Source: a bacterium UBP8_UBA817 (lineage in GTDB: Bacteria > Margulisbacteria > Marinamargulisbacteria > CAMDBA01). From it: 64,000 nucleotides of DNA. The DNA lies in NCBI GenBank assembly GCA_945888995.1, contig CAMDBA010000001.1:92603-156602 (forward strand). Direction: 5' to 3'. Shown one piece after another: positions 1 through 64,000 of the stretch. Positions within the stretch are counted from its first letter, which is position 1; each line of letters opens with the position of its first letter. A program made the translations under genes and the position numbers. The notes under the pieces were generated by a model. The model worked only from the letters and a program-made list of their open reading frames with translations, was not told the DNA's origin and ran no database searches.

Positions 1-276
1 AAAAATCTTCCGAACTTGGGGCCGCGTACAGACGACGCTGACCTTGCCGCCTTGCTTGGCGATCACATGCGAGGAATGGGCAATCGCGCCTAGACCTGTG
101 CTATCAATATATTGGACGTTTTCAAGATTGAGGATCAGGCGGATAGTGCCTTTATCAATCAGATCTTTCATTGCTTTGCTTAATTTTGGGCAGGTATAAA
201 TATCGATCTCCCCATTAACGCGTAAAATCGGAACGACTGCTTCTTCTTCCAGGTCCACTCTAAAATCCAAAACCAT
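1..276 (-). CDS. STAS-domain anti-sigma factor antagonist (3' end outside window)
   Basis: Manual translation from ATG 276 (GGAGG RBS upstream): MVLDFRVDLEEEAVVPILRVNGEIDIYTCPKL...LENVQYIDSTGLGAI; has the G-E-I-D and D-S-x-G-L phospho-Ser motifs. Confidence 0.85.
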   Translation of the reverse strand, partial: MVLDFRVDLEEEAVVPILRVNGEIDIYTCPKLSKAMKDLIDKGTIRLILNLENVQYIDSTGLGAIAHSSHVIAKQGGKVSVVCTRPQVRKIF

Positions 277-392
277 GTTGAACCTCCTATTAATGTCTAT
301 GACTCGTATATGAAGTGCTCATCCGGCATCAGTGCAAAGGCACTGTGGCAGTACTTTACTGTCAGTCATTATATAGGAATTAATTTCTTATA

Positions 393-647
393 TCAAATTT
401 TATGTTTGGCCAAAAGTGCGGTTAAATTTCCGGTTTCAGGCACACGATCGCCCAGAACACTTTGAGAGAAGGCAACGGCATCGGCACAGGGCTCAAGATC
501 GTCAGTCGACTGCCACTTACAATCCAAAATGATGCCGGAAACAGGATCCAGTTTGAAGTAGATCCGAAGCCTATTGTACGCGCAACACAAATCCGCCGGA
601 TAATACGACACGGCCTCAAGCCGGTTATCGGCCATAGCGAACCGCAT
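393..647 (-). CDS. Small degenerate IscU/NifU_N-like protein
   Basis: Abuts the desulfurase stop; LRIYFKLDPVSGIILDCKWQ resembles the IscU beta-sheet core; 84 aa. Confidence 0.5.
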   Translation of the reverse strand: MRFAMADNRLEAVSYYPADLCCAYNRLRIYFKLDPVSGIILDCKWQSTDDLEPCADAVAFSQSVLGDRVPETGNLTALLAKHKI

Positions 648-1799
648 TTAACGGCTCTCCCGAAGCGTTTTAATCATCGACGGCAAGACATCTAAGACGG
701 TCTGGATTTCAGCATGTGTTGTCGCTCGTCCAAAGCTAAACCGAACGGTGCTTCGCGCAAGCTCGGCATCTCCAGTCATGGCCATTAGTACATGAGACGG
801 TTCCGTAGAGCCTGTTGAACATGCCGATCCGCTTGAAATATAAATACCGACCATGTCGGACTTCATGACCAGAGAATCGCCGCTCACCCCTTTAAACGAG
901 ACACAAACAGTGCCGGGGACTGTCTCTGTAGCATGGCCATGAATCACGCAATCCGGGATAGCAGTAAGCCCTTCGCACAATTGACGCCGAAAGATCCGAT
1001 GACGGTCCGCGATGCCCACCCATTCATCCTTTAGCTTTTCAGCCGCTAATCCGAACGCTGTAATGCCGAGTACATTCTCTGTCCCGGCACGGATTTGCCG
1101 TTCTTGGGCCCCGCCGAAAAATAGAGGGGAAATATCGGCTGACTCCCGAATATATAAGGCCCCGACGCCTTTCGGCGCATAAAGTTTATGGCCTGAAAAT
1201 GAGGCATAATCAACCGCTATCTGACTCAGGTCAAAATGGATTTTCCCGATTGCCTGGACGGCATCAACGTGAAATAAACTTCCGTTTTCTCTTGCAATGA
1301 GGCCGATTTCGGCAATGGGCTGAATGGCGCCGACTTCATTATTTACTGCCATTACACTGATTAAGTGTGTATCAGGACGAAGACAAGAGACCAGGTGGCC
1401 CAGATCAATACGCCCGTTCCGATCAACCCGGACATAGGATACATCAACACCGAAACCTTGTAATACGGCCCCCATTTCCAGAACCGACGAATGCTCAATC
1501 GACGATATGACGACATGCGCACGATGACCTGATCGCCAGAATTCGTGCAATACCGAGTAAAATACATGATTATTGGATTCGGTCGCGGAACCGGTAAAGA
1601 TGATCTCGCTAGGCAATGCGCCTACCAATGCCGCAAGCTGATCCCGAGCGGTTTCTACTCTCTCTCTGGCATCGCGACCGGTGGCATATAAACTAGATGG
1701 ATTTCCGAATTCAGAGGTCCATTTTTTAAGAGCCTTGGTAACATCGGGATGCAACGGTGTCGTGGCATTATGATCTAAATAAATGGATGGACGCTTCAT
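648..1799 (-). CDS. iscS: Cysteine desulfurase (IscS/NifS type)
   Basis: YLDHNATTP, SGHKLYAPKG (PLP Lys), SSGSACS (catalytic Cys). Confidence 0.93.
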   Translation of the reverse strand: MKRPSIYLDHNATTPLHPDVTKALKKWTSEFGNPSSLYATGRDARERVETARDQLAALVGALPSEIIFTGSATESNNHVFYSVLHEFWRSGHRAHVVISSIEHSSVLEMGAVLQGFGVDVSYVRVDRNGRIDLGHLVSCLRPDTHLISVMAVNNEVGAIQPIAEIGLIARENGSLFHVDAVQAIGKIHFDLSQIAVDYASFSGHKLYAPKGVGALYIRESADISPLFFGGAQERQIRAGTENVLGITAFGLAAEKLKDEWVGIADRHRIFRRQLCEGLTAIPDCVIHGHATETVPGTVCVSFKGVSGDSLVMKSDMVGIYISSGSACSTGSTEPSHVLMAMTGDAELARSTVRFSFGRATTHAEIQTVLDVLPSMIKTLRESR

Positions 1800-2732
1800 C
1801 TAGGTGAGTTTTTCTAGTTGCCTCAGGAAAAGCTGATATAGAGATTCTCTCACCGTGACCTGCTGATTCAAAATGTCTTGAACCGAGCTCAAGGTCTGGG
1901 CTTTTGTTTTTTGATTGGAGAGAAGTTCGATTAAAAAATCCCGGGTTTTGACTCGCGTAATTTCTCTGATAATCGGGATTTTCGGAGAGGTGTACAATAG
2001 GTAATAGACCAATAATTTATCTAATAAAAACTGAATGTCCGATGTCGAGTTCTGGAATAACGGGCAAATCTGAATTTTATTTCCGGGTCCGATCGGAATT
2101 TCCAGGTCTTCGGGAAAAAACTGCTGAATATAAATCAGGAAAATATTGAGCTGCTCGGGGGGCAATCCGGAAATCAGGATAAATATGATATCGTCGTTTT
2201 CAGTCTTCGATGTCAGCAGACCGATATCAGGTGCGGACATAAGTCCTTGCAGCCTGAATTTAACCTGAACAATAGTCTTAAGATACTGCTCTAGCAGCAC
2301 ATAAATATACCGAGCCGTCTTCGGCGTAAAATGGCCGGTTTGTGCTGGAATGCCAAGAACGCGATTGGTTAGAAGCTTGAAAAAATCAGTGGTATCCCGG
2401 TTATACAATCCCCATGAAAATGTAGATTTAAGCCCATCTTCCCAGATAATGGTCACACCATCGTCTTTTTCGGTGACCCGGCGAATAGACGGAATCAGAA
2501 TGCCACGGTCCAGACTCAGAGCTAGCAACGCCAATAACTGAATATATGTCACGACTTCTTTGGCATTCACAAACGACTCATTTTTTTCAAAAAAATCAGG
2601 GGATTTCAAAATTCCCTTGAGGCGCTCAAATGCCGGCGATTGCGGCGAAAAATACGCGCTTAGAACCGGTAATTTGCCACCGATTAGTTTTAGCAGTTGA
2701 ATAGCTGTTGGTAGTGTATTCTTTGAGCTCAT
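1800..2732 (-). CDS. Hypothetical protein
   Basis: Long ORF whose stop abuts the iscS start; start ATG 2732 chosen (ORF open to 2759); no recognisable domain. Confidence 0.7.
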   Translation of the reverse strand: MSSKNTLPTAIQLLKLIGGKLPVLSAYFSPQSPAFERLKGILKSPDFFEKNESFVNAKEVVTYIQLLALLALSLDRGILIPSIRRVTEKDDGVTIIWEDGLKSTFSWGLYNRDTTDFFKLLTNRVLGIPAQTGHFTPKTARYIYVLLEQYLKTIVQVKFRLQGLMSAPDIGLLTSKTENDDIIFILISGLPPEQLNIFLIYIQQFFPEDLEIPIGPGNKIQICPLFQNSTSDIQFLLDKLLVYYLLYTSPKIPIIREITRVKTRDFLIELLSNQKTKAQTLSSVQDILNQQVTVRESLYQLFLRQLEKLT

Positions 2733-2803
2733 CAGATGTATTATACTGTATTTGTACATTATTGAGCATCAATACATCTGAACCTTTGTTACGGAGGATA
2801 CTT

Positions 2804-3496
2804 GTGGCCTATATTATCTGGATACTTACCCTATTTTTTATTCTTTCAGGTCCGCTCATGGCCAAAGACTATCCGAATCTGCTGAAATTCAGTGCGTATG
2901 ATAAATTCGGATTTGTTTACTATCTGGATTACAGTGTTGAGAAGAAAATCGCGGATAAATCCTCGCTTATTCAAATTACGACCACACGCTATGCGCCCGG
3001 CATCCGGGAAAAAAATATCACGACCCTTTCTAAGAGCAATGCGTTTCTGAGCCTCTCTCAAAGCACACAAGATATTCCGCAATCTCAGTTTTTCCAATGG
3101 AAAATTACCATGGCCAATAACGCGATGGTCACATACCGGAACATTGGGAGCCGGAGGTTGATTCACCAATTGACCCCGCTACCGCCCAACGCCTACCCTA
3201 GCCAGGCGCTCCCCTATTTATTAAATGACATTTTAGAAACATTGACGCCGGAAAAACTGATTTACCTGATTATGCCCCCATCGCAAATCGTGGAGTTAAC
3301 ACCCCGCGCCATTGGCATGGAAACGATTCTATTCAATGGTAAAGCGGTTCCCTGCTATAAAGTGGAGCTCGCACTCAAGAGTCATCTCGGATATGTTGGG
3401 TCGGTGATTAATTATTGGCTGACCATGGATAAACCACATATTCTGATAAAATCCAAAAGTCCGGATATCACCTTGATTTTGGATTCAATCAGATAG
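2804..3496 (+). CDS. Exported hypothetical protein
   Basis: GGAGG RBS before GTG 2804; hydrophobic signal-like N-terminus ending PLMA-K; beta-rich body. Confidence 0.65.
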   Translation: MAYIIWILTLFFILSGPLMAKDYPNLLKFSAYDKFGFVYYLDYSVEKKIADKSSLIQITTTRYAPGIREKNITTLSKSNAFLSLSQSTQDIPQSQFFQWKITMANNAMVTYRNIGSRRLIHQLTPLPPNAYPSQALPYLLNDILETLTPEKLIYLIMPPSQIVELTPRAIGMETILFNGKAVPCYKVELALKSHLGYVGSVINYWLTMDKPHILIKSKSPDITLILDSIR

Positions 3497-3509
3497 ATCG
3501 GATCTGCGC

Positions 3510-4106
3510 TTAGCGTCGATTGCGAAAACTGGTTAAAAGTGACCAATTCGAGCCATCCTGGCGGCCAAAAATATATCGCTGGTAGGCCAGAAAGACCATC
3601 AAAAACACGATAAAATTGACGAACAAATAACCCAATGGCAGCGGCTGCATCCAAATAATAACCATTGCAAATAGGACACTGGAAATCATCCCGATATAAA
3701 GAGAATTAGACACAAGAGATAACACCGCAACACTGATCGGAAAGATAAAAAATAGCGGCAGAAATACAAAACTGTAGATCCCCCATAGCACGTGGCCGAA
3801 AGACTGCCGGTTTTCAAATCCTGTTAGCGGAGACCAGTTATTCAGAAAGACAATAGCCCCTATCGCGACGAGTCTTACGGCATGCCCGTCGAAAAATACC
3901 GACGCCAGATATAAAAAAATATAGCCTTTTGCAAAATTCAGGAGGCGGGCCAGGCCAAACAAAAACGGCGCCTTCGAGACATAAACCGCCGGAATTCCCG
4001 TTGCTAGTTTTTTCTGAATGCCCCAGCTTTTATCATAGAGCCAGTCCAGCACCGTCTCTACCGGAATTGAGACAACAATTAAGAGAGTAATGAGATACAA
4101 AATCAA
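3510..4106 (-). CDS. PlsY-like membrane protein with degenerate catalytic motifs
   Basis: Multi-TM; VSIP, NFAKG and NNWSP align with PlsY GSIP, DxxKG and GHxxP; TTG start overlapping lysC stop. Confidence 0.6.
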   Translation of the reverse strand: MILYLITLLIVVSIPVETVLDWLYDKSWGIQKKLATGIPAVYVSKAPFLFGLARLLNFAKGYIFLYLASVFFDGHAVRLVAIGAIVFLNNWSPLTGFENRQSFGHVLWGIYSFVFLPLFFIFPISVAVLSLVSNSLYIGMISSVLFAMVIIWMQPLPLGYLFVNFIVFLMVFLAYQRYIFGRQDGSNWSLLTSFRNRR

Positions 4107-5344
4107 GATGGCGAGCCTATTTTCTGATCTAATTCGAACGCGGAGTGTAACAATACAAGCGCCTCTTTTGCGAACTGCTTTTCGATGACGCACGAGATCT
4201 TGATTTCAGAGGTCGAGATTAATTGGATATTGATGCCTTTGGCCCCGAGAACTTCGAACATTTGAGCAGCGATTCCAGCCTTTGAGATCATTCCGACACC
4301 CACAATTGATAGCTTTGCGATATTGTCATCGGTGACCACGCCTTTAGCGCCAAGTTCATCCGCTACAGCCTGGGTAATGGCCGCCGCTTGAGCCAGGTCA
4401 TCCGCATTTACAGTAAATGTGATGTTATTAATGTGATCCTGCTCAACACTTTGGATAATCATATCGACGTTAATATTCACATCCGCCAAGCGGGTAAATA
4501 ACTTTCCGGCGATCCCCGGTTGATCGGGCACTTTCAGAATCGCGATTTTGGCTTCTTCCTGATTCAAGGTAATCCCTGTTACCGCTCGTTGTATTTCCAT
4601 CTGAGAATCCTCCTTTACGCGGGTTCCTTCCTCTTGGCTGAACGAAGACCGCACATGCAGTATAATTTGATTTTCTTTAGCGCATTCCACTGATCGGGGG
4701 TGCAGGACTTTTGCCCCTAATGAGGCCAATTCGAGCATTTCGTCGTACGAAATTTCGGTCAGCTTCGTTGCATCCGAAATCAATCTCGGGTCTGTAGTAT
4801 AGACGCCGTCTACGTCGGTATAAATTTCGCATTCCTCAGCGCCTAAGGCCGCTGCCAACACGACAGCCGACGTATCCGATCCGCCGCGACCGATCGTAGC
4901 GACGTCGCCATTTTCGGTTGCGCCCTGAAATCCGGCGACGACTACCACCTGGCCTTCGCTCAATTCACATTTGATTCTGCCGGTATCGACACGAAGGATT
5001 TTGGCTCTGGAATAAATATTCTCGGTTTTGACACCAGCTTGAGGGCCTGTTAACGAAATGGCCGGAACCCCGATTTCCTGAAGGCCGATGGCCAACAACG
5101 AGGCGGAGATATTTTCACCAGTCGAAATGAGCTGGTCATATTCTCGGGAACTCGGTGAGCTCGACATGGTTTTGGCTAATCCGATCAGATCATCGGTGGT
5201 ATCACCCATCGCCGAGACGACGACGACGACATGCTTATAGAGTTTGGCAGATTGAGCCACACGCTGGGCAACAGCTTTGATGCGTTCCGGAGACCCGACT
5301 GAGGTTCCCCCGTATTTTTGAATAATGATGTCATGTTTAAACAT
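4103..5344 (-). CDS. lysC: Aspartate kinase
   Basis: QKYGGTSVG, VVSAMGDTTD, GRGGSDTSA, two ACT domains. Confidence 0.95.
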   Translation of the reverse strand: MFKHDIIIQKYGGTSVGSPERIKAVAQRVAQSAKLYKHVVVVVSAMGDTTDDLIGLAKTMSSSPSSREYDQLISTGENISASLLAIGLQEIGVPAISLTGPQAGVKTENIYSRAKILRVDTGRIKCELSEGQVVVVAGFQGATENGDVATIGRGGSDTSAVVLAAALGAEECEIYTDVDGVYTTDPRLISDATKLTEISYDEMLELASLGAKVLHPRSVECAKENQIILHVRSSFSQEEGTRVKEDSQMEIQRAVTGITLNQEEAKIAILKVPDQPGIAGKLFTRLADVNINVDMIIQSVEQDHINNITFTVNADDLAQAAAITQAVADELGAKGVVTDDNIAKLSIVGVGMISKAGIAAQMFEVLGAKGINIQLISTSEIKISCVIEKQFAKEALVLLHSAFELDQKIGSPS

Positions 5345-5450
5345 TACAGTAACTACCGCCTTGGTAAAAAATAGTCGGCTAAAACAGCTAAAAACTATAT
5401 CAGACGAATTCTTACAAGTGAATATAGCATGGACCTGGTCGGATAGGGTG

Positions 5451-5978
5451 CTACTTCCCTTTCTTCTTCATCTCCACCGATTTTATAATTCGATCTACAT
5501 ACTGCTGAGTTTCTGGATACGGCGGGATCGTCTTGTACTTGTCTACCACGCCAGGGCCTGCATTATAGGCGGCCAGAGCGAGTTTTAAGCTGTAATCATA
5601 CTTCACTAAGAGAGACTTAAAATAACGCGCCCCACCGTCGATATTCTGGGCAACATCAAAAGGGTCGTCGACACCGAGCCACTTCGCGGTATCAGGCATC
5701 AGCTGCATCAAACCCACGGCGCCTACCGGGGAGACGGCATTGGGGTTAAAGCCCGATTCGGCACGGATTATTTCGGTGAGAATCACGGGGTCAAGGCCAT
5801 GGCGTTGGCTATTGCGATTGATATGATCCTGAATTTCAGGAGAGGGCCCGAAAATACGTCCCGCAATGCCTTTTAAATAATCGGAAAGCCTGACCACCCC
5901 GCCCACCATATCTTGTTTGATTTGGGCTAATTGGGCGACCAGGCTTTCAAGATCAGAGAAGAAAGATCCCGATTTCAT
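5451..5978 (-). CDS. Lytic transglycosylase (SLT domain)
   Basis: AESGFNPNAVSPVGAVGLMQLMP, ALAAYNAG. Confidence 0.92.
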   Translation of the reverse strand: MKSGSFFSDLESLVAQLAQIKQDMVGGVVRLSDYLKGIAGRIFGPSPEIQDHINRNSQRHGLDPVILTEIIRAESGFNPNAVSPVGAVGLMQLMPDTAKWLGVDDPFDVAQNIDGGARYFKSLLVKYDYSLKLALAAYNAGPGVVDKYKTIPPYPETQQYVDRIIKSVEMKKKGK

Positions 5979-5992
5979 GATAAAAAGACGGG

Positions 5993-6934
5993 TTATGCGT
6001 CTTTAGGCCGATTCAAAACCGAATATAATACCGTGCTGGCAATGAAGATCGACGAATACGTTCCGATCGCGATTCCCACTAAGAGCATTCCGGCAAACGG
6101 CTTGATAGTCGTCCCGCCAAAAATCAACAGTGCCACTAATACCAAGAGTACCGTCAAAACCGTATTAATCGTTCTGGGGAAGGTTTGGATAATCGATGAA
6201 TTAATCAAAGTGCCGATCTCTACGGGACCTTTGGCCAATGAAAGGTTTTCACGGACCCGGTCAAAAACGACGATCGTGTCATTGGTTGAATAACCCAATA
6301 CCGTGAGCAAGGCCGCCACAAATTCAATGTTAATTTCAAAATGAAAAATCGATGCAACCGCAAAAATCATCAACGTATCATGTAGCAATGCCGCCAAAGC
6401 ACCGATCCCAAAGGCAAATTCAAACCGCCATGAAATATAAATCATCATCGCAGCCATCACCACCAGCATAATCCATAGAGACTGGGTACGCAGCTCAGAC
6501 CCGATCGTTGGTCCGATCACATCGACTTCCAACAACTCGTAATTGCCTAATTTTTCTTTAAGTTTTCCCAGAATCAAACTGCGCTTATCGTTATCAAAAT
6601 TGGCAGTCCGCAACAAAACTTCGCCATCACTGGTCAGCTGAATCGAACTATTTTCTAACTTAAACGCCGCGAGAACTTCCCGAATATCCTGAATAAAATC
6701 TGAATTCACATCTGATTTGACGTGGCGCGCCTGCTCTGCTTCGACATAGCGTTTTTGCAATTCGTCAAACTTCAGCATAATCGATGTCCCGCCAGAAAAA
6801 TCGATACCGAAATTCATTGCGGGTTGCTGATTAAATACCCGCCCCACCATCATCGCAAATCCGATGGCAATAATCGTAAACGAAATGACAAACCAGAGAT
6901 TTCTTTTTTCAACAAACTTAATTACGTTGGTCAT
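5993..6934 (-). CDS. secF: Protein translocase subunit SecF
   Basis: GIDFSGG, GYSTNDTIVVFDRVRE; ATG 6934 follows secD. Confidence 0.95.
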   Translation of the reverse strand: MTNVIKFVEKRNLWFVISFTIIAIGFAMMVGRVFNQQPAMNFGIDFSGGTSIMLKFDELQKRYVEAEQARHVKSDVNSDFIQDIREVLAAFKLENSSIQLTSDGEVLLRTANFDNDKRSLILGKLKEKLGNYELLEVDVIGPTIGSELRTQSLWIMLVVMAAMMIYISWRFEFAFGIGALAALLHDTLMIFAVASIFHFEINIEFVAALLTVLGYSTNDTIVVFDRVRENLSLAKGPVEIGTLINSSIIQTFPRTINTVLTVLLVLVALLIFGGTTIKPFAGMLLVGIAIGTYSSIFIASTVLYSVLNRPKDA

Positions 6935-6935
6935 C

Positions 6936-8270
6936 CTATTTCCTCCACACTTTGAATAGTGATACCTGCTGCCGGAATTGAGAGAGTCCATCGAGAAAAA
7001 CACGGGTGACGGAAATGGCTGAAAACATACTGATCAATGTTCCGACGCTCAGCGTCACTGCAAACCCCCGGATTGTGCCGCTTCCCAACCAAAAGAGAAC
7101 AACCGCTGAGATTAAGGTCGTCACGTTGGTATCTAAAATCGTGATAAATGCCCGTTTGAATCCGGCATCAATCGCGGGAATCAGCGCATTCATTACTTTC
7201 AATTCTTCTTTGATACGTTCAAAAATCAAAACGTTGGCATCAACGGCCATCCCCATTGTTAGAATAAATCCGGCAATTCCCGGCAATGTTAACGTCACAC
7301 CCATCAGTTTCAAAATCGCAGCAAAAAGAACGAGATAGACTATCAACGCAACCGATGCGATCACGCCCGGAAGCCTGTAATAGCCGATCATAAAGGCACA
7401 AACCAAAATAAATCCGATGATCCCTGCAACAATGCTTTTATGGATCGAGTCTTTACCCAAGGTTGGGCCAACTATTTTATTAGAAATGACTTGGACAGGA
7501 ACCGGCAACGCCCCTGCTTTCAACTTAATCACCAGATCCTGCATTTCTTTGATACTGAAATGGCCGCTGATCTGAGCACGGCCACCTGAAATCGGTTCCT
7601 GGATATTGGGCGCAGAAATAATTTTACCGTCTAATACAATCGCTAAGGGTTTGCCGACCATACGAGACGTCACATCGCTGAATTTTCTAGCTCCTGCAGG
7701 CGTGAATTCGATATCTACATAAAGCTGACCTGTCTGCTGGTCCGTACCGGGCCCGGCGGTTTTTAAATCAGCGCCAGTTAATACGGTTTTCTTTAATAAA
7801 ATGGGGGTATCACGGATAACATTCCCTTTGTCATCATAGTCCATTACCTTGCCGATTTTGGCATCAGGTCCGGCGAGAATCGCCAATTTATCAGGAGACA
7901 AGCTACCGACATCCGGCGGGGCCCATTCGGCTTCAACAAATTCAAGTAACGCCGTTGCGCCGATCAGATTAATCGCGCGGTCCGGATCTTTGACGCCGGG
8001 AAGCTCGACGACGATCTGGCGCTGGCCTTTTTTCTGAATCAATGGCTCAGAAACGCCTAATCCATCGATCCGGTTCCGGATGACTTCAATGACGCCTGCG
8101 ACCGAATCCTGATCGACTTTATTTTGAGCGGTGTCTTGCGCTTCGAGAATCAGACGGGTTCCGCCTTGTAAATCGAGCCCTAATTTAATCGGAAAATGAT
8201 ATAAGACAAAGAAGGCCGCGATCATCAAAACGGCAATCCCTGTGAACTTCAGCTTCAGTGTTTTATTCAT
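6936..8270 (-). CDS. secD: Protein translocase subunit SecD
   Basis: LGLDLQGG, GMAVDANVLIFERIKEE. Confidence 0.96.
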   Translation of the reverse strand: MNKTLKLKFTGIAVLMIAAFFVLYHFPIKLGLDLQGGTRLILEAQDTAQNKVDQDSVAGVIEVIRNRIDGLGVSEPLIQKKGQRQIVVELPGVKDPDRAINLIGATALLEFVEAEWAPPDVGSLSPDKLAILAGPDAKIGKVMDYDDKGNVIRDTPILLKKTVLTGADLKTAGPGTDQQTGQLYVDIEFTPAGARKFSDVTSRMVGKPLAIVLDGKIISAPNIQEPISGGRAQISGHFSIKEMQDLVIKLKAGALPVPVQVISNKIVGPTLGKDSIHKSIVAGIIGFILVCAFMIGYYRLPGVIASVALIVYLVLFAAILKLMGVTLTLPGIAGFILTMGMAVDANVLIFERIKEELKVMNALIPAIDAGFKRAFITILDTNVTTLISAVVLFWLGSGTIRGFAVTLSVGTLISMFSAISVTRVFLDGLSQFRQQVSLFKVWRK

Positions 8271-8342
8271 GAACTACTTACTCCGGTTGATTAAAAGATA
8301 TTGTGAGATTATAACAATTTAACCTTGTCTTCGCATCCACGA

Positions 8343-9806
8343 TTATACTTTATCTTTCATGTGAGGGAAGAACAGGACATCCCGAATAGATGCGGAATCC
8401 GTTAATAACATGACCACGCGGTCGATTCCGATTCCCAAACCACCGGTCGGAGGCATTCCATATTTCAGCGCATTCACGAAGTCTTCATCCATTTCGTGAG
8501 CTTCGTCCCAGCCGGATTCTTTGGCTTTTAGCTGATCGTTAAAGCGATCTAACTGGTCCTGAGGATCGTTGAGCTCACTAAAGGCATTGGCTAATTCCAT
8601 TGTCGACACGATCAACTCGAACCGTTCGACTAATTCCGGATTATCCCTTTTTCGCTTGGCTAACGGAGAGGTCTCCCACGGATAGTCCAAAATGAAGGTG
8701 GGCTGGATCAAATGCTTTTCGACGGCTTTGTCATAAATATAATTAATGAGCTGCCCTTTGAGCGGCTTTTGTGAAATATCGAGACCCATTTGGATGGCTT
8801 TTTTCTGAAGGACTTCGGTGCCGTCGTTCATATCCACGCCTGCATATTCTAATAAAACATCGCGTAATGTGAACCGCTTGAACGGTGGAGTGAAATCGAT
8901 TTCTTGGCCTTGGTAGATGAGTGTATAAGAACCGGTCAGGCGTAATACCAAGCCTGAAATCAACTCTTCGGTCAGACTCATCACATCCGAATAATCGGCA
9001 TAAGCCTGGTAAAGCTCCAATAACGTATATTCTGGATTATGCTTATAAGAAACACCTTCGTTGCGAAATACTCGGCCGATTTCAAATACCCGTTCGAATC
9101 CACCCACGATGAGCCGCTTTAAGTGAAGCTCCAACGCGATTCTCAGATAGAGTTTTTGATCCAGGGTATTGTGATGAGTGGCGAAAGGCTTGGCCGAAGC
9201 GCCACCGTAAATGCTGTGCAGAACAGGGGTTTCGACTTCCATATAGTCACGATTGTGTAAAAACTCCCGGATCTGACGGACGACGTCCGAGCGGGTTTTA
9301 AAGACTTCGCGGACTTCGGGGTTGGCGATTAAGTCGACATAACGCATCCGGTAACGAAGTTCTTTGTCCTGCAGACCGTGATATTTTTCGGGCAGCGGGG
9401 TCATCGACTTGGTTAAGAGCACAAATGAGGTAACAAAAACGGATAATTCACTCCGTTTCGTGCGGAAGGGGTGGCCGGCAATCCCGATAATATCGCCGAC
9501 ATCCAGGTTAAGTAAAAGGTCATATTGTTCTTGACCCAAGGTATCTAAATTAGCGTAATACTGAATACGATCGGTCACGTCCATCACATTGCCGAATGTC
9601 GCTTTTCCATGGCCGCGCTTGGCGACGATCCGACCGGCAATCGACACTGTTTTTTCACTTTTCTCATCGGTTTTCAACGCGTCAAACTCAGTTCTGAGTG
9701 CGGCTACCGAATGAGATTTATCAAATGTATAGGCAAATGGGTTGATGCCTTTCTCACGTAATTGTGCGATTTTTTCTAAGCGAACTTCTTCTTCTGTCTG
9801 GGACAT
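8343..9806 (-). CDS. lysS: Lysine--tRNA ligase (class II)
   Basis: RYRMRYVDL, FRNEG, YGMPPTGGLGIGIDR. Confidence 0.97.
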   Translation of the reverse strand: MSQTEEEVRLEKIAQLREKGINPFAYTFDKSHSVAALRTEFDALKTDEKSEKTVSIAGRIVAKRGHGKATFGNVMDVTDRIQYYANLDTLGQEQYDLLLNLDVGDIIGIAGHPFRTKRSELSVFVTSFVLLTKSMTPLPEKYHGLQDKELRYRMRYVDLIANPEVREVFKTRSDVVRQIREFLHNRDYMEVETPVLHSIYGGASAKPFATHHNTLDQKLYLRIALELHLKRLIVGGFERVFEIGRVFRNEGVSYKHNPEYTLLELYQAYADYSDVMSLTEELISGLVLRLTGSYTLIYQGQEIDFTPPFKRFTLRDVLLEYAGVDMNDGTEVLQKKAIQMGLDISQKPLKGQLINYIYDKAVEKHLIQPTFILDYPWETSPLAKRKRDNPELVERFELIVSTMELANAFSELNDPQDQLDRFNDQLKAKESGWDEAHEMDEDFVNALKYGMPPTGGLGIGIDRVVMLLTDSASIRDVLFFPHMKDKV

Positions 9807-9883
9807 TCTCTACTACTCCCTTGTGTGCGGCCTAGCGGCCAAAAGTGCCTGCATAATGGCCGAATTTAAATCCACCGTCAAGA

Positions 9884-11002
9884 TTACTTCACGTGTGCGA
9901 GAATCGACCGAGCGACTTGTTCAAAAACGGATTTATTGGAGCCGATGAGTTGGCGAATTTCTTTGAGGTTGTTTTGGATAGTGAGCCGGGCTTCGGGGCG
10001 GGATAACTCGACCAGCGATTTGAGCACAGGGGCGACTTTGACATCGTATTGCTGAAATTCCGGGATGACTTCACGGCCTGCCAGGATATTGGGGAGGGAA
10101 ACATATTTTAATGGCAATCTTAAGACATAACGAACTAAGAAATAAGTCAGATGCGCCAGCGCGCCGACCATTACAACCGGAATACCATATAAAACCGCTT
10201 CGAGAGTGGTTGTCCCGGTTACTGATAAAATAACATCGGCCCGTTCGAAGAGCGCTTTTTTATCGCCGGTCCAGATTTCAAGGCCGGGTACTGGATATTT
10301 TTCGACGGTTTGATAAATATTTTCAGCAAATTTTTCAGATGAAATCGGCAAATAGATGATCGCGCCCGGGATCTGGTTTCCGAATTGCCGGGCTATCTCC
10401 AGCATTTTAGGTAAAAGCAGCTCGATTTCCTGTTTTCGGGAACCGGGGAACAGCACCAACGTATTGCCTGAGCGAGGTTCGGTCGAAGTGAGGGGTTGAA
10501 TTAATTCGGCTAAGGGATGGCCGAAATATTCGACTTTTCCAGGGGCCAGCTCATTGTAAAGGGTGTATTCGGGTGGATAAATGGTGATAATTTTCTCACT
10601 GTAGGCCGCAAGCGCTTTGGCATGTTTTCTATCCCTCCAGATCCAAAAATTCGGGGTTATAAATGTCACGATCGGGACACCCGCTTTTTGAAGGAGCTTG
10701 GCAACCCGAAAATTATAATGCTGAAAATCGATCAGGATCGCATAATCCATTTTCTGCCCCGATAAAAATGTCTCGAATTGTTTAAAAAATGTGGAATAAA
10801 ATAAAATCTGAGAGACCCGTTCCCACACGCCGATGGCATTGGCCGATGCGATATCCGCTACAAAAACATCTGCAATCTCACGAAGTTTATTGCCGCCGAT
10901 GGCAAAAAGGGTGAGATCCGGATGAAGACGCTTGAGTTGCGCCGCTAAAAGAGATCCGTAATAATCACCGGAAATCTCCCCGCTTACGATTAGGACATTC
11001 AT
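9884..11002 (-). CDS. lpxB: Lipid-A-disaccharide synthase
   Basis: SGEISGD, FGHPL, FPGSRKQE, YVSLPNILAG; follows lpxA. Confidence 0.9.
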   Translation of the reverse strand: MNVLIVSGEISGDYYGSLLAAQLKRLHPDLTLFAIGGNKLREIADVFVADIASANAIGVWERVSQILFYSTFFKQFETFLSGQKMDYAILIDFQHYNFRVAKLLQKAGVPIVTFITPNFWIWRDRKHAKALAAYSEKIITIYPPEYTLYNELAPGKVEYFGHPLAELIQPLTSTEPRSGNTLVLFPGSRKQEIELLLPKMLEIARQFGNQIPGAIIYLPISSEKFAENIYQTVEKYPVPGLEIWTGDKKALFERADVILSVTGTTTLEAVLYGIPVVMVGALAHLTYFLVRYVLRLPLKYVSLPNILAGREVIPEFQQYDVKVAPVLKSLVELSRPEARLTIQNNLKEIRQLIGSNKSVFEQVARSILAHVK

Positions 11003-12217
11003 CTACCACTCAACATGAACCACTTGTTCCGTTTCAATTGCCTTTTTGGTCAGGCCACGGGGGGACTCTTTTTTGAGAAATTCTAATAAATAAAGGCCTT
11101 CGGGTGTGGTGAACGGCATCTGGAGAATTTCACGTAAGGCTTGGGTGGTATTCATTTCCGACCGGTAAATGGTTTTATAGATTTGTTTAATTTCGGAGAT
11201 CGCATCGGACGACACCCCACGGCGCTTCAGGCCAACAAGGTTCAAACCGCGAATATACGCCGGATTACCTTCGCAGAGCATAAACGGCGGGACGTCTTGA
11301 GAAAGGCGGGAATAACCGCCGACCATCGAGCCCATTCCAATGCGAATAAACTGATGAATGCCGACCATTCCGCCAATGACAGCGCGGTCTTCGATCACGG
11401 TGTGTCCGCCTAAATGAACCAGGTTTGTGATAATGACGTCGTTGCCGATATCACAGTTATGCGAAATATGAACGCTGGTTAAGAAGAGATTGTCCGAGCC
11501 GATTTTGGTGACATTCTGATTGCCGGTCGCGCGGTTGATCGTGACATATTCGCGGACCACGTTCCGGTCGCCCAGCACAACCCAGCTGGATTCACCGTTA
11601 TATTTGAGATCCTGAGCTTGAGATCCTAGGACGCATCCGAAGAAAATATGACAATTTTCACCGATGCGGGTCCATCGTTCGATCATGGTGTGCGCTTCGA
11701 TCACGGTTCCGTTTCCGATAATCACTTCTTCGCCGATAATCGCATACGGTCCGACCACCACATCTTTTCCAAGGCTGGCACTCGGGTGAACCGAGGCCAT
11801 CGGGTGGATTTGCGGCTTTGATGGCTTGAGGGTTAAAACGAATAAAAACTTTCCTTCGCAGACCAATTGTCCCTGAACAAGGGCTTTGACAGATACGGTG
11901 ACATGGGGGTCTTTCTTCTTCGCGATTTCGACTTCCATGCGGATCTGATCCCCGACATAAATCGGCCTGAGAAGACTCATGGAGTCGATGCCGGAAAAAC
12001 ACGCCCGTCGATCCGAGAATGGGGTTTGCCGAGCAAGCAAGGTTTCGGAGGTCTGTAGAAGCGCTTCGATCAACATTGCCGATGGAAATTCAGGCTCGAC
12101 CTCGCAAGCGCCTGTAAAGAAAGGTTCGTTTAGCGAGACATTTTTAATGGTGATGATGCGTTCTTCATCTTGGCTCAGGATACGATCGATGAGTTTGAAT
12201 CCGGATTGACGTTCCAA
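11003..12217 (-). CDS. lpxA: Fusion of FabZ-like hotdog domain and UDP-GlcNAc acyltransferase LpxA
   Basis: N-terminal LIDRI..KNVSLNEPFF (FabZ-like); C-terminal hexapeptide repeats with QDLKY, IxREYVTINRAT-like segment, HISHNC and GIHQF; TTG start about 12217 after GGAGG. Confidence 0.88.
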   Translation of the reverse strand: MERQSGFKLIDRILSQDEERIITIKNVSLNEPFFTGACEVEPEFPSAMLIEALLQTSETLLARQTPFSDRRACFSGIDSMSLLRPIYVGDQIRMEVEIAKKKDPHVTVSVKALVQGQLVCEGKFLFVLTLKPSKPQIHPMASVHPSASLGKDVVVGPYAIIGEEVIIGNGTVIEAHTMIERWTRIGENCHIFFGCVLGSQAQDLKYNGESSWVVLGDRNVVREYVTINRATGNQNVTKIGSDNLFLTSVHISHNCDIGNDVIITNLVHLGGHTVIEDRAVIGGMVGIHQFIRIGMGSMVGGYSRLSQDVPPFMLCEGNPAYIRGLNLVGLKRRGVSSDAISEIKQIYKTIYRSEMNTTQALREILQMPFTTPEGLYLLEFLKKESPRGLTKKAIETEQVVHVEW

Positions 12218-12237
12218 CAAATTTCCTCCCCTACGCG

Positions 12238-12266
12238 CCCCAGCCAAAAGCACGTGTTGGCCGGGG
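12238..12266 (-). promoter_or_regulatory. GC-rich hairpin just 5' of the fabZ-lpxA RBS
   Basis: Minus strand CCCCGGCCAA...TTGGCTGGGG, 10-bp stem with one G-U pair. Confidence 0.4.
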
Positions 12267-12570
12267 ACCCCAATATTATTAGCTTGTTATTTTGGCACTA
12301 ATTAAAAACGACGCCAATGATTCTTTCTAGAATGGGGTATGCTCCCGACGCTTTTCATCCGAGCATTTTTCATACGCGATATATTTTTCATTCCATTGTG
12401 GCATTAATTGGGGCTTACGCCAATTGCCCCCTCGTAAGACAGGACGCTTACTTAGAAGCGGCTTTGTGTTATATTAAGAAATATCGATGTTTACTGAGGC
12501 AGCTCGAGTGGAACTTAGTGTGAAAGTTGACACTTTATATGTGCCCACGCCCCCCCTCAAGGAGATGTAA

Positions 12571-12666
12571 ATGAAAAGACATACCACCCCGCTTTTCGCG
12601 GCCTTTAGCTCAAGCCGAAACCCGAATATCGATGCTCAAGAAGCGATGGCTCAGGTCTGCAAATAA
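12571..12666 (+). CDS. Putative 31-aa peptide MKRHTTPLFAAFSSSRNPNIDAQEAMAQVCK
   Basis: AAGGAG at 12559-12564, 6 nt before the ATG; stop 4 nt before the ATG (12671) of the next gene; below the ORF-track cutoff. Confidence 0.5.
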   Translation: MKRHTTPLFAAFSSSRNPNIDAQEAMAQVCK

Positions 12667-12670
12667 AACC

Positions 12671-14752
12671 ATGCCTATTATTTATCCGATGTTGGGACGA
12701 CTCCATTATTTCTACCTGAAAGTTGTACAGAGTTACTCTGAGATTGTTTTTTTACAGAATAAGGTTGTCGGCTTTATCTTACTTGGCCTCAGCTTTTTGA
12801 ACCCATTTGCCGGTATCGGCGGGCTCATTGCGGTTCTATCGGCTTATTCTTTTGCGGCGCTCTTAGGGTTTAGAAAGAGATTCACGAGCGCAGGCTTTCA
12901 TATTTACAACCCCCTGCTGGTCGGCTTGGCGATCGGCTCGAAATTTTCGGTAACACCTACTTCACTGCCTCTTCTTGTCATAGGTGGCGTTGTCTCATTT
13001 ATCATCACACTGTCTCTTGCTCGCTTTTTGACGACGTGTTTAGACTGCCCCGTCTTAAGTTTGCCATTTTCGGCTACCACGCTGCTGATTTATATGGGGA
13101 TGAGTCAGCTTGGTGTCTTGGGCCTTACTTCACCGCATGGTTATATTGCCCCCGATCTGAGCCCTCTTCCGTATTGGCTCACCGGCTACCTTCACGCACT
13201 CGGCAATCTTTTTTTCTTGCCTACTATCATGGTGGGGGCTCTGATTGCCATCCTTTTGATCGCGTCTTCACGGATATTGTTTGCGCTCAGCTTTTTTGGG
13301 TATATCCTCGGGTCCTTTCTCCAAGGCTTTTATAGCGGACTACCGACCTCCGGGTTCAATGATCCTAATGGCTTTAACTATGCGCTGAGCGCCATGGCGT
13401 TAGGCGGTGTGTTTGTCGTGCCCGGTCTTCGTTCAATCCTTATAGCCACGATCGGCGTCTGTATGACAACACTGGTCCTCAAGGCTACTAATGTTTTTCT
13501 GGCACCTTACGGGATACCGGTTTTTACGCTTCCCTTTGCGATAGTCACTCTTGCCTTTATCTCGACGATGAGTGCCGTTCGCTTTTCGGAACGCCCCCAA
13601 ATCATGAAAGCGACGCCAGAGGAAACCAGGGATCATTTTAAGACTGTTACCGCGCGGTTCAGCCCAGATTTGGCCATTGCATTTCCGTTCAATGAAAACT
13701 GGACCGTATGGCAAGGATTTGACGGGAAATGGACCCATCAAGGCCTCTGGAAATATGCGGTTGATTTCGTGATCACCGATCTGAACGGTCGGACATATTC
13801 CGCCGACGGAACGCGGCTTGATCATTATTATTGCTACCAAAAACCAGTCTTGTCTCCCGTTCGCGGGCAGGTCATACGCGTAGTAGACTTTCTTCTCGAT
13901 AATCCGATCGGAACCGTTGATACCCAAAACAACTGGGGAAATTTTGTCCTGATCCGCCACGACTCCGGCCAAATTGTTAAATTGTGTCATTTCACCTATC
14001 AGGGGATCGGGGTAAGCGAAGGGACTCATGTGGAAGTCGGAACCTATCTCGGGTTATGCGGAAATTCTGGCTATTCACCCCAACCACATGTCCACCTTCA
14101 TGTCCAAATGACACCTGAATCAACCAGTCCGACAATTCCGTTCTGCTTTTCGGCCTATATTCATCGGGACCGTTTTTTTACCTATGCCCGACCGAATGAA
14201 GGAGAGGTAGTCCACTCCTTTCAAACACTTCCATTCTATGATCAGCTCACGACTTTTATTTTGGACGACGAATTGGACTTTGACGTTTATATGCATGGTC
14301 AAAAGGTCGATCGCACCAAAATGCGAGTGGCGATGGCGGAGGATGGGACATTCTATTTCTCGACTAAGAGCTCCAAACTCTACTTTGGGAAATCCTCCGG
14401 AACATTTTATTGCTATCACCTCGACGGCTTTGACCCTTACCTCAGAATGCTCTATATGGCGCTACCTAAACTGCCGTTGTCGTGGGAACCCTGCCTGAAA
14501 TGGTCGGATGTGCTTCCCAATTCGGTGGCACTTACACCGATCCAACGACGCTGTTGGGAATTTATGGCCCTATTGTGGCCCGGTAAAACATCTGCCGACT
14601 ACTACTTTGTTTCCGAAACGGAAATCGAAGGTGTGATTCACGGCAGATTCTTGAATAAAACGCAACGAACGTATGTTCAGCTCGATCCCTATTTACGCCT
14701 GAAGTGTGTTCGATGCGATTTCGGCGAATTAAGGAGGGCCACCACTACCTAA
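12671..14752 (+). CDS. Urea-transporter-family membrane domain fused to M23 metallopeptidase and an unknown C-terminal domain
   Basis: About 10 TM segments with UT-like repeats (YSEIVF..YNPLLVG; GNLFF..GFNYAL; PVFTLPF); M23 motifs THQG..AVDF, WGNFVLIRH, GNSGYSPQPHVH; ORF open from 12632. Confidence 0.8.
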   Translation: MPIIYPMLGRLHYFYLKVVQSYSEIVFLQNKVVGFILLGLSFLNPFAGIGGLIAVLSAYSFAALLGFRKRFTSAGFHIYNPLLVGLAIGSKFSVTPTSLPLLVIGGVVSFIITLSLARFLTTCLDCPVLSLPFSATTLLIYMGMSQLGVLGLTSPHGYIAPDLSPLPYWLTGYLHALGNLFFLPTIMVGALIAILLIASSRILFALSFFGYILGSFLQGFYSGLPTSGFNDPNGFNYALSAMALGGVFVVPGLRSILIATIGVCMTTLVLKATNVFLAPYGIPVFTLPFAIVTLAFISTMSAVRFSERPQIMKATPEETRDHFKTVTARFSPDLAIAFPFNENWTVWQGFDGKWTHQGLWKYAVDFVITDLNGRTYSADGTRLDHYYCYQKPVLSPVRGQVIRVVDFLLDNPIGTVDTQNNWGNFVLIRHDSGQIVKLCHFTYQGIGVSEGTHVEVGTYLGLCGNSGYSPQPHVHLHVQMTPESTSPTIPFCFSAYIHRDRFFTYARPNEGEVVHSFQTLPFYDQLTTFILDDELDFDVYMHGQKVDRTKMRVAMAEDGTFYFSTKSSKLYFGKSSGTFYCYHLDGFDPYLRMLYMALPKLPLSWEPCLKWSDVLPNSVALTPIQRRCWEFMALLWPGKTSADYYFVSETEIEGVIHGRFLNKTQRTYVQLDPYLRLKCVRCDFGELRRATTT

Positions 14753-14800
14753 AAAAAGCACGAAAAAACGTCTCAATTATCATTCGAAAGGAGAAAAAAC

Positions 14801-15649
14801 ATGATTAAAGAATTTGGAATTAGACTCGCAACCTTACTCATCGTTGCCACTGTTTGGTGTCCTGCTGCGTCGTATGCGCTGAGTATGACGACTGCTGCTT
14901 ACTATATTCCCAGCACCTATACGACCTCAGCCAAGGCAAATACAAACGTCGGCGGCTTTTACGGGTTTTTCGGTCAGGACCAGCACGCTTTGGAGATTGG
15001 ATTTGACCAAATTACGTTGGCCTCAACCGGTGCCGCCGTTCAACATAATTACCTCGGCATTTACACCTATTACATGCCGACTTCCGCCTATAAGATCGGC
15101 TATCTTCGGATTAACACTCCGACCGACTTTGCCAATATGGTGCTAGTTGGGGGTGAGTGGGATACCTACAATTCTTACGGCTATAAAGACTGGTCGGCAG
15201 GCTTGGACGTCTACACGTCATTTTATAACCTCACAACCGGGCGACCTCTTCTTATCCAAGGGACGCCCTCGTATACGAAACACTTTCAAGCCTTTGATTT
15301 ACCGGGATCATTTGAATTCAATCCTAAATTGAATATCGAGTACAACCTCGGCCAACGTCGGTTCTACAACAATGCGGAACTTGCCATGAAGTACTACATG
15401 AACCCTGCTTGGACCTTTGGTGTCCGCTATTGGACCGGAGAATCAGTTTACGGTGTATCAAATGGTGGATTTGTCGTGAACAATACCGATGACGTGGTCA
15501 AACAAGGATACGCAATCAACGCAACCTATGCGATCACGCCACAGTTGTCGACGGTTCTGTCGTATCAATCGAATACGATGTCAAATTCGGCCATCTTGGG
15601 AGACTTTAGTCAAAACAAGATCTCATACATGCTCATGTACAACTGGTAG
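14801..15649 (+). CDS. Putative outer-membrane beta-barrel protein
   Basis: AAGGAG RBS; signal peptide ending ASYA; Tyr/Gly/Asn-rich alternating strands; C-terminal YMLMYNW. Confidence 0.7.
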   Translation: MIKEFGIRLATLLIVATVWCPAASYALSMTTAAYYIPSTYTTSAKANTNVGGFYGFFGQDQHALEIGFDQITLASTGAAVQHNYLGIYTYYMPTSAYKIGYLRINTPTDFANMVLVGGEWDTYNSYGYKDWSAGLDVYTSFYNLTTGRPLLIQGTPSYTKHFQAFDLPGSFEFNPKLNIEYNLGQRRFYNNAELAMKYYMNPAWTFGVRYWTGESVYGVSNGGFVVNNTDDVVKQGYAINATYAITPQLSTVLSYQSNTMSNSAILGDFSQNKISYMLMYNW

Positions 15650-15687
15650 AAATTTTAGAAAATTTTTAGAAGGAGACCTATTCAATC

Positions 15688-16398
15688 ATGAAATATCTTA
15701 TACTATGTTTATTAATCGGAGGCATGGGCCTAAGTATTCCGGCCCATGCAGTACTTAGCTCAGCTGACATCCAAGGTGCTTATTTAAAATCCTATGACGC
15801 TGAGAAAAAAGGGAAATTGGACGACGCGGTCAAAGCCCTGGAGTCTGTTACAAAGGACTATCCCAACGGTTACACTCTCAACCTTCGCCTGGCTTATTTG
15901 AATTATAAGAACAAAAAGCACCCAGCTGCTTTGGAAAATTATGACAAGGCAAACCAAGCTCTACCTTACTCCCTTGATCCAAAGCTAGGTAAAATGGTAG
16001 TTCTTGGCACCCAAGAGCGCTATGCGGACGTCGAAGCTGTGGGATATCAGGTTTTAAACCTGGACTACCTTAACTATTCAGGAAACCTTCGGTTGGCCTA
16101 TGCATTAAGAATGCAAAAGAAGTATGACATTGCCGAAAAGGTCGCTTTGAAGATGTTGAGTTTGTACCCTGTCGATATTTCGTTCTTAACGGAATATGGC
16201 ATTCTGCTCTACCTCAAGGATCTTCAAAAATCCAAGAACGTCTTTCAAGACATCTTGATCTTAGATCCTAACAATACGGCGGCAAAAGACTATATCAAGC
16301 TCATCGACAAGCTTCTCACGCCGAGCTCGAGTGCAGCAGTGCCAGTTGCAAAACCGGCTGAAGCGACATCTGCTTTCTCCGGAAAAATTAAAAAATAA
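15688..16398 (+). CDS. Secreted tetratricopeptide-repeat protein
   Basis: AAGGAG RBS; signal peptide ending AHA; helical repeats (LRLAYL twice, LDPNNTAA). Confidence 0.8.
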   Translation: MKYLILCLLIGGMGLSIPAHAVLSSADIQGAYLKSYDAEKKGKLDDAVKALESVTKDYPNGYTLNLRLAYLNYKNKKHPAALENYDKANQALPYSLDPKLGKMVVLGTQERYADVEAVGYQVLNLDYLNYSGNLRLAYALRMQKKYDIAEKVALKMLSLYPVDISFLTEYGILLYLKDLQKSKNVFQDILILDPNNTAAKDYIKLIDKLLTPSSSAAVPVAKPAEATSAFSGKIKK

Positions 16399-16417
16399 GA
16401 TTGGGGTTAGGTTCCAT

Positions 16418-19093
16418 ATGGACGCGTTTGACCTACATTATCATCGATTAGAAATATGGAACCTGCTGGCGAAGGAGCTTGAGCTCAACGCCAGCGACAC
16501 CCTTGATTCGATCTTAACCGAACTCCGGTCCATCGAACGCTATTGGGCGTTTCCCGGACCGGAGGTTCTCGACAAAATCGCGACCTATTATGAGCAAGAC
16601 AGTATTTATAGGCTTGGGCAATTGGTTACAAATATCATCTCAATGCTGTCATCTCAGTCCTACCGATACCGGACATTTGCCCCATTCTCTACTCCACTTT
16701 CACTATTGGATAAGCCCATCCTGGTGGAATCTCCCGATACGCCTCCCGACACTTTTTCAGAACGGCCCAAGAGACCGTATTTCGAGGTCCTCATCGTCCA
16801 TACGGATCACTCAGCGTATGAGACACGTTTTCGAAAAACACTTCACGAGCTTCAAGGCGAGCATGACGAATTCTTGTATGAACCGATCTTTGTCACCAGC
16901 GCCGGAGACGCCCTCACCGCTGTGATGTGCAATCCGATGATTCAGGCTTGTGTGATTTTTGAAAATATTGGACCCGATGATCCGACGTGTCATGTTCTGG
17001 CACAGGACTATCGCAAGTTTTTACCAGCATATGAGACGCCCCATCTCGCTCACTCCACCGCGGCTCTCGGAAAAGTACTCCGCGACCTCCGACCGGAACT
17101 GGATCTTTACTATATGGCCGAAACCGCCTCTCATCAACTCGATGAGACGATTCGCAGTCGGTTTGACCGGGTCTTCCATGCATCCAGCGTTTTACAAGAT
17201 TTACATGCTCACCTTTTAAACGGCATCCGTGAACGTTTCTCAACCCCGTTTTTTCACGCGCTTCAGGCCTATAGCCGCAAGCCCGCTGGGGTTTTTCATG
17301 CATTACCGATCTCCCGTGCGAATTCGCTGCATGACTCGGCATGGACGCAGGACATGCTTCATTTTTACGGGCGCAATATATTTATGGCGGAGACGTCGGC
17401 TACGTTGGGGGGACTCGACTCCCTCCTTGATCCTAAAGGCTGCCTTAAACAATCGATCGAGCTGGCGGCCCGAACCTTTTCTGCCGATAAAACCTATTTT
17501 GTCACCAACGGTACGTCCACCGCAAACAAGATCGTGTTACAGGCGACGTTATGCCCGGGCGACATTGTATTGCTTGCATCCGAGAGTCATAAATCGATTC
17601 CCTACGGTCTTTTGCTCTGCGATGTTATCCCCATTTTTCTAGAATCCTATCCTATCTGCACACATGATTTATCCGGTGCCGTGAGCTGTGACCGGATCAA
17701 AGACGTCTTGCTCGACCTAAAACGTCAAGGCCTACTTTCACGTGTAAAACTGATCTCTCTGACGAATTCGACCTTTGACGGCATTCTTTATAATGTCAAA
17801 AAATTTATGATGGAAATTCTCGCAATTAAGCCGGATATTATTTTTCACTGGGATGAGGCCTGGTTTGCCTATGGTGGGTTTAATCCCCTTTATCACCACC
17901 GAACGGCTATGAATTCGACAAATCGGCTCAAGCAACAGTTTAAGGACCCTGCCTACCAAGCCTTTTTCGACGTATGGAATGCCCGCTTTTCTCAGCTCGA
18001 CCCGACTTCACGCAGCACCTGGGACCAACCGCTTTTTCCTGATCCCAGCCAAGTAAAACTGCGCGTATATGTCACACAATCGACTCATAAGACTCTTTCT
18101 GCGTTTCGGCAGGGATCGATGATTCATATAATAGATGATGCTTTTGAGGCTCCCCGGTTTGTTGAATCCTACCGGATGCATACTTCAACTTCACCGAACT
18201 ATCAGATTTTGGCTTCACTCGATATCGGACGGCGCCAGGTCGCATTGGATGGTTTTGAACTGGTTAAAAAAGCCGTTTATATCGCCTCAAAAATTCGCTG
18301 CAGTATTCGAGAATCCGAGACTCTACAGCGTTATTTCACTCTATTGGAAGACCATGACCTCGTTCCCGAAGCTCATTTTTCACGCGATTGTGTGAAGGCA
18401 CCTTCCGGTGAATACGCAAGGCTCTTTAGCCGCTGGCAGGACCAAGACTTTGTGGTCGATCCCACGAGGATCACCTTAGACATTCGCAAGACGGGCATGT
18501 CAGGACCTAGTTTTAGAGAATTGTTGGCTACTCGTTACAACCTTCAGGTCAACAAGACCTCTCGCTTTACGGTTTTATTTATCGTAAATATCGGGTCTAA
18601 TCAGGCATCTGCTGAGTATTTGGTGAGGATTTTACGTGAAATCGCCGCCACCCTATCCACAGCTCCCGCCGATCATAGCGCCGCCGCTCTACACACCGCG
18701 GCATTAAGCCAAAGTCGCAAGTTCTACTCTGCATTTCGGGCATTCGGAACCGAGTCCTGGCAAGGTGTCTACCTCCGAGATGCCTATTATCAAGCCTACC
18801 AAACTGACGCAACCGAGCATATACTTCTTGACCAGGATGCGCTCCTTATTCCTTTTGGCGATGCTCCGCTTATATCCGCCGGATTTGTCACGCCATACCC
18901 GCCGGGATACCCTATTCTTGTCCCAGGGCAGATCGTCACCTTGGACATTCTTGAGTATCTGATGAGCCTCCAAACACCCGAAATTCACGGTTATATCCCG
19001 AGTGAGGGACTAAAAGTATTCAAACCTAGCTATCTTGCCACCTTAAAACAGAAAGTCGAAAGTAATGCCATCATCACCCCCATTTCCTCTTAA
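16418..19093 (+). CDS. Large fold-type-I PLP amino-acid decarboxylase (Orn/Lys/Arg family, Rv2531c-like)
   Basis: GGLDSLLDP, FVTNGTSTANK, TNSTFDG, WDEAW, QSTHK (PLP Lys), TSTSPNYQI, PYPPGYP; N-terminal ERYWAFPG and wing domain. Confidence 0.88.
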   Translation: MDAFDLHYHRLEIWNLLAKELELNASDTLDSILTELRSIERYWAFPGPEVLDKIATYYEQDSIYRLGQLVTNIISMLSSQSYRYRTFAPFSTPLSLLDKPILVESPDTPPDTFSERPKRPYFEVLIVHTDHSAYETRFRKTLHELQGEHDEFLYEPIFVTSAGDALTAVMCNPMIQACVIFENIGPDDPTCHVLAQDYRKFLPAYETPHLAHSTAALGKVLRDLRPELDLYYMAETASHQLDETIRSRFDRVFHASSVLQDLHAHLLNGIRERFSTPFFHALQAYSRKPAGVFHALPISRANSLHDSAWTQDMLHFYGRNIFMAETSATLGGLDSLLDPKGCLKQSIELAARTFSADKTYFVTNGTSTANKIVLQATLCPGDIVLLASESHKSIPYGLLLCDVIPIFLESYPICTHDLSGAVSCDRIKDVLLDLKRQGLLSRVKLISLTNSTFDGILYNVKKFMMEILAIKPDIIFHWDEAWFAYGGFNPLYHHRTAMNSTNRLKQQFKDPAYQAFFDVWNARFSQLDPTSRSTWDQPLFPDPSQVKLRVYVTQSTHKTLSAFRQGSMIHIIDDAFEAPRFVESYRMHTSTSPNYQILASLDIGRRQVALDGFELVKKAVYIASKIRCSIRESETLQRYFTLLEDHDLVPEAHFSRDCVKAPSGEYARLFSRWQDQDFVVDPTRITLDIRKTGMSGPSFRELLATRYNLQVNKTSRFTVLFIVNIGSNQASAEYLVRILREIAATLSTAPADHSAAALHTAALSQSRKFYSAFRAFGTESWQGVYLRDAYYQAYQTDATEHILLDQDALLIPFGDAPLISAGFVTPYPPGYPILVPGQIVTLDILEYLMSLQTPEIHGYIPSEGLKVFKPSYLATLKQKVESNAIITPISS

Positions 19094-20567
19094 AAGTTTC
19101 CGGCAAATCAAGACCTACTGGGCGAAGAACCGCGTGCCGTTCTATTTTATCAGCGGGACAGTTTTTAATCTCATGAATTTCGATCAATGGGTTCGACGGT
19201 TTACATTTATCCCATTTATTGATGTGGATGATGCTCGCAATAGAGCCGTATTCTGTCCCGACACACAGGGCTTTACGATGTTCCGATCTTCGGAAGAGTT
19301 GGTGAAATACCTGCTCGGACATAAGTCCGTTATAGAAAAAATCGCCCGGGATCGCCGTGGTTTGCCTGAATCGGAGAAAAAGAGTCAAGCCTTGTTTCTG
19401 TTTTTTGACTCAGAAGTCGAGGAGATCTGTGCCCAACTGGGAATAAATCGCTGTATGTCTGGGCATAAAATTTCAAAAATGCTAGACAACAAAATCGTCA
19501 CCACTCAACTCGGTAATAAAGTCGGGGTGAAAAGCGTTCCAAATGTTCTGGCTCACGTCGATAGCTATAAAACCTTAAAACGTTTGGCCCAGATCCACCA
19601 CCTCAGTGACGCGCTTGTGGTCCAAACTGCATACGGAGATTCGGGTAAAACCACCTACTTCATCCAAAACGAAGACGACTATAACCACTATCGCACTTAT
19701 ATCGAACGTGAATCTCAAGTCAAAGTTATGAAGCGTATTTCATGTTCTAGCCTTGCGATTGAAGCGTGTGCAACACGGTGTGGAACGTTTGTAGGGCCTT
19801 TAATGGGAGAGCTGATCGGGGTTCCGTCTTTGACACCTTTTAAGGGAGGATGGTGCGGCAATGATACGAATCCTCGTTTATTTTCCGATGAGATACGGAC
19901 CCAGGCGCAAGCGATGACGGTTCGCCTTGGCAATGCCCTATACAAAAAAGGATATAAGGGATGCTTCGAGGTCGACTATTTAATCGATCGGGAATCCGGA
20001 GAGCTTTATCTCGGAGAGTTAAACCCTCGGATCAGCGGCATCACTGCTTTAACGACTTTCTCTGCAAAAGCGCCCGACATGCTTCCGCTTTTTCTCTTTC
20101 ATCTGATGGAGCACACAGACGTTGAGTTTGACCTTGATCCTGAACTATTCAATAAAATCACCCGTCATCGCGCCAGTCTTAGCGGCGGGGGCCAACTAAT
20201 CTATAAATATACCGGGCATGATCTTAAGATGATCGACTCAGCGCCAGTCTCTGGTGTTTATCAACTCGATGAAAAGGGCATGCTTATTCTTAAGACAGAA
20301 AGTACAAAACGAGAAGAGGCCGTAGGCCATAACGAGGTTTTTTTAATGCGGCTAATGAAAGAAGGCGAGTATGCATATAAAGGGTGTGATTTGGCCATTT
20401 TGTTCGTCAATACACCTCTCTTAGGGCCGAAATTTGGTCTTACTCCCGCCGCAAGGCGTTGGATTTCAGCTGTAAAAATGGCTTATCAAATCCGCCCCCT
20501 TACCCTCGAAGAACAGGCCATAGTCGACCGTTACACCAACCCCGGTGTCAGGCTTAAAGGAGGTTAG
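19065..20567 (+). CDS. ATP-grasp amide ligase ('biotin carboxylase'-annotated type)
   Basis: LDNKIVTT, VVQTAYGDSGKTT, GCFEVDYL, YLGELNPRISG (ExNxR). Confidence 0.8.
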   Translation: MPSSPPFPLKSFRQIKTYWAKNRVPFYFISGTVFNLMNFDQWVRRFTFIPFIDVDDARNRAVFCPDTQGFTMFRSSEELVKYLLGHKSVIEKIARDRRGLPESEKKSQALFLFFDSEVEEICAQLGINRCMSGHKISKMLDNKIVTTQLGNKVGVKSVPNVLAHVDSYKTLKRLAQIHHLSDALVVQTAYGDSGKTTYFIQNEDDYNHYRTYIERESQVKVMKRISCSSLAIEACATRCGTFVGPLMGELIGVPSLTPFKGGWCGNDTNPRLFSDEIRTQAQAMTVRLGNALYKKGYKGCFEVDYLIDRESGELYLGELNPRISGITALTTFSAKAPDMLPLFLFHLMEHTDVEFDLDPELFNKITRHRASLSGGGQLIYKYTGHDLKMIDSAPVSGVYQLDEKGMLILKTESTKREEAVGHNEVFLMRLMKEGEYAYKGCDLAILFVNTPLLGPKFGLTPAARRWISAVKMAYQIRPLTLEEQAIVDRYTNPGVRLKGG

Positions 20568-21551
20568 GTGATGACATCAGGATTACATAAACGGTTTCGA
20601 TCTGTTTCGGAAGTGCACCCGAATCAGCAATGGGAACACCTCTACCAGGCCTCAAAGTCTCACTATATTCAGTGGTTCTTAAAAGAAGGGGAGTTTAACC
20701 GTCCGAGTTATCGTGAGTGTGCCCGGGCTTTGGAGACCTATATGCCGGAACTCGTGCCGATGTGGAAGCACTTGGTCACTCTGTCCGGTGGCGGAGATCT
20801 TAATGCGCGGATGTTGAGTTTGTATTGTCATACACCTTTTGCATCTGGATGTTCCCAGGCCGTCTGGACACGGTATCAGCCAATTTTAGTCCGGAATTAT
20901 GACTACGATATTAACAAATGTGAAGGCCTTATTTTGAAGAGCCGTTGGCATGATACGGAGGTCATCGGGTCAACAGATTGTCTATGGGGAATTTTGGATG
21001 GCATGAATGCCCATGGACTTGCGGGGTCGCTATCATTTGGCGGACGTGATGAGATCGGTGCGGGGTTTGCCATCTCTCTGATCCTCCGCTATGTTCTGGA
21101 ATTTTGCAAAACGACCGAAGAGGCAATCGCTGCGCTTTGCCGAATCCCGTCTCATATGGCATATAACGTGACGCTTTTAGATGCGAATTCACACGTTACA
21201 ACCGTGGAGATTTCGCCTATGGGCCCACCTGAAATCACCAATCATCCTGTTTCAGTGAACCATCAGGGCGAGTTTGAGCTCACCGAGTACACGAAGTTCT
21301 GTCGATCTTACGAACGGGAACAAGTTTTATATGACCGGCTCTACGACCCTTCGATCACACTCGAGTCTTTTGTGAACGGGTTCGAATACGCCCCGCTTCG
21401 CGTGACCGAATACGGACAGGGGCTTGGTACATTATATACCGCCGTCTACAACCCATCGTTACGTGCAATGGAATATCGGTGGCCCAACCACAAACGGCTC
21501 TACCAATCTTTTAACGCGTTTGACGAGGGAGAAGTCGACGTTCGGTATTAA
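20568..21551 (+). CDS. C45-family Ntn hydrolase/acyltransferase
   Basis: Autocleavage site G|CSQ, LVRNYDY, LDGMNAHGL, VNHQ; AAGGAGG RBS; no signal peptide. Confidence 0.85.
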   Translation: MMTSGLHKRFRSVSEVHPNQQWEHLYQASKSHYIQWFLKEGEFNRPSYRECARALETYMPELVPMWKHLVTLSGGGDLNARMLSLYCHTPFASGCSQAVWTRYQPILVRNYDYDINKCEGLILKSRWHDTEVIGSTDCLWGILDGMNAHGLAGSLSFGGRDEIGAGFAISLILRYVLEFCKTTEEAIAALCRIPSHMAYNVTLLDANSHVTTVEISPMGPPEITNHPVSVNHQGEFELTEYTKFCRSYEREQVLYDRLYDPSITLESFVNGFEYAPLRVTEYGQGLGTLYTAVYNPSLRAMEYRWPNHKRLYQSFNAFDEGEVDVRY

Positions 21552-22408
21552 TCGAGATACAACCATTCCCGACTTGTTTTTACGGAGGCAAACAAGGCCT
21601 TGAGGGCATCTCTATCTTTTGTTTGGATTAAGAATTCCAGCGCTTCGAGACGGTTTTTGATGATGGTGATTTCGTTTAGGATTTCGTTAGAATTATAAAA
21701 ACACACGTCTGCCCCCCATTCCGGTGCAGATTCGGCCACGCGGGTCACATCATAAAAGCCGGAACTGATGACTTGTTTGAGAAGGGTACGATCGGTGTTT
21801 GATAACGTCTGAGTGGCCTGAACGGTTAAGCCAGACATCAAATATGGCACGTGCGAGGCGTATGCCATCAGCCGGTCGTGAGTGTCTGCGGCGAGTTCGA
21901 CCACACGGAACCCGAGGGATTCAATAAATGATCTAAATTCCCGGTACCGGGGGTCTGGATTCGGAACCAGGATGTAGGTTTTACCGTCGAATAAACCGGC
22001 GTCCGCATGACCGACACCTGTTTTTTCGCTACCTGCCATTGGGTGGCCGCCGATGAAGAGCTGGGACGAGCCGAGCCCATAGGCGTGCTCACAGATTTCT
22101 TTTTTTGTACTGCCCACATCGGTGATGAGGAGGGGATGCTTGAATTTAGAAACGAGTTGGGTCACGGTGGCAGGAATGTCTTTTATAGGGGTGCATACAA
22201 ACACCAAGTCAACATCGGGGTCCAAGGCGTCCAGAGAGGTTCCGCCTGCGTCGATCATGCCCATCGTTTTGGCCGTCACGATCGTATCTGCACTGCGGGC
22301 AACCGCCGTCACCTTGACCTCGGGAGTCGCTTCCCGAATTCTTCGCGCCAACGACCCCCCGATCAGACCAAGTCCGACAAATCCGATAGACCGATACGCG
22401 CTAGGCAT
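21548..22408 (-). CDS. tyrA: Prephenate dehydrogenase
   Basis: GLGLIGGS, TDVGSTK, GGHPMAGSE, SHVP. Confidence 0.93.
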   Translation of the reverse strand: MPSAYRSIGFVGLGLIGGSLARRIREATPEVKVTAVARSADTIVTAKTMGMIDAGGTSLDALDPDVDLVFVCTPIKDIPATVTQLVSKFKHPLLITDVGSTKKEICEHAYGLGSSQLFIGGHPMAGSEKTGVGHADAGLFDGKTYILVPNPDPRYREFRSFIESLGFRVVELAADTHDRLMAYASHVPYLMSGLTVQATQTLSNTDRTLLKQVISSGFYDVTRVAESAPEWGADVCFYNSNEILNEITIIKNRLEALEFLIQTKDRDALKALFASVKTSREWLYLD

Positions 22409-22781
22409 GAACAGACTGCTTTGCCGCCTGGTCGGGTCTGAGCCGGCTCGCGTCTTTCAGGTAAACAGGGACCATATCGGACTGTGCCTTCTCGGTGTTC
22501 ACGTGAACCAAAACCCGGATGCATTTTTCCAGGCTTCCAGGAACCGAGATTTCGTTAAAACAAAGAAGTGGCGTATCCACCCATCCCATTTTTCTGGCTG
22601 CTAGAGCGGGAAACTCCGCATTCAAATCCTGGGTAATCGAAAAAAAGATCGAGGCAATATCCGGTACTTCGAGTCCGTTTTTCGCGATCATTTCCTCTAA
22701 TAACAATTGGGTCTCGGCCAAAATATCTTCTTTGGTATTGGCCTGGCAGACGATGGCGCCTCTAATTCCTCTCAAAAACAT
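22401..22781 (-). CDS. aroH: Chorismate mutase, AroH type
   Basis: RGIRGA, DLNAEFPA, CIRVL, LRPD. Confidence 0.95.
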   Translation of the reverse strand: MFLRGIRGAIVCQANTKEDILAETQLLLEEMIAKNGLEVPDIASIFFSITQDLNAEFPALAARKMGWVDTPLLCFNEISVPGSLEKCIRVLVHVNTEKAQSDMVPVYLKDASRLRPDQAAKQSVHA

Positions 22782-23313
22782 AGCTTAACTCCTTTACTAA
22801 AGCATCTATAAATGACTGTTTATCATAGATTATACCGGTTTTCTGACGCAATGACGTAGCAATCAGACGTAATGGTTTGGGAAAGCGCACTTGATTTAAA
22901 TTCAACCCAATACCCACTACTACAAATCTCGGTGTTCCGGACCCACCTGCCGTTTCGATGAGAATTCCACCGCATTTTTTGTGTTCTAAGATAATATCGT
23001 TCGGCCACTCCATCTGAACGGAAATACCGGTTAGCTCACCAATGAGACGAACCAGATATTCCCCGATTTTTGTATGATATAGGTCCAGCAAGGCAAAATC
23101 AAACGTCGCAGGTCTCAGAAGCAGGCTAAAGTACAAGCCACCTTCCGATGCAGAATACCAGGTTCTTCCTTTGCTGCCTCGCCCTTTGGTTTGCCGATCG
23201 GCCACGATGGCGAGGGGAACGGTTTCGACATAGGCTTCGAGGCGTTTCGCCATTTCATTGGTCGAATCGACGCTTTGCAAGTACAGAACCGAATTCTCGT
23301 TTTCTGTGCTCAT
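22762..23313 (-). CDS. birA: Biotin--protein ligase (catalytic domain only)
   Basis: DSTN, QTKGRGSKGRTW, WPND, KCGGILIE, GIGLN. Confidence 0.85.
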   Translation of the reverse strand: MSTENENSVLYLQSVDSTNEMAKRLEAYVETVPLAIVADRQTKGRGSKGRTWYSASEGGLYFSLLLRPATFDFALLDLYHTKIGEYLVRLIGELTGISVQMEWPNDIILEHKKCGGILIETAGGSGTPRFVVVGIGLNLNQVRFPKPLRLIATSLRQKTGIIYDKQSFIDALVKELSYVFERN

Positions 23314-24185
23314 GCGGGCATGATTCCGGCGGTGATCAGATCACGGTTGATTTGGGTGATTAAGGCATCTTTATTCGGGAATTTTTCTTCACCGCGGATT
23401 TTTTCTTGGATAAATACTTTTAAGTGTTGGCCATATAAATCGCCTTCGAACCCATGAATATATACCTCCACTGCGACCGGATGACGCGTCTCAAACGTGG
23501 GTTTGCGACCGATATAAATCATCGCGGGCCATTGAACGAACTGATGAAGAACGTATCCGGAATACACCCCGGACTGAGGAACGAGTTTATTTTGAGGCAA
23601 CTTCAAATTTGCAGTCGGAAATCCTAATTGGCGGCCCATTCCCTGTCCTGCGACGACTTCGCCGATCATCAAGTACGGATGCCCCATGAGCTTTACGGCA
23701 TGGTCAAAGTGATCCGATTCGAGTTCTTTTCGGATGAAGGAGCTTTTGACGATCTTGCCGTACAGGCTATAGGCCGGCACTTCGATCACGTCAATATGAT
23801 GCTGAGAAGCCCATTGGCGTATGAGGGCGACATTTCCTTTTTTTTGTTTTCCGAATTGGAAATCGTATCCGACGACTAAGGTCTTTGGCTTCAGGATACC
23901 GCCGATAAAACGGTCCAGAAATTCCAACGGTTCCAGCATCGCTAAGGTCCGGTCGAACGGCAGAATTAAGAGAGTCTTCATCCAATAACGAAGCTCTCGT
24001 AATGTGGTCAGGCGTTTGAGATTGGGGGTTTTACCAAGGCTTAATGCCGGATGCGGGTCAAAGGTCAGAAGGTGCGAACAGTGGTTTTGGATCTGAGCGT
24101 GTCCCAGGTGCATGCCGTCGAACATTCCCAATCCCAAAGCACGGATGTTCTGTTGTTTCAGCCCTCTGATCCTGTTGTTAGTCAT
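23310..24185 (-). CDS. ribF: Riboflavin kinase/FAD synthetase
   Basis: GMFDGMHLGH, GRQLGFPTAN, IRGEEKF. Confidence 0.93.
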   Translation of the reverse strand: MTNNRIRGLKQQNIRALGLGMFDGMHLGHAQIQNHCSHLLTFDPHPALSLGKTPNLKRLTTLRELRYWMKTLLILPFDRTLAMLEPLEFLDRFIGGILKPKTLVVGYDFQFGKQKKGNVALIRQWASQHHIDVIEVPAYSLYGKIVKSSFIRKELESDHFDHAVKLMGHPYLMIGEVVAGQGMGRQLGFPTANLKLPQNKLVPQSGVYSGYVLHQFVQWPAMIYIGRKPTFETRHPVAVEVYIHGFEGDLYGQHLKVFIQEKIRGEEKFPNKDALITQINRDLITAGIMPA

Positions 24186-24879
24186 GAGCGGTATTAAATA
24201 ATCCTTTTTGAATTGTGTCTAATGAAAGTTCCCCATATCCAATGGCATTCGCGACATCAAATTCGCCGATTTTGAGCCGGGCAAGATCTTTGGCGTAGGC
24301 CCCGACACCCAGCTCCTGTCCGATGTCATGGACTAGTGAGCGGATATAGGTTCCTTTTGAACACTCTACGGTAAAAATCACCTGAGGATGCGGTGCGTCA
24401 ATAAATGCATCGACCGCAATCGAGTAAATATGAACTTCCGTCGCGGCCTTTTCAACGGTAATGCCTTTTCTGGCCAGTTCATATAAACGCTTTCCGCCGA
24501 CTCTTCGTGCGGAGAAATCCGGCGGCACCTGATGAGACTCCCCCACTTTTGACATAATCGCCTTGATAATGAGTGCTTTTGACAATGACACGGGAGATTG
24601 CGAAGTTAGTTGACCGAAGGCATCATAGGTATCCGTAGTCATACCCAGTACCATCGAAACGCGATATTGTTTCGGTAGCGCCTGGAACATATCGATCTGA
24701 CGAGTAAACGTTCGGCCGAGCGCCACAATGAGCAATCCCGATGCAAACGGATCCAACGTTCCCGCATGTCCCACCCGTTTAACTTTGGTGATACCGCGGA
24801 TACGGCGAATGGCATTAAATGACGTGGGTCCGACCGGCTTTTCGATCAGTAAAAACCCATTCGACTCAGCGTTAGACAC
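24178..24879 (-). CDS. truB: tRNA pseudouridine(55) synthase
   Basis: VGHAGTLDPFASG, CSKGTYIRSL. Confidence 0.95.
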   Translation of the reverse strand: MSNAESNGFLLIEKPVGPTSFNAIRRIRGITKVKRVGHAGTLDPFASGLLIVALGRTFTRQIDMFQALPKQYRVSMVLGMTTDTYDAFGQLTSQSPVSLSKALIIKAIMSKVGESHQVPPDFSARRVGGKRLYELARKGITVEKAATEVHIYSIAVDAFIDAPHPQVIFTVECSKGTYIRSLVHDIGQELGVGAYAKDLARLKIGEFDVANAIGYGELSLDTIQKGLFNTAHD

Positions 24880-25825
24880 TACGGCTCAACGTCTCCCGAA
24901 GCGCATTTACCACCTGGCCGGATACTGTTTCCAATGTTCCCGGTAAGGCAAGACCGGCTGCTTTACGGTGTCCGCCGCCGCCGAAGGTGGCCGCAAAATC
25001 TGCGACGTTAAAATCGGTTTTGGAGCGGAGGTTTATTTTTATCGTCCCGGCTGAATGCTCCCGGAAAATTAAGACGATGTCCAATTCCGCCAACCGCCGC
25101 ACAAGATCCAAGACCTCATAACCAAACGGCGCAACGACTTCGGGCAGCAGACAGTAGCCATATCTGAGCTCAGTATCGATGATTAAGGAATTCAAGCCGA
25201 CTTTGATCGCTTCAAAGGCAGCCAAGGGTAACTGTTCATACATCGTATGGTAAATATGAGCGGTTTTTGCGCCCGATTCGACGAGACGCGCAGCAGACCT
25301 AAATGTCTGAGCGGAGACATTGCTATGCGCGAATCCACCGGTATCAAATAAAATCGCGGTGTATAAACAATTGGCCATGTCTTCGGTAATCGGCCAATCA
25401 AATTCCTTAAAAATACACGACAATAACTCGCCCACAGACGACATACCGGACACGTAATTAGCCTGCCCAAAATAGGTATTATCTTGATGATGGTCGATGT
25501 TAATCCAATACGCATCTGGATTGACCTGGTCCAGCTGACGAATGCGGTCCAGATTCGAGGCATCTAATGATATCACGGTGTCATACGTATATCCGGAAGG
25601 AAGCGCAGTCACAATCTCGTCGGAATCCGGCAAGAATTCCGCGTGTAGCGGCAACGTATCCGGCACCCAGATCAGCACTTGTCGGCAGAGACGTTTTAAT
25701 TGCTGATACATCGCCAAACATGACCCGATCGCATCGAAATCCGGATCACGGTGAGTGACAATCACGAAGCTGCGAAGAGGATCTGTTAAGAGAGAGCCAA
25801 TCTCTCTTAGATCAGCGTTCGGCAT
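24872..25825 (-). CDS. DHH/DHHA1 phosphoesterase (NrnA-like)
   Basis: HRDPDFDAIGS, IDHH, DTGGF, GGGGHRKAAG; ATG 25825 overlaps rbfA end. Confidence 0.9.
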   Translation of the reverse strand: MPNADLREIGSLLTDPLRSFVIVTHRDPDFDAIGSCLAMYQQLKRLCRQVLIWVPDTLPLHAEFLPDSDEIVTALPSGYTYDTVISLDASNLDRIRQLDQVNPDAYWINIDHHQDNTYFGQANYVSGMSSVGELLSCIFKEFDWPITEDMANCLYTAILFDTGGFAHSNVSAQTFRSAARLVESGAKTAHIYHTMYEQLPLAAFEAIKVGLNSLIIDTELRYGYCLLPEVVAPFGYEVLDLVRRLAELDIVLIFREHSAGTIKINLRSKTDFNVADFAATFGGGGHRKAAGLALPGTLETVSGQVVNALRETLSRSV

Positions 25826-26162
25826 CTTCTTTGGAAATTTCGTTAATTCGGGCCACCAGAGCCGCTGCTTTTTCGATGGTATCATCAAAAATAAAGCGCA
25901 CGCGGGGAATCTGTTTCATCCTGATTACCCGGCCTATTTCACCCTTGATGTAGCCTGCGGCTGTGCTCAGAAAACTACGGGTCCGTTTTTTATCTTCATC
26001 GGATCCGATTTGGCTGTAAAAAACTTTGGCCACGGAAAAGTCTTTATCGACTTCAACCTTGGTCACCGTAATAAAGCCGACTTTCACCGGATCCAACTGC
26101 CGGTGAATAACCTGGACTATCTCGCGTTTAAGGAGTTCTTCAACTCGATCGATACGTGCCAT
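25812..26162 (-). CDS. rbfA: Ribosome-binding factor A
   Basis: RIDRV..ITVTKVEV..IPRVRFIFD; follows infB. Confidence 0.93.
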   Translation of the reverse strand: MARIDRVEELLKREIVQVIHRQLDPVKVGFITVTKVEVDKDFSVAKVFYSQIGSDEDKKRTRSFLSTAAGYIKGEIGRVIRMKQIPRVRFIFDDTIEKAAALVARINEISKEDAER

Positions 26163-26168
26163 GTCGGC

Positions 26169-28145
26169 CTACTTTCGTTTCTTTTCCCTTATATCGAAGC
26201 AGACGATGATATCGCCTTCTTCATATTCGTGGAAACCATCCGCCACAATACCGCATTCAAATCCGGTCGCGACTTCTTTCGTGTCTTCTTTGAACCGTTT
26301 TAATGATTCCATTTTACCCCGGAAGATTTCTTTTTTGTTGCGTAGAATCTTCATTTTTGAGTTCCGAACAGCTGTTCCGCTGGTAACATAACACCCTGCG
26401 ATTACGCCGACACGAGAGAATCTGAATAACTGCCTGACTTCCACACGAGCCGTTTCATATTCTTCGAATTCGACTTTAAACAGACCTTCGATAACAAGTT
26501 TAACGTCATCAACGATGTCATAAATAATTTTATATCTCTTGATCTCAATGCCTTCTTCGTCGGCGATTTTCTGAGCTTCAGGATTAACAGAGACTGCAAA
26601 CGCTACGACAATCGCAGATGAGGCTTTTGCCAACATAATGTCATTTTCATTGACAGGTCCCGTTGCGGAATGCAGAACGGTTACGGCTACGTCTTCGCTT
26701 GGAATCTGTGCTATCGAGGCTAAAATAGCCTCTAGCGATCCGTTTACGTCGGCCTTCACGATTAAGTTCAGCTTCCGTACGCCACCTTCTTCAATCTGTT
26801 GAGACAGAGATTCGAGGGACATGGCTTTGCCGGCGCTGGCATTCAGATTTTTCTCCTCTAATAAGCGTTCTTCGGCTAATTGACGGCATTCACGTTCTGT
26901 TGCCATCACTTCCAGGATATCTCCCGGACGCGGCACTTCGGAAATACCCATAATCTCAACCGGCATTCCAGGCGTGACTAATGTTAGGGGTTTACCCAAA
27001 TCATTCAGAAGCGCCCGTGCTTTTCCGGCAATATGGCCGATAACAAAATTATCTCCGACACGCAGCGAGCCTGATTTAATCAATACCGTTGCAACCGGAC
27101 CTTTTTTACGGGACAGGCGGGATTCGATAACCACGCCTTTTGCCGGATTATGATGGTTAGCCTTGAGCTCAAGGGTATCGGCAAGAAGGAGGATCAGCTC
27201 TAAGAGTTCATCAATTCCTTTTTTTGCCTTAGCGGATACCGGAACAAAAATGGTGGTACCACCCCAATCTTCGGACACCAGCTCATGCTGTGCCAATTGC
27301 TGCTTACACATTTCGATGTCGGCTTCGGGTTTATCTACTTTATTAAGGGCTACCAAGATCGGCACGCCCGCCGCTTTTGCATGGTGAATGGCTTCGATGG
27401 TTTGAGGTTTGCAGCCTTCTTCGGCCGCGACAACCAGAATCGCAATATCGGTCACCTGAGCGCCTCTGGCACGCAAGGTCGTAAAGGCAGCGTGACCGGG
27501 AGTATCTAAAAAGGTCAGCTTACGGCCTTTGACTTCGACCTGGTACGCCCCGATATGCTGGGTAATACCGCCAGCTTCTTTTGCCACGACGTTGGTCATA
27601 CGAATAGTATCTAATAAGAGGGTTTTTCCGTGATCGACGTGTCCCATAATGGTAATAACAGGCGCACGATCAGTCATCGCGTCCGGATCGCGTTCCATGT
27701 CATCTTCATGCATTTGATCAAGCTGATCCCGGATCGAGGAAGAGAACTTTGAAATCGGCTTAATCGACGACTCGATATCCAGATCAATTTCTAATCTTTC
27801 CGCGATTTCTTTAGCGGTCTGGGCATCAATTTCGGAATTAAGGGTTAACGACAGCCCCATTTGAAGCAAACACTTCATAATATCGGGAAGACGAACGCCT
27901 AATTTAGACGCTAATTGGGTAATAGTGAGGGAGCGTTCATTCAAAACGATTGTGCCGACTTCATCGGAAATGGCATTTTTCTTATCGTCTTTTTTAACGC
28001 CTTTAAATAATTCACGGACGGTCTGAACGACATCATCTTCTAATTTAGTAGATGATGACTTAACTTTGACATCAACTTCATGTAAGAACTTGATAAAGTC
28101 TTTATTAGACCGGCCTAACTCTTTTGCTAAATCCTGAACTTTCAC
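26169..28145 (-). CDS. infB: Translation initiation factor IF-2
   Basis: GHVDHGKT, EAGGITQHIGA, DTPGH, NKVD, SLKRFKED. Confidence 0.97.
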   Translation of the reverse strand: MKVQDLAKELGRSNKDFIKFLHEVDVKVKSSSTKLEDDVVQTVRELFKGVKKDDKKNAISDEVGTIVLNERSLTITQLASKLGVRLPDIMKCLLQMGLSLTLNSEIDAQTAKEIAERLEIDLDIESSIKPISKFSSSIRDQLDQMHEDDMERDPDAMTDRAPVITIMGHVDHGKTLLLDTIRMTNVVAKEAGGITQHIGAYQVEVKGRKLTFLDTPGHAAFTTLRARGAQVTDIAILVVAAEEGCKPQTIEAIHHAKAAGVPILVALNKVDKPEADIEMCKQQLAQHELVSEDWGGTTIFVPVSAKAKKGIDELLELILLLADTLELKANHHNPAKGVVIESRLSRKKGPVATVLIKSGSLRVGDNFVIGHIAGKARALLNDLGKPLTLVTPGMPVEIMGISEVPRPGDILEVMATERECRQLAEERLLEEKNLNASAGKAMSLESLSQQIEEGGVRKLNLIVKADVNGSLEAILASIAQIPSEDVAVTVLHSATGPVNENDIMLAKASSAIVVAFAVSVNPEAQKIADEEGIEIKRYKIIYDIVDDVKLVIEGLFKVEFEEYETARVEVRQLFRFSRVGVIAGCYVTSGTAVRNSKMKILRNKKEIFRGKMESLKRFKEDTKEVATGFECGIVADGFHEYEEGDIIVCFDIREKKRK

Positions 28146-29878
28146 TGGCTAATTGATTCCTTTATTTTGGTGGCTTGTTGCTTACTGACCCAGGCAGACC
28201 CGTCTTTTGCGGGAATTCCCAATGCTTTAGCCTTTTCCACCATTTGTTTAACAGTAAGATTCAATCGCTTTGCTAAGACTGAAAGCTTGATCTCATCTTC
28301 TTCCATCACTTCTTCACCCAGGTACACTTCCTGAGCACTTAAGACGTCTTTTTGAGCCCGTTCCGCCTGAACCTGACCCAGATTCTCCGGTTTCGGCGCA
28401 GCCGCTTTCGGCTTTGGTTGAGGAGCCGGCGCTTTTCTTGCAGGGACCGGTTTCGGCTGAGCTCTAGGAAGCTTCGGAGCCGCCATTGCAAAATCATCGA
28501 TCGCAGGCGCTTGAACTGCTGCAGGAGCTGCGACCGGAGGTGCAACTTTTTCTACTTTTTCAGGCGCTTCAACCGATTTTTTTACGATTACAGGCTCAAC
28601 AACAGCCTTAAGCACAGGTTCAATGTCAGGCGCTTCAACCGGCAATTCCATCTTAGGTTCTTCAATCTGCGTTACTTCAGGCTCGATCGCCTCGATCACT
28701 TCGGGCTCAGGCGTCGGTTCTTCAATCGGCATGGCCTTTAGACGGGCAGCTTCTTCCTGCTTTAACTTTTCTTTATCCAGTTTGATTTTCTCAACAATCG
28801 ACAACTGAAGTTTTTCCCTGATTTCAGGGGCACGTTTGGCGAATTCTTCTTCGCTCAGAATATCGAGCTTCCATCCGGTCAACCGGACAGCCAGGCGAAC
28901 ATTAATCCCGAATTTACCTATGGCCAATGACAACTGATCTTTTGGCACCGATACTAACGCGGTTCGCTCTCTCTCGTCGGTGATAATGACTTCAGAGATT
29001 TTTGCCGGTTTAAGAGAATTTGAAATGTAGGTTCTGGGATTTTCGTGATATTCGAGAATATCGATTTTTTCGTTTCCGAGTTCTTTGATAATCGATTGAA
29101 TACGGCCACCCATAGGTCCGACGCATGTTCCGACCGCGCCGATGCTAGGGTTATTGGTTTTTACTGCGATTTTCGAGCGCTTTCCGGCTTCACGGGCTAC
29201 GCCGACAATTTCGACGATTCCATCTTGAATTTCAGGAATTTCAACTTCGAATAACTTCTTCAAGAGTCCAGGATGTGATCTCGACACGTGAATAAACGGC
29301 CCACGAGGGGTTTTATTTACTGCGACCAAATACAGTCGGATCTTGTCTTTAGGATGAAATATTTCATCGGGAATCTGATCGTTAGGCCCCAGGATCGTTT
29401 CTGTCCGTCCCAGATTAATCAGAAAATTTCGGTTTTCAATTCGCTGAACGGTGCCGGTGATGATCTGGTCTTCCTTGACCTTAAACTCATCATAAATCCC
29501 GTTCTTTTCCGCTTCACGAATCCGTTGGATAATGACCTGCTTCGCAGTCTGTGCGGCAATTCGTCCGAAATCCGCCGGGGTGACATCGATCACCAAATCT
29601 CCGCCGACTTTAGCGGTCGGATCTACTTTTTTGGCACCCGCTAAGTCAATTTCGATCTCGGGATCTTCGACGGACTCAACAATATGCAGCCGCTGGTAAA
29701 TGGATGCTTCGCCGGTTTCTTGATTGATAACGGCTTCCAGCAAGGTTTCTTCCGTGAATTTTCTGCGGCAGGCAGAAACCAATGCCTGTTCGATTGCCGA
29801 GGTTAGAACTTCTTTAGAAACGCCTCGTTCAGACTCAATTTGAGCCGCAACTTGTAAAAAATTGTCGATCACTATCAT
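28142..29878 (-). CDS. nusA: Transcription factor NusA with long C-terminal extension
   Basis: FGRIAAQTAKQVI, S1 and KH domains, SLAIGKFGINVRLA; about 230-aa P/E/A/K-rich tail. Confidence 0.93.
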   Translation of the reverse strand: MIVIDNFLQVAAQIESERGVSKEVLTSAIEQALVSACRRKFTEETLLEAVINQETGEASIYQRLHIVESVEDPEIEIDLAGAKKVDPTAKVGGDLVIDVTPADFGRIAAQTAKQVIIQRIREAEKNGIYDEFKVKEDQIITGTVQRIENRNFLINLGRTETILGPNDQIPDEIFHPKDKIRLYLVAVNKTPRGPFIHVSRSHPGLLKKLFEVEIPEIQDGIVEIVGVAREAGKRSKIAVKTNNPSIGAVGTCVGPMGGRIQSIIKELGNEKIDILEYHENPRTYISNSLKPAKISEVIITDERERTALVSVPKDQLSLAIGKFGINVRLAVRLTGWKLDILSEEEFAKRAPEIREKLQLSIVEKIKLDKEKLKQEEAARLKAMPIEEPTPEPEVIEAIEPEVTQIEEPKMELPVEAPDIEPVLKAVVEPVIVKKSVEAPEKVEKVAPPVAAPAAVQAPAIDDFAMAAPKLPRAQPKPVPARKAPAPQPKPKAAAPKPENLGQVQAERAQKDVLSAQEVYLGEEVMEEDEIKLSVLAKRLNLTVKQMVEKAKALGIPAKDGSAWVSKQQATKIKESISQ

Positions 29879-29913
29879 AGATCTTTTTTCCTTAAAATAG
29901 TGTGATAGAAATT

Positions 29914-29935
29914 AAAAAAGTGGGTCTCCCCACTT
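29914..29935 (-). terminator. Hairpin plus U-tract in the nusA leader (attenuator/terminator-like)
   Basis: Minus strand AAGTGGG-GAGA-CCCACTT followed by a T run, about 40 nt upstream of the nusA ATG. Confidence 0.65.
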
Positions 29936-30004
29936 GTTTAAAAGCTTTGAGTGATAAGCTTAAACCCCTGCTAAGCCATCAGGATCTTAGCATAAATTCA
30001 AGCT

Positions 30005-32278
30005 CTACGACAAGACGCTTCGGCCTTTCTTTTCCCCATCATACTGAGAAATTATCCCCTTTTTCTCCAGTTCGTCCATTAAACGCGCAGCCCGGTTATA
30101 TCCAATTCTGAGCTTTCTCTGCAAATAGGATGTCGAGGCATATTGGGTGTTTTTTACAATTTCTTTGGCTTCGTTAAACAATTCGTCGACTTGCTCTTCG
30201 TTCGAATCACCGGACGATTCAAGCGGTTCGATATCGATAATCTCGTTCAGATAGGCCGGTTCACCCTGAATTTTCAAGAAATCTACGACGTTTTTCACTT
30301 CTTTTTCACTTAGATATACACCCTGGACGCGGGCCGGTTTCGGCGCACCGACCGGAGAATAGAGCATATCCCCTTTTCCAAGGAGCTTTTCTGCGCCAGG
30401 CATATCGAGAATCGTTCGTGAGTCTATTTGGGATTGCAAGAAAAATGAGACCCGGGACGGCACGTTTGCTTTAATCAATCCCGTCACGACATCCACACTA
30501 GGACGCTGCGTTGCAATCACCAGATGAATGCCTGTTGCGCGGGACATCTGAGCCAGACGGCAGATAGTGTTTTCCACTTCCTGAGACGCCACCATCATCA
30601 AGTCGGCCAACTCATCGATAATGACAACGATGTACGGCAGCCGTTGCGGCACAAAAAATGTTTCAACAGGCTGTCCATCCGGATTGACGAATTGGTCCAG
30701 CTTCGCCTTTGCCAGCTCATGACTGGAGAGATTAAGGGACGCAATTTCTTCGATCCGGGAGTTATAGCCGTCGATATGCTTCACGCCGATCCGGGAAAAT
30801 TCTTCATATCGCCTCTCCATTTCACTAAGCGCCCATTTTTTGAGCGTTGCCGCCGCCTTGTGCGGATCGGTGACAACAGGTGCCAGGAGGTGTGGAATGC
30901 CTTCATACATACTGAGCTCGACTTTTTTAGGGTCGATCATCAGGAACTTCACTTCTTCCGGCGTCGCTCGTAATAAAATCGACAGAATAATGGCATTAAT
31001 ACAGACACTTTTTCCGGATCCCGTCGCACCGGCAATAAGAACGTGCGGCATTTTTGCTAGATCCATCAGGATCGGCTCTCCGGTAATCGTTAATCCGATG
31101 GCGGCGACGACTTTGGATTTCCGCTCAAAAAAGTCGGTCTTTTCGATAATCCTGCGCATATTAACCGTCTCGACATTTACATTTGGCACCTCGATTCCGA
31201 TCAGGGCTTTGCCGGGAATAGGCGCTTCGATACGGACATCGGTGACGGCGAGTTTGAGGGCGATATCTTTGGATAAAGCGGTGATTTTGCTAATTTTGAC
31301 GCCGTCTCCGGGCTGAAGTTCATACCGGGTAACGGATGGGCCTGGCGTGATATTGACCACTTTGGCGTCCACCTGGAAACTCATCAAGGCTTCTTCCAAA
31401 ATTTTTGCGCGTTCCTGTTGCTGAATTTTTTGCTTGGCTTTGCTGCCGGCATTTTCGTATTTTTCCAACAAGTCGATCGGCGGGAATTCGTAATTATGGT
31501 AAGTCAATGACGCCGGCGGCGTATACACCGGCCGGGCTGTAGGGACTTCAGGTTCAGATTCTTCTTCCTCATCATCGAGGTCGTCAAATTCCGGAAGCTT
31601 AAACGGCCGGTCAGTCGGAGCAGAGGGTTCGTCGTCTTTTGGGGACGGTTCCGGCTTTTCTTTTTTTCCGAACAATTTGAAGCTTTTCTTCAACGAACGA
31701 CTCACCTGAACGTCAGATACAGGTTCAAACGCATACTGATTCGCAGGCTGATCGGACCACCAGCGTTGCCAGAGTTTTTTGATTGAAAAATTAAAGATGA
31801 GAATTCCGGATAATACCCACGTCACGCCCAGTAAAATCGCCACTCCCCAAATCCCGATGATTTTATACAAGGCGAATAACAGGAACGACCCGACTACGCC
31901 ACCGCCGTTTTGGGCATATGTAAAATCGATTATCGGGGAAGTTCCCACACCGTAGAGTTCCAACGCCACCAAGCATGCCAGAAAACATGCCAAGCAAGCC
32001 CGCTTAACAATGATGCTTTTACGCTCTAAAAACGGGACAAATCCAATGAGGCCGACCCACAACAGAAAAAACGGCAGCCAGTAGATCCCGGAGCCGATGA
32101 TTTTTTTTGCTGCAGTCTGAACCAGAAATTGACCCACAAATCCCGTCAATTGCGGAAATGCCGCCGACACGCCTAAAAATAAGGCGAGACATAATAGGAC
32201 AATCGATTTAATTTCAGCTTTTATTGACGGTTCCGGCCGGGGCGCGGATTTACGTTTTATTGAAGGAGATTTTGCCAT
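30005..32278 (-). CDS. ftsK: DNA translocase FtsK/SpoIIIE
   Basis: 4TM N-terminus, AGATGSGKS, IIDELADLMM, ATQRPS, gamma domain LRIGYNRAARL. Confidence 0.96.
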   Translation of the reverse strand: MAKSPSIKRKSAPRPEPSIKAEIKSIVLLCLALFLGVSAAFPQLTGFVGQFLVQTAAKKIIGSGIYWLPFFLLWVGLIGFVPFLERKSIIVKRACLACFLACLVALELYGVGTSPIIDFTYAQNGGGVVGSFLLFALYKIIGIWGVAILLGVTWVLSGILIFNFSIKKLWQRWWSDQPANQYAFEPVSDVQVSRSLKKSFKLFGKKEKPEPSPKDDEPSAPTDRPFKLPEFDDLDDEEEESEPEVPTARPVYTPPASLTYHNYEFPPIDLLEKYENAGSKAKQKIQQQERAKILEEALMSFQVDAKVVNITPGPSVTRYELQPGDGVKISKITALSKDIALKLAVTDVRIEAPIPGKALIGIEVPNVNVETVNMRRIIEKTDFFERKSKVVAAIGLTITGEPILMDLAKMPHVLIAGATGSGKSVCINAIILSILLRATPEEVKFLMIDPKKVELSMYEGIPHLLAPVVTDPHKAAATLKKWALSEMERRYEEFSRIGVKHIDGYNSRIEEIASLNLSSHELAKAKLDQFVNPDGQPVETFFVPQRLPYIVVIIDELADLMMVASQEVENTICRLAQMSRATGIHLVIATQRPSVDVVTGLIKANVPSRVSFFLQSQIDSRTILDMPGAEKLLGKGDMLYSPVGAPKPARVQGVYLSEKEVKNVVDFLKIQGEPAYLNEIIDIEPLESSGDSNEEQVDELFNEAKEIVKNTQYASTSYLQRKLRIGYNRAARLMDELEKKGIISQYDGEKKGRSVLS

Positions 32279-32345
32279 GACGCTTGATAAGCCTGCCCCT
32301 CTCTAAGGCTAAAGAGGGTTACCCAAAAGGGGTATAGTGAAGTCC

Positions 32346-32708
32346 TTATTGCATACTTGCTTTGGCTTGTTCGACATCTTCGAACAGACCGATGTTACGC
32401 TTAATCATACTGACCATGCCAGACGCATCCAAAAGTTTCACGACCTGTGGTTTCGTACAGACGATATTTAAAGCACCGTTGGAACGGGCAACTTTTTTAG
32501 CAGCAATGGCGATGGTGCCTAATCCCACACTATCGACATAGGTGGTATCTTCTAAATTCACGATGAGTTTGAAGACCTGCTGATTGTCGATCACATCGGT
32601 AAAAGTGTCGTTCAGCTTCGGCGCATTGTAATCATCGAGCTCGCCCGATACGGTTAAAATTATCATATCCCCATCGCGGGTCAATTTAATATCTAGTTCT
32701 AAAGTCAT
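32346..32708 (-). CDS. STAS-domain anti-sigma factor antagonist
   Basis: SGELDDYNAPKL, YVDSVGLG; GGAGG RBS; paralog of the 1-276 gene. Confidence 0.88.
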   Translation of the reverse strand: MTLELDIKLTRDGDMIILTVSGELDDYNAPKLNDTFTDVIDNQQVFKLIVNLEDTTYVDSVGLGTIAIAAKKVARSNGALNIVCTKPQVVKLLDASGMVSMIKRNIGLFEDVEQAKASMQ

Positions 32709-32776
32709 ATCGGTCCTCCTTAATGGGTCTATAGTCTAGCATTATACAAAACAGGGGTGCATGAAGCCAGCATCTG

Positions 32777-34156
32777 TTACGCGGGCTGAATCCGGCTCCA
32801 ACGGGTTCCTTCTTTACTGTCTTCCAATTGAATCCCCATCCCCAATAATTGAGCACGGATTTCGTCGGATCTTTTGAAATCTTTTTCGGTGCGGGATTTA
32901 TTTCTTTCATCAATAAGCTGAGTGATCTCATCCGATATCTCATCAACCGGAGAAGATGAAGATAAGTCCGAGAAAAACAACCCTAAGATCGCACCTAGTT
33001 TTCCCAGCAATGCGGAGCCACGCTTTTCTCTGTGAATAAATTTATTCAATTCGAATAAAATACCGACCGCCCCTGCAAAGTTAAAATCATCGTTCATCGC
33101 ATCCAGAAACCGGGCATTAAATCCCGACAGGTGCGCATCCGACGCGATATCCACGGCAGGATCTGCGTGGACCGGAAATGTCGCCAAGGTTTTATGAAGC
33201 CTGGTCAGAGAAGAGAAGGATTCATCGAGACCGTCTTTTGAGAAATTAAACGGGGTCCGGTAATGCGATCTAAGCAGATAAAATCGCAATACTTCGCCCG
33301 CATACTCGCCTAAAATTTCCCGAATGGAATAGGTATTCTTTTTGGACTTGGACATTTTTTCGTCGTTAATGGTGACGAATCCGTTATGCACCCAATATTT
33401 GGCGAACGGCTGGCCGGTATGCGCTTCGGACTGGGCGATCTCATTTTCGTGGTGAGGGAAGATCAAATCTTCGCCGCCGCCATGGATGTCGATAGTCGGG
33501 CCTAATTCGTGAATAGCCATAGCCGAACATTCGATATGCCAGCCAGGCCGGCCGGCACCCCAAGGGCTTTCCCAGGCAGGTTCTCCGGGTTTTGACGGCT
33601 TCCATAGAACAAAGTCCGCAGGATTCCGTTTTTGATCCGACACGTCGACCCGCGCACCTGCAACGAGGTCATCGAGAATTTTTTTGGACAATTTTCCGTA
33701 TGGAGGAAAGGCTTCCACCGAATAACAGACGTCGCCGCTCGGGGTGATATATGCAGCATTTTTGTCTAATAAAGACTGAATAATTTCAAAAATCTCGGCC
33801 ATATGGCCGGTTGCGCGAGGGTATGAATCCGCCCGTTGGATATTGAGCTGATCCATATCGTCAAAATACGCCTGGATCATGGTCTCGGTCAGCTCCGTCA
33901 CTGACATATCTTTTAGTGCGGCGCGCTGGATAATCTTGTCATCAATATCAGTAAAATTCTGAACATAGCGAACCTGGTAGTTTCGGGCCGTCAGATATCG
34001 ACGGATAGTATCAAATACCACGTAGGCTCTGGCATGTCCGATATGGCAATAATCATACACCGTGACACCACAAACATAAAAAGACACCTGGCCTTCTCGA
34101 AGCGGAATAAACGGCTCTTTTTGACCGGAGAGAGTATTAAATACGCGGATTGCCAT
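32777..34156 (-). CDS. cysS: Cysteine--tRNA ligase
   Basis: [25 protein letters not shown]. Confidence 0.97.
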
Positions 34157-34962
34157 TAGTATGTGTGCTCCTCATCAGGATATCGTCCGTTGATAACATC
34201 TTGTTTAAATTCAGAAATCGCTTTTTTGGTCTCGTCATATAGCGACGCATAACGTTTTACAAATTTAGGGGACACGCCGGTCTGATACCCCAGCAAATCA
34301 TGCGTCACCAAAACCTGCCCATCGCAATCGGGACCTGCCCCGATACCAATGGTCGGAATGGCTAATTGCGACGAAATAAATGCCGCTAGCTCACGTGGAA
34401 CCATTTCCAACACAATTGAAAATACGCCAAGTTTTTCTAATTCTTTGGCCAATAGCAACATGCCTTCGGCTTCGTCTGATTTTTTACCGCGAATCTTGTA
34501 CCCGCCGATCCGATAGACGGACTGTGGAGTAAATCCGATATGGCCCATGACCGGAATCCCGGCTTCGATGACGGCCTGAATAAACGGCAAACTATGGGCA
34601 TCAAACGATTCCATTTTCACAGCCTTAGCGCCACCGGTCTGAATCAAGCGACCGGCATTCTCGACCGCGGTCTGTGCCGATGTGTGATAGCTCATAAACG
34701 GCATATCTGCGACCAGAAGCGCCTTCGGGTTTGACCGAGCAACCGCCTGGGTATGATGCAGCATATGGTCCATCGTCACACTCACGGTGTTTTCAAATCC
34801 CAAGACCACATTTCCAACCGAATCACCCACCAGAATTACGTCAACGCCGACTTCATCCAGAATCGCTGCCATCGATGCATCGTAGGCCGTTAGCACCACG
34901 ATCTTTTCTTTCGCCGCTTTCTTTTGAATCAAGCTAACCGGTGTAACAGGATATTTTTTCAT
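34156..34962 (-). CDS. panB: 3-methyl-2-oxobutanoate hydroxymethyltransferase
   Basis: LTAYD, LVGDS, ADMPF, GHIGFTPQ, GIGAG..DGQVLV. Confidence 0.96.
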   Translation of the reverse strand: MKKYPVTPVSLIQKKAAKEKIVVLTAYDASMAAILDEVGVDVILVGDSVGNVVLGFENTVSVTMDHMLHHTQAVARSNPKALLVADMPFMSYHTSAQTAVENAGRLIQTGGAKAVKMESFDAHSLPFIQAVIEAGIPVMGHIGFTPQSVYRIGGYKIRGKKSDEAEGMLLLAKELEKLGVFSIVLEMVPRELAAFISSQLAIPTIGIGAGPDCDGQVLVTHDLLGYQTGVSPKFVKRYASLYDETKKAISEFKQDVINGRYPDEEHTY

Positions 34963-35003
34963 AGGTTGGCTAGAATACCTAACTTTAAAAGGGTTGCCAA
35001 TCG

Positions 35004-35822
35004 TTACGATGACGGGCCAGATAGATCCAGGTTCAGAAACGAAGACTTGGGAGACTCGCTATAAAGATCAAAGAGGCGGGTTTCCAGCGCTTCTTTATTG
35101 AGGAAGCGTGTGAGATTGCCGTTTTCAGCCAGAGAAATGGTGCCGGTTTCTTCCGAAATGACGATGACAATCGCATCCGAAATTTCGGTTAATCCGATCG
35201 CCGCTCTGTGCCGGGTCCCTAAACGCCGGTCCACAATCTTGCTATCAGAAAGTGGCAAAAGGCAACCTGCCGCCAGGATTTTATTTTCACGTATAATTAA
35301 TGCACCGTCGTGAGTGGGCGTATTGGGCCAGAAGAGATTGATAATTAATTCAGACGAAATTTGTGCATCCACGACGACACCTGAGAGGGTGTATTCGCTC
35401 AAATCATTTCGCATTTCAATGCTGATCAGCGCGCCGATTTTTTGTTTCGATAACGATTCTACGGCAACGAGTAATTTTTTAATAATGGTCGGCAGTGAGA
35501 TTTCCGAGGAATTATTACCTGTAGAAAGGCCTTTTCTGCGTCCCATTTTCTCCAGAAACCGACGGATGTCAGGCTGAAAAATAATAATAATCAAGAAAAT
35601 AATCGCGGCTGAGAATTTTTCCAGCACCCACGTCAGTGTCGTCAATACAAAAATTCGACTGATTACATACAGCGACAAAACCACCAAAAGACCTGGAATT
35701 AAACTAAACGACCGGGACCGCTTCATCCAGACCAAAAGCTGCAAGATAATTGCATACACGATCAGGAAATCCAATATGGATTTCCCAGATAATTTGGACA
35801 GGATTTCAGCGGTGATCGTCAT
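35004..35822 (-). CDS. cdaA: Diadenylate cyclase CdaA
   Basis: Three TM segments then DAC domain with HDGA and GTRHRAA. Confidence 0.93.
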   Translation of the reverse strand: MTITAEILSKLSGKSILDFLIVYAIILQLLVWMKRSRSFSLIPGLLVVLSLYVISRIFVLTTLTWVLEKFSAAIIFLIIIIFQPDIRRFLEKMGRRKGLSTGNNSSEISLPTIIKKLLVAVESLSKQKIGALISIEMRNDLSEYTLSGVVVDAQISSELIINLFWPNTPTHDGALIIRENKILAAGCLLPLSDSKIVDRRLGTRHRAAIGLTEISDAIVIVISEETGTISLAENGNLTRFLNKEALETRLFDLYSESPKSSFLNLDLSGPSS

Positions 35823-37105
35823 AGGTCGTATCGGATTACATCATCATACGTTTCCCGTCGAACCAGAACTCGCGAATGACCGCCAAATACGCCGACCATT
35901 GCCGGCCGTTGGCAGCGGTTATAATTAGACGCCATCGCATAATTATAAGCGCCTGTTCCATACACTGCGAGAACATCGCCGACACTTGGCTCAGGCAGCA
36001 GCACGCCTTCCGCCAGAACGTCACCCGATTCGCAATACTTTCCGGCAATGGTATACGGTTTGCCTTTGCCTGCTTTATTGGCCAATTCAAAGGTATATTC
36101 AGCCTGGTAGAGCATCGGTCTCGGATTATCGGCCATGCCCCCATCGACGAAGACATAGTCCTTGATTCCCGGAATCGGCTTAACGGCGCCGACTGTGTAG
36201 AGTGTCAGCCCTGCATTTCCGATAATCGAACGGCCAGGCTCCAGGATTAACTTAGGTTCTTTTAAGCCTGCTTTTTTGAGTTCTTCTTTGAGCAAGGTGG
36301 TTAATTTTTCGATAAATAAGTCGATTGCCGGTGGATCGTCCTGTTCGATATAGCGAATCCCGATACCTCCGCCGAGATTTAATTCCTCAACCTCAACGCC
36401 AACTTCGGATTTAATGTGCACCAAATGGCCAACCATAATCCTAACCAGATCCAAATATGGTTCCACATCAAAAATCTGAGAGCCGATATGCCCATGAATG
36501 CCTAGGAACTTGAGTTCAGGTGTGTCTACAATAAATGAAATAATGTCTATTAATTCCCGTTTATCAATACCAAATTTTGAATCGATGTGACCGGTTTTAA
36601 TGTAGTCATGCGTGTGGGCTTCGATTTCGGGCTTGAGACGGACGAGAAGGTTGGCGGTGCAGGCTTTTTGTTGGCAGAGTGTTTGAATGTTTTTCAACTC
36701 CTGCCCATTATCAACGACGATCCTGATCTGATGATCCAGCGCCATGGAGATCTCCTCAAGGGACTTGTTATTGCCGTGAAATAGAATTTTGTCAGGAGAG
36801 ACGTCGCTTTTAAGCGCAGTATATAACTCGCCGCCAGATACGACATCCACGCCCAAACCTTCTTCGGCGATTAAGTTTAAGATCCCTTTATTCAGACCTG
36901 CTTTACCGGCAAATACCACCTGATAATTCGGATAATGCTGAGACAGGGGTGCCGTATAGGCCCGGCAATTGTCACGCAAGGTCGCTTCATCGAGCACATA
37001 AAGCGGCGTGCCGTAGGTTTGAGCCAGTTCGGTTAAGTCTATCCCGCCGACTTCGAGCTCGCCTTCCAGGTGACGTGTCAGTGTAATCGGTTTTACGGTG
37101 CTCAT
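35819..37105 (-). CDS. lysA: Diaminopimelate decarboxylase
   Basis: YGTPLYV, SKFG, HIGSQ, EPGRS, CESGD, GAY. Confidence 0.95.
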   Translation of the reverse strand: MSTVKPITLTRHLEGELEVGGIDLTELAQTYGTPLYVLDEATLRDNCRAYTAPLSQHYPNYQVVFAGKAGLNKGILNLIAEEGLGVDVVSGGELYTALKSDVSPDKILFHGNNKSLEEISMALDHQIRIVVDNGQELKNIQTLCQQKACTANLLVRLKPEIEAHTHDYIKTGHIDSKFGIDKRELIDIISFIVDTPELKFLGIHGHIGSQIFDVEPYLDLVRIMVGHLVHIKSEVGVEVEELNLGGGIGIRYIEQDDPPAIDLFIEKLTTLLKEELKKAGLKEPKLILEPGRSIIGNAGLTLYTVGAVKPIPGIKDYVFVDGGMADNPRPMLYQAEYTFELANKAGKGKPYTIAGKYCESGDVLAEGVLLPEPSVGDVLAVYGTGAYNYAMASNYNRCQRPAMVGVFGGHSRVLVRRETYDDVIRYDL

Positions 37106-38676
37106 AGTTCCGGCTCTCCTAACAACTTATATTCGAAACTATCGACTAACGCCTTCCACGACGCTTCTATCACGTTTTCGGAGACGCCGACGGTGCCCCA
37201 GGAGCGGGTGCCGTCCGTTGATTCGATCAATACCCGGACCTTGGCGTCGGTTCCGTCTTTTGAATTTAAAACACGGACTTTATAGTCCACTAAATGAACA
37301 TTTTTAATGGCATGAAAAATCGGCTCAAGTGACCGTCTCAGGGCATGATCGAGGGAGCTAACCGGCCCGTTTCCTTCACCGACGATATGGACGAGTTTCC
37401 CGGCGATCTTCGCCTTTATCGTGGCTTCGAGGAGGCTTTTGTCATCGCCATGTTTTTCGGTAATGACCCGGTAGCTTTGAAGCTCAATTATGGGTTTAAA
37501 GTCTTCTAAAAACCGCTTCATCAACAGCTCAAACGACGCTTCGGCTTCTTCAAATTGATAACCGGCGTTTTCCATAGTTTTGATTTCTTTTAATAACAGC
37601 GGCAATTGCGATGAATCTGCGCTGACTGAGATGCCATATTCTTGCGCTTTGTATAAAAGATTACTCACGCCGGAGAGTTCGGAAACGAGAATCCGCTGGC
37701 TATTTCCGACCAATGTCGGATCAATGTGCTCATAGGTTTCGGGATGCTTGAGCACGGCGCTGACATGCACACCCGCTTTATGCGCAAACGCACTGCGACC
37801 GACATAGGGGAGAAAATCGTTGTGGCTGATATTGGCGATTTCGTCGAGGTGACGGGAAATCGGAGTCAGTTCTTTTAAATGGTCGTACGAAATACACGAC
37901 AGTCCTTTTTTAACGAGGAGATTCGGAATGATCGTACTCAAATTTGCATTGCCGCATCGCTCGCCGTATCCGTTTAAGGTGCCCTGAACGTGACGCGCAC
38001 CGCCGTCTACCGCCGCGATTGAAATGGCAGTTCCCATACCGCCGTCATTGTGGGCATGAATTCCGACCATCCGATCAAATTTCTGACAGACCGTCTGCGT
38101 CGCCGCCTGAATATCCGACGGCAAACTACCTCCGTTTGTATCGCATAAGCACAAAATGTCTGCGCCTCCTTCATAGGCTGCGCACACTGCTTTTAAAGCA
38201 TATTCCGGATTGCGTTTAAATCCGTCGAAAAAATGTTCCGAATCAAAAATGACTTCACGGCCATGGCTTTTCAAAAATGCGACCGAGTCATAAATCAGCG
38301 CCAGGTTTTCTTCCAAACTGATTTTCAAGGCATGCGTCACGTGGAAATCCCAGGTCTTTCCGAAAATAACGACGACCGGCGTCTCAGCTTTGATTAAAGC
38401 CTGTAAATTTGGATCGTTTTCCGGCGTATTTTTGGCACGCCGGGTGCTACCGAACGCGGCTATTTTGGCATGTTTTAGCGGAAGTGTTTTCACTTGATTG
38501 AAATACTCTACGGCCTTGGGATTCGAGCCGGGCCATCCGCCTTCGATATATTGAACACCGAGATTGTCTAAAAGCTGGGTGATTTTGAGCTTGTCTTTAA
38601 CCGTAAAGGAAATCCCTTCACCTTGCTCGCCATCGCGTAGGGTGGTGTCTAATATGCTTACTGCTTGTTGTGTCAT
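37102..38676 (-). CDS. cimA: Citramalate synthase
   Basis: DTTLRDGEQ, EGGWPGSNPK, HAHND, GYGERCGNA. Confidence 0.88.
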   Translation of the reverse strand: MTQQAVSILDTTLRDGEQGEGISFTVKDKLKITQLLDNLGVQYIEGGWPGSNPKAVEYFNQVKTLPLKHAKIAAFGSTRRAKNTPENDPNLQALIKAETPVVVIFGKTWDFHVTHALKISLEENLALIYDSVAFLKSHGREVIFDSEHFFDGFKRNPEYALKAVCAAYEGGADILCLCDTNGGSLPSDIQAATQTVCQKFDRMVGIHAHNDGGMGTAISIAAVDGGARHVQGTLNGYGERCGNANLSTIIPNLLVKKGLSCISYDHLKELTPISRHLDEIANISHNDFLPYVGRSAFAHKAGVHVSAVLKHPETYEHIDPTLVGNSQRILVSELSGVSNLLYKAQEYGISVSADSSQLPLLLKEIKTMENAGYQFEEAEASFELLMKRFLEDFKPIIELQSYRVITEKHGDDKSLLEATIKAKIAGKLVHIVGEGNGPVSSLDHALRRSLEPIFHAIKNVHLVDYKVRVLNSKDGTDAKVRVLIESTDGTRSWGTVGVSENVIEASWKALVDSFEYKLLGEPEL

Positions 38677-38703
38677 CGGGCATTCCTCTTCAGTGTCGAT
38701 AGA

Positions 38704-39042
38704 TTAGCGATTCTTGGCTTGAAGATCGACTAAAATAGGGTCGAGATCTTCAGCGTCAGGGTCAATCTGGGCGTAGGAAATAATAAAAATATCATCTCCG
38801 ATTTCGCCTTTGCGTGCGGCAGGGCCGTTGAGAGCAAAAATTCCGCTGCCGGCTGCCCCTTTAATCGCATACGTGGTCAGCCGTTCACCGTTATTCAGAT
38901 TTACAACATGGACTTGTTCGTTAGGGCGGATATTAGCCGCCTTCATAATATCTTCGTCAATGGTAATGCTACCGACATAAAATAAGTGTTTATGTGTCAA
39001 TTTTGCGTATGATATTTTTGATTTCAAGACTGTGATTAACAT
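38704..39042 (-). CDS. panD: Aspartate 1-decarboxylase
   Basis: LKSKI, G|SITID cleavage site, [15 protein letters not shown]. Confidence 0.93.
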
Positions 39043-39065
39043 ATATTTCTCCTCAATTTTGCACC

Positions 39066-39521
39066 TTAATGTGGCTTATCCAGAATCAGAATTCCATTCA
39101 GATGGTCCATCTCATGCTGAATAATGCGAGCCATCATACCATGTTCGACCAATCGAATGAGCTTTCCTTTTCTAGTATACGCTTGCACATGGATTTTTTG
39201 AGCTCTTGTCACACTGACGGTGGCACCCGGACAACTGAGGCACCCTTCGGTTTTGGTCTGCGCTCCTTCGGCAGTCAAAATTTCTGGGTTTATCAGCACG
39301 ATTTCCCTGCCTCTATACAACATCATCATGACCTTTTCCAGAATCCCGATTTGCGGCGCCGAAAGCCCGACACCTGTAGGACCATAGTCGGCTAAAGTGT
39401 CCCTCAGATCCCGTAAAAGCCGGTCCAGCCGTTCGTCAAATGCGGTCACGGGAACACAAGTCTGTCTTAAAATCGGATTGGGGACCGTTAGAATCGTTTG
39501 GATGCTCACGTTATTTCTCAC
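39066..39521 (-). CDS. def: Peptide deformylase
   Basis: [24 protein letters not shown]. Confidence 0.95.
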
Positions 39522-39787
39522 CGGGCCGAATATATTCAGATAATGACAGACATATACGCTTATATAATCATTACCGGATCATCGGTTTTCTGTATTAAAA
39601 TAGAAGGTAATTATAGCTGACAAAAGAGGAGTCTTAAAGTATTATTTGCCAAAGTTGTAAGGTGCGAATTGCGTTTGGCCTCAAATGCATGCTAGCATAA
39701 TGGCGTCTATAGCCTTTTTATTGGGCCTATACATTCTCTCGTTTAAATTATTAAAAATATAAAATCAATATATATAGGAGCATCACA

Positions 39788-40072
39788 ATGAGCAGCGAAC
39801 AAAAAGAAATTAAACAAGAAGTTATCGAAAAATTTAAAGTTCATGAGACCGATACCGGATCTCCTGAAGTTCAAATCGCCCTTCTTACCACACGAATCAA
39901 CCTTTTGGTTGAGCACTTGAAAATCCACAAAAAAGACCATCACTCACGTCGTGGATTGTTAATGTTAGTCGGTCAAAGAAAGCGTCTTCTCAATTACTTA
40001 AAACGCAAAAACCTTTCTCGGTTCCAAGAGCTCACCACGTCGTTAAGACTTAAGGTCTCTACCGTTAAGTAA
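39788..40072 (+). CDS. rpsO: 30S ribosomal protein S15
   Basis: [22 protein letters not shown]. Confidence 0.97.
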
Positions 40073-40112
40073 AACCGTAGTCAATTATAATCAGAAGGGT
40101 TCAAATATTATT

Positions 40113-42203
40113 ATGGTAGAAACAATCACAGGACCGGTTGCTGACAGAGAAATCTCTCTGGAAACCGGTAAAATGGCGAAACAAGCGAATGGATCTGTTG
40201 TCGTTCGATGCGGCGATACCGTCCTTTTAGCTACCGCCACAATGGCGAAACACGCCAAGACCGACATCGACTTTTTCCCTCTCACTGTTGAATACTCCGA
40301 AAAAATGTATTCCGCCGGAAAAATTCCAGGTGGATTCTTCAAACGTGAAGCACGTCCGAGCATCGGCGCTACCTTGACATCCCGTCTTATTGACCGGCCG
40401 ATTCGTCCTTGTTTTCCGAAAGAAGTGAAAAACGAAGTTCAAGTCGTTGTGACCGTTCTTTCTTACGATCCGACTTTTTCTCCTGAATTTCTTGCGATTA
40501 TCGCCGCCTCTTCCGCATTATCCGTTTCGGATATTCCGTTTAATGGTCCGATCGGAGCCGCTCTTGTCGCAGAAGTCGACGGGCAGCTCGTTGCGAACCC
40601 ATCTGCCGAAGCACTAGACAGAAGCACCCTTCAAATCGTGGTGGCAGGATCGTATGACCACATTCTGATGGTCGAAGCCGGCGCCAGCGAAGTTTCCGAA
40701 GAAGTTATTATTCAAGCGATCAGCAAAGCCCACGCCGCTATCCGCGAATCGATTGTTCTTCAAAAAGAACTCGTCGCAAGAGCCGGACGTACCAAGAAGA
40801 TTTTTGAACCCGAAGAAATCGATACCGACTTAGTAGCTGCCGTTAAAACTTTTCTCGGCAATAAAATCGAATCCAATCTTCAATCCGGTAATAAACAGGA
40901 AATCGAAGATTTCTTAACGCAATTGGAAGCCGATGCTCTAGCAGAATTGGTTAATGAAGAGGCGACTAATACGTCGAAAGTAAAAGCGTATTTCAGAAAA
41001 GAAAAAAAGAACCAAATCCGTCAAACCATTATCAACAAAAAAATCCGTCCAGACGGCCGCGCACTGGATGAAGTCCGGGCGATCAACAGCGAAGTCGGCC
41101 TACTACCTGCCACTCACGGATCAGCGCTCTTTACCCGCGGTGAAACACAGAGTCTCGGTATTATCACATTAGGAGATACCGACGACGAACAAATCGAAGA
41201 CGGCCTTAATGAAACTTCTAGAAAGCAATACTATTTCCACTACAACTTCCCGCCATATTCGGTAGGAGAAGTCGGATTCTTAGGCCGTACCGGACGACGT
41301 GAATTAGGTCACGGCGCATTAGCGGAAAGAGCCTTAAAAGGCATTCTGCCGGACTATTCGGTTTTCCCTTATACCATTCGGATTGTTTCCGAAATTTTAG
41401 AGTCTAACGGATCGTCTTCAATGGCGTCTGTTTGTTCAGGGGCGTTGGCCTTGATGGACGGCGGCGTTCCGATTAAAGCACCGGTTTCGGGTATCGCAAT
41501 GGGTCTTTTAATCGAAGACGGCGACTATGTTATTTTATCTGACATTCAGGGACTAGAAGATCACTATGGCGATATGGACTTTAAAGTCGCAGGAACCTCT
41601 GAAGGCGTCACCGCACTCCAGCTCGACATCAAAGTCGGCGGATTATCTGAAGAAATTCTACAAAAAGCCCTTTATCAGGCAAAACAAGGCCGGTCTCATA
41701 TTCTGGGTAAAATGATCGAGGTTCTCAGCCAACCACGGGCTGAGCTTTCCGAGACCGCGCCGAAAATCGGGTTCATCCAAATTGATCCGACCAAAGTCGG
41801 CCTCGTCATCGGACCAGGTGGAAAAATGATCCGTAAAATTGAGGAAGAAACCAAGGCCACGATTATTATTACCGATGGCACGACAGGACAAGTCAGCATT
41901 TCTGCTAAAAGTCAGGAACACCTCGATAAAGCAAAACGCATGATTTATCTTCTAACCAAAGAAGTTGAAGCAGGTGAAGAATATGAAGCTAAAATCACCC
42001 GAATCATGAACTTCGGCGCCTTTGCCGAGATTCTTCCGGGTAAAGAAGGTCTGCTTCATATCTCGACTCTTTCACGCTCAAGAATTAACAACGTTGAAGA
42101 TGTTCTGACGACGGGTCAGATCTTGAACGTTCGTGTTCGCGAAGTTGATTCTCAGAATAGAATTAACCTTGAACCTGTGAATGTGGACGATTTATCGAAA
42201 TGA
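40113..42203 (+). CDS. pnp: Polyribonucleotide nucleotidyltransferase
   Basis: DFFPLTVEY, RLIDRPIRP, FTRGETQ, SNGSSSMAS, GDMDFKVAG, KH and S1 domains. Confidence 0.97.
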   Translation: MVETITGPVADREISLETGKMAKQANGSVVVRCGDTVLLATATMAKHAKTDIDFFPLTVEYSEKMYSAGKIPGGFFKREARPSIGATLTSRLIDRPIRPCFPKEVKNEVQVVVTVLSYDPTFSPEFLAIIAASSALSVSDIPFNGPIGAALVAEVDGQLVANPSAEALDRSTLQIVVAGSYDHILMVEAGASEVSEEVIIQAISKAHAAIRESIVLQKELVARAGRTKKIFEPEEIDTDLVAAVKTFLGNKIESNLQSGNKQEIEDFLTQLEADALAELVNEEATNTSKVKAYFRKEKKNQIRQTIINKKIRPDGRALDEVRAINSEVGLLPATHGSALFTRGETQSLGIITLGDTDDEQIEDGLNETSRKQYYFHYNFPPYSVGEVGFLGRTGRRELGHGALAERALKGILPDYSVFPYTIRIVSEILESNGSSSMASVCSGALALMDGGVPIKAPVSGIAMGLLIEDGDYVILSDIQGLEDHYGDMDFKVAGTSEGVTALQLDIKVGGLSEEILQKALYQAKQGRSHILGKMIEVLSQPRAELSETAPKIGFIQIDPTKVGLVIGPGGKMIRKIEEETKATIIITDGTTGQVSISAKSQEHLDKAKRMIYLLTKEVEAGEEYEAKITRIMNFGAFAEILPGKEGLLHISTLSRSRINNVEDVLTTGQILNVRVREVDSQNRINLEPVNVDDLSK

Positions 42204-43495
42204 AAGACCTCACCTTAAAGAGCGGCTTCCGGTTATTGCTTCGGCATGATCCGGCTGCCACTTCGGTGAGTATGGGCGTATATGCCATGGTTTCCCTCTC
42301 CCAAGAGCCGGTAGAGCTCAATGGGATTGCCCACTTTCTGGAGCATATGTCTTTTAAAGGCACGCCCGGTAAATCGGCTAAAAAGATCGCGGAAATACTC
42401 GATAGTATGGGCGGTAGAATGAATGCCCATACGTCTAAAGAATATACCGCTTACTACATTACGGTTTTACCCGGTCATTTTAATAAAGGCTTTGATCTGC
42501 TGACGGATTTGTTTATCAACTCCACACTGACCGAAGAAGATATCCAAACAGAAAAGCAGGTTGTTCTAGAAGAAATCAATATGTATGAGGACACGCCGGA
42601 CGAGAATATCCACGATATTTTTGCGAACCTCATTTGGGACAAACACAAGCTCGGGCTCCCTATTATTGGCACAAAAGAGAGCTTGGATCGCATTAACCAA
42701 TCCAATTTACGGGACTTTAAAAACCATTATTTCAACCCTAAAAATCTGATTATTTCGATGGCGGGAAATCTACCTGCCGAAGGAAAACTCATCGAGAAGA
42801 TTGAAAAAGCCTTTGATCTTCCAAAGGTCAATGTGACGAGTTTTGATGATCTGATCGAAATACCTAAGCCGTCTTCAGCGGTTAAATTTCAACTTAAAAA
42901 AACCGAGCAAATTCATTTTTGCATCGGCGGGCAAGGGATTGCCCATGACCATCCTGATCATTTTAAATTGTCGGTTTTAAACACCATTCTAGGTGGAGCG
43001 ATGAGCTCTCGGCTCTTTCAGAAAATCCGCGAGAAAAAAGGCTATGCCTACGCGGTGTATTCTTATCCATCTTTTTATAAAAATAGCGGTTTATTTACGA
43101 TTTACGGTGGCATTAATAAAAAGAAATTTCCTCAGACACTCAAAATTATTTCTCAAGAAATCAATTCTCTCAAAACCAAGCCGGTATCGCCTCACGAACT
43201 GCAGAAAGCCAAAGACAATCTGAAGGGAAATCTTGCCCTCAGCCTCGAGCGCTCTTCCAGTTGGATGAGTTGGATTGCCCGATCTAAGATGTATTACGGC
43301 CGGGTTTATCCGCTGGATGAAATGCTTACCAAAATTGATGAAGTAACCGCACAGGATGTACAGGCAATGGCAACAGAATTCTTTAACCCCGACTGCATGG
43401 CCCTTGCCGCTATCGGACCTTTTGGTGCAGCACAATTTAAATACAACGGGCTGACACTTACCGACTATTTAGCCAAGCTCAATCTATCATTTTAG
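42200..43495 (+). CDS. M16 family zinc peptidase
   Basis: HFLEHMSFKG (HxxEH), NAHTS, SSRLFQKIRE. Confidence 0.92.
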   Translation: MKDLTLKSGFRLLLRHDPAATSVSMGVYAMVSLSQEPVELNGIAHFLEHMSFKGTPGKSAKKIAEILDSMGGRMNAHTSKEYTAYYITVLPGHFNKGFDLLTDLFINSTLTEEDIQTEKQVVLEEINMYEDTPDENIHDIFANLIWDKHKLGLPIIGTKESLDRINQSNLRDFKNHYFNPKNLIISMAGNLPAEGKLIEKIEKAFDLPKVNVTSFDDLIEIPKPSSAVKFQLKKTEQIHFCIGGQGIAHDHPDHFKLSVLNTILGGAMSSRLFQKIREKKGYAYAVYSYPSFYKNSGLFTIYGGINKKKFPQTLKIISQEINSLKTKPVSPHELQKAKDNLKGNLALSLERSSSWMSWIARSKMYYGRVYPLDEMLTKIDEVTAQDVQAMATEFFNPDCMALAAIGPFGAAQFKYNGLTLTDYLAKLNLSF

Positions 43496-43496
43496 G

Positions 43497-44411
43497 ATGC
43501 AAGCAGTGACTAAAAACATGATGCGTGTCGTGGTTTATTTGAGCTTAATTGTCGGCATTTTGGGATATTTTAATACCAATGCAACGTCGGGAACGTCCAG
43601 TCAGATGATGCCGTTAAGACAGCTTCTTGAAAAAAACATTTTGCCGATTAAAGCTAATGTCAGTGTGGCGTATACCGATATTTTTACCGGTGAAACACTT
43701 GTGATCAATGATACAAAACGCTTTAACCCTGCTAGTGTGATTAAAGTTCCGGTAATGATCGAGACGTACCGTCAAATCTCACAGGAACGCTTTAAATTCA
43801 CGGATAAGCTGGTGTTGAAACCCGAATATAAGGTCTGGGGATCCGGACAGCTTTTTTATGCCAAACCAGGCACAGAATATACGATCAGGACACTCATGGA
43901 AAACATGATTATTCACAGCGATAATACTGCGACTAAGATGTTGATTGACCTTGTCGGAATGGATAATATTAACCAGACAATGCGGTCTTTAGGCCTCACG
44001 GATACCGTGGTTAGAACTGACAATCTGATCAATGCCGAAGGGCTGAATTTTTCGAAACCGTCGGATATGAATAAACTGATGTACAAACTCTACAAAGGTG
44101 AGATCGTCTCTAAACAAGCCAGTGATGACATGATCGGCATTATGCTCAGACAGCAACACCGCTGGGGCATTCCCCGGGTTCTGCCGCCCACGGTTCAAGT
44201 CGCCAACAAAACCGGCACTTTGACCGGCATTCGCAATGACAGCGGCATTATTTTGTATAAGAACGCTCCTTATATTCTGACTATTTTCACCCGGTCTGAT
44301 TCTAACCAAATCGCTCAGAATTTTGTTAAAAAAGTCTCTTTGGATATCTATAAATGGAAAGAATCGAATAATGCAGTATCCCGGGAGAATACAGCCATGG
44401 TAAGTTATTAA
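43497..44411 (+). CDS. Class A beta-lactamase-like serine hydrolase/PBP
   Basis: ASVIK (SxxK), SDN, KTG; N-terminal TM/signal segment. Confidence 0.85.
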   Translation: MQAVTKNMMRVVVYLSLIVGILGYFNTNATSGTSSQMMPLRQLLEKNILPIKANVSVAYTDIFTGETLVINDTKRFNPASVIKVPVMIETYRQISQERFKFTDKLVLKPEYKVWGSGQLFYAKPGTEYTIRTLMENMIIHSDNTATKMLIDLVGMDNINQTMRSLGLTDTVVRTDNLINAEGLNFSKPSDMNKLMYKLYKGEIVSKQASDDMIGIMLRQQHRWGIPRVLPPTVQVANKTGTLTGIRNDSGIILYKNAPYILTIFTRSDSNQIAQNFVKKVSLDIYKWKESNNAVSRENTAMVSY

Positions 44412-44413
44412 CT

Positions 44414-44677
44414 ATGACAAGTTCTTTTATACCCGACGATTACGCCGAAGAGAAATCCGAAGAAGAATTCATTGACGATATGAAGACCAATATCAAGGCA
44501 GCCTCTTTGCGCGCGGCTGTTAAGGTCAATAAATCGGCGTTAGCGTTTATGCTCAACCAAAAAAAATGGATTGCCCCTGAGCATGCCCAAGAAGCTGAAA
44601 AGTTCTTCGCCGAAAAAATTCCTAAAGTCCTGGCCGATGAATTGTCCGAATCCCTTAACTCGGTTTTAGGACTTTAA
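44414..44677 (+). CDS. Hypothetical protein
   Basis: 87-aa ORF starting 2 nt after the upstream stop. Confidence 0.6.
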   Translation: MTSSFIPDDYAEEKSEEEFIDDMKTNIKAASLRAAVKVNKSALAFMLNQKKWIAPEHAQEAEKFFAEKIPKVLADELSESLNSVLGL

Positions 44678-44734
44678 TTTCGGTCTTATGTTTCGCCCGG
44701 AAGTGGTATATAATCGGAAAGATTTTATAGATAA

Positions 44735-44821
44735 GCCGAAATGGCGGAATTGGTAGACGCGCTAGGTTCAGGGTCTAGTGAGAGCAATCTTGTGTGGGTT
44801 CAAGTCCCACTTTCGGCACCA
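44735..44821 (+). tRNA. tRNA-Leu (anticodon CAG)
   Basis: GCCGAAA...TTTCGGC acceptor stem, D-loop GGAATTGGTAGAC, anticodon arm CTAGG-TTCAGGG-TCTAG, long variable arm, GTTCAAGT T-loop, encoded CCA. Confidence 0.96.
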
Positions 44822-44838
44822 AAAGGATAATAGAGGAT

Positions 44839-45792
44839 ATGCCAAAAGCAGTCATTTTTTCTAAATACGCGCTCAGCGCCGTCAGCCTATTAGGCCTTAT
44901 ATTTATTACGGTTTCATGTGGAAAAGTCGCACAAGAAGTAGTCCCTACGAATCAAGATCCGAAGATATTTAACCTCAGCTATACGGTTTTTTCCCCAACA
45001 ACCGAAAATATTCAGGCGTTGCTGGAAAGAACGCCTCCGCTCAACGTAGCAGGACTCTTTAGCACCCAAGATACCCGTCTTACCGTGCAAGTGTTGGGCA
45101 TACGTAAGGACGGTAAACAAGAAGAACTCTCTTGGGGACGCGGCCTTTTGTCGTTTGATAAATGGGTCACAATGGCCGTCAGCGGCAACCAAACCGTTAA
45201 AAAACCGGCCTTTAAAACCGAATCATATAACAAAAGCGGCGTCAAAGTTACCGCTCCGGATTATACCTGGACCAAGCTTGCCTTCGACAGTGACCGCAAT
45301 CTTTGGCGGATCGACAGTGTCAAACTCAAGCGGGCCTATCCGCTCTACCTCGTTAAAGTTGTAGCCAACAAGAATAAATATCTCTTTAAATTGGTTGAAG
45401 ATACAGCCGTTTCCGGTAATCAGTCACTATCGTTAAATGAAATTACACCGTTTGATACTTTCCTTGCGTCTCTCTACTTGTCCGATGTCGCGGCGAATTC
45501 CGCACTCAGCGACACGACTCGGGTCAAAGATTTCGAGCGGGTTTTTGATTATACGTTCTTTACTGCGCTCAATCCGTCATTACCGGATAATAAGATTGAG
45601 AAATACGATGAGATCGATCCTCAATTTACACTGCAATCCACTTTAATGACCGAGCTTTTGAAGATCTATGCTCTGGCCCGTTCAGATAAAACCGAAGCCA
45701 TTTCGTATGTTGAGAAAAGTAAGCTTAAAGAACTCTCTCCTGACGCCAAAAAAGTCCTTCAAAACAATATTAGATCGCTTAAATCGTCTTAG
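44839..45792 (+). CDS. Putative lipoprotein
   Basis: AGAGGA RBS, ATG 44839, lipobox-like ITVSC; the longer ORF-track start lies inside the tRNA. Confidence 0.7.
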   Translation: MPKAVIFSKYALSAVSLLGLIFITVSCGKVAQEVVPTNQDPKIFNLSYTVFSPTTENIQALLERTPPLNVAGLFSTQDTRLTVQVLGIRKDGKQEELSWGRGLLSFDKWVTMAVSGNQTVKKPAFKTESYNKSGVKVTAPDYTWTKLAFDSDRNLWRIDSVKLKRAYPLYLVKVVANKNKYLFKLVEDTAVSGNQSLSLNEITPFDTFLASLYLSDVAANSALSDTTRVKDFERVFDYTFFTALNPSLPDNKIEKYDEIDPQFTLQSTLMTELLKIYALARSDKTEAISYVEKSKLKELSPDAKKVLQNNIRSLKSS

Positions 45793-45793
45793 A

Positions 45794-46768
45794 TTATGCG
45801 GCTACCCGTCCGCAAATGCGCAAAAGGGCGACCTCTAAGGCTAATTTTGATTGAAATCTGCCGGACTTGATGCCGACATCTTGGGCATTGAGCAGATATA
45901 AGGCTGACTTCAGATCTTCCAGCGTATATTTTTTACGAATGACCGTTGCAAGCTTCTCAATATAGTAGGGATTCTTTTTAAGAGTCTGTGCAACTTGCGA
46001 GATTGCCATACGCTGAGATAGCAGCCATAAAATCTGGATGTATAAGCGCACGGTAGAGGCCAGAAGACCGAGAATTTTAATCGGCTCATCGCCATGCTCA
46101 ATCAAACTTAAATAGGCCGATAAAACGCCCTGTGCATCCCGTTGTTTAAATGCCTCCGTAAAGGCATAGGTCGTCGCACCGTTGCCCGCTGAAATCGCCT
46201 GAACATCGGCTAGCGTGATTTCTCTTAGAAGCCCGATAAAGACCTTCAGTTTATCAATCTCAGCAGCTAAATGGCGCAAATTAGTACCCCCCATTTCTTC
46301 AAGGGCACTTAGTGCAGGCATCGCAATGCGATAACCGGCGTTTTCGATCCGCTGGCGCATCCACGCCATGACTTTATCCTGCTCCCAGTCTTTAAATGAC
46401 TTGTATTCCTGAAGTGTCGCTACTGTTTTGAGATAGCCGATTTGGCGGAGACGCTGATCCAGAGATTTTCCGGAGCAAAATAACACCAAGACGTGACCGC
46501 CGTCGATGGCAGCCTCACACACCTTCTGAAAGGCCTTAAAATCTGCGTCTGAGACTTTTCCGGACAATACATGCAGGTTTTTGCACAGAAGAATCTTAGA
46601 GGGTGAGAAGAGGGTTACAGTAGCTACCTTTAGATAAAACTCATCCATCGAGGTGGCGTCATCTACCCACTCGGTGGTGTAATGCGCATATTGGCGGGTT
46701 AACTCGCGTACGGCTTCCTCTACTAAAAAGTCCTCTTCGCCAAAGATCAAATACAGGTGTGGGCTCAT
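45794..46768 (-). CDS. holA: DNA polymerase III subunit delta
   Basis: LYLIFGEEDFLV, EIDKL, DVGIKSG. Confidence 0.88.
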   Translation of the reverse strand: MSPHLYLIFGEEDFLVEEAVRELTRQYAHYTTEWVDDATSMDEFYLKVATVTLFSPSKILLCKNLHVLSGKVSDADFKAFQKVCEAAIDGGHVLVLFCSGKSLDQRLRQIGYLKTVATLQEYKSFKDWEQDKVMAWMRQRIENAGYRIAMPALSALEEMGGTNLRHLAAEIDKLKVFIGLLREITLADVQAISAGNGATTYAFTEAFKQRDAQGVLSAYLSLIEHGDEPIKILGLLASTVRLYIQILWLLSQRMAISQVAQTLKKNPYYIEKLATVIRKKYTLEDLKSALYLLNAQDVGIKSGRFQSKLALEVALLRICGRVAA

Positions 46769-46823
46769 ACGAATTAATGCTTCTTTTTTTGCGGGGATGG
46801 TGTTATATTGTTTTCACAATTTT

Positions 46824-46899
46824 GGGCGGTTAGCTCAGCTGGTAGAGCACATGCCTTACAAGCATGGGGTCATAGGTTCGATCCCTATACCGCCCACCA
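46824..46899 (+). tRNA. tRNA-Val (anticodon TAC)
   Basis: GGGCGGT...ACCGCCC acceptor stem, AGCTCAGCTGGTAGAGC D-arm, CATGC-CTTACAA-GCATG anticodon arm, GGTTCGA T-loop, CCA. Confidence 0.97.
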
Positions 46900-46901
46900 A
46901 A

Positions 46902-47621
46902 TTATTTGCCTTCTTCTTTAAACTGCTGACGGTTCGAAAACAGAACCATTTCCAGCCAATAGTAGAAGATCGAATTTTTCTTTAGAAATTCTTGCACAGT
47001 CTGACCTTCGTCAAGGCTTAGCATTTCAAATTCTTGTTCCAAGAGTGACCTAAGCACTTCTTGTTCCTCACCAATGACCGGAGTCATCATAAGGGGCTCT
47101 AAGGTATACTGAGAATCGGAAATTGGGACGACCATCAGTCCTAATAATTCACCGATTTCGGAAAACTCACCCAATTCTTCGTCTAATACAACATACCTCT
47201 GGCCATTAAAGAGGTCTTCAAGTTCGACTTCATGCTTATCTTCCGAAATATCCGTTACGGTAAAGAAACTGAAAGTCGCGTCATTCCAATTTGATAAATA
47301 AGCCAATTCCAACGGGGTAAATTCTTCAGAAAGCGTCTCTAAGCAGTGTTGCCAGAAAAACAATCCGGATTTGAGTACGTAGGCATGCATAATGGAGGAT
47401 GCGAACTGGTTCTCGAAGTATTCTTCCAACTCATCATCGGAAATGAGCGCTTCCCATTGCGCTTCTTCGATAAAGGGGCAATCCCAGAAAATATCATAGT
47501 AATCCTGAAGCTGAGGCTCAAATTCGACGGTAAATGCCGTATGCATTTTCTCATATAGCTCTTGCCGCAGCTCGAATAACTCAGTTGCAGATAAATTAGA
47601 TAAAGAAGGTGTCTCTGCCAT
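46902..47621 (-). CDS. Acidic hypothetical protein
   Basis: GGAG RBS; very Glu/Asp-rich; VELEDLFNG segment loosely recalls the core of SEC-C-associated proteins. Confidence 0.7.
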   Translation of the reverse strand: MAETPSLSNLSATELFELRQELYEKMHTAFTVEFEPQLQDYYDIFWDCPFIEEAQWEALISDDELEEYFENQFASSIMHAYVLKSGLFFWQHCLETLSEEFTPLELAYLSNWNDATFSFFTVTDISEDKHEVELEDLFNGQRYVVLDEELGEFSEIGELLGLMVVPISDSQYTLEPLMMTPVIGEEQEVLRSLLEQEFEMLSLDEGQTVQEFLKKNSIFYYWLEMVLFSNRQQFKEEGK

Positions 47622-47629
47622 AAAAACTC

Positions 47630-48001
47630 CTATGCGATTTTCGCGTTGCAGGAGGTGCAGATTTTGCTGCCGTTCACGCCGGAAATCATTATATGCTCGC
47701 AGTCATCATTCAGAATTTTATCGACGACTTCTTCGATCTGAATCGTGTACATATCGGTAATCATATAGAGATCTTTTAGGTCATCGAGCTTAATTAATGT
47801 ATTCTCTCTCAGACTGTTAATATCAAATTTTAAGTGATCTACAATGTTATAGAGCCGTTGGTAGAATAGCTCGACGATATCTTTACGGGCCTTCCCTTCG
47901 GCAGCTAACCTCCCGATGTCATCTTGAAGCATTGTTGTGGTCATTCCCATGTGTTTCAGCCCTTTCATACAAGTTTCGCCTATTATTACCACATTTTTCA
48001 A
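47630..48001 (-). CDS. Hypothetical protein with C-terminal CxH...CxxC
   Basis: ORF fills the gap in the minus-strand run; DCEH...ICTSC; start uncertain. Confidence 0.6.
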   Translation of the reverse strand: MKNVVIIGETCMKGLKHMGMTTTMLQDDIGRLAAEGKARKDIVELFYQRLYNIVDHLKFDINSLRENTLIKLDDLKDLYMITDMYTIQIEEVVDKILNDDCEHIMISGVNGSKICTSCNAKIA

Positions 48002-48063
48002 CTGGGTCCAATCGGTTGTGGGTTTTAATTCTGATTCCGCTCTTCGAGGGAATCCGGATTTGG

Positions 48064-48849
48064 TTAGTTAAAAGGGTGGTGGTGAATGGGTTGGGGGAAG
48101 AGGGTGACGTAGCGGTTTAGGAATGTGAGAAATTTTTGGGGGTCGCCGGAGACCCAGTAGTCGATTTTGCCGGAGATGGGTGAGGCGGGGGTTTGTAGTA
48201 AAAGGGAAGCGACGACGGGGACCAGGCTTTCGGCCGGGTTAATATAGCAGATAGCTGGGTCCAGATAGCGGCGTAATAATGATTCGAAATAAGGATAGTG
48301 GCTACAGCCGAATATGACCAAATCAGGTTTAAAAGCCTGAATTTCCGGTGTGTATTTTCTGACTGCGGCATCGGCTGCCTCGGATTCTAACTCGCCGGCT
48401 TCCACAATGGGCACCCACTCCGGGCATGCGATTTCCAGTACATCAATCGTTGAGCCCCGTTTTGTGATTTGCGCCCGGTAGGAATGGCTAGCAACGGTTG
48501 CCGGCGTTGCTAGGACGATGACTTTCTTGGGATTGAGCGATATGGCATGATCTGCTGCGGCCTCAATCAATCCGACAATCGGGATATCAGGATAAAGGGC
48601 TTTTATTTCGTCGAACACAAGCGCACATGATGTATTACAGGCCACAACCAATAGTTGGCTATGATTTTTTAGTAAAAACTCGATAATCTGGCGATTAAAG
48701 GCCAATAAATCGATTTTTGATTTTTCGCCGTATGGAGCACGGGCAGTATCGCCAAAATAGGTAAACGACTGTTGGCGAAAATTTTTGACAAGCTCTGCCA
48801 AGACCGTTAATCCACCAACACCCGAGTCAAACACACCGATCTGAGTCAT
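48064..48849 (-). CDS. murI: Glutamate racemase
   Basis: FDSGVGGLTV, PYG, ACNT, GCSHYP. Confidence 0.95.
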   Translation of the reverse strand: MTQIGVFDSGVGGLTVLAELVKNFRQQSFTYFGDTARAPYGEKSKIDLLAFNRQIIEFLLKNHSQLLVVACNTSCALVFDEIKALYPDIPIVGLIEAAADHAISLNPKKVIVLATPATVASHSYRAQITKRGSTIDVLEIACPEWVPIVEAGELESEAADAAVRKYTPEIQAFKPDLVIFGCSHYPYFESLLRRYLDPAICYINPAESLVPVVASLLLQTPASPISGKIDYWVSGDPQKFLTFLNRYVTLFPQPIHHHPFN

Positions 48850-48889
48850 AGCGACTGATTATATAATAGGTCGCTTGTTCTGAATACGG

Positions 48890-50968
48890 CTATTTTTGGA
48901 CCACGCTTTCAAAATACGCGCTAATTCCACGACAGACGGCTTCCGCCACTTTTTGACGAAATTCAGGATCACGAAGCAAGAGGTTTTCGGACGGGTTCGT
49001 AATAAAAAGAGGCTCCACAAGGGCAGCTGGCATTTTTGAATTACGCAGGACATACAAACCGGCTTTTTTGACACCGTTATTGCGGACACCGATGACTTTG
49101 ACGAGTTCCGTTTGCAAAAACTGGGAGACAGGGAGATCTTCAGCTTTAAAATAATACGTCTCAGTTCCATTCGCATCCGGACTTGAAAATGAGTTAATAT
49201 GAATGCTGACAAAAAGCGACGCTTTACGCATATTGGCCAAAACAACCCGTTCCTGAAGGCCGACATAACTATCATCCGAACGAGACATGACCACCGTATA
49301 GGAATTTTTGATCAGCAACTCCGCCACCCTCCGGCTAATATCCAACGTATATCCTTTTTCGAAATCACCAGCTACCCCAATCGCGCCAGGATCTGTTCCG
49401 CCATGACCGGCATCGATCACCACTAGTTTTTGGCCTCCAGGAGGCGGAGTCGAAGAAACTTCGGTCAAGATCGCTGTTTCAGACACTAAGGCAAAGCGAA
49501 TTTTAAGCCCCTCCTTGGTTTTCTGGAAGTTATAGGTAAACGGTTTTCCTACGGTTAATACCAACTGAACACCCGGTGTCGGTAAGACTTCGTTAATTAC
49601 ACTGGCGGCAAGAAATACCGAATTAAATGACGCAACGCCATTTCCGACATTCGGAAGCAGCAGATTTAGGGTCTGGGTCTGCTTATCTTTTGATAGTTGA
49701 TAGGTATAGTCTCCGTTTACAGCGAGTAATATTTCAGCGCCATTGTTGATTTTTGTCTCTTCAATCGCGGTTAAAAATGGAAAAAATGTCATATAAACTC
49801 CGTCGGGGGTCATGCGCTGCTTTATCTGGCACGAACGTGACATATCCAAGACCACCTGAGTTGCGTTTTTACGGGTTTCCACCTTAATACGGGTCAATAT
49901 CGACTCAGAAACCGCTACTTGCGAGGCCTGAACGGCATTATAGGTAAAAGGCAAATCAATGCGTATTTTCCCGGGCGTTTTTGTGATCGAAGGCGGCCTG
50001 GAAAGCTGAGTAGATGACTTAATATATAGTGTATAGAGACCGGCTTGCTTATTTACCGAAACAGACTGAATTTTAGGTAAGAGTTGAATAATATGTTTTG
50101 ACGCATCATAACTCAGCGCATAGTCAAAAACAGACACCACATCCGATAAAGGAATATAACAGGAAAGACCGACTTTAATAGCCGGATTCTGATTGGTTTT
50201 AGTAAAAACGCCTTGCAACGATCGAATGGTCACCGTGTTAGTCTTGAGCGAAAATGTCACGGTAATCCCATTTCTTGCAAAGCTCATCGCATCTTTTGAC
50301 GCACTGACTTTATAGCCTTCGCCAATTAAAACATCCGTCATATCCACGAACATCCGGTCTTGGTTATATCGGAGCTTTCCCTTCAACGGATATGTCGTCG
50401 GACCGACCATTAATACGGGTGGCCGTGCTAGGTCAAAGCGCGGTAATACACTATCCGAGAGTTTTGCATACCGGTCGCCGGTGGTGGCAATCAAGGCATT
50501 TTTGACCGCACCGCCTACAGGGTTAGAGCGCACTTCCGGCTTGAAGGTTAAATTAAGACGATTGGCTTTTAACTCATATCCAATTCCAATGGTATTACAA
50601 AACTCCTGGAGCGGCAGGTATAAACTTGTATCAATGGTCTGCGTCGGCTCGCTAAATACAAATTGATTTTCATCAATCCAATATTCGGCGGAATTCACCT
50701 CAACAATGCAATGGCGCCCATTAAAATCAAATTCGTAGGAGAGATCTTTACGATTATAGCTCACGGGTGTACCTAAGATCACGCCTAAATCCCGAACCGG
50801 AACCAGAACAATTCCATCACGGATTAGCATATCGGTATTGACGTCCCGGTATACCGTATTCCAATAAACCTGAGGCAAGGCCAATGAGGCGGCTGTAAGC
50901 ATGCCTAAAATGCATACGGTCAGCAGACTTATAAAAAAAAGCCGTTTAATAACAGAAAGAATGGCCAT
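48890..50968 (-). CDS. N-acetylmuramoyl-L-alanine amidase (Amidase_3) with N-terminal copper-amine-oxidase-N/AMIN-like domains
   Basis: IDAGHGGTDPGA, SIHIN, LVEPLFITN; signal peptide; LVPVR/YLPL/YIPL repeats. Confidence 0.88.
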   Translation of the reverse strand: MAILSVIKRLFFISLLTVCILGMLTAASLALPQVYWNTVYRDVNTDMLIRDGIVLVPVRDLGVILGTPVSYNRKDLSYEFDFNGRHCIVEVNSAEYWIDENQFVFSEPTQTIDTSLYLPLQEFCNTIGIGYELKANRLNLTFKPEVRSNPVGGAVKNALIATTGDRYAKLSDSVLPRFDLARPPVLMVGPTTYPLKGKLRYNQDRMFVDMTDVLIGEGYKVSASKDAMSFARNGITVTFSLKTNTVTIRSLQGVFTKTNQNPAIKVGLSCYIPLSDVVSVFDYALSYDASKHIIQLLPKIQSVSVNKQAGLYTLYIKSSTQLSRPPSITKTPGKIRIDLPFTYNAVQASQVAVSESILTRIKVETRKNATQVVLDMSRSCQIKQRMTPDGVYMTFFPFLTAIEETKINNGAEILLAVNGDYTYQLSKDKQTQTLNLLLPNVGNGVASFNSVFLAASVINEVLPTPGVQLVLTVGKPFTYNFQKTKEGLKIRFALVSETAILTEVSSTPPPGGQKLVVIDAGHGGTDPGAIGVAGDFEKGYTLDISRRVAELLIKNSYTVVMSRSDDSYVGLQERVVLANMRKASLFVSIHINSFSSPDANGTETYYFKAEDLPVSQFLQTELVKVIGVRNNGVKKAGLYVLRNSKMPAALVEPLFITNPSENLLLRDPEFRQKVAEAVCRGISAYFESVVQK

Positions 50969-50997
50969 GAACCGCCTCAGTAGCCTAAAAAACGAGC

Positions 50998-52122
50998 TTA
51001 GCTTAAGTTTCTCAAGAAGGCGGGCACATCGAGATTATCAATATCATCCAGGTCAGCAGACGGAGGAGAAATAACCTCTTTTTCTTTCTTGGTATAATGG
51101 ACTTCTTCCGGCTGCTCAGATTCGGCAGGCTCGGTAAATGCCGCTTCCGGTTTATGATAATGCCCGTACCTGCTGGTGCGCTTAAACCCGGTGGCGATGA
51201 CCGTGACCACAATTTCATCGTGGAGACGCTCGTCAATCACCGAACCGAATAAGATGTTGGCCTCCGGATCCACAGCGGAATAAATAACATCAGCCGCATT
51301 ATGCACTTCATGAAGCGACATATTTTCACCTCCGGTAATGTTTAAAATTACCCCGGTTGCACCATCAATGGTTTCTTCCAAAAGTGGGGAGGAAACCGCT
51401 TGTTCTGCGGCTTCGATTGCACGGTTTTCACCCGTTGCCCGGCCGATCCCCATCATAGCGGATCCGGAATCTCTCATAATAGTTTTAACGTCTGCGAAAT
51501 CAAGATTGATTAATCCTGGAATTGTGATCAAATCGGCGATACCCTGAACACCTTGGCGCAAAACATCATCTGCAATTTTGAAGGCTTCGACCATTGAAGT
51601 CATCCGTTCGACCACCTGTAAAAGCTTGTCGTTAGGAATAACAATCAACGCATCGACTTGTTCGCGAAGCTTATCGATCCCTTCTTCACCCTGACGGGCA
51701 CGAACCGGACCTTCAAAACGAAACGGCTTTGTGACAACCGCGATTGTCAGTGCGCCCATATCTTTGGCTATTTTAGCTACCACAGGAGCAGCGCCCGTAC
51801 CGGTCCCCCCGCCCATACCGGCAGTGATAAACACCATATCCGCACCTTCGAGCGCAGATTCAATATCTTCTTTGCTTTCTTTGGCCGCTTGTTCACCGAC
51901 AGCGGGAACAGCGCCTCCGCCGAGGCCTTTGGTTAATTTGGTTCCGATTTGGAGTTTATTTTCAGCTAAGCTAACGTTAATGGCCTGAATATCCGTATTC
52001 ACAACCCAAAATTCTACGCCATTTAGTGCGGAACCGATCATCCGGTTAACCGCATTACTACCGCCGCCGCCAATACCCATGACTTTAATATTGGCAAATT
52101 GTTTAAGGGTTTCTGAACTCAA
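50998..52122 (-). CDS. ftsZ: Cell division protein FtsZ
   Basis: [25 protein letters not shown]-terminal LDVPAFLR. Confidence 0.97.
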
Positions 52123-52241
52123 TGGTGTCGCCTAACTCTTGAAAGAATGGTAAAAATTTATTTTTTTTCGATCGCAGCCCGCTTCTGAGCTCAAAAGATT
52201 AGCGTGATTATAACACGCGAAAAAGAGGGGTAGCAACTATT

Positions 52242-52994
52242 TTATTGCACCACGTCAAATTCAAATTCGGTCTGACCATCAATTCCGTCGGAGGATTTAA
52301 AAACGGCGTTATAGTGTCCTTTTTCGAGGCTCACTTGCTTTATATAGAGGCGTTTTGCATTGGCAAGAACCGGCCAATATCGAGTGAATTCACCTGAATA
52401 AACCGATTCTTTTCCTTGGAAGGGCCATACACCGACGGCTTTAAAAACCTCGACATCCACACTTGGACGAACATGAAGCGGTCCCGGATTAGAAATTGCC
52501 GCGTTAAGTGCCCCCTTATTATAAGAAACGTCTGACACGCTTACCTTCGCTGCCGGCAACCCCATCGGCCAGACGTAAACCGGAATTCCAATACCGACCG
52601 AAATCGACATTTGGTTTGGCTTACTGATGTCCGCTTCCCCGACTAATAGCTTTACCATATATTCTTTTTTAGGCTCGGCAGGAATTAGAATCGTGTACGG
52701 CGCATCAATAAAATTGTCCCCTTTTTTGGCTTTCTTTACGGTTTTCGGAATCGTGATCCAGGTTCCGGAGAACGGTTCTTTCATATCCGACACTGAATTA
52801 CCCTGATAGTCTATATTCCAATTCTGCAGCTGAATCGAAATCGCCTCAGCATCCGTATACGCCCGAAAGGAACTCTTATACACGATATCCGGATTAACCG
52901 GAATCTCAATAACCCCGACAGAGGTTCCTAAGGCAAACACTAAATTCGACAGACCTAATAATCCGATAAAAATCGCTAAAAACAGATTCTTCAT
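52242..52994 (-). CDS. Exported Ig-like protein, pilus-chaperone-like
   Basis: Signal peptide MKNLFL..VFA; IGIPVYVWP and ISNPGPLHVRP resemble PapD-like chaperone strands. Confidence 0.5.
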   Translation of the reverse strand: MKNLFLAIFIGLLGLSNLVFALGTSVGVIEIPVNPDIVYKSSFRAYTDAEAISIQLQNWNIDYQGNSVSDMKEPFSGTWITIPKTVKKAKKGDNFIDAPYTILIPAEPKKEYMVKLLVGEADISKPNQMSISVGIGIPVYVWPMGLPAAKVSVSDVSYNKGALNAAISNPGPLHVRPSVDVEVFKAVGVWPFQGKESVYSGEFTRYWPVLANAKRLYIKQVSLEKGHYNAVFKSSDGIDGQTEFEFDVVQ

Positions 52995-53048
52995 TGATAT
53001 GGGCTCCTCGTCCAAAAGAACTACTACAACGTCTATATTATATTGATG

Positions 53049-53885
53049 CTATGAGTTTGACTCTTCCAATAATCTCATAATCTTTGCGAATTCATCGGCA
53101 GTTTTATACTTCAGCTCGATTTTTCCGGTCTCCCGGGTTCCGTTAATACGTACCGGCATGGCGTATTTTTGTGCAAACATGTTTTCGATTTCTTTGAAAT
53201 AAAGCCGATCATGCTTTGATTTTTTTGGCTTTTTCGAGACCATTTTCTCTAAGTCCCGAACGTTGAGTTTATGGGTAATAATCTGATTATAATACTCAAT
53301 CATTTCCGCTTCGGTTTTGAGTGATAGCAGGGTCCGGGCGTGACCTTCAGTCAACTCGCCGGCGACCAATGAGTCTTTGATAATCTGAGGTAAATTCAAC
53401 AGTCGCAAGGTATTAGATACCGTCGATCTATTTTTGCCAAATAACTGCGCGATTTCCTGATGAGTAAGCTGAAATTCATCAATTAACCGTGCATACCCCT
53501 GTGCGATTTCCATAGGGTTGAGGTCCTCACGTTGAAGATTTTCGATCAGCGCTAACTGCAAGGTCTCTTTATCGGATAAATCCTTCACGATAGCAGGCAC
53601 CGTATCCATGTTGGCGAGCTGGCATGCGCGATATCGGCGCTCACCGGCCACGATTTCGTAGTGGCCCGATTGACGCCTAACCAAAATTGGCTGATTGAGT
53701 CCGAATTTCTGAATAGATTCGGCTAATGACGCTAATGATTCGGATGAAAATTCTCGTCTCGGCTGGTAAATACCGGGGCGAATGTCTCCGATCGCAATGT
53801 TCATAATGGTTCGGCCGGAGGCTAAAACGGTCCGGGGAATTAAAGCTTCTAATCCTTTACCTAATCTTGTGGCGTTATTTGACAC
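53049..53885 (-). CDS. parB: Chromosome partitioning protein ParB/Spo0J
   Basis: LGKGLEAL, QPR, AGERRYRA, ENLQREDL, HTH; GTG start 53885. Confidence 0.95.
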   Translation of the reverse strand: MSNNATRLGKGLEALIPRTVLASGRTIMNIAIGDIRPGIYQPRREFSSESLASLAESIQKFGLNQPILVRRQSGHYEIVAGERRYRACQLANMDTVPAIVKDLSDKETLQLALIENLQREDLNPMEIAQGYARLIDEFQLTHQEIAQLFGKNRSTVSNTLRLLNLPQIIKDSLVAGELTEGHARTLLSLKTEAEMIEYYNQIITHKLNVRDLEKMVSKKPKKSKHDRLYFKEIENMFAQKYAMPVRINGTRETGKIELKYKTADEFAKIMRLLEESNS

Positions 53886-54645
53886 GGGCCAAAACCTCCT
53901 TTGTAAGATTGAAATAAGCAAGTGATCCCTTGGAAGTGGGATTATATAAGGCAATGGGAAGTCCATGGCTAGGCGCTTCCGTCAGCCGAGTGTTTCGGGG
54001 AATGATGGTATCGAAAACAAGTTCTTTAAAATAAGATCTCGTATTTTCTGCCACCAATTTATTAATGGCAGTCCGGCGATCAAACATGGTCAGCAAAATC
54101 CCTAAAATCTCAAGATTGGGATTTAAATTATCCTGAATGAGCCTGATCGTATTCAAAAGACTGGCGACCCCTTCGAGCGCAAAGTATTCGCACTGAACCG
54201 GAACGACCGCTTTATCCGAGGCCACTAATGCATTCAATGTCAAAAGCCCAAGCGACGGTGGACAATCGATAATAATAAAATCATAGAAAGTCTTTAGAAT
54301 CTCGATTTTACGTGAGAGCAGCGTTTCACGTGAAACAAGGTGCACCATTTCGACTTCGGCCCCGGCCAGATCACGGGTAGCGGGAACGATGTGAAGATTA
54401 TCAAAAGGCGTCGGATAAAGCGCCTCCTCTAGCGTATCGCTATCCAATAACAAATCATAAATATTTGCTTTAATCTGAGATTGGTTTAAACCAATTCCCG
54501 ATGTCGCATTGGATTGGGAATCCATATCGACAATCAGGGTTTTGTGACCATTTTCGCTCAAGAATGAGGCTAAATTAATCGCAGTTGTCGTTTTTCCGAC
54601 TCCGCCTTTTTGATTCACGATAGAGAGAACAAGTGCTTTAGTCAT
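53875..54645 (-). CDS. parA: Chromosome partitioning ATPase ParA/Soj
   Basis: NQKGGVGKTT, DCPPSLG, VQCEYFALEG, EAPSHG. Confidence 0.96.
   Translation of the reverse strand: MTKALVLSIVNQKGGVGKTTTAINLASFLSENGHKTLIVDMDSQSNATSGIGLNQSQIKANIYDLLLDSDTLEEALYPTPFDNLHIVPATRDLAGAEVEMVHLVSRETLLSRKIEILKTFYDFIIIDCPPSLGLLTLNALVASDKAVVPVQCEYFALEGVASLLNTIRLIQDNLNPNLEILGILLTMFDRRTAINKLVAENTRSYFKELVFDTIIPRNTRLTEAPSHGLPIALYNPTSKGSLAYFNLTKEVLARVK
54322..54337. promoter_or_regulatory. parS site
   Basis: CGTTTCACGTGAAACA, 15/16 match to consensus TGTTTCACGTGAAACA; inside parA. Confidence 0.85.
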
Positions 54646-54685
54646 CCCAAGAGTATAGCATTGGTTAGAAATCTAAAAAATGGTT

Positions 54686-55294
54686 TTATAAAGAAAGTAA
54701 ATTCTTCAATTTCTCGAATTTCTTTGGACCAATGCCGGGAATTTCTAATAACTCCTCCACCTTCGAGAATGATACATGTTGAGATTTATATAATAAAATC
54801 CGGTCAGCCATTGCAGGGCCAACACCTGGAAGCTGAACCAATTCTGCTTTCGTGGCCGTATTTAAATTAATTACACCACCGGCTGACACCGACGAAACGG
54901 GATAGGCATCGGCAACCGGATCCGAGTCAGACCGCTGGGCCGATTTCACCTTCAAAAATGGAACAAAAATACGCTGACCATCACGCACTTTTTGAGCTAA
55001 ATTCACTTTATCCAAATCTGCATGGTCGGCTAGCCCGCCCGCGATGCGAATCACATCCATTCCCCGGGTGCCTGCCGGGATATTATAGACCCCTGGATCA
55101 CGAACCGCACCCGCGACATGCACCATCACCAAAGAGACCGGAGGGGTCGGCATATCCGCCCCGGCTTTGACCTTAATCAATTTCAATTCTCCGCTATCCA
55201 AAGGCTTAAAATATAATTGATATAATCCGAAAAGCCCGCCGATTAAAAATATGAGCGCCCCGATAACAAGCATTTTTTTCTGTTCGTTCGACAT
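54686..55294 (-). CDS. comEA: Competence protein ComEA-like (SLBB plus HhH)
   Basis: N-terminal TM, VHVAGAVRDPGVY, INLNTAT..LPGVGP, IPGIGPK. Confidence 0.9.
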   Translation of the reverse strand: MSNEQKKMLVIGALIFLIGGLFGLYQLYFKPLDSGELKLIKVKAGADMPTPPVSLVMVHVAGAVRDPGVYNIPAGTRGMDVIRIAGGLADHADLDKVNLAQKVRDGQRIFVPFLKVKSAQRSDSDPVADAYPVSSVSAGGVINLNTATKAELVQLPGVGPAMADRILLYKSQHVSFSKVEELLEIPGIGPKKFEKLKNLLSL

Positions 55295-55295
55295 T

Positions 55296-58200
55296 TTAGA
55301 CTCCCTCTAAAAACCGCGCCGTTGTGGGGCAATCGGTATTGAATTTATAAACATGACAGGATTCGCACAAGGCAAGCGGCGGCGCTATCCATTCTAAGTC
55401 GACTTCAAGCGCTTTCGCAATCCGGGAAATGAGAGTAGAGATATCTGCCAGCTCAGAATCCGTAAAGGTATAGGTGACATGATGTCCTGTACGAGTAAAA
55501 TACAAGGTCGCAATCGGTGGCGAAGTGAGCTCCGGATGCCGCTCTTTAAGGGCTAAAACATAGACGCCAAGCTGAAATTTATAGGCTTTTTCTATTTTTT
55601 CTGAGTTATCAGCTTCAAGAAAGCCTGTCTTATAGTCCACGATTTCCAGTTTACCCGGTGACTTCAAAACGAGGTCCATCCGCCCGATAATCAGAAGTGA
55701 GTCGATTTTAAGGTTCAGAGGAAATTCGGTAAAAGCCTCGGCCTGCCGAGACCTGGCCAGAATATCTGACTTAGAAAAGCGATCAAGATGGGTTTGAATC
55801 TCGGCAATCAGGGACAAATCATCCTGCCATTTTAGCCCAGCGATCTGCGTAATATAAGATGAAATAAGGTCTGAATCCGGGGTGAGTTCCAGACTTAGCA
55901 TTTTGGCCTGAAATAACCGGTGCACAATATCGCCAAATAAGGCAGCGTCTAAGGCAGACGATGAGAGTCGGGTAGTCGCTTCAGCAGAAACTTGCTGAAA
56001 CGATTTTAGTGCATATTTACGGGGACACTCTAAGTACAGCTCCAAATCTGACACCGTCATATACCGGATACGCCGGGCGGAGCAAGGCCGATTTATGCTG
56101 AATTTTAAACTAGGAGATACTATTTCTTCTGGAGCCCCACTCTCCCGCTGAGAGATTCCGACAAGAGGACTGGTATAAAATGGATAAACCAAGCTGGATT
56201 CACGAGACGACATCTTCCCGTCATCAAAGTCGAATACCGACTGAAGAAAGCCTAAAAATGAGTGCTCTGTCGGCCGTTTACGTTGCCGTGCTGATAAGAA
56301 GAGATGGGTTTTGGCGCGGGTACATGCAACATAAAAAATGCGCTTTTCCTCGTCGATTAGCTGATCACCACATCGCTTTAATACCGCCTCCCGTATCACA
56401 TTTTTAGTATCGCCTTTCAAGCTCAGGCCAATTCCGACCTCATCGGCAACCACAATGCGCTGCATAAAGGGGAAATTAAACTTTTGATCGAGGTCCGACA
56501 TCATTACAACAGGAAACTCCAGGCCTTTTGAGGCATGAATCGTCAGAATCTGGACTTTATCCGATTCGGAGGTCAGAGTCTCCTCAGCCTCCAGCGCGGT
56601 CTGAGCAAGATGATGATCCAAGATTTCTTCAACATCCGACCAATCCGCATATTCAATTTCAAGAATGGTTCTGAGCTTGGCAATGAGTTTTTGGATATTG
56701 GCCCATTTACGCTCGCCTTCAGGCTGAGACAGATACACCACATCGGCGCCGGTCTGCCTCAAGGCGCTTTCCACCAAATCCGCCAGAGGCTGCAAATGCT
56801 TCGACCGTACCCACTCACCGATTTTTATAGCCGCGTCCAAAATCAAAGGTACGTCTGATTCGGAAAAGCCTTGGGCCTGAAGGTCCTGGGGTAAGCTGGT
56901 GGCAAGTCGATTTAATTTGTCTACTAATTTAGGTTCATGACAGGCCTGATAGAGCGCTAAAATCCCCTCTTCCGAAAGTCCGAACAAGGGAGACTTCAGA
57001 ACGCCGATCCAATTCAAATTCTGATAAGGGCTCAAAATCGCCTTCACCAAATGATACAGATCCAGCACTTCAGATTTTCTAAAAAAACCTTGTCCCGAGT
57101 AGACTTCGGCGGGAATCCCTTGGGCATTGAGCGCATGACGAATGATCTCTAAATGGCGCTTGGTACGGCACAAAATGGCAACGTCGCTGAAGGCAAGATC
57201 CGGGTTATCCGTTTTGAGCCGGAGAATTTGCCCCGCCATCCAGTCATACTGATGATGCTTTTCGCTTTCTTCAAATAGCGCAAACTGCACGGAGGCAGAA
57301 GCGGATACAAAACCGGACGCAATTAATGGTCGGTAGGACTCGGGATCGAATAAGCATCGGAAGAGCTCATTTATAAACTCCAGAATCATCGGGTGAGACC
57401 TGAAATTCTCGTTCATTAAGACCACTTCCGACGTGGTATTGGCCAGCTCAAACTGATCTCTCGCGGCCATAAATAACGCCGGCTCCGCACTTCTGAACGA
57501 GTATATCGATTGCTTCATATCACCGACTAAAAATAGCTTTCGATCGGCGGATAGCGCCTGGCTCTTAATTAGATTCAGAACCAGGGCCCATTGTAGCCGA
57601 TCCGTGTCTTGAAATTCATCCACCATGATGTAGGCAAAATGGGATTGATAATACTGTTTCACGACCTCGGATTCGGATAAAAGTGCGGAGGCTTTTTCGA
57701 TCAAATCGTCCGAATCCAGACCGCCCTGCTGGATTTTCAAATCCTCATACCGTGCCAGATATACCGCAAATATCTCGCCCAACGCGGCTAAAAGCGACAC
57801 CGATTTTGCGGCAAGGCCTTTCTCGTCAGGCGCCATAGGGCCGAAGACGGCCAGAATGTCCTCGATCGGCTCCATGGCGTATTTTGACATCCATGGTGCG
57901 ATTGCACGTTTCACGTGAAACAATGCGTCCAAATCTTCTCTTAATTGACGGGCTGAGTGGGATAATAAATAGGTTTTTAAGGCCGGAGACTCCTGGCGCT
58001 GAAGCTGTCGGATGGCATCGCGCATGGCCTGACGCCGCATCATAGAAGCCACGTCTTCCTCTAATACGGCAAATGAGGGATCCAACCGGGCCTCGATGGG
58101 AAATCGGCGCAATATCGCCGAGCAAAATCCGTGAATCGTCGAAATCTGGATTTGACCGAACGACCGAATGAGAGACTGATACCGATCATGCCCGATGTCA

Positions 58201-58436
58201 TCGGCCACTTTTTCGATCTCATGGCGGAGGCGCGCCTTCATTTCAGAAGCCGCTTTTCGGGTAAAGGTAATGGCCACCACCTGACTGACATCCAAATGAG
58301 GATTGGAAAGCAAAATATCTAAAAGACGATGGACCAATACCGTCGTTTTACCGGATCCTGCTCCTGCTTCCACAAAAATATTCGCATCTAATCTCAATGC
58401 TTTTGATTGAGACGCTGTGAAATTGGGTTTAGCCAT
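55296..58436 (-). CDS. AddA-like UvrD helicase with PD-(D/E)XK nuclease
   Basis: AGAGSGKT, TIHGF, VDEFQD, GDMKQSIY, TIHASKGLEF, YVACTRA, GRMD..IVDYKTG. Confidence 0.88.
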   Translation of the reverse strand: MAKPNFTASQSKALRLDANIFVEAGAGSGKTTVLVHRLLDILLSNPHLDVSQVVAITFTRKAASEMKARLRHEIEKVADDIGHDRYQSLIRSFGQIQISTIHGFCSAILRRFPIEARLDPSFAVLEEDVASMMRRQAMRDAIRQLQRQESPALKTYLLSHSARQLREDLDALFHVKRAIAPWMSKYAMEPIEDILAVFGPMAPDEKGLAAKSVSLLAALGEIFAVYLARYEDLKIQQGGLDSDDLIEKASALLSESEVVKQYYQSHFAYIMVDEFQDTDRLQWALVLNLIKSQALSADRKLFLVGDMKQSIYSFRSAEPALFMAARDQFELANTTSEVVLMNENFRSHPMILEFINELFRCLFDPESYRPLIASGFVSASASVQFALFEESEKHHQYDWMAGQILRLKTDNPDLAFSDVAILCRTKRHLEIIRHALNAQGIPAEVYSGQGFFRKSEVLDLYHLVKAILSPYQNLNWIGVLKSPLFGLSEEGILALYQACHEPKLVDKLNRLATSLPQDLQAQGFSESDVPLILDAAIKIGEWVRSKHLQPLADLVESALRQTGADVVYLSQPEGERKWANIQKLIAKLRTILEIEYADWSDVEEILDHHLAQTALEAEETLTSESDKVQILTIHASKGLEFPVVMMSDLDQKFNFPFMQRIVVADEVGIGLSLKGDTKNVIREAVLKRCGDQLIDEEKRIFYVACTRAKTHLFLSARQRKRPTEHSFLGFLQSVFDFDDGKMSSRESSLVYPFYTSPLVGISQRESGAPEEIVSPSLKFSINRPCSARRIRYMTVSDLELYLECPRKYALKSFQQVSAEATTRLSSSALDAALFGDIVHRLFQAKMLSLELTPDSDLISSYITQIAGLKWQDDLSLIAEIQTHLDRFSKSDILARSRQAEAFTEFPLNLKIDSLLIIGRMDLVLKSPGKLEIVDYKTGFLEADNSEKIEKAYKFQLGVYVLALKERHPELTSPPIATLYFTRTGHHVTYTFTDSELADISTLISRIAKALEVDLEWIAPPLALCESCHVYKFNTDCPTTARFLEGV
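57907..57922. promoter_or_regulatory. parS site
   Basis: CGTTTCACGTGAAACA, identical to the copy at 54322. Confidence 0.82.
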
Positions 58437-61400
58437 TGGAATACCGCCCTTCGTATGGACAGACCGATTTATAGCCACAGCTTCGGCATATCGGGCTTCG
58501 CAAAGTCGGACTTCCGCCCAACTCCGGCACCGGATGAACATTAAAGAAACCATGAATAATGGCTTGTTTTAATTGAACAAGATAGGTCTTAAGGCGACTA
58601 AAATAGGCGCCGTCCAGCTCAGCCGGGCGAGTACGACCGACATTAAATACAGACTTGGCCTCCGATGCGAGGCAGAGAAGCTTCTTTCCGATTAAATCAT
58701 GACCTTTCACATAAAAAATAAATGCGGCCGCCAATGGGTTTTCCGGCCAGAGTTCTTTGGCCACCAACGAATAAACCGGAAGCTGCAAATGCCGGAACTC
58801 TTTACAATCGACCGGGAAGTATTGCCGACTTCCGGTCTTATAATCCAATACCGCCATAAACGCGCTGTCCGGATCTTTGAGAAGCATATCGATTTTCCCA
58901 CGCAGACGGATATTCCCGCTTTGAGAGTGAATCAAAACACCGTTCTCAAACAACAACTCTTCCTCACCCGCATCCGGCACCGATCCGAAGGGCAACTCCA
59001 AATGCCATGGAGTCAGGGGAAGCGGATTTTCAGACTCGTCTCTTAGGTACAGGTCTAAGAGGCCGGGGCGGTCTTCGGAACCCAAGAGGGAGAGACGGCG
59101 CAATTCCCACTCATAGGTCCCACCATCATATTTAGCAAAAATACTTTGGGCCACCTGAAACAATAAGTCTCTGGAATGACCAAAGCCGCTTTCACGGTTT
59201 TTTAGACGCATGTGATAATGATACAAAATTTCATGAACCAGAATTCCCCAAATAGCGGCTGAAATATCCTGGTCTTTTTCGGCAGGCGGCACTTCTGATA
59301 AAAGATAGCGAAAAAAATAACGGTGCGGACATTCCTGGTAGGTCTGCAATTGCGTCACCGAAAAAGAATAATCGCTATATTTTTCCGATAGGTACGATAA
59401 AATATTAGAATTAAAAAAAGGCTTATTTTCTCTATAAAAGGTCTGATTTCGACTATACGCGTTCATGCGTGATTGAATCTGACACTCATTTTCGTTCCGG
59501 GATAATAACGGAGAGTCTCCCTGCTCTCTTAATTCCCTGCCGCAGGCCACTGCCCATTCATCGTGGCAATAAAGCAGATCGGGCGACACGACTTCCGGTT
59601 CCAGCCGAATATCGGCTGCATCAAGAAGACTCAAAAAATGAGACGGAAGCAGTTCTTCGGTTCCACGTTGCCGAGGATAGGAGATACCAAGGGTTTTGGC
59701 ATGGGCGGTCAATTTTAAAAATTGGTACCGCGCATCGTTATAGGGCTGCCGGGAGTCGACGGCGCCTTCAAAAAGCACGGCATCGGTATCCGACATAAAC
59801 GATCCCGGCCAGCAGTCTTCCAAAAACCCCATCACCCAGACAATAGGGCGACGCACCAACCCCGCATCCGACGGAGAGACGACTATGATACCGTCTGTCC
59901 GTCCCGAAAAAGGAACGGCGGTTTGCTTAAACAATGTCATCAAATGGCTCGCCGCCTCGGGCATTTTAAAGGCATTTTCATATAAGACCGGGTCTAAGCT
60001 CAAAAATGTGTCCAAAACGTCAAATAACGCGTGATAAGCAGATATCTCCTGAAGTGAGTGACCTGTCAGCCGGGAACCGAACCCATCTTTGAGATGACTT
60101 ACAAATTGAAACCGTTCTAACATCGTCCGGATATGCTCTACAAACTCCGGCAACGATTTCAGCTGTCGGCATGTGTCGAGATAGCCTGCGATAATTTCGA
60201 GACCTCGGGTTTGGGCGGCCATGGCGTCGATCTGCGAAGCCATTCCCGGATCCGGTTCATCCTCACGGTTAAGAAGGTCCTGCAACAAGACTTGCTTCTT
60301 TTGCCAATGCTGCATCCAATCCTCAAGGGTGGCTACCTGATTAAATTCAGCCGAGATCGAGGCAATGTCATCGGGGTAGATCGGGTGAAGTGCTCCTGAG
60401 GCCGGATCGATGACGCTCTGAACAAAAGGGGAACGTAAAAACCGGATCAGTAATGCGTTTTCAAAACGACCCGACGCCAGCTTCAAAAAATTCACCACAA
60501 AAAGCGCCACTGCGGATTTGGACAATGCTGGCCGTTCGGGAAGGTAAACAGGAAGGCCGTAATGGGCAAATACTTGCTGGATCGACGCACGATACGCCCC
60601 GTCTTCCGGCACAACTAACGCAATGTCATCGGCAAAATACGCCGGATTCTCATCACATTGTGCTCTAATCAGACGCGCAAGATCGGTTATCTCAGATTTC
60701 ATGCTTTGCGCGATCAGCAATTTTGCAACACGGGGCTCGTGGCTTTTTTGTCCTGGCCGCAATGAGGGCGAAAGTCCCGCCATTTTCATATAAAAAGAGT
60801 GAACGGCCTGCGAGGCAGGCTCGTCTGCCTGGTAGCTCAGATGCACCGCGCTTTGGCGGGAAAACCCGATCAAGGCCAATAGGCATCGCTCTTTGATCGG
60901 AGAGGTTTGTCCGAATCCCCATAAAAAGAGGTCATGACCCTGCGCCATCGGCCTAAGCATTGAAAATCCGGATTTTTCAGCGAGCCTAAATAAGTCACTC
61001 ATATCCTTCCATCCCAAAGACTCTCGGATTCGGAGATAGCGTTTCAAAACCGGATTTAACGCCGCAAACCGTGGTCCGACCGGCAAGCGATCCATATCCA
61101 GACCTGCTTGCAAATGGATGGTAATCAGACGGTAGACTTTATTTAGGGCACCTTTGGTTTGTAAAAACGCCTTTGTTTCGGCGTCACAGGTCAGATCATC
61201 GATTAATTTAGCTAAAATAAGCTTGGAGACGCCTTTCATGTCACGCGGCGCATAGGGCATGGTCATTAAAATCAGATCATCAAGGCTCAAAACGTCCGGC
61301 AAATCCCGACGGTCCGGAGCCGCGTAGTGCGATAAGGCATAATACGCTTCGATTTTGGCACGCGTATTCGGCACGACGACATACCTATCGTCCCCATTCG

Positions 61401-61473
61401 CAGACAGTGCCGCCTCCCAAAATGCCTGATCACTATGTTTAAAAGTGTCGTAAAAAAGGGCAACCGGGCCCAT
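58429..61473 (-). CDS. AddB-like inactive helicase with PD-(D/E)XK nuclease
   Basis: SVTQLQTYQECP, GKID..LDYKTG, LQLPVY, CRSCGYKSVCP; no Walker A. Confidence 0.82.
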   Translation of the reverse strand: MGPVALFYDTFKHSDQAFWEAALSANGDDRYVVVPNTRAKIEAYYALSHYAAPDRRDLPDVLSLDDLILMTMPYAPRDMKGVSKLILAKLIDDLTCDAETKAFLQTKGALNKVYRLITIHLQAGLDMDRLPVGPRFAALNPVLKRYLRIRESLGWKDMSDLFRLAEKSGFSMLRPMAQGHDLFLWGFGQTSPIKERCLLALIGFSRQSAVHLSYQADEPASQAVHSFYMKMAGLSPSLRPGQKSHEPRVAKLLIAQSMKSEITDLARLIRAQCDENPAYFADDIALVVPEDGAYRASIQQVFAHYGLPVYLPERPALSKSAVALFVVNFLKLASGRFENALLIRFLRSPFVQSVIDPASGALHPIYPDDIASISAEFNQVATLEDWMQHWQKKQVLLQDLLNREDEPDPGMASQIDAMAAQTRGLEIIAGYLDTCRQLKSLPEFVEHIRTMLERFQFVSHLKDGFGSRLTGHSLQEISAYHALFDVLDTFLSLDPVLYENAFKMPEAASHLMTLFKQTAVPFSGRTDGIIVVSPSDAGLVRRPIVWVMGFLEDCWPGSFMSDTDAVLFEGAVDSRQPYNDARYQFLKLTAHAKTLGISYPRQRGTEELLPSHFLSLLDAADIRLEPEVVSPDLLYCHDEWAVACGRELREQGDSPLLSRNENECQIQSRMNAYSRNQTFYRENKPFFNSNILSYLSEKYSDYSFSVTQLQTYQECPHRYFFRYLLSEVPPAEKDQDISAAIWGILVHEILYHYHMRLKNRESGFGHSRDLLFQVAQSIFAKYDGGTYEWELRRLSLLGSEDRPGLLDLYLRDESENPLPLTPWHLELPFGSVPDAGEEELLFENGVLIHSQSGNIRLRGKIDMLLKDPDSAFMAVLDYKTGSRQYFPVDCKEFRHLQLPVYSLVAKELWPENPLAAAFIFYVKGHDLIGKKLLCLASEAKSVFNVGRTRPAELDGAYFSRLKTYLVQLKQAIIHGFFNVHPVPELGGSPTLRSPICRSCGYKSVCPYEGRYSNG

Positions 61474-61538
61474 AGGGTCTCCACTTTCTTTTTTTATGCT
61501 AGATTATAGGGGTTGGTATCATTCTAGGATAGATCCGT

Positions 61539-63638
61539 ATGAAAAATAACACCGTCCTTAGTCAAGACCCCCTCGATACGCCCCTTCAGCTGCTAAAAGG
61601 GATCGGGCCGTCCATTGCAAAACGGCTTGAAAAATTATCGTGCTCGACCGTCAGAGACTTTCTTTATGCGTTTCCTCGCGGGTACGAAGACCGGCGGAAC
61701 TTGCCAAAACTCTCGGCGATTAACCTGGGTGAATCCCAAACCGTAGTAGGCAAATTGCGACATCTCACCGAACAAATCCCCCGGCCCGGATTGTCGATCT
61801 TAAAAGGCACGATTGAAGACGAAACCGGCCGACTGAGCGTTGTATGGTTTAATCAAGGGTTTTTGAAAAAAACACTCAAAATTGGCCTGGATATCGTCCT
61901 TAATGGCAAGATTGAGGTTAATTCCTATGCGCAGGAAACACAGATGACAGTGGCCGAAACAGACATCTTATTTTCTCCAAAAGATCGTGCTGACAAGCTC
62001 GGCAAGGTATTGCCCAGCTACCCGTTAACCGCCGGACTGTTTCAATCAAGCCTGCGAAAATTATCCGCGTCATTATTAAGCCAGTACCTACCGCACCTCA
62101 AAGACCCACTGCCCGACACGACTCGCAAGCAGTTTGAATTAGCACCCCTGGCCTTTTGTATTCAAAACATTCACTTTCCTGCGTCTCGACAAGCCTACAT
62201 TCATGCCAAAAGACGGCTCGTATTCGATGAATTTTTGTATCTGCAATTAGCGGTGCTCCAAAGAAAACACCTCTTAGCCGAAGATGTCACGGCAGAGCCC
62301 TTGATAACCCAGGGCCCACTTATCGATACTTATATCGCCAACCTTCCTTACACACTTACGGGCGCTCAGCAGCGGGCAATTAAAGACATCCGGTTCGACA
62401 TTGAAAAACCGAAGATGATGAACCGTCTCATCCAAGGCGATGTCGGAGCTGGCAAAACCGATGTCGCGATTTTTGCCCTGCTTTGCGCAATTGAAACCGA
62501 AAAAAAAGGCATTCTGATGGCCCCGACGGAGATTTTGGCCGAGCAACATTTTTATAAGCTCAAAAAACACTTGGGCCACCTAGGAATCCCGATCACGCTT
62601 CTCAAAGGTAAGCAAAAAGTAAAAGAGCGGCGGGCGGCGCTCGACACTCTTCGGCAAGAAGGCGGCGGCATTGTCGTCGGCACTCACGCGCTCCTGGAAG
62701 ATCCTGTCGAGATTCCGGATATCGGTCTGGTTGTGATCGATGAACAGCATCGATTCGGGGTTATCCAACGGCTCAAATTGAAAGCCAAAGGATATAATCC
62801 GCATTGCCTATTTATGACGGCGACACCGATTCCAAGATCACTGCTGCTCACCAGCTTCGGTGATCTCGAAAAATCGATTATGGACGAATTACCACCCGGT
62901 AGAATTCCGGCTCAGACCCGCTGTATCCGGCATTCGCAACTTCCGGATTGTTATCGCTTTTGCGAGACACAATTATCGGTCGGGCATCAGGTATTCGTGG
63001 TGTACCCTCTAGTCGAAGAATCCGAAAAACTAGATCTCAAATCCGCCATAGACGGGCATCTGGAATTGCAATCCGAGGTCTTCCTTCAGTATAAAGTCGG
63101 GCTGATTCACGGCCGCATGTCGGCTGCTGAAAAGGCGGATATTATGGACCAATTCAAGCAAAATCAGATACAAATCTTGGTTGCGACGACCGTCATTGAA
63201 GTCGGCATCGATGTGCCCAATGCCACCACAATGATCATTCATCATGCCGAGCGATTCGGACTCTCTCAGCTCCATCAGCTGCGGGGACGGATCGGCCGGG
63301 GTGGACATGCCTCGTATTGCTTTTTGGTCACTGCGCCTAAATCTCTTAATAGCAAAAAACGGCTTCAGGCCATGGTCGAGACGACATGCGGATTTAAGCT
63401 TGCCGAGCATGATTTGGCGATTCGTGGGCCGGGAGATATGCTCGGGACCCGGCAGGCAGGATTGCCGGACCTGCAAATTGCCGACCTAGTAAAAGACGAA
63501 GCGACGTTACTGCTTGCTAGAAAATGCGCGACCGAATTATTGGACGCAGATCCTAACCTTACCAGGCCTGAACATGCCTTATTAAGGAAGCAGTCCCTCG
63601 CTCACCAGAATATTGTGTACTATCATAAGCTCAACTAA
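61539..63638 (+). CDS. recG: ATP-dependent DNA helicase RecG
   Basis: LIQGDVGAGKT, DEQHRFG, MTATPIPR, AERFGLSQLHQLRGRIGRG. Confidence 0.96.
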   Translation: MKNNTVLSQDPLDTPLQLLKGIGPSIAKRLEKLSCSTVRDFLYAFPRGYEDRRNLPKLSAINLGESQTVVGKLRHLTEQIPRPGLSILKGTIEDETGRLSVVWFNQGFLKKTLKIGLDIVLNGKIEVNSYAQETQMTVAETDILFSPKDRADKLGKVLPSYPLTAGLFQSSLRKLSASLLSQYLPHLKDPLPDTTRKQFELAPLAFCIQNIHFPASRQAYIHAKRRLVFDEFLYLQLAVLQRKHLLAEDVTAEPLITQGPLIDTYIANLPYTLTGAQQRAIKDIRFDIEKPKMMNRLIQGDVGAGKTDVAIFALLCAIETEKKGILMAPTEILAEQHFYKLKKHLGHLGIPITLLKGKQKVKERRAALDTLRQEGGGIVVGTHALLEDPVEIPDIGLVVIDEQHRFGVIQRLKLKAKGYNPHCLFMTATPIPRSLLLTSFGDLEKSIMDELPPGRIPAQTRCIRHSQLPDCYRFCETQLSVGHQVFVVYPLVEESEKLDLKSAIDGHLELQSEVFLQYKVGLIHGRMSAAEKADIMDQFKQNQIQILVATTVIEVGIDVPNATTMIIHHAERFGLSQLHQLRGRIGRGGHASYCFLVTAPKSLNSKKRLQAMVETTCGFKLAEHDLAIRGPGDMLGTRQAGLPDLQIADLVKDEATLLLARKCATELLDADPNLTRPEHALLRKQSLAHQNIVYYHKLN

Positions 63639-64000
63639 TGCGTATTATCTCGGGCAAATATCGAGGAAAATCCCTCTTATATCCCAAAGATCCCGCCCTC
63701 AGACCCACGCAAGACCGGGTCAAAGAGGCGATGTTCGGCATTGTGCAATTTCAGGTGCCGGATGCCGTCGTGCTGGATTTATTCTGCGGCACGGGATCGC
63801 TGGGGATCGAAGCGCTGTCTCGGGGCGCTTCTCATGCGGTTTTTGTAGACAAAGAGACTAAAATCTTATCCGAAAATCTCAAAAAAATCGACGGCTCTTT
63901 TAAAGTATTTCGGTCTGAGAGTTACCGATTTTTGAAGAAAAACGATCTGGTATTCGATCTTATTTTTATCGATCCCCCCTATGAGCGGCATGACTTATAC
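63638..64000 (+). CDS. rsmD: 16S rRNA m2G966 methyltransferase (3' end outside window)
   Basis: Manual translation MRIISGKYRG..RPTQDRVKE..LDLFCGTGSLGIEALSRGA..DPPY; ATG overlaps recG TAA. Confidence 0.9.
   Translation, partial: MRIISGKYRGKSLLYPKDPALRPTQDRVKEAMFGIVQFQVPDAVVLDLFCGTGSLGIEALSRGASHAVFVDKETKILSENLKKIDGSFKVFRSESYRFLKKNDLVFDLIFIDPPYERHDLY

Follow-up and report, generated by a model that had tools for sequence, protein, structure and literature searches.

Which small molecule is handled by an operon that joins a decarboxylase, an ATP-grasp enzyme and an amide-type hydrolase to a channel, a periplasmic repeat protein and an outer-membrane barrel, and in which direction does this molecule cross the cell envelope? 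The question is raised by six tightly packed, co-oriented open reading frames (ORFs) on the + strand (12632-21551) of the window, i.e., the whole 64,000-nucleotide stretch of DNA from the bacterium UBP8_UBA817 that was analysed. The answer tentatively preferred here is that a small amide derived from GABA arises or is processed in the cytoplasm, from where it passes through a small-solute conduit.

A conserved operon of two halves

The features of the locus are the following:

12571..12666, + strand: leading ORF of 31 aa, present in the sequence and overlapping the start of the channel gene
12632..14752, + strand: UT-family inner-membrane channel with M23 and C-terminal domain, 706 aa (PF03253, PF01551)
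14801..15649, + strand: outer-membrane beta-barrel protein, 282 aa (signal peptide and terminal aromatic residue, by eye)
15688..16398, + strand: secreted periplasmic TPR protein, 236 aa (TPR families, signal peptide)
16418..19093, + strand: long-form four-domain PLP decarboxylase, 891 aa, or 920 from GTG (OKR_DC_1, Rv2531c match)
19065..20567, + strand: ATP-grasp protein related to the PRK06524 'biotin carboxylase-like' family, 500 aa (NF005096)
20568..21551, + strand: C45-family Ntn (N-terminal cysteine) autoproteolytic hydrolase/acyltransferase, 327 aa (NF040521, PF03417)

The initial annotation, made from the letters of the DNA, had described six closely spaced genes running opposite to their flanks and free of mobility genes, and this description holds. 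The gaps between the six genes are, in order, 48, 38, 19, -29 and 0 nt, and the flanking genes at either end are encoded on the - strand: upstream, LpxB and a FabZ-LpxA fusion, and downstream, prephenate dehydrogenase, chorismate mutase, a BPL/LplA-family protein, RibF and TruB. A scan of 17 proteins (operon and flanks) gave no match to a mobility family, and the G+C content of the cluster (0.43-0.51) is the same as that of its flanks. Likewise, profiles reproduced the family calls for the UT-M23 fusion, the TPR protein, the PLP decarboxylase, the ATP-grasp protein and the C45 protein, whereas the barrel is recognized by eye, with sub-threshold matches only and no family above threshold.

The same six-gene set recurs in the same order in 9 loci of related genomes (8 different genomes, as loci L010 and L115 lie on one contig) and in 7 metagenome loci. 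Because of this ordered recurrence, the arrangement exceeds what chance would give, and the view of the six genes as a conserved, co-inherited unit is supported. At the same time, the operon is built of two separable halves, an enzyme trio (decarboxylase, ATP-grasp, C45) and an envelope set (channel, TPR protein, barrel). A literature search found no characterized pathway with this gene set, in agreement with the earlier statement, and no description in print of the trio combined with a urea-transporter-type conduit. The small leading ORF, formerly counted as part of the cluster, is probably no gene, since a search of the 400 nt preceding the channel gene gave no similar peptide in any of 14 related loci. 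A graspetide-type RiPP cluster was considered and rejected, the same search having found no conserved precursor peptide. Four freshwater RNA libraries, belonging to 3 studies, contain fragments of all six genes (95-100% identity), a weak sign that the operon is expressed; carry-over of DNA is the other possible source of these fragments.

The enzyme trio and its proposed link to GABA

The ORF of the decarboxylase is open from a GTG at 16331, but the alignment with its homologues starts at the ATG at 16418. The protein matches OKR_DC_1 with 234.5 bits and the Rv2531c structures 9n0o/9n0n with E 1e-181; a single alignment (residues 8-885 of 891 vs. 10-897 of 9n0o_A) spans the N-terminal helical, receiver-like, catalytic and C-terminal domains, as delimited in a description of Rv2531c (PMC12329521). 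According to a further paper, Rv2531c of M. tuberculosis was assigned in 2026 as a decarboxylase of L-glutamate and not of Lys, Orn or Arg, the role of R576, T606, R718 and N731 towards the glutamate side chain being derived from modelling and most mutants being unstable (PMC13506015). Equivalents of these four residues and of H405, K406 and K570 are all present in the window enzyme, in which the STHK and HK motifs of the PLP lysine and of the H405/K406 pair align. Among 49 cluster-linked homologues, H405, K570, R576, T606 and N731 are kept throughout (49/49 each) and K406 in 48/49, with R718 represented by R in 17 and by K in 32. Full-length homology to Rv2531c and retention of the proposed glutamate-binding residues make the window protein, as far as can be read from its sequence, a probable L-glutamate decarboxylase producing GABA.

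The ATP-grasp protein scores 481 bits with NF005096 (PRK06524), below the cut-off of 684, which all 12 matches within the phylum miss, and is therefore a relative of the PRK06524 group, not a member by the NCBI threshold. The glycine-rich loop GDSGKTT and residues E302, E318, N320 and R322 are invariant in 18 homologues. In a fold search with its AF2 model (pLDDT 88.1), PurK, biotin carboxylase, PylC and PurT tied at Z 21-23, with PurK and biotin carboxylase at 22-23; amide ligases (PylC, PurT) are thus placed level with N-carboxylating enzymes, and either type of reaction may apply. Identity as a biotin carboxylase was rejected, as acetyl-CoA/pyruvate carboxylase models gave 15-20 bits vs. 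cut-offs of 597-1147, and no biotinyl-carrier family was detected in the window operon by a family scan. The C45 protein exceeds the cut-offs of NF040521 (144.8 bits vs. 85) and PF03417 (113.2 bits vs. 23.2) and features a Gly-Cys self-cleavage site with conserved cysteine (Cys95 in 47/47 homologues, the preceding Gly94 in 42/47), along with R109, N110 and D112 (47/47). A word-index search retrieved 5712 relatives of the ATP-grasp and 1274 of the C45 protein, and the pair is found in marine, soil and freshwater bacteria as well as on rhizobial symbiosis plasmids beside nifHDK. Although the pair is very common, its reaction is not assigned.

Among 22 well-flanked metagenome loci, i.e., those flanked by 7 kb or more upstream and 4.2 kb or more downstream, the decarboxylase and the C45 gene were each present in 22/22, for which reason the trio is regarded as a unit. 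A nitrilase-family amidase without a channel accompanies 21 of these loci and a channel without an amidase the remaining one. Channel and amidase appear as alternatives, but all 15 channel-linked ATP-grasps form one clade (SH-aLRT 100), to which the window belongs and whose sister is an amidase-linked locus of the same phylum, so that the exclusivity represents a single evolutionary event of little statistical weight.

The link of the ATP-grasp/C45 pair to GABA is independent of the decarboxylase. In Chondrinema, the pair adjoins annotated gabT and SSADH genes, in Roseobacter ponti gabT is nearby, and in metagenome loci the neighbours of the pair include an SSADH-model protein (710 bits vs. 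a cut-off of 646) and a class-III aminotransferase. Shinella and Roseateles carry the pair, without a long decarboxylase, within an arginine-to-4-guanidinobutyrate operon, a pathway which ends in GABA and urea. Many enzyme-only clusters look catabolic, since they contain GabT-like and SSADH-like genes and are accompanied by importers (TAXI-TRAP, ABC and APC systems). A match to a catabolic pathway, named at the outset as an argument against a synthetic role, is thus suggested for these relatives, and no characterized pathway was found for the window set itself. SSADH scored above the cut-off in only 1/5 channel-type genomes, a scarcity which fits export but is no proof of it.

The envelope set and the direction of solute flow

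The channel protein comprises a UT domain (about residues 31-333; PF03253, 182.7 bits, cut-off 25), an M23 domain in the same protein (about 350-500; PF01551, 39.1 bits, cut-off 28.7) and a beta-rich C-terminal domain (about 500-706) for which no Pfam family was found. With its AF2 model (pLDDT 87.6), Foldseek aligned the channel part with the D. vulgaris urea transporter 3k3g (E 1.6e-14, TM(target) 0.79) and the M23 part with lysostaphin/LytM-type M23 domains (E about 1e-5). Both LPF motifs (P145/F146, P301/F302) and the M23 metal and catalytic residues H369, D378, H453, H486 and H488 are invariant in 15 homologues. The first His-Asp pair of the M23 part is spaced H-x8-D, the usual spacing being HxxxD. 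The Yut equivalog model TIGR03441 gave 111.5 bits, below its threshold of 274.6.

M23 domains are usually peptidoglycan endopeptidases, and the weak NCBIfam matches of this one are to MepM/ShyA-type enzymes, both of which would suit the amine decoration or remodelling of peptidoglycan that the initial annotation had offered as an alternative, with M23 acting on the cell wall. Nevertheless, a location on the peptidoglycan side of the cytoplasmic membrane was indicated neither by the AF2 model nor by natural fusions. In the model, M23 follows the tenth and last channel helix with no additional membrane helix, and three channel-TM-TPR fusions, inspected by eye, have a hydrophobic helix between the cytoplasmic part and the secreted-type TPR part. 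On these two grounds, M23 is predicted to be most likely cytoplasmic; the termini of UT proteins are cytoplasmic as well. The domain is missing from three channel homologues in otherwise complete clusters and is therefore dispensable. A function in peptidoglycan is accordingly hardly credible.

The barrel protein ends in ...YNW, its homologues end in F, W or L, and 9 of them are found at the equivalent place in related loci. The TPR protein matches TPR_16 (40.5 bits) besides other TPR families and carries a signal peptide ending in AHA (by eye); TPR_Slam is a weak match (17 bits vs. a cut-off of 35). Some channel proteins carry a homologue of the TPR protein as an extension at their C-terminus, behind a membrane helix. 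Of the 120 top-ranking relatives of the M23 and C-terminal part, 118 contain the UT domain and 4 additionally TPR repeats, and the genome G066 encodes a TPR-barrel fusion beside the channel gene. Owing to these natural channel-TM-TPR and TPR-barrel fusions, channel, TPR protein and barrel are considered to be tied together.

In known polymer exporters the outer part consists of TPR plus barrel, the G066 fusion follows the same pattern, and some ATP-grasp enzymes, e.g., RimK and cyanophycin synthetase, polymerise amino acids. These points would suit the original proposal that a polyamide or amine-modified peptide is exported as a polymer by a synthase-dependent TPR-plus-barrel route. However, the 7 ORFs scanned include neither a synthase nor a glycosyltransferase nor any other inner-membrane protein for polymer translocation, the inner-membrane part has the fold of a narrow small-solute channel, and parts of the AlgK/AlgE, PgaA and BcsC type are far larger than a TPR protein of 236 aa or a barrel of 282 aa. 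Moreover, the same enzymes mostly occur without export parts and with catabolic genes. Polymer export is therefore very improbable and was given up, while the underlying logic of a decarboxylase product entering ATP-dependent amide chemistry, followed by amide hydrolysis or transfer by C45, remains the most economical one.

In G066, the envelope set adjoins an unrelated fold-III decarboxylase, and no ATP-grasp was found in this genome. The envelope set may hence serve decarboxylation generally and not amide chemistry, which counts against the preferred explanation. An independent distribution of envelope and enzyme halves had been named beforehand as a finding that would speak against a joint system; the halves indeed proved separable, as seen from G066 and from the 21 loci with enzymes but no channel, yet the full set recurs. 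Decarboxylation as a common partner, the glutamate type of the decarboxylase and universal stress protein genes near several enzyme-only clusters are in line with acid/pH and energy homeostasis, in which glutamate decarboxylation would consume protons, the envelope route would vent CO2, ammonia or an amide as neutral products or counter-solutes, and the ATP-grasp/C45 pair would merely tune the GABA pool. This is improbable given that no glutamate/GABA antiporter is present in the window operon, that the organism belongs to neutral freshwater plankton according to run labels, and that conservation of the pair is no less strict than that of the decarboxylase, unlike a mere accessory.

The fold and signature of a urea transporter also suggest the opposite direction, namely uptake of urea or another small neutral amide through barrel, TPR protein and channel, combined with ATP-driven trapping. 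The ATP-grasp would then activate the solute, e.g., by biotin-free N-carboxylation as in PurK or urea carboxylase, C45 would release ammonia, and the decarboxylase would provide pH balance or a GABA supply alongside. Urease alpha was detected in 0/5 channel-type genomes, four of which are at least 92% complete, so another consumer of urea or amide would be needed; the best structural neighbours of the ATP-grasp include the N-carboxylating PurK and biotin carboxylase, and urea-releasing agmatinase/guanidinobutyrase-type and arginase-domain genes are next to the pair in Shinella and Roseateles. The importers of the enzyme-only clusters would fit as well. Still, most enzyme-only clusters of the metagenome loci lack a urea-forming enzyme and always contain the glutamate-type decarboxylase, the amide-making PylC and PurT tie with the carboxylases, and biotin carboxylase models score just 15-20 bits. 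The uptake reading also leaves unexplained why the decarboxylase is so strictly linked to the pair. Uptake is considered unlikely, and outward flow is the more likely direction. UT-family proteins are equilibrative channels known mostly from uptake, an observation which, together with the importers at enzyme-only clusters, speaks against outward flow.

According to the preferred explanation of a GABA-derived amide, the Rv2531c-type decarboxylase would convert L-glutamate to GABA and CO2 in the cytoplasm, the ATP-grasp would use ATP to join GABA, or a compound closely derived from it, through a linkage of the amide or carbamate type, and the self-processing C45 cysteine hydrolase would cleave or transfer this linkage. 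The latter two steps are suggested solely by family chemistry and the strict pairing of the two genes. The UT-fold inner-membrane channel, with its cytoplasmic M23 zinc-hydrolase and C-terminal domains, would take the solute, and the periplasmic TPR protein and the small outer-membrane barrel would complete the route; fold, topology and natural gene fusions point to a conduit for an amide-like solute that is small and uncharged. In most other bacteria, where a cytoplasmic nitrilase-family amidase together with GabT-like and SSADH-like genes and importers stands in for the envelope set, the small amide would be hydrolysed and burnt to succinate, and in the clade of the window it would be passed across the envelope instead. 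A more far-reaching version in two parts is doubtful. It holds that a glutamate decarboxylase of a newly recognized class feeds GABA to the ATP-grasp/Ntn-hydrolase pair to give a small GABA-derived amide or lactam, and that the channel with its cytoplasmic zinc-hydrolase domain, the TPR link and the dedicated barrel form a new envelope-spanning small-solute conduit, coupled to cytoplasmic decarboxylases, with the product being released outside. If true, the occurrence of the pair beside nifHDK would point to an as yet undescribed GABA-derived metabolite in symbiosis, too.

Comparison with known systems

AlgK/AlgE, PgaA, BcsC and Slam share with the window the pairing of a secreted TPR part with a barrel, including the fusion of both in G066. 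In contrast, the window parts are much smaller and are encoded beside a small-solute channel with no polymer synthase. Urea carboxylase/allophanate hydrolase and PurK resemble the window in that PurK and biotin carboxylase folds are near and a urea-type channel is encoded in the operon, but the window enzyme features no biotin carrier or carboxyltransferase domain, and PylC and PurT rank equally in the fold search. A Gad-type acid resistance system was rejected, as an APC-family permease is absent from the window operon; one lies inside the Chondrinema cluster.

The likeness to Rv2531c, a long-form KOR-fold enzyme (PDB 9N0N, 9N0O and 9N0P), is a full-length four-domain match with the PLP lysine and the proposed glutamate-holding residues kept. 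The available portions of the accounts of Rv2531c mention no ATP-grasp, operon or neighbourhood, whereas the window gene is locked to ATP-grasp and C45. With this decarboxylase type assigned only in 2026, the use of GABA by the ATP-grasp/C45 pair is now directly testable. The GABA shunt and gab operons (GadB, GabT, GabD) are approached by the trio through the GabT-/SSADH-like genes beside it in many bacteria and through its first step, which is probably glutamate to GABA. Nevertheless, the window operon is devoid of GabT and SSADH and adds an envelope route and two enzymes outside the textbook shunt.

Glutathionylspermidine (Gsp) synthetase/amidase and PuuA/PuuD likewise arrange an ATP-dependent ligase and a cysteine-type amidohydrolase around a decarboxylase-made amine, and the Puu pair (gamma-glutamyl putrescine) lies in a catabolic route ending in GABA. 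The families differ, with PuuA being glutamine-synthetase-like, PuuD a class-I amidotransferase-like hydrolase and the Gsp amidase a CHAP enzyme, and the resemblance to the window pair is one of logic alone.

The bacterial urea channels dvUT and Yersinia Yut share the fold (TM 0.79) and the duplicated LPF signature of the window channel. The latter differs in being fused to a cytoplasmic M23 and a C-terminal domain, in having a TPR protein and a barrel as partners, and in its urease-free genomes (0/5), and thus represents a urea-transporter fold in a new setting. If this channel conducts a solute other than urea, it would widen the known solute range and architectures of the UT family.

Layout, flanks and occurrence of the operon

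Six tightly packed, co-oriented genes running opposite to their housekeeping neighbors had been described in the initial annotation, and this arrangement was borne out together with the domain assignments. The genes are spaced in order by 48, 38 and 19 nt, a 29-nt overlap and 0 nt, their G+C content is unremarkable, and both flanks consist of housekeeping genes on the minus strand.

Table. Features of the operon and its surroundings in the window.
11003-12253, minus strand: ORF of 416 aa directly upstream of LpxB, with a FabA/FabZ-like dehydratase domain (residues 17-134) and a complete LpxA (hexapeptide repeats and Acetyltransf_11); apparently a FabZ-LpxA fusion, which forms the upstream flank with LpxB
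12317-12523, plus strand: ORF of 68 aa, located in the 380 nt that separate the lpx genes from the operon, no family match; contains a terminator-like hairpin at 12445-12460
12632-21551, plus strand: the six operon ORFs listed next
First ORF, 706 aa: channel protein, a urea-transporter-family (UT) domain (182.7 bits) and an M23 domain (39.1 bits) in a single protein
Second ORF, 282 aa: outer-membrane barrel, no family match; signal peptide and terminal aromatic residue, both recognized by eye
Third ORF, 236 aa: TPR protein matching TPR families, with its own signal peptide
Fourth ORF, 891 aa (920 aa from an upstream GTG): decarboxylase of the Orn/Lys/Arg fold (234.5 bits)
Fifth ORF, 500 aa: ATP-grasp enzyme, best match NF005096/PRK06524 (481 bits, below the cut-off of 684 bits)
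Sixth ORF, 327 aa: C45 proenzyme (144.8 bits, cut-off 85)
Downstream flank, minus strand: prephenate dehydrogenase, chorismate mutase, biotin/lipoate ligase-family protein, RibF, TruB

A small ORF of 31 aa at position 12571, initially listed as a leading ORF, was dropped as an operon member because none of 14 related loci has an equivalent. Scanning for promoters and terminators returned fewer sites than in shuffled sequences.

Nearly identical DNA was found in 15 runs (lake, river, freshwater and drinking water) from seven studies, one of which is possibly the source. Short contigs from four RNA libraries (three studies) align with sections of all six genes (95-100% identity), and some of them cross the junctions 14752/14801, 15649/15688 and 16398/16418; this coverage of the operon is partial, its gaps carry no meaning, and the crossing of junctions does not show a single transcript. 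As DNA carry-over is possible, these contigs give a weak hint of transcription.

Decarboxylase, ATP-grasp and C45 enzymes and their probable link to GABA

The decarboxylase aligns end to end with the cryo-EM chains of Rv2531c from M. tuberculosis (residues 8-885 of 891, E 1e-181). The 2025 structure report classes that protein as a long form, which carries an additional helical domain at the N-terminus and a receiver-like domain (PMC12329521). According to a 2026 study based on genetics, metabolomics and enzymology, Rv2531c decarboxylates L-glutamate, not lysine, ornithine or arginine, and supplies the GABA shunt; the study links H405, K406, K570, R576, T606, R718 and N731 to the binding of PLP and glutamate (PMC13506015). 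All seven residues are kept in the window protein and nearly invariant among 49 homologs from the clusters studied here. Owing to the full-length match and the conservation of these glutamate-linked residues, GABA is the likely product of the window decarboxylase, as judged from its sequence.

Together with the ATP-grasp and C45 enzymes the long decarboxylase forms a trio that recurs elsewhere. A metagenome scan with an alignment of 18 ATP-grasp sequences returned 80 loci, in which tblastn located the decarboxylase 61 times and the C45 gene 65 times. Where at least 7 kb upstream and at least 4.2 kb downstream were available (22 loci), both genes were present throughout (22/22 each) and a nitrilase-family amidase accompanied them in 21/22; the channel was found in one of these 22 loci, the same that has no amidase. 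Further recurrent neighbors are a class-III aminotransferase, an aldehyde dehydrogenase matching the SSADH model (710 bits, cut-off 646), TAXI-TRAP transporters and universal stress proteins. Likewise, a plasmid of Chondrinema litorale carries genes for SSADH, gabT, amidase, decarboxylase, an APC permease, ATP-grasp and C45, and a plasmid of Roseobacter ponti has gabT nearby, followed by amidase, decarboxylase, ATP-grasp, C45 and a peptide-type ABC system. ATP-grasp genes were also found on 15 plasmid records of Rhizobium and 11 of Sinorhizobium, and the trio lies divergent from nifHDKE on symbiosis plasmids of Rhizobium leguminosarum. On one of these (NZ_CP016290.1, 4246-11471 of the extracted locus) the genes after the trio encode an ABC transporter, an amidase and a MurR/RpiR regulator.

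In Shinella and Roseateles, the ATP-grasp and C45 pair is present without the long decarboxylase and is surrounded by genes for an agmatinase-family protein, 5-guanidino-2-oxopentanoate decarboxylase, an aldehyde dehydrogenase and D-amino-acid dehydrogenase, a route leading from arginine via 4-guanidinobutyrate to GABA and urea. GABA formation thus seems to be the common denominator of the pair's contexts, since the flanking genes encode a glutamate-type decarboxylase, gabT/SSADH or the conversion of arginine to GABA. The arginine-catabolic operons with the pair additionally contain a 595-aa "alanine racemase" (13779-15566 in the Shinella locus, 12798-14585 in the Roseateles locus), which combines an alanine-racemase N-terminal domain with an arginase-family domain in the Shinella copy that was scanned. 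A novel 5-oxoprolinase supplying glutamate was set aside, as the Shinella context does not fit.

Some metagenome loci feature further genes upstream of the trio, namely an M24/creatinase-type hydrolase (L044, L070, L085) as well as an AstE/AspA-family deacylase and an AsnC regulator (both in L070, L085, L101), followed in these four loci by amidase, ATP-grasp, C45, decarboxylase, SSADH-like and aminotransferase genes. The upstream genes presumably resemble doeA, doeB and doeX of ectoine degradation; a role in ectoine catabolism was set aside because most loci, and the window too, lack Doe-like genes. In seven marine loci (L057, L058, L075, L077, L083, L090, L092), PqiA-like, MlaD-domain (PqiB-like) and ABC_trans_aux (PqiC-like) genes lie just 3' of the trio, which is probably lineage synteny.

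Both partner enzymes retain their characteristic residues, the C45 protein its Gly-Cys self-cleavage site (Cys in 47/47) and R-N-x-D motif, and the ATP-grasp enzyme its nucleotide and metal motifs. The solved folds nearest to the latter tie at Z 21-23 and comprise PurK and biotin carboxylase (nitrogen carboxylation) as well as PylC and PurT (amide formation). This tie favors neither ligation nor carboxylation, and either end of GABA may react. In a protein atlas, the ATP-grasp matched generic "putative biotin carboxylase" clusters only.

The channel clade and the envelope proteins

Among 146 species genomes of the window's phylum, 12 contain the ATP-grasp, 11 a strong UT match and 10 both; the window genome itself (76% complete) amounts to 1.04 Mb on 15 contigs. 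The order of channel, barrel, decarboxylase, ATP-grasp and C45 is shared by 7/8 loci of relatives, six of these seven also having the TPR gene, and likewise by another, ninth genome. A single-protein scan of the genome contigs yielded two loci. The channel protein occurs without its M23 domain in three loci, with the C-terminal domain kept, and in an otherwise complete cluster (L017, 3671-5757) channel-M23 is divided between two neighboring ORFs, one covering residues 31-455 of the window protein and the other 449-703.

In a quick IQ-TREE phylogeny of 78 ATP-grasps, all channel-linked sequences (15/15) fell into one clade of 18 (SH-aLRT 100), the remaining three being flanked too briefly to be classified. 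Its sister (support 99) is the amidase-type locus of G023, a genome of the window's phylum with only the ATP-grasp and C45 genes of the trio within reach and a nitrilase-family amidase 6 kb upstream. Because all channel-linked ATP-grasps share this clade, the replacement of the amidase by the channel appears to have happened once, followed by inheritance and spread; the mutual exclusion of channel and amidase is, as one event, suggestive only. The replacement extends over four families of the phylum, seven metagenome loci and, by name, Shewanella. A second gene order, i.e., channel, TPR, trio, barrel and TPR, characterizes the seven metagenome loci. In loci with this order (L037 at 8512-12104, and downstream in L034 and L041), barrel and TPR gene pairs follow the C45 gene in up to three copies. 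In the channel-type metagenome locus L035 (14046-17088), homologs of LpxB, LpxA and FabZ lie 2-5 kb downstream on the opposite strand, an echo of the window's lpx neighbors that may be coincidence.

The AF2 model of the 706-aa channel protein (pLDDT 87.6) displays UT helices up to residue 315 followed by beta-rich domains, and Foldseek matched it to the urea transporter of D. vulgaris (TM 0.79) and to M23 domains. Among 15 homologs, the two LPF pore motifs and the His/Asp set of M23 do not vary. The C-terminal domain belongs to no Pfam family, and the Foldseek list for the whole protein is taken up by UT and M23 matches. A search with the M23 and C-terminal part yielded 705 relatives, assigned by name to Shewanella, Persephonella, Hydrogenothermus, Calditrichia, Verrucomicrobiota, Marinamargulisbacteria and further groups; among the best 120, the UT domain is present in 118 and C-terminal TPR repeats in four. 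Searches with this part, the ATP-grasp and the C45 protein shared longest-contig sizes (among them 39428, 40727, 154498, 240732, 44398, 45899 and 81408), weakly indicating co-occurrence on the same contig for several protein pairs; the Persephonella entries had no size match among the best 120 listed, which carries no weight either way. A scan of viral contigs with an alignment of close channel homologs returned no relative.

In three channel-TPR fusions inspected by eye, a hydrophobic helix separates the C-terminal domain from the TPR part. This helix and the signal peptide of the window's TPR protein would leave the M23 and C-terminal domains on the cytoplasmic side, with the TPR part in the periplasm. 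A further arrangement comes from G066, a genome of another class of the phylum (95% complete), where L113 (260-5716) contains genes for a fold-III PLP decarboxylase, channel-M23, a 464-aa TPR-barrel fusion and a TPR protein. The decarboxylase upstream of the channel is LysA/FslC-like with scores below the cut-offs, the product of the gene 3' of the channel comprises a signal peptide, a TPR-like region and a barrel with a final F, and no ATP-grasp was found in the genome. Its channel frame is divided into two ORFs by two in-frame stops near the 5' part, which may reflect a pseudogene or an assembly error. As fusions tie the channel to TPR and TPR to the barrel, we read the three as a putative trans-envelope assembly, and G066 shows that this set could apparently serve another enzyme. 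Complex prediction for TPR (residues 22-215) and barrel (28-282) gave a score of 0.00 in each of two runs, which speaks neither for nor against binding.

Proposed function

The UT fold allows the passage of small neutral amides. Since the amidase and M23 are both amide hydrolases, the channel has this fold and no urease was found in five carrier genomes, the operon is proposed to handle a small GABA-derived amide. Bacteria with amidase, GabT and SSADH would hydrolyze and burn this amide, whereas with the window-type operon it would pass through the channel; formation or opening of 2-pyrrolidone is a possible example. The five carriers contain no close ortholog of the cluster-type amidase (best 29-39% identity over parts), an SSADH above the cut-off in one of five and class-III aminotransferases, counted whatever their specificity, in all five. 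The main rival to such a GABA-derived amide is a reverse flow through the same channel, by which urea or a small amide would be taken up and then trapped with ATP.

In the literature searched, no description of the gene combination was found, passages of PMC8305402 proved irrelevant to it, and no link between locus tag SMa0680 and the cluster emerged. The initial remark that no characterized pathway with this gene set is known agrees with these searches. The co-occurrence that had been proposed as a check was confirmed insofar as the gene set recurs elsewhere, with the enzyme and envelope halves as separable modules. From the initial interpretation, which is supported in part, the conserved unit is retained, and the polymer exporter and the cell-wall modifier are not: the operon is a small-molecule system around probable GABA formation.
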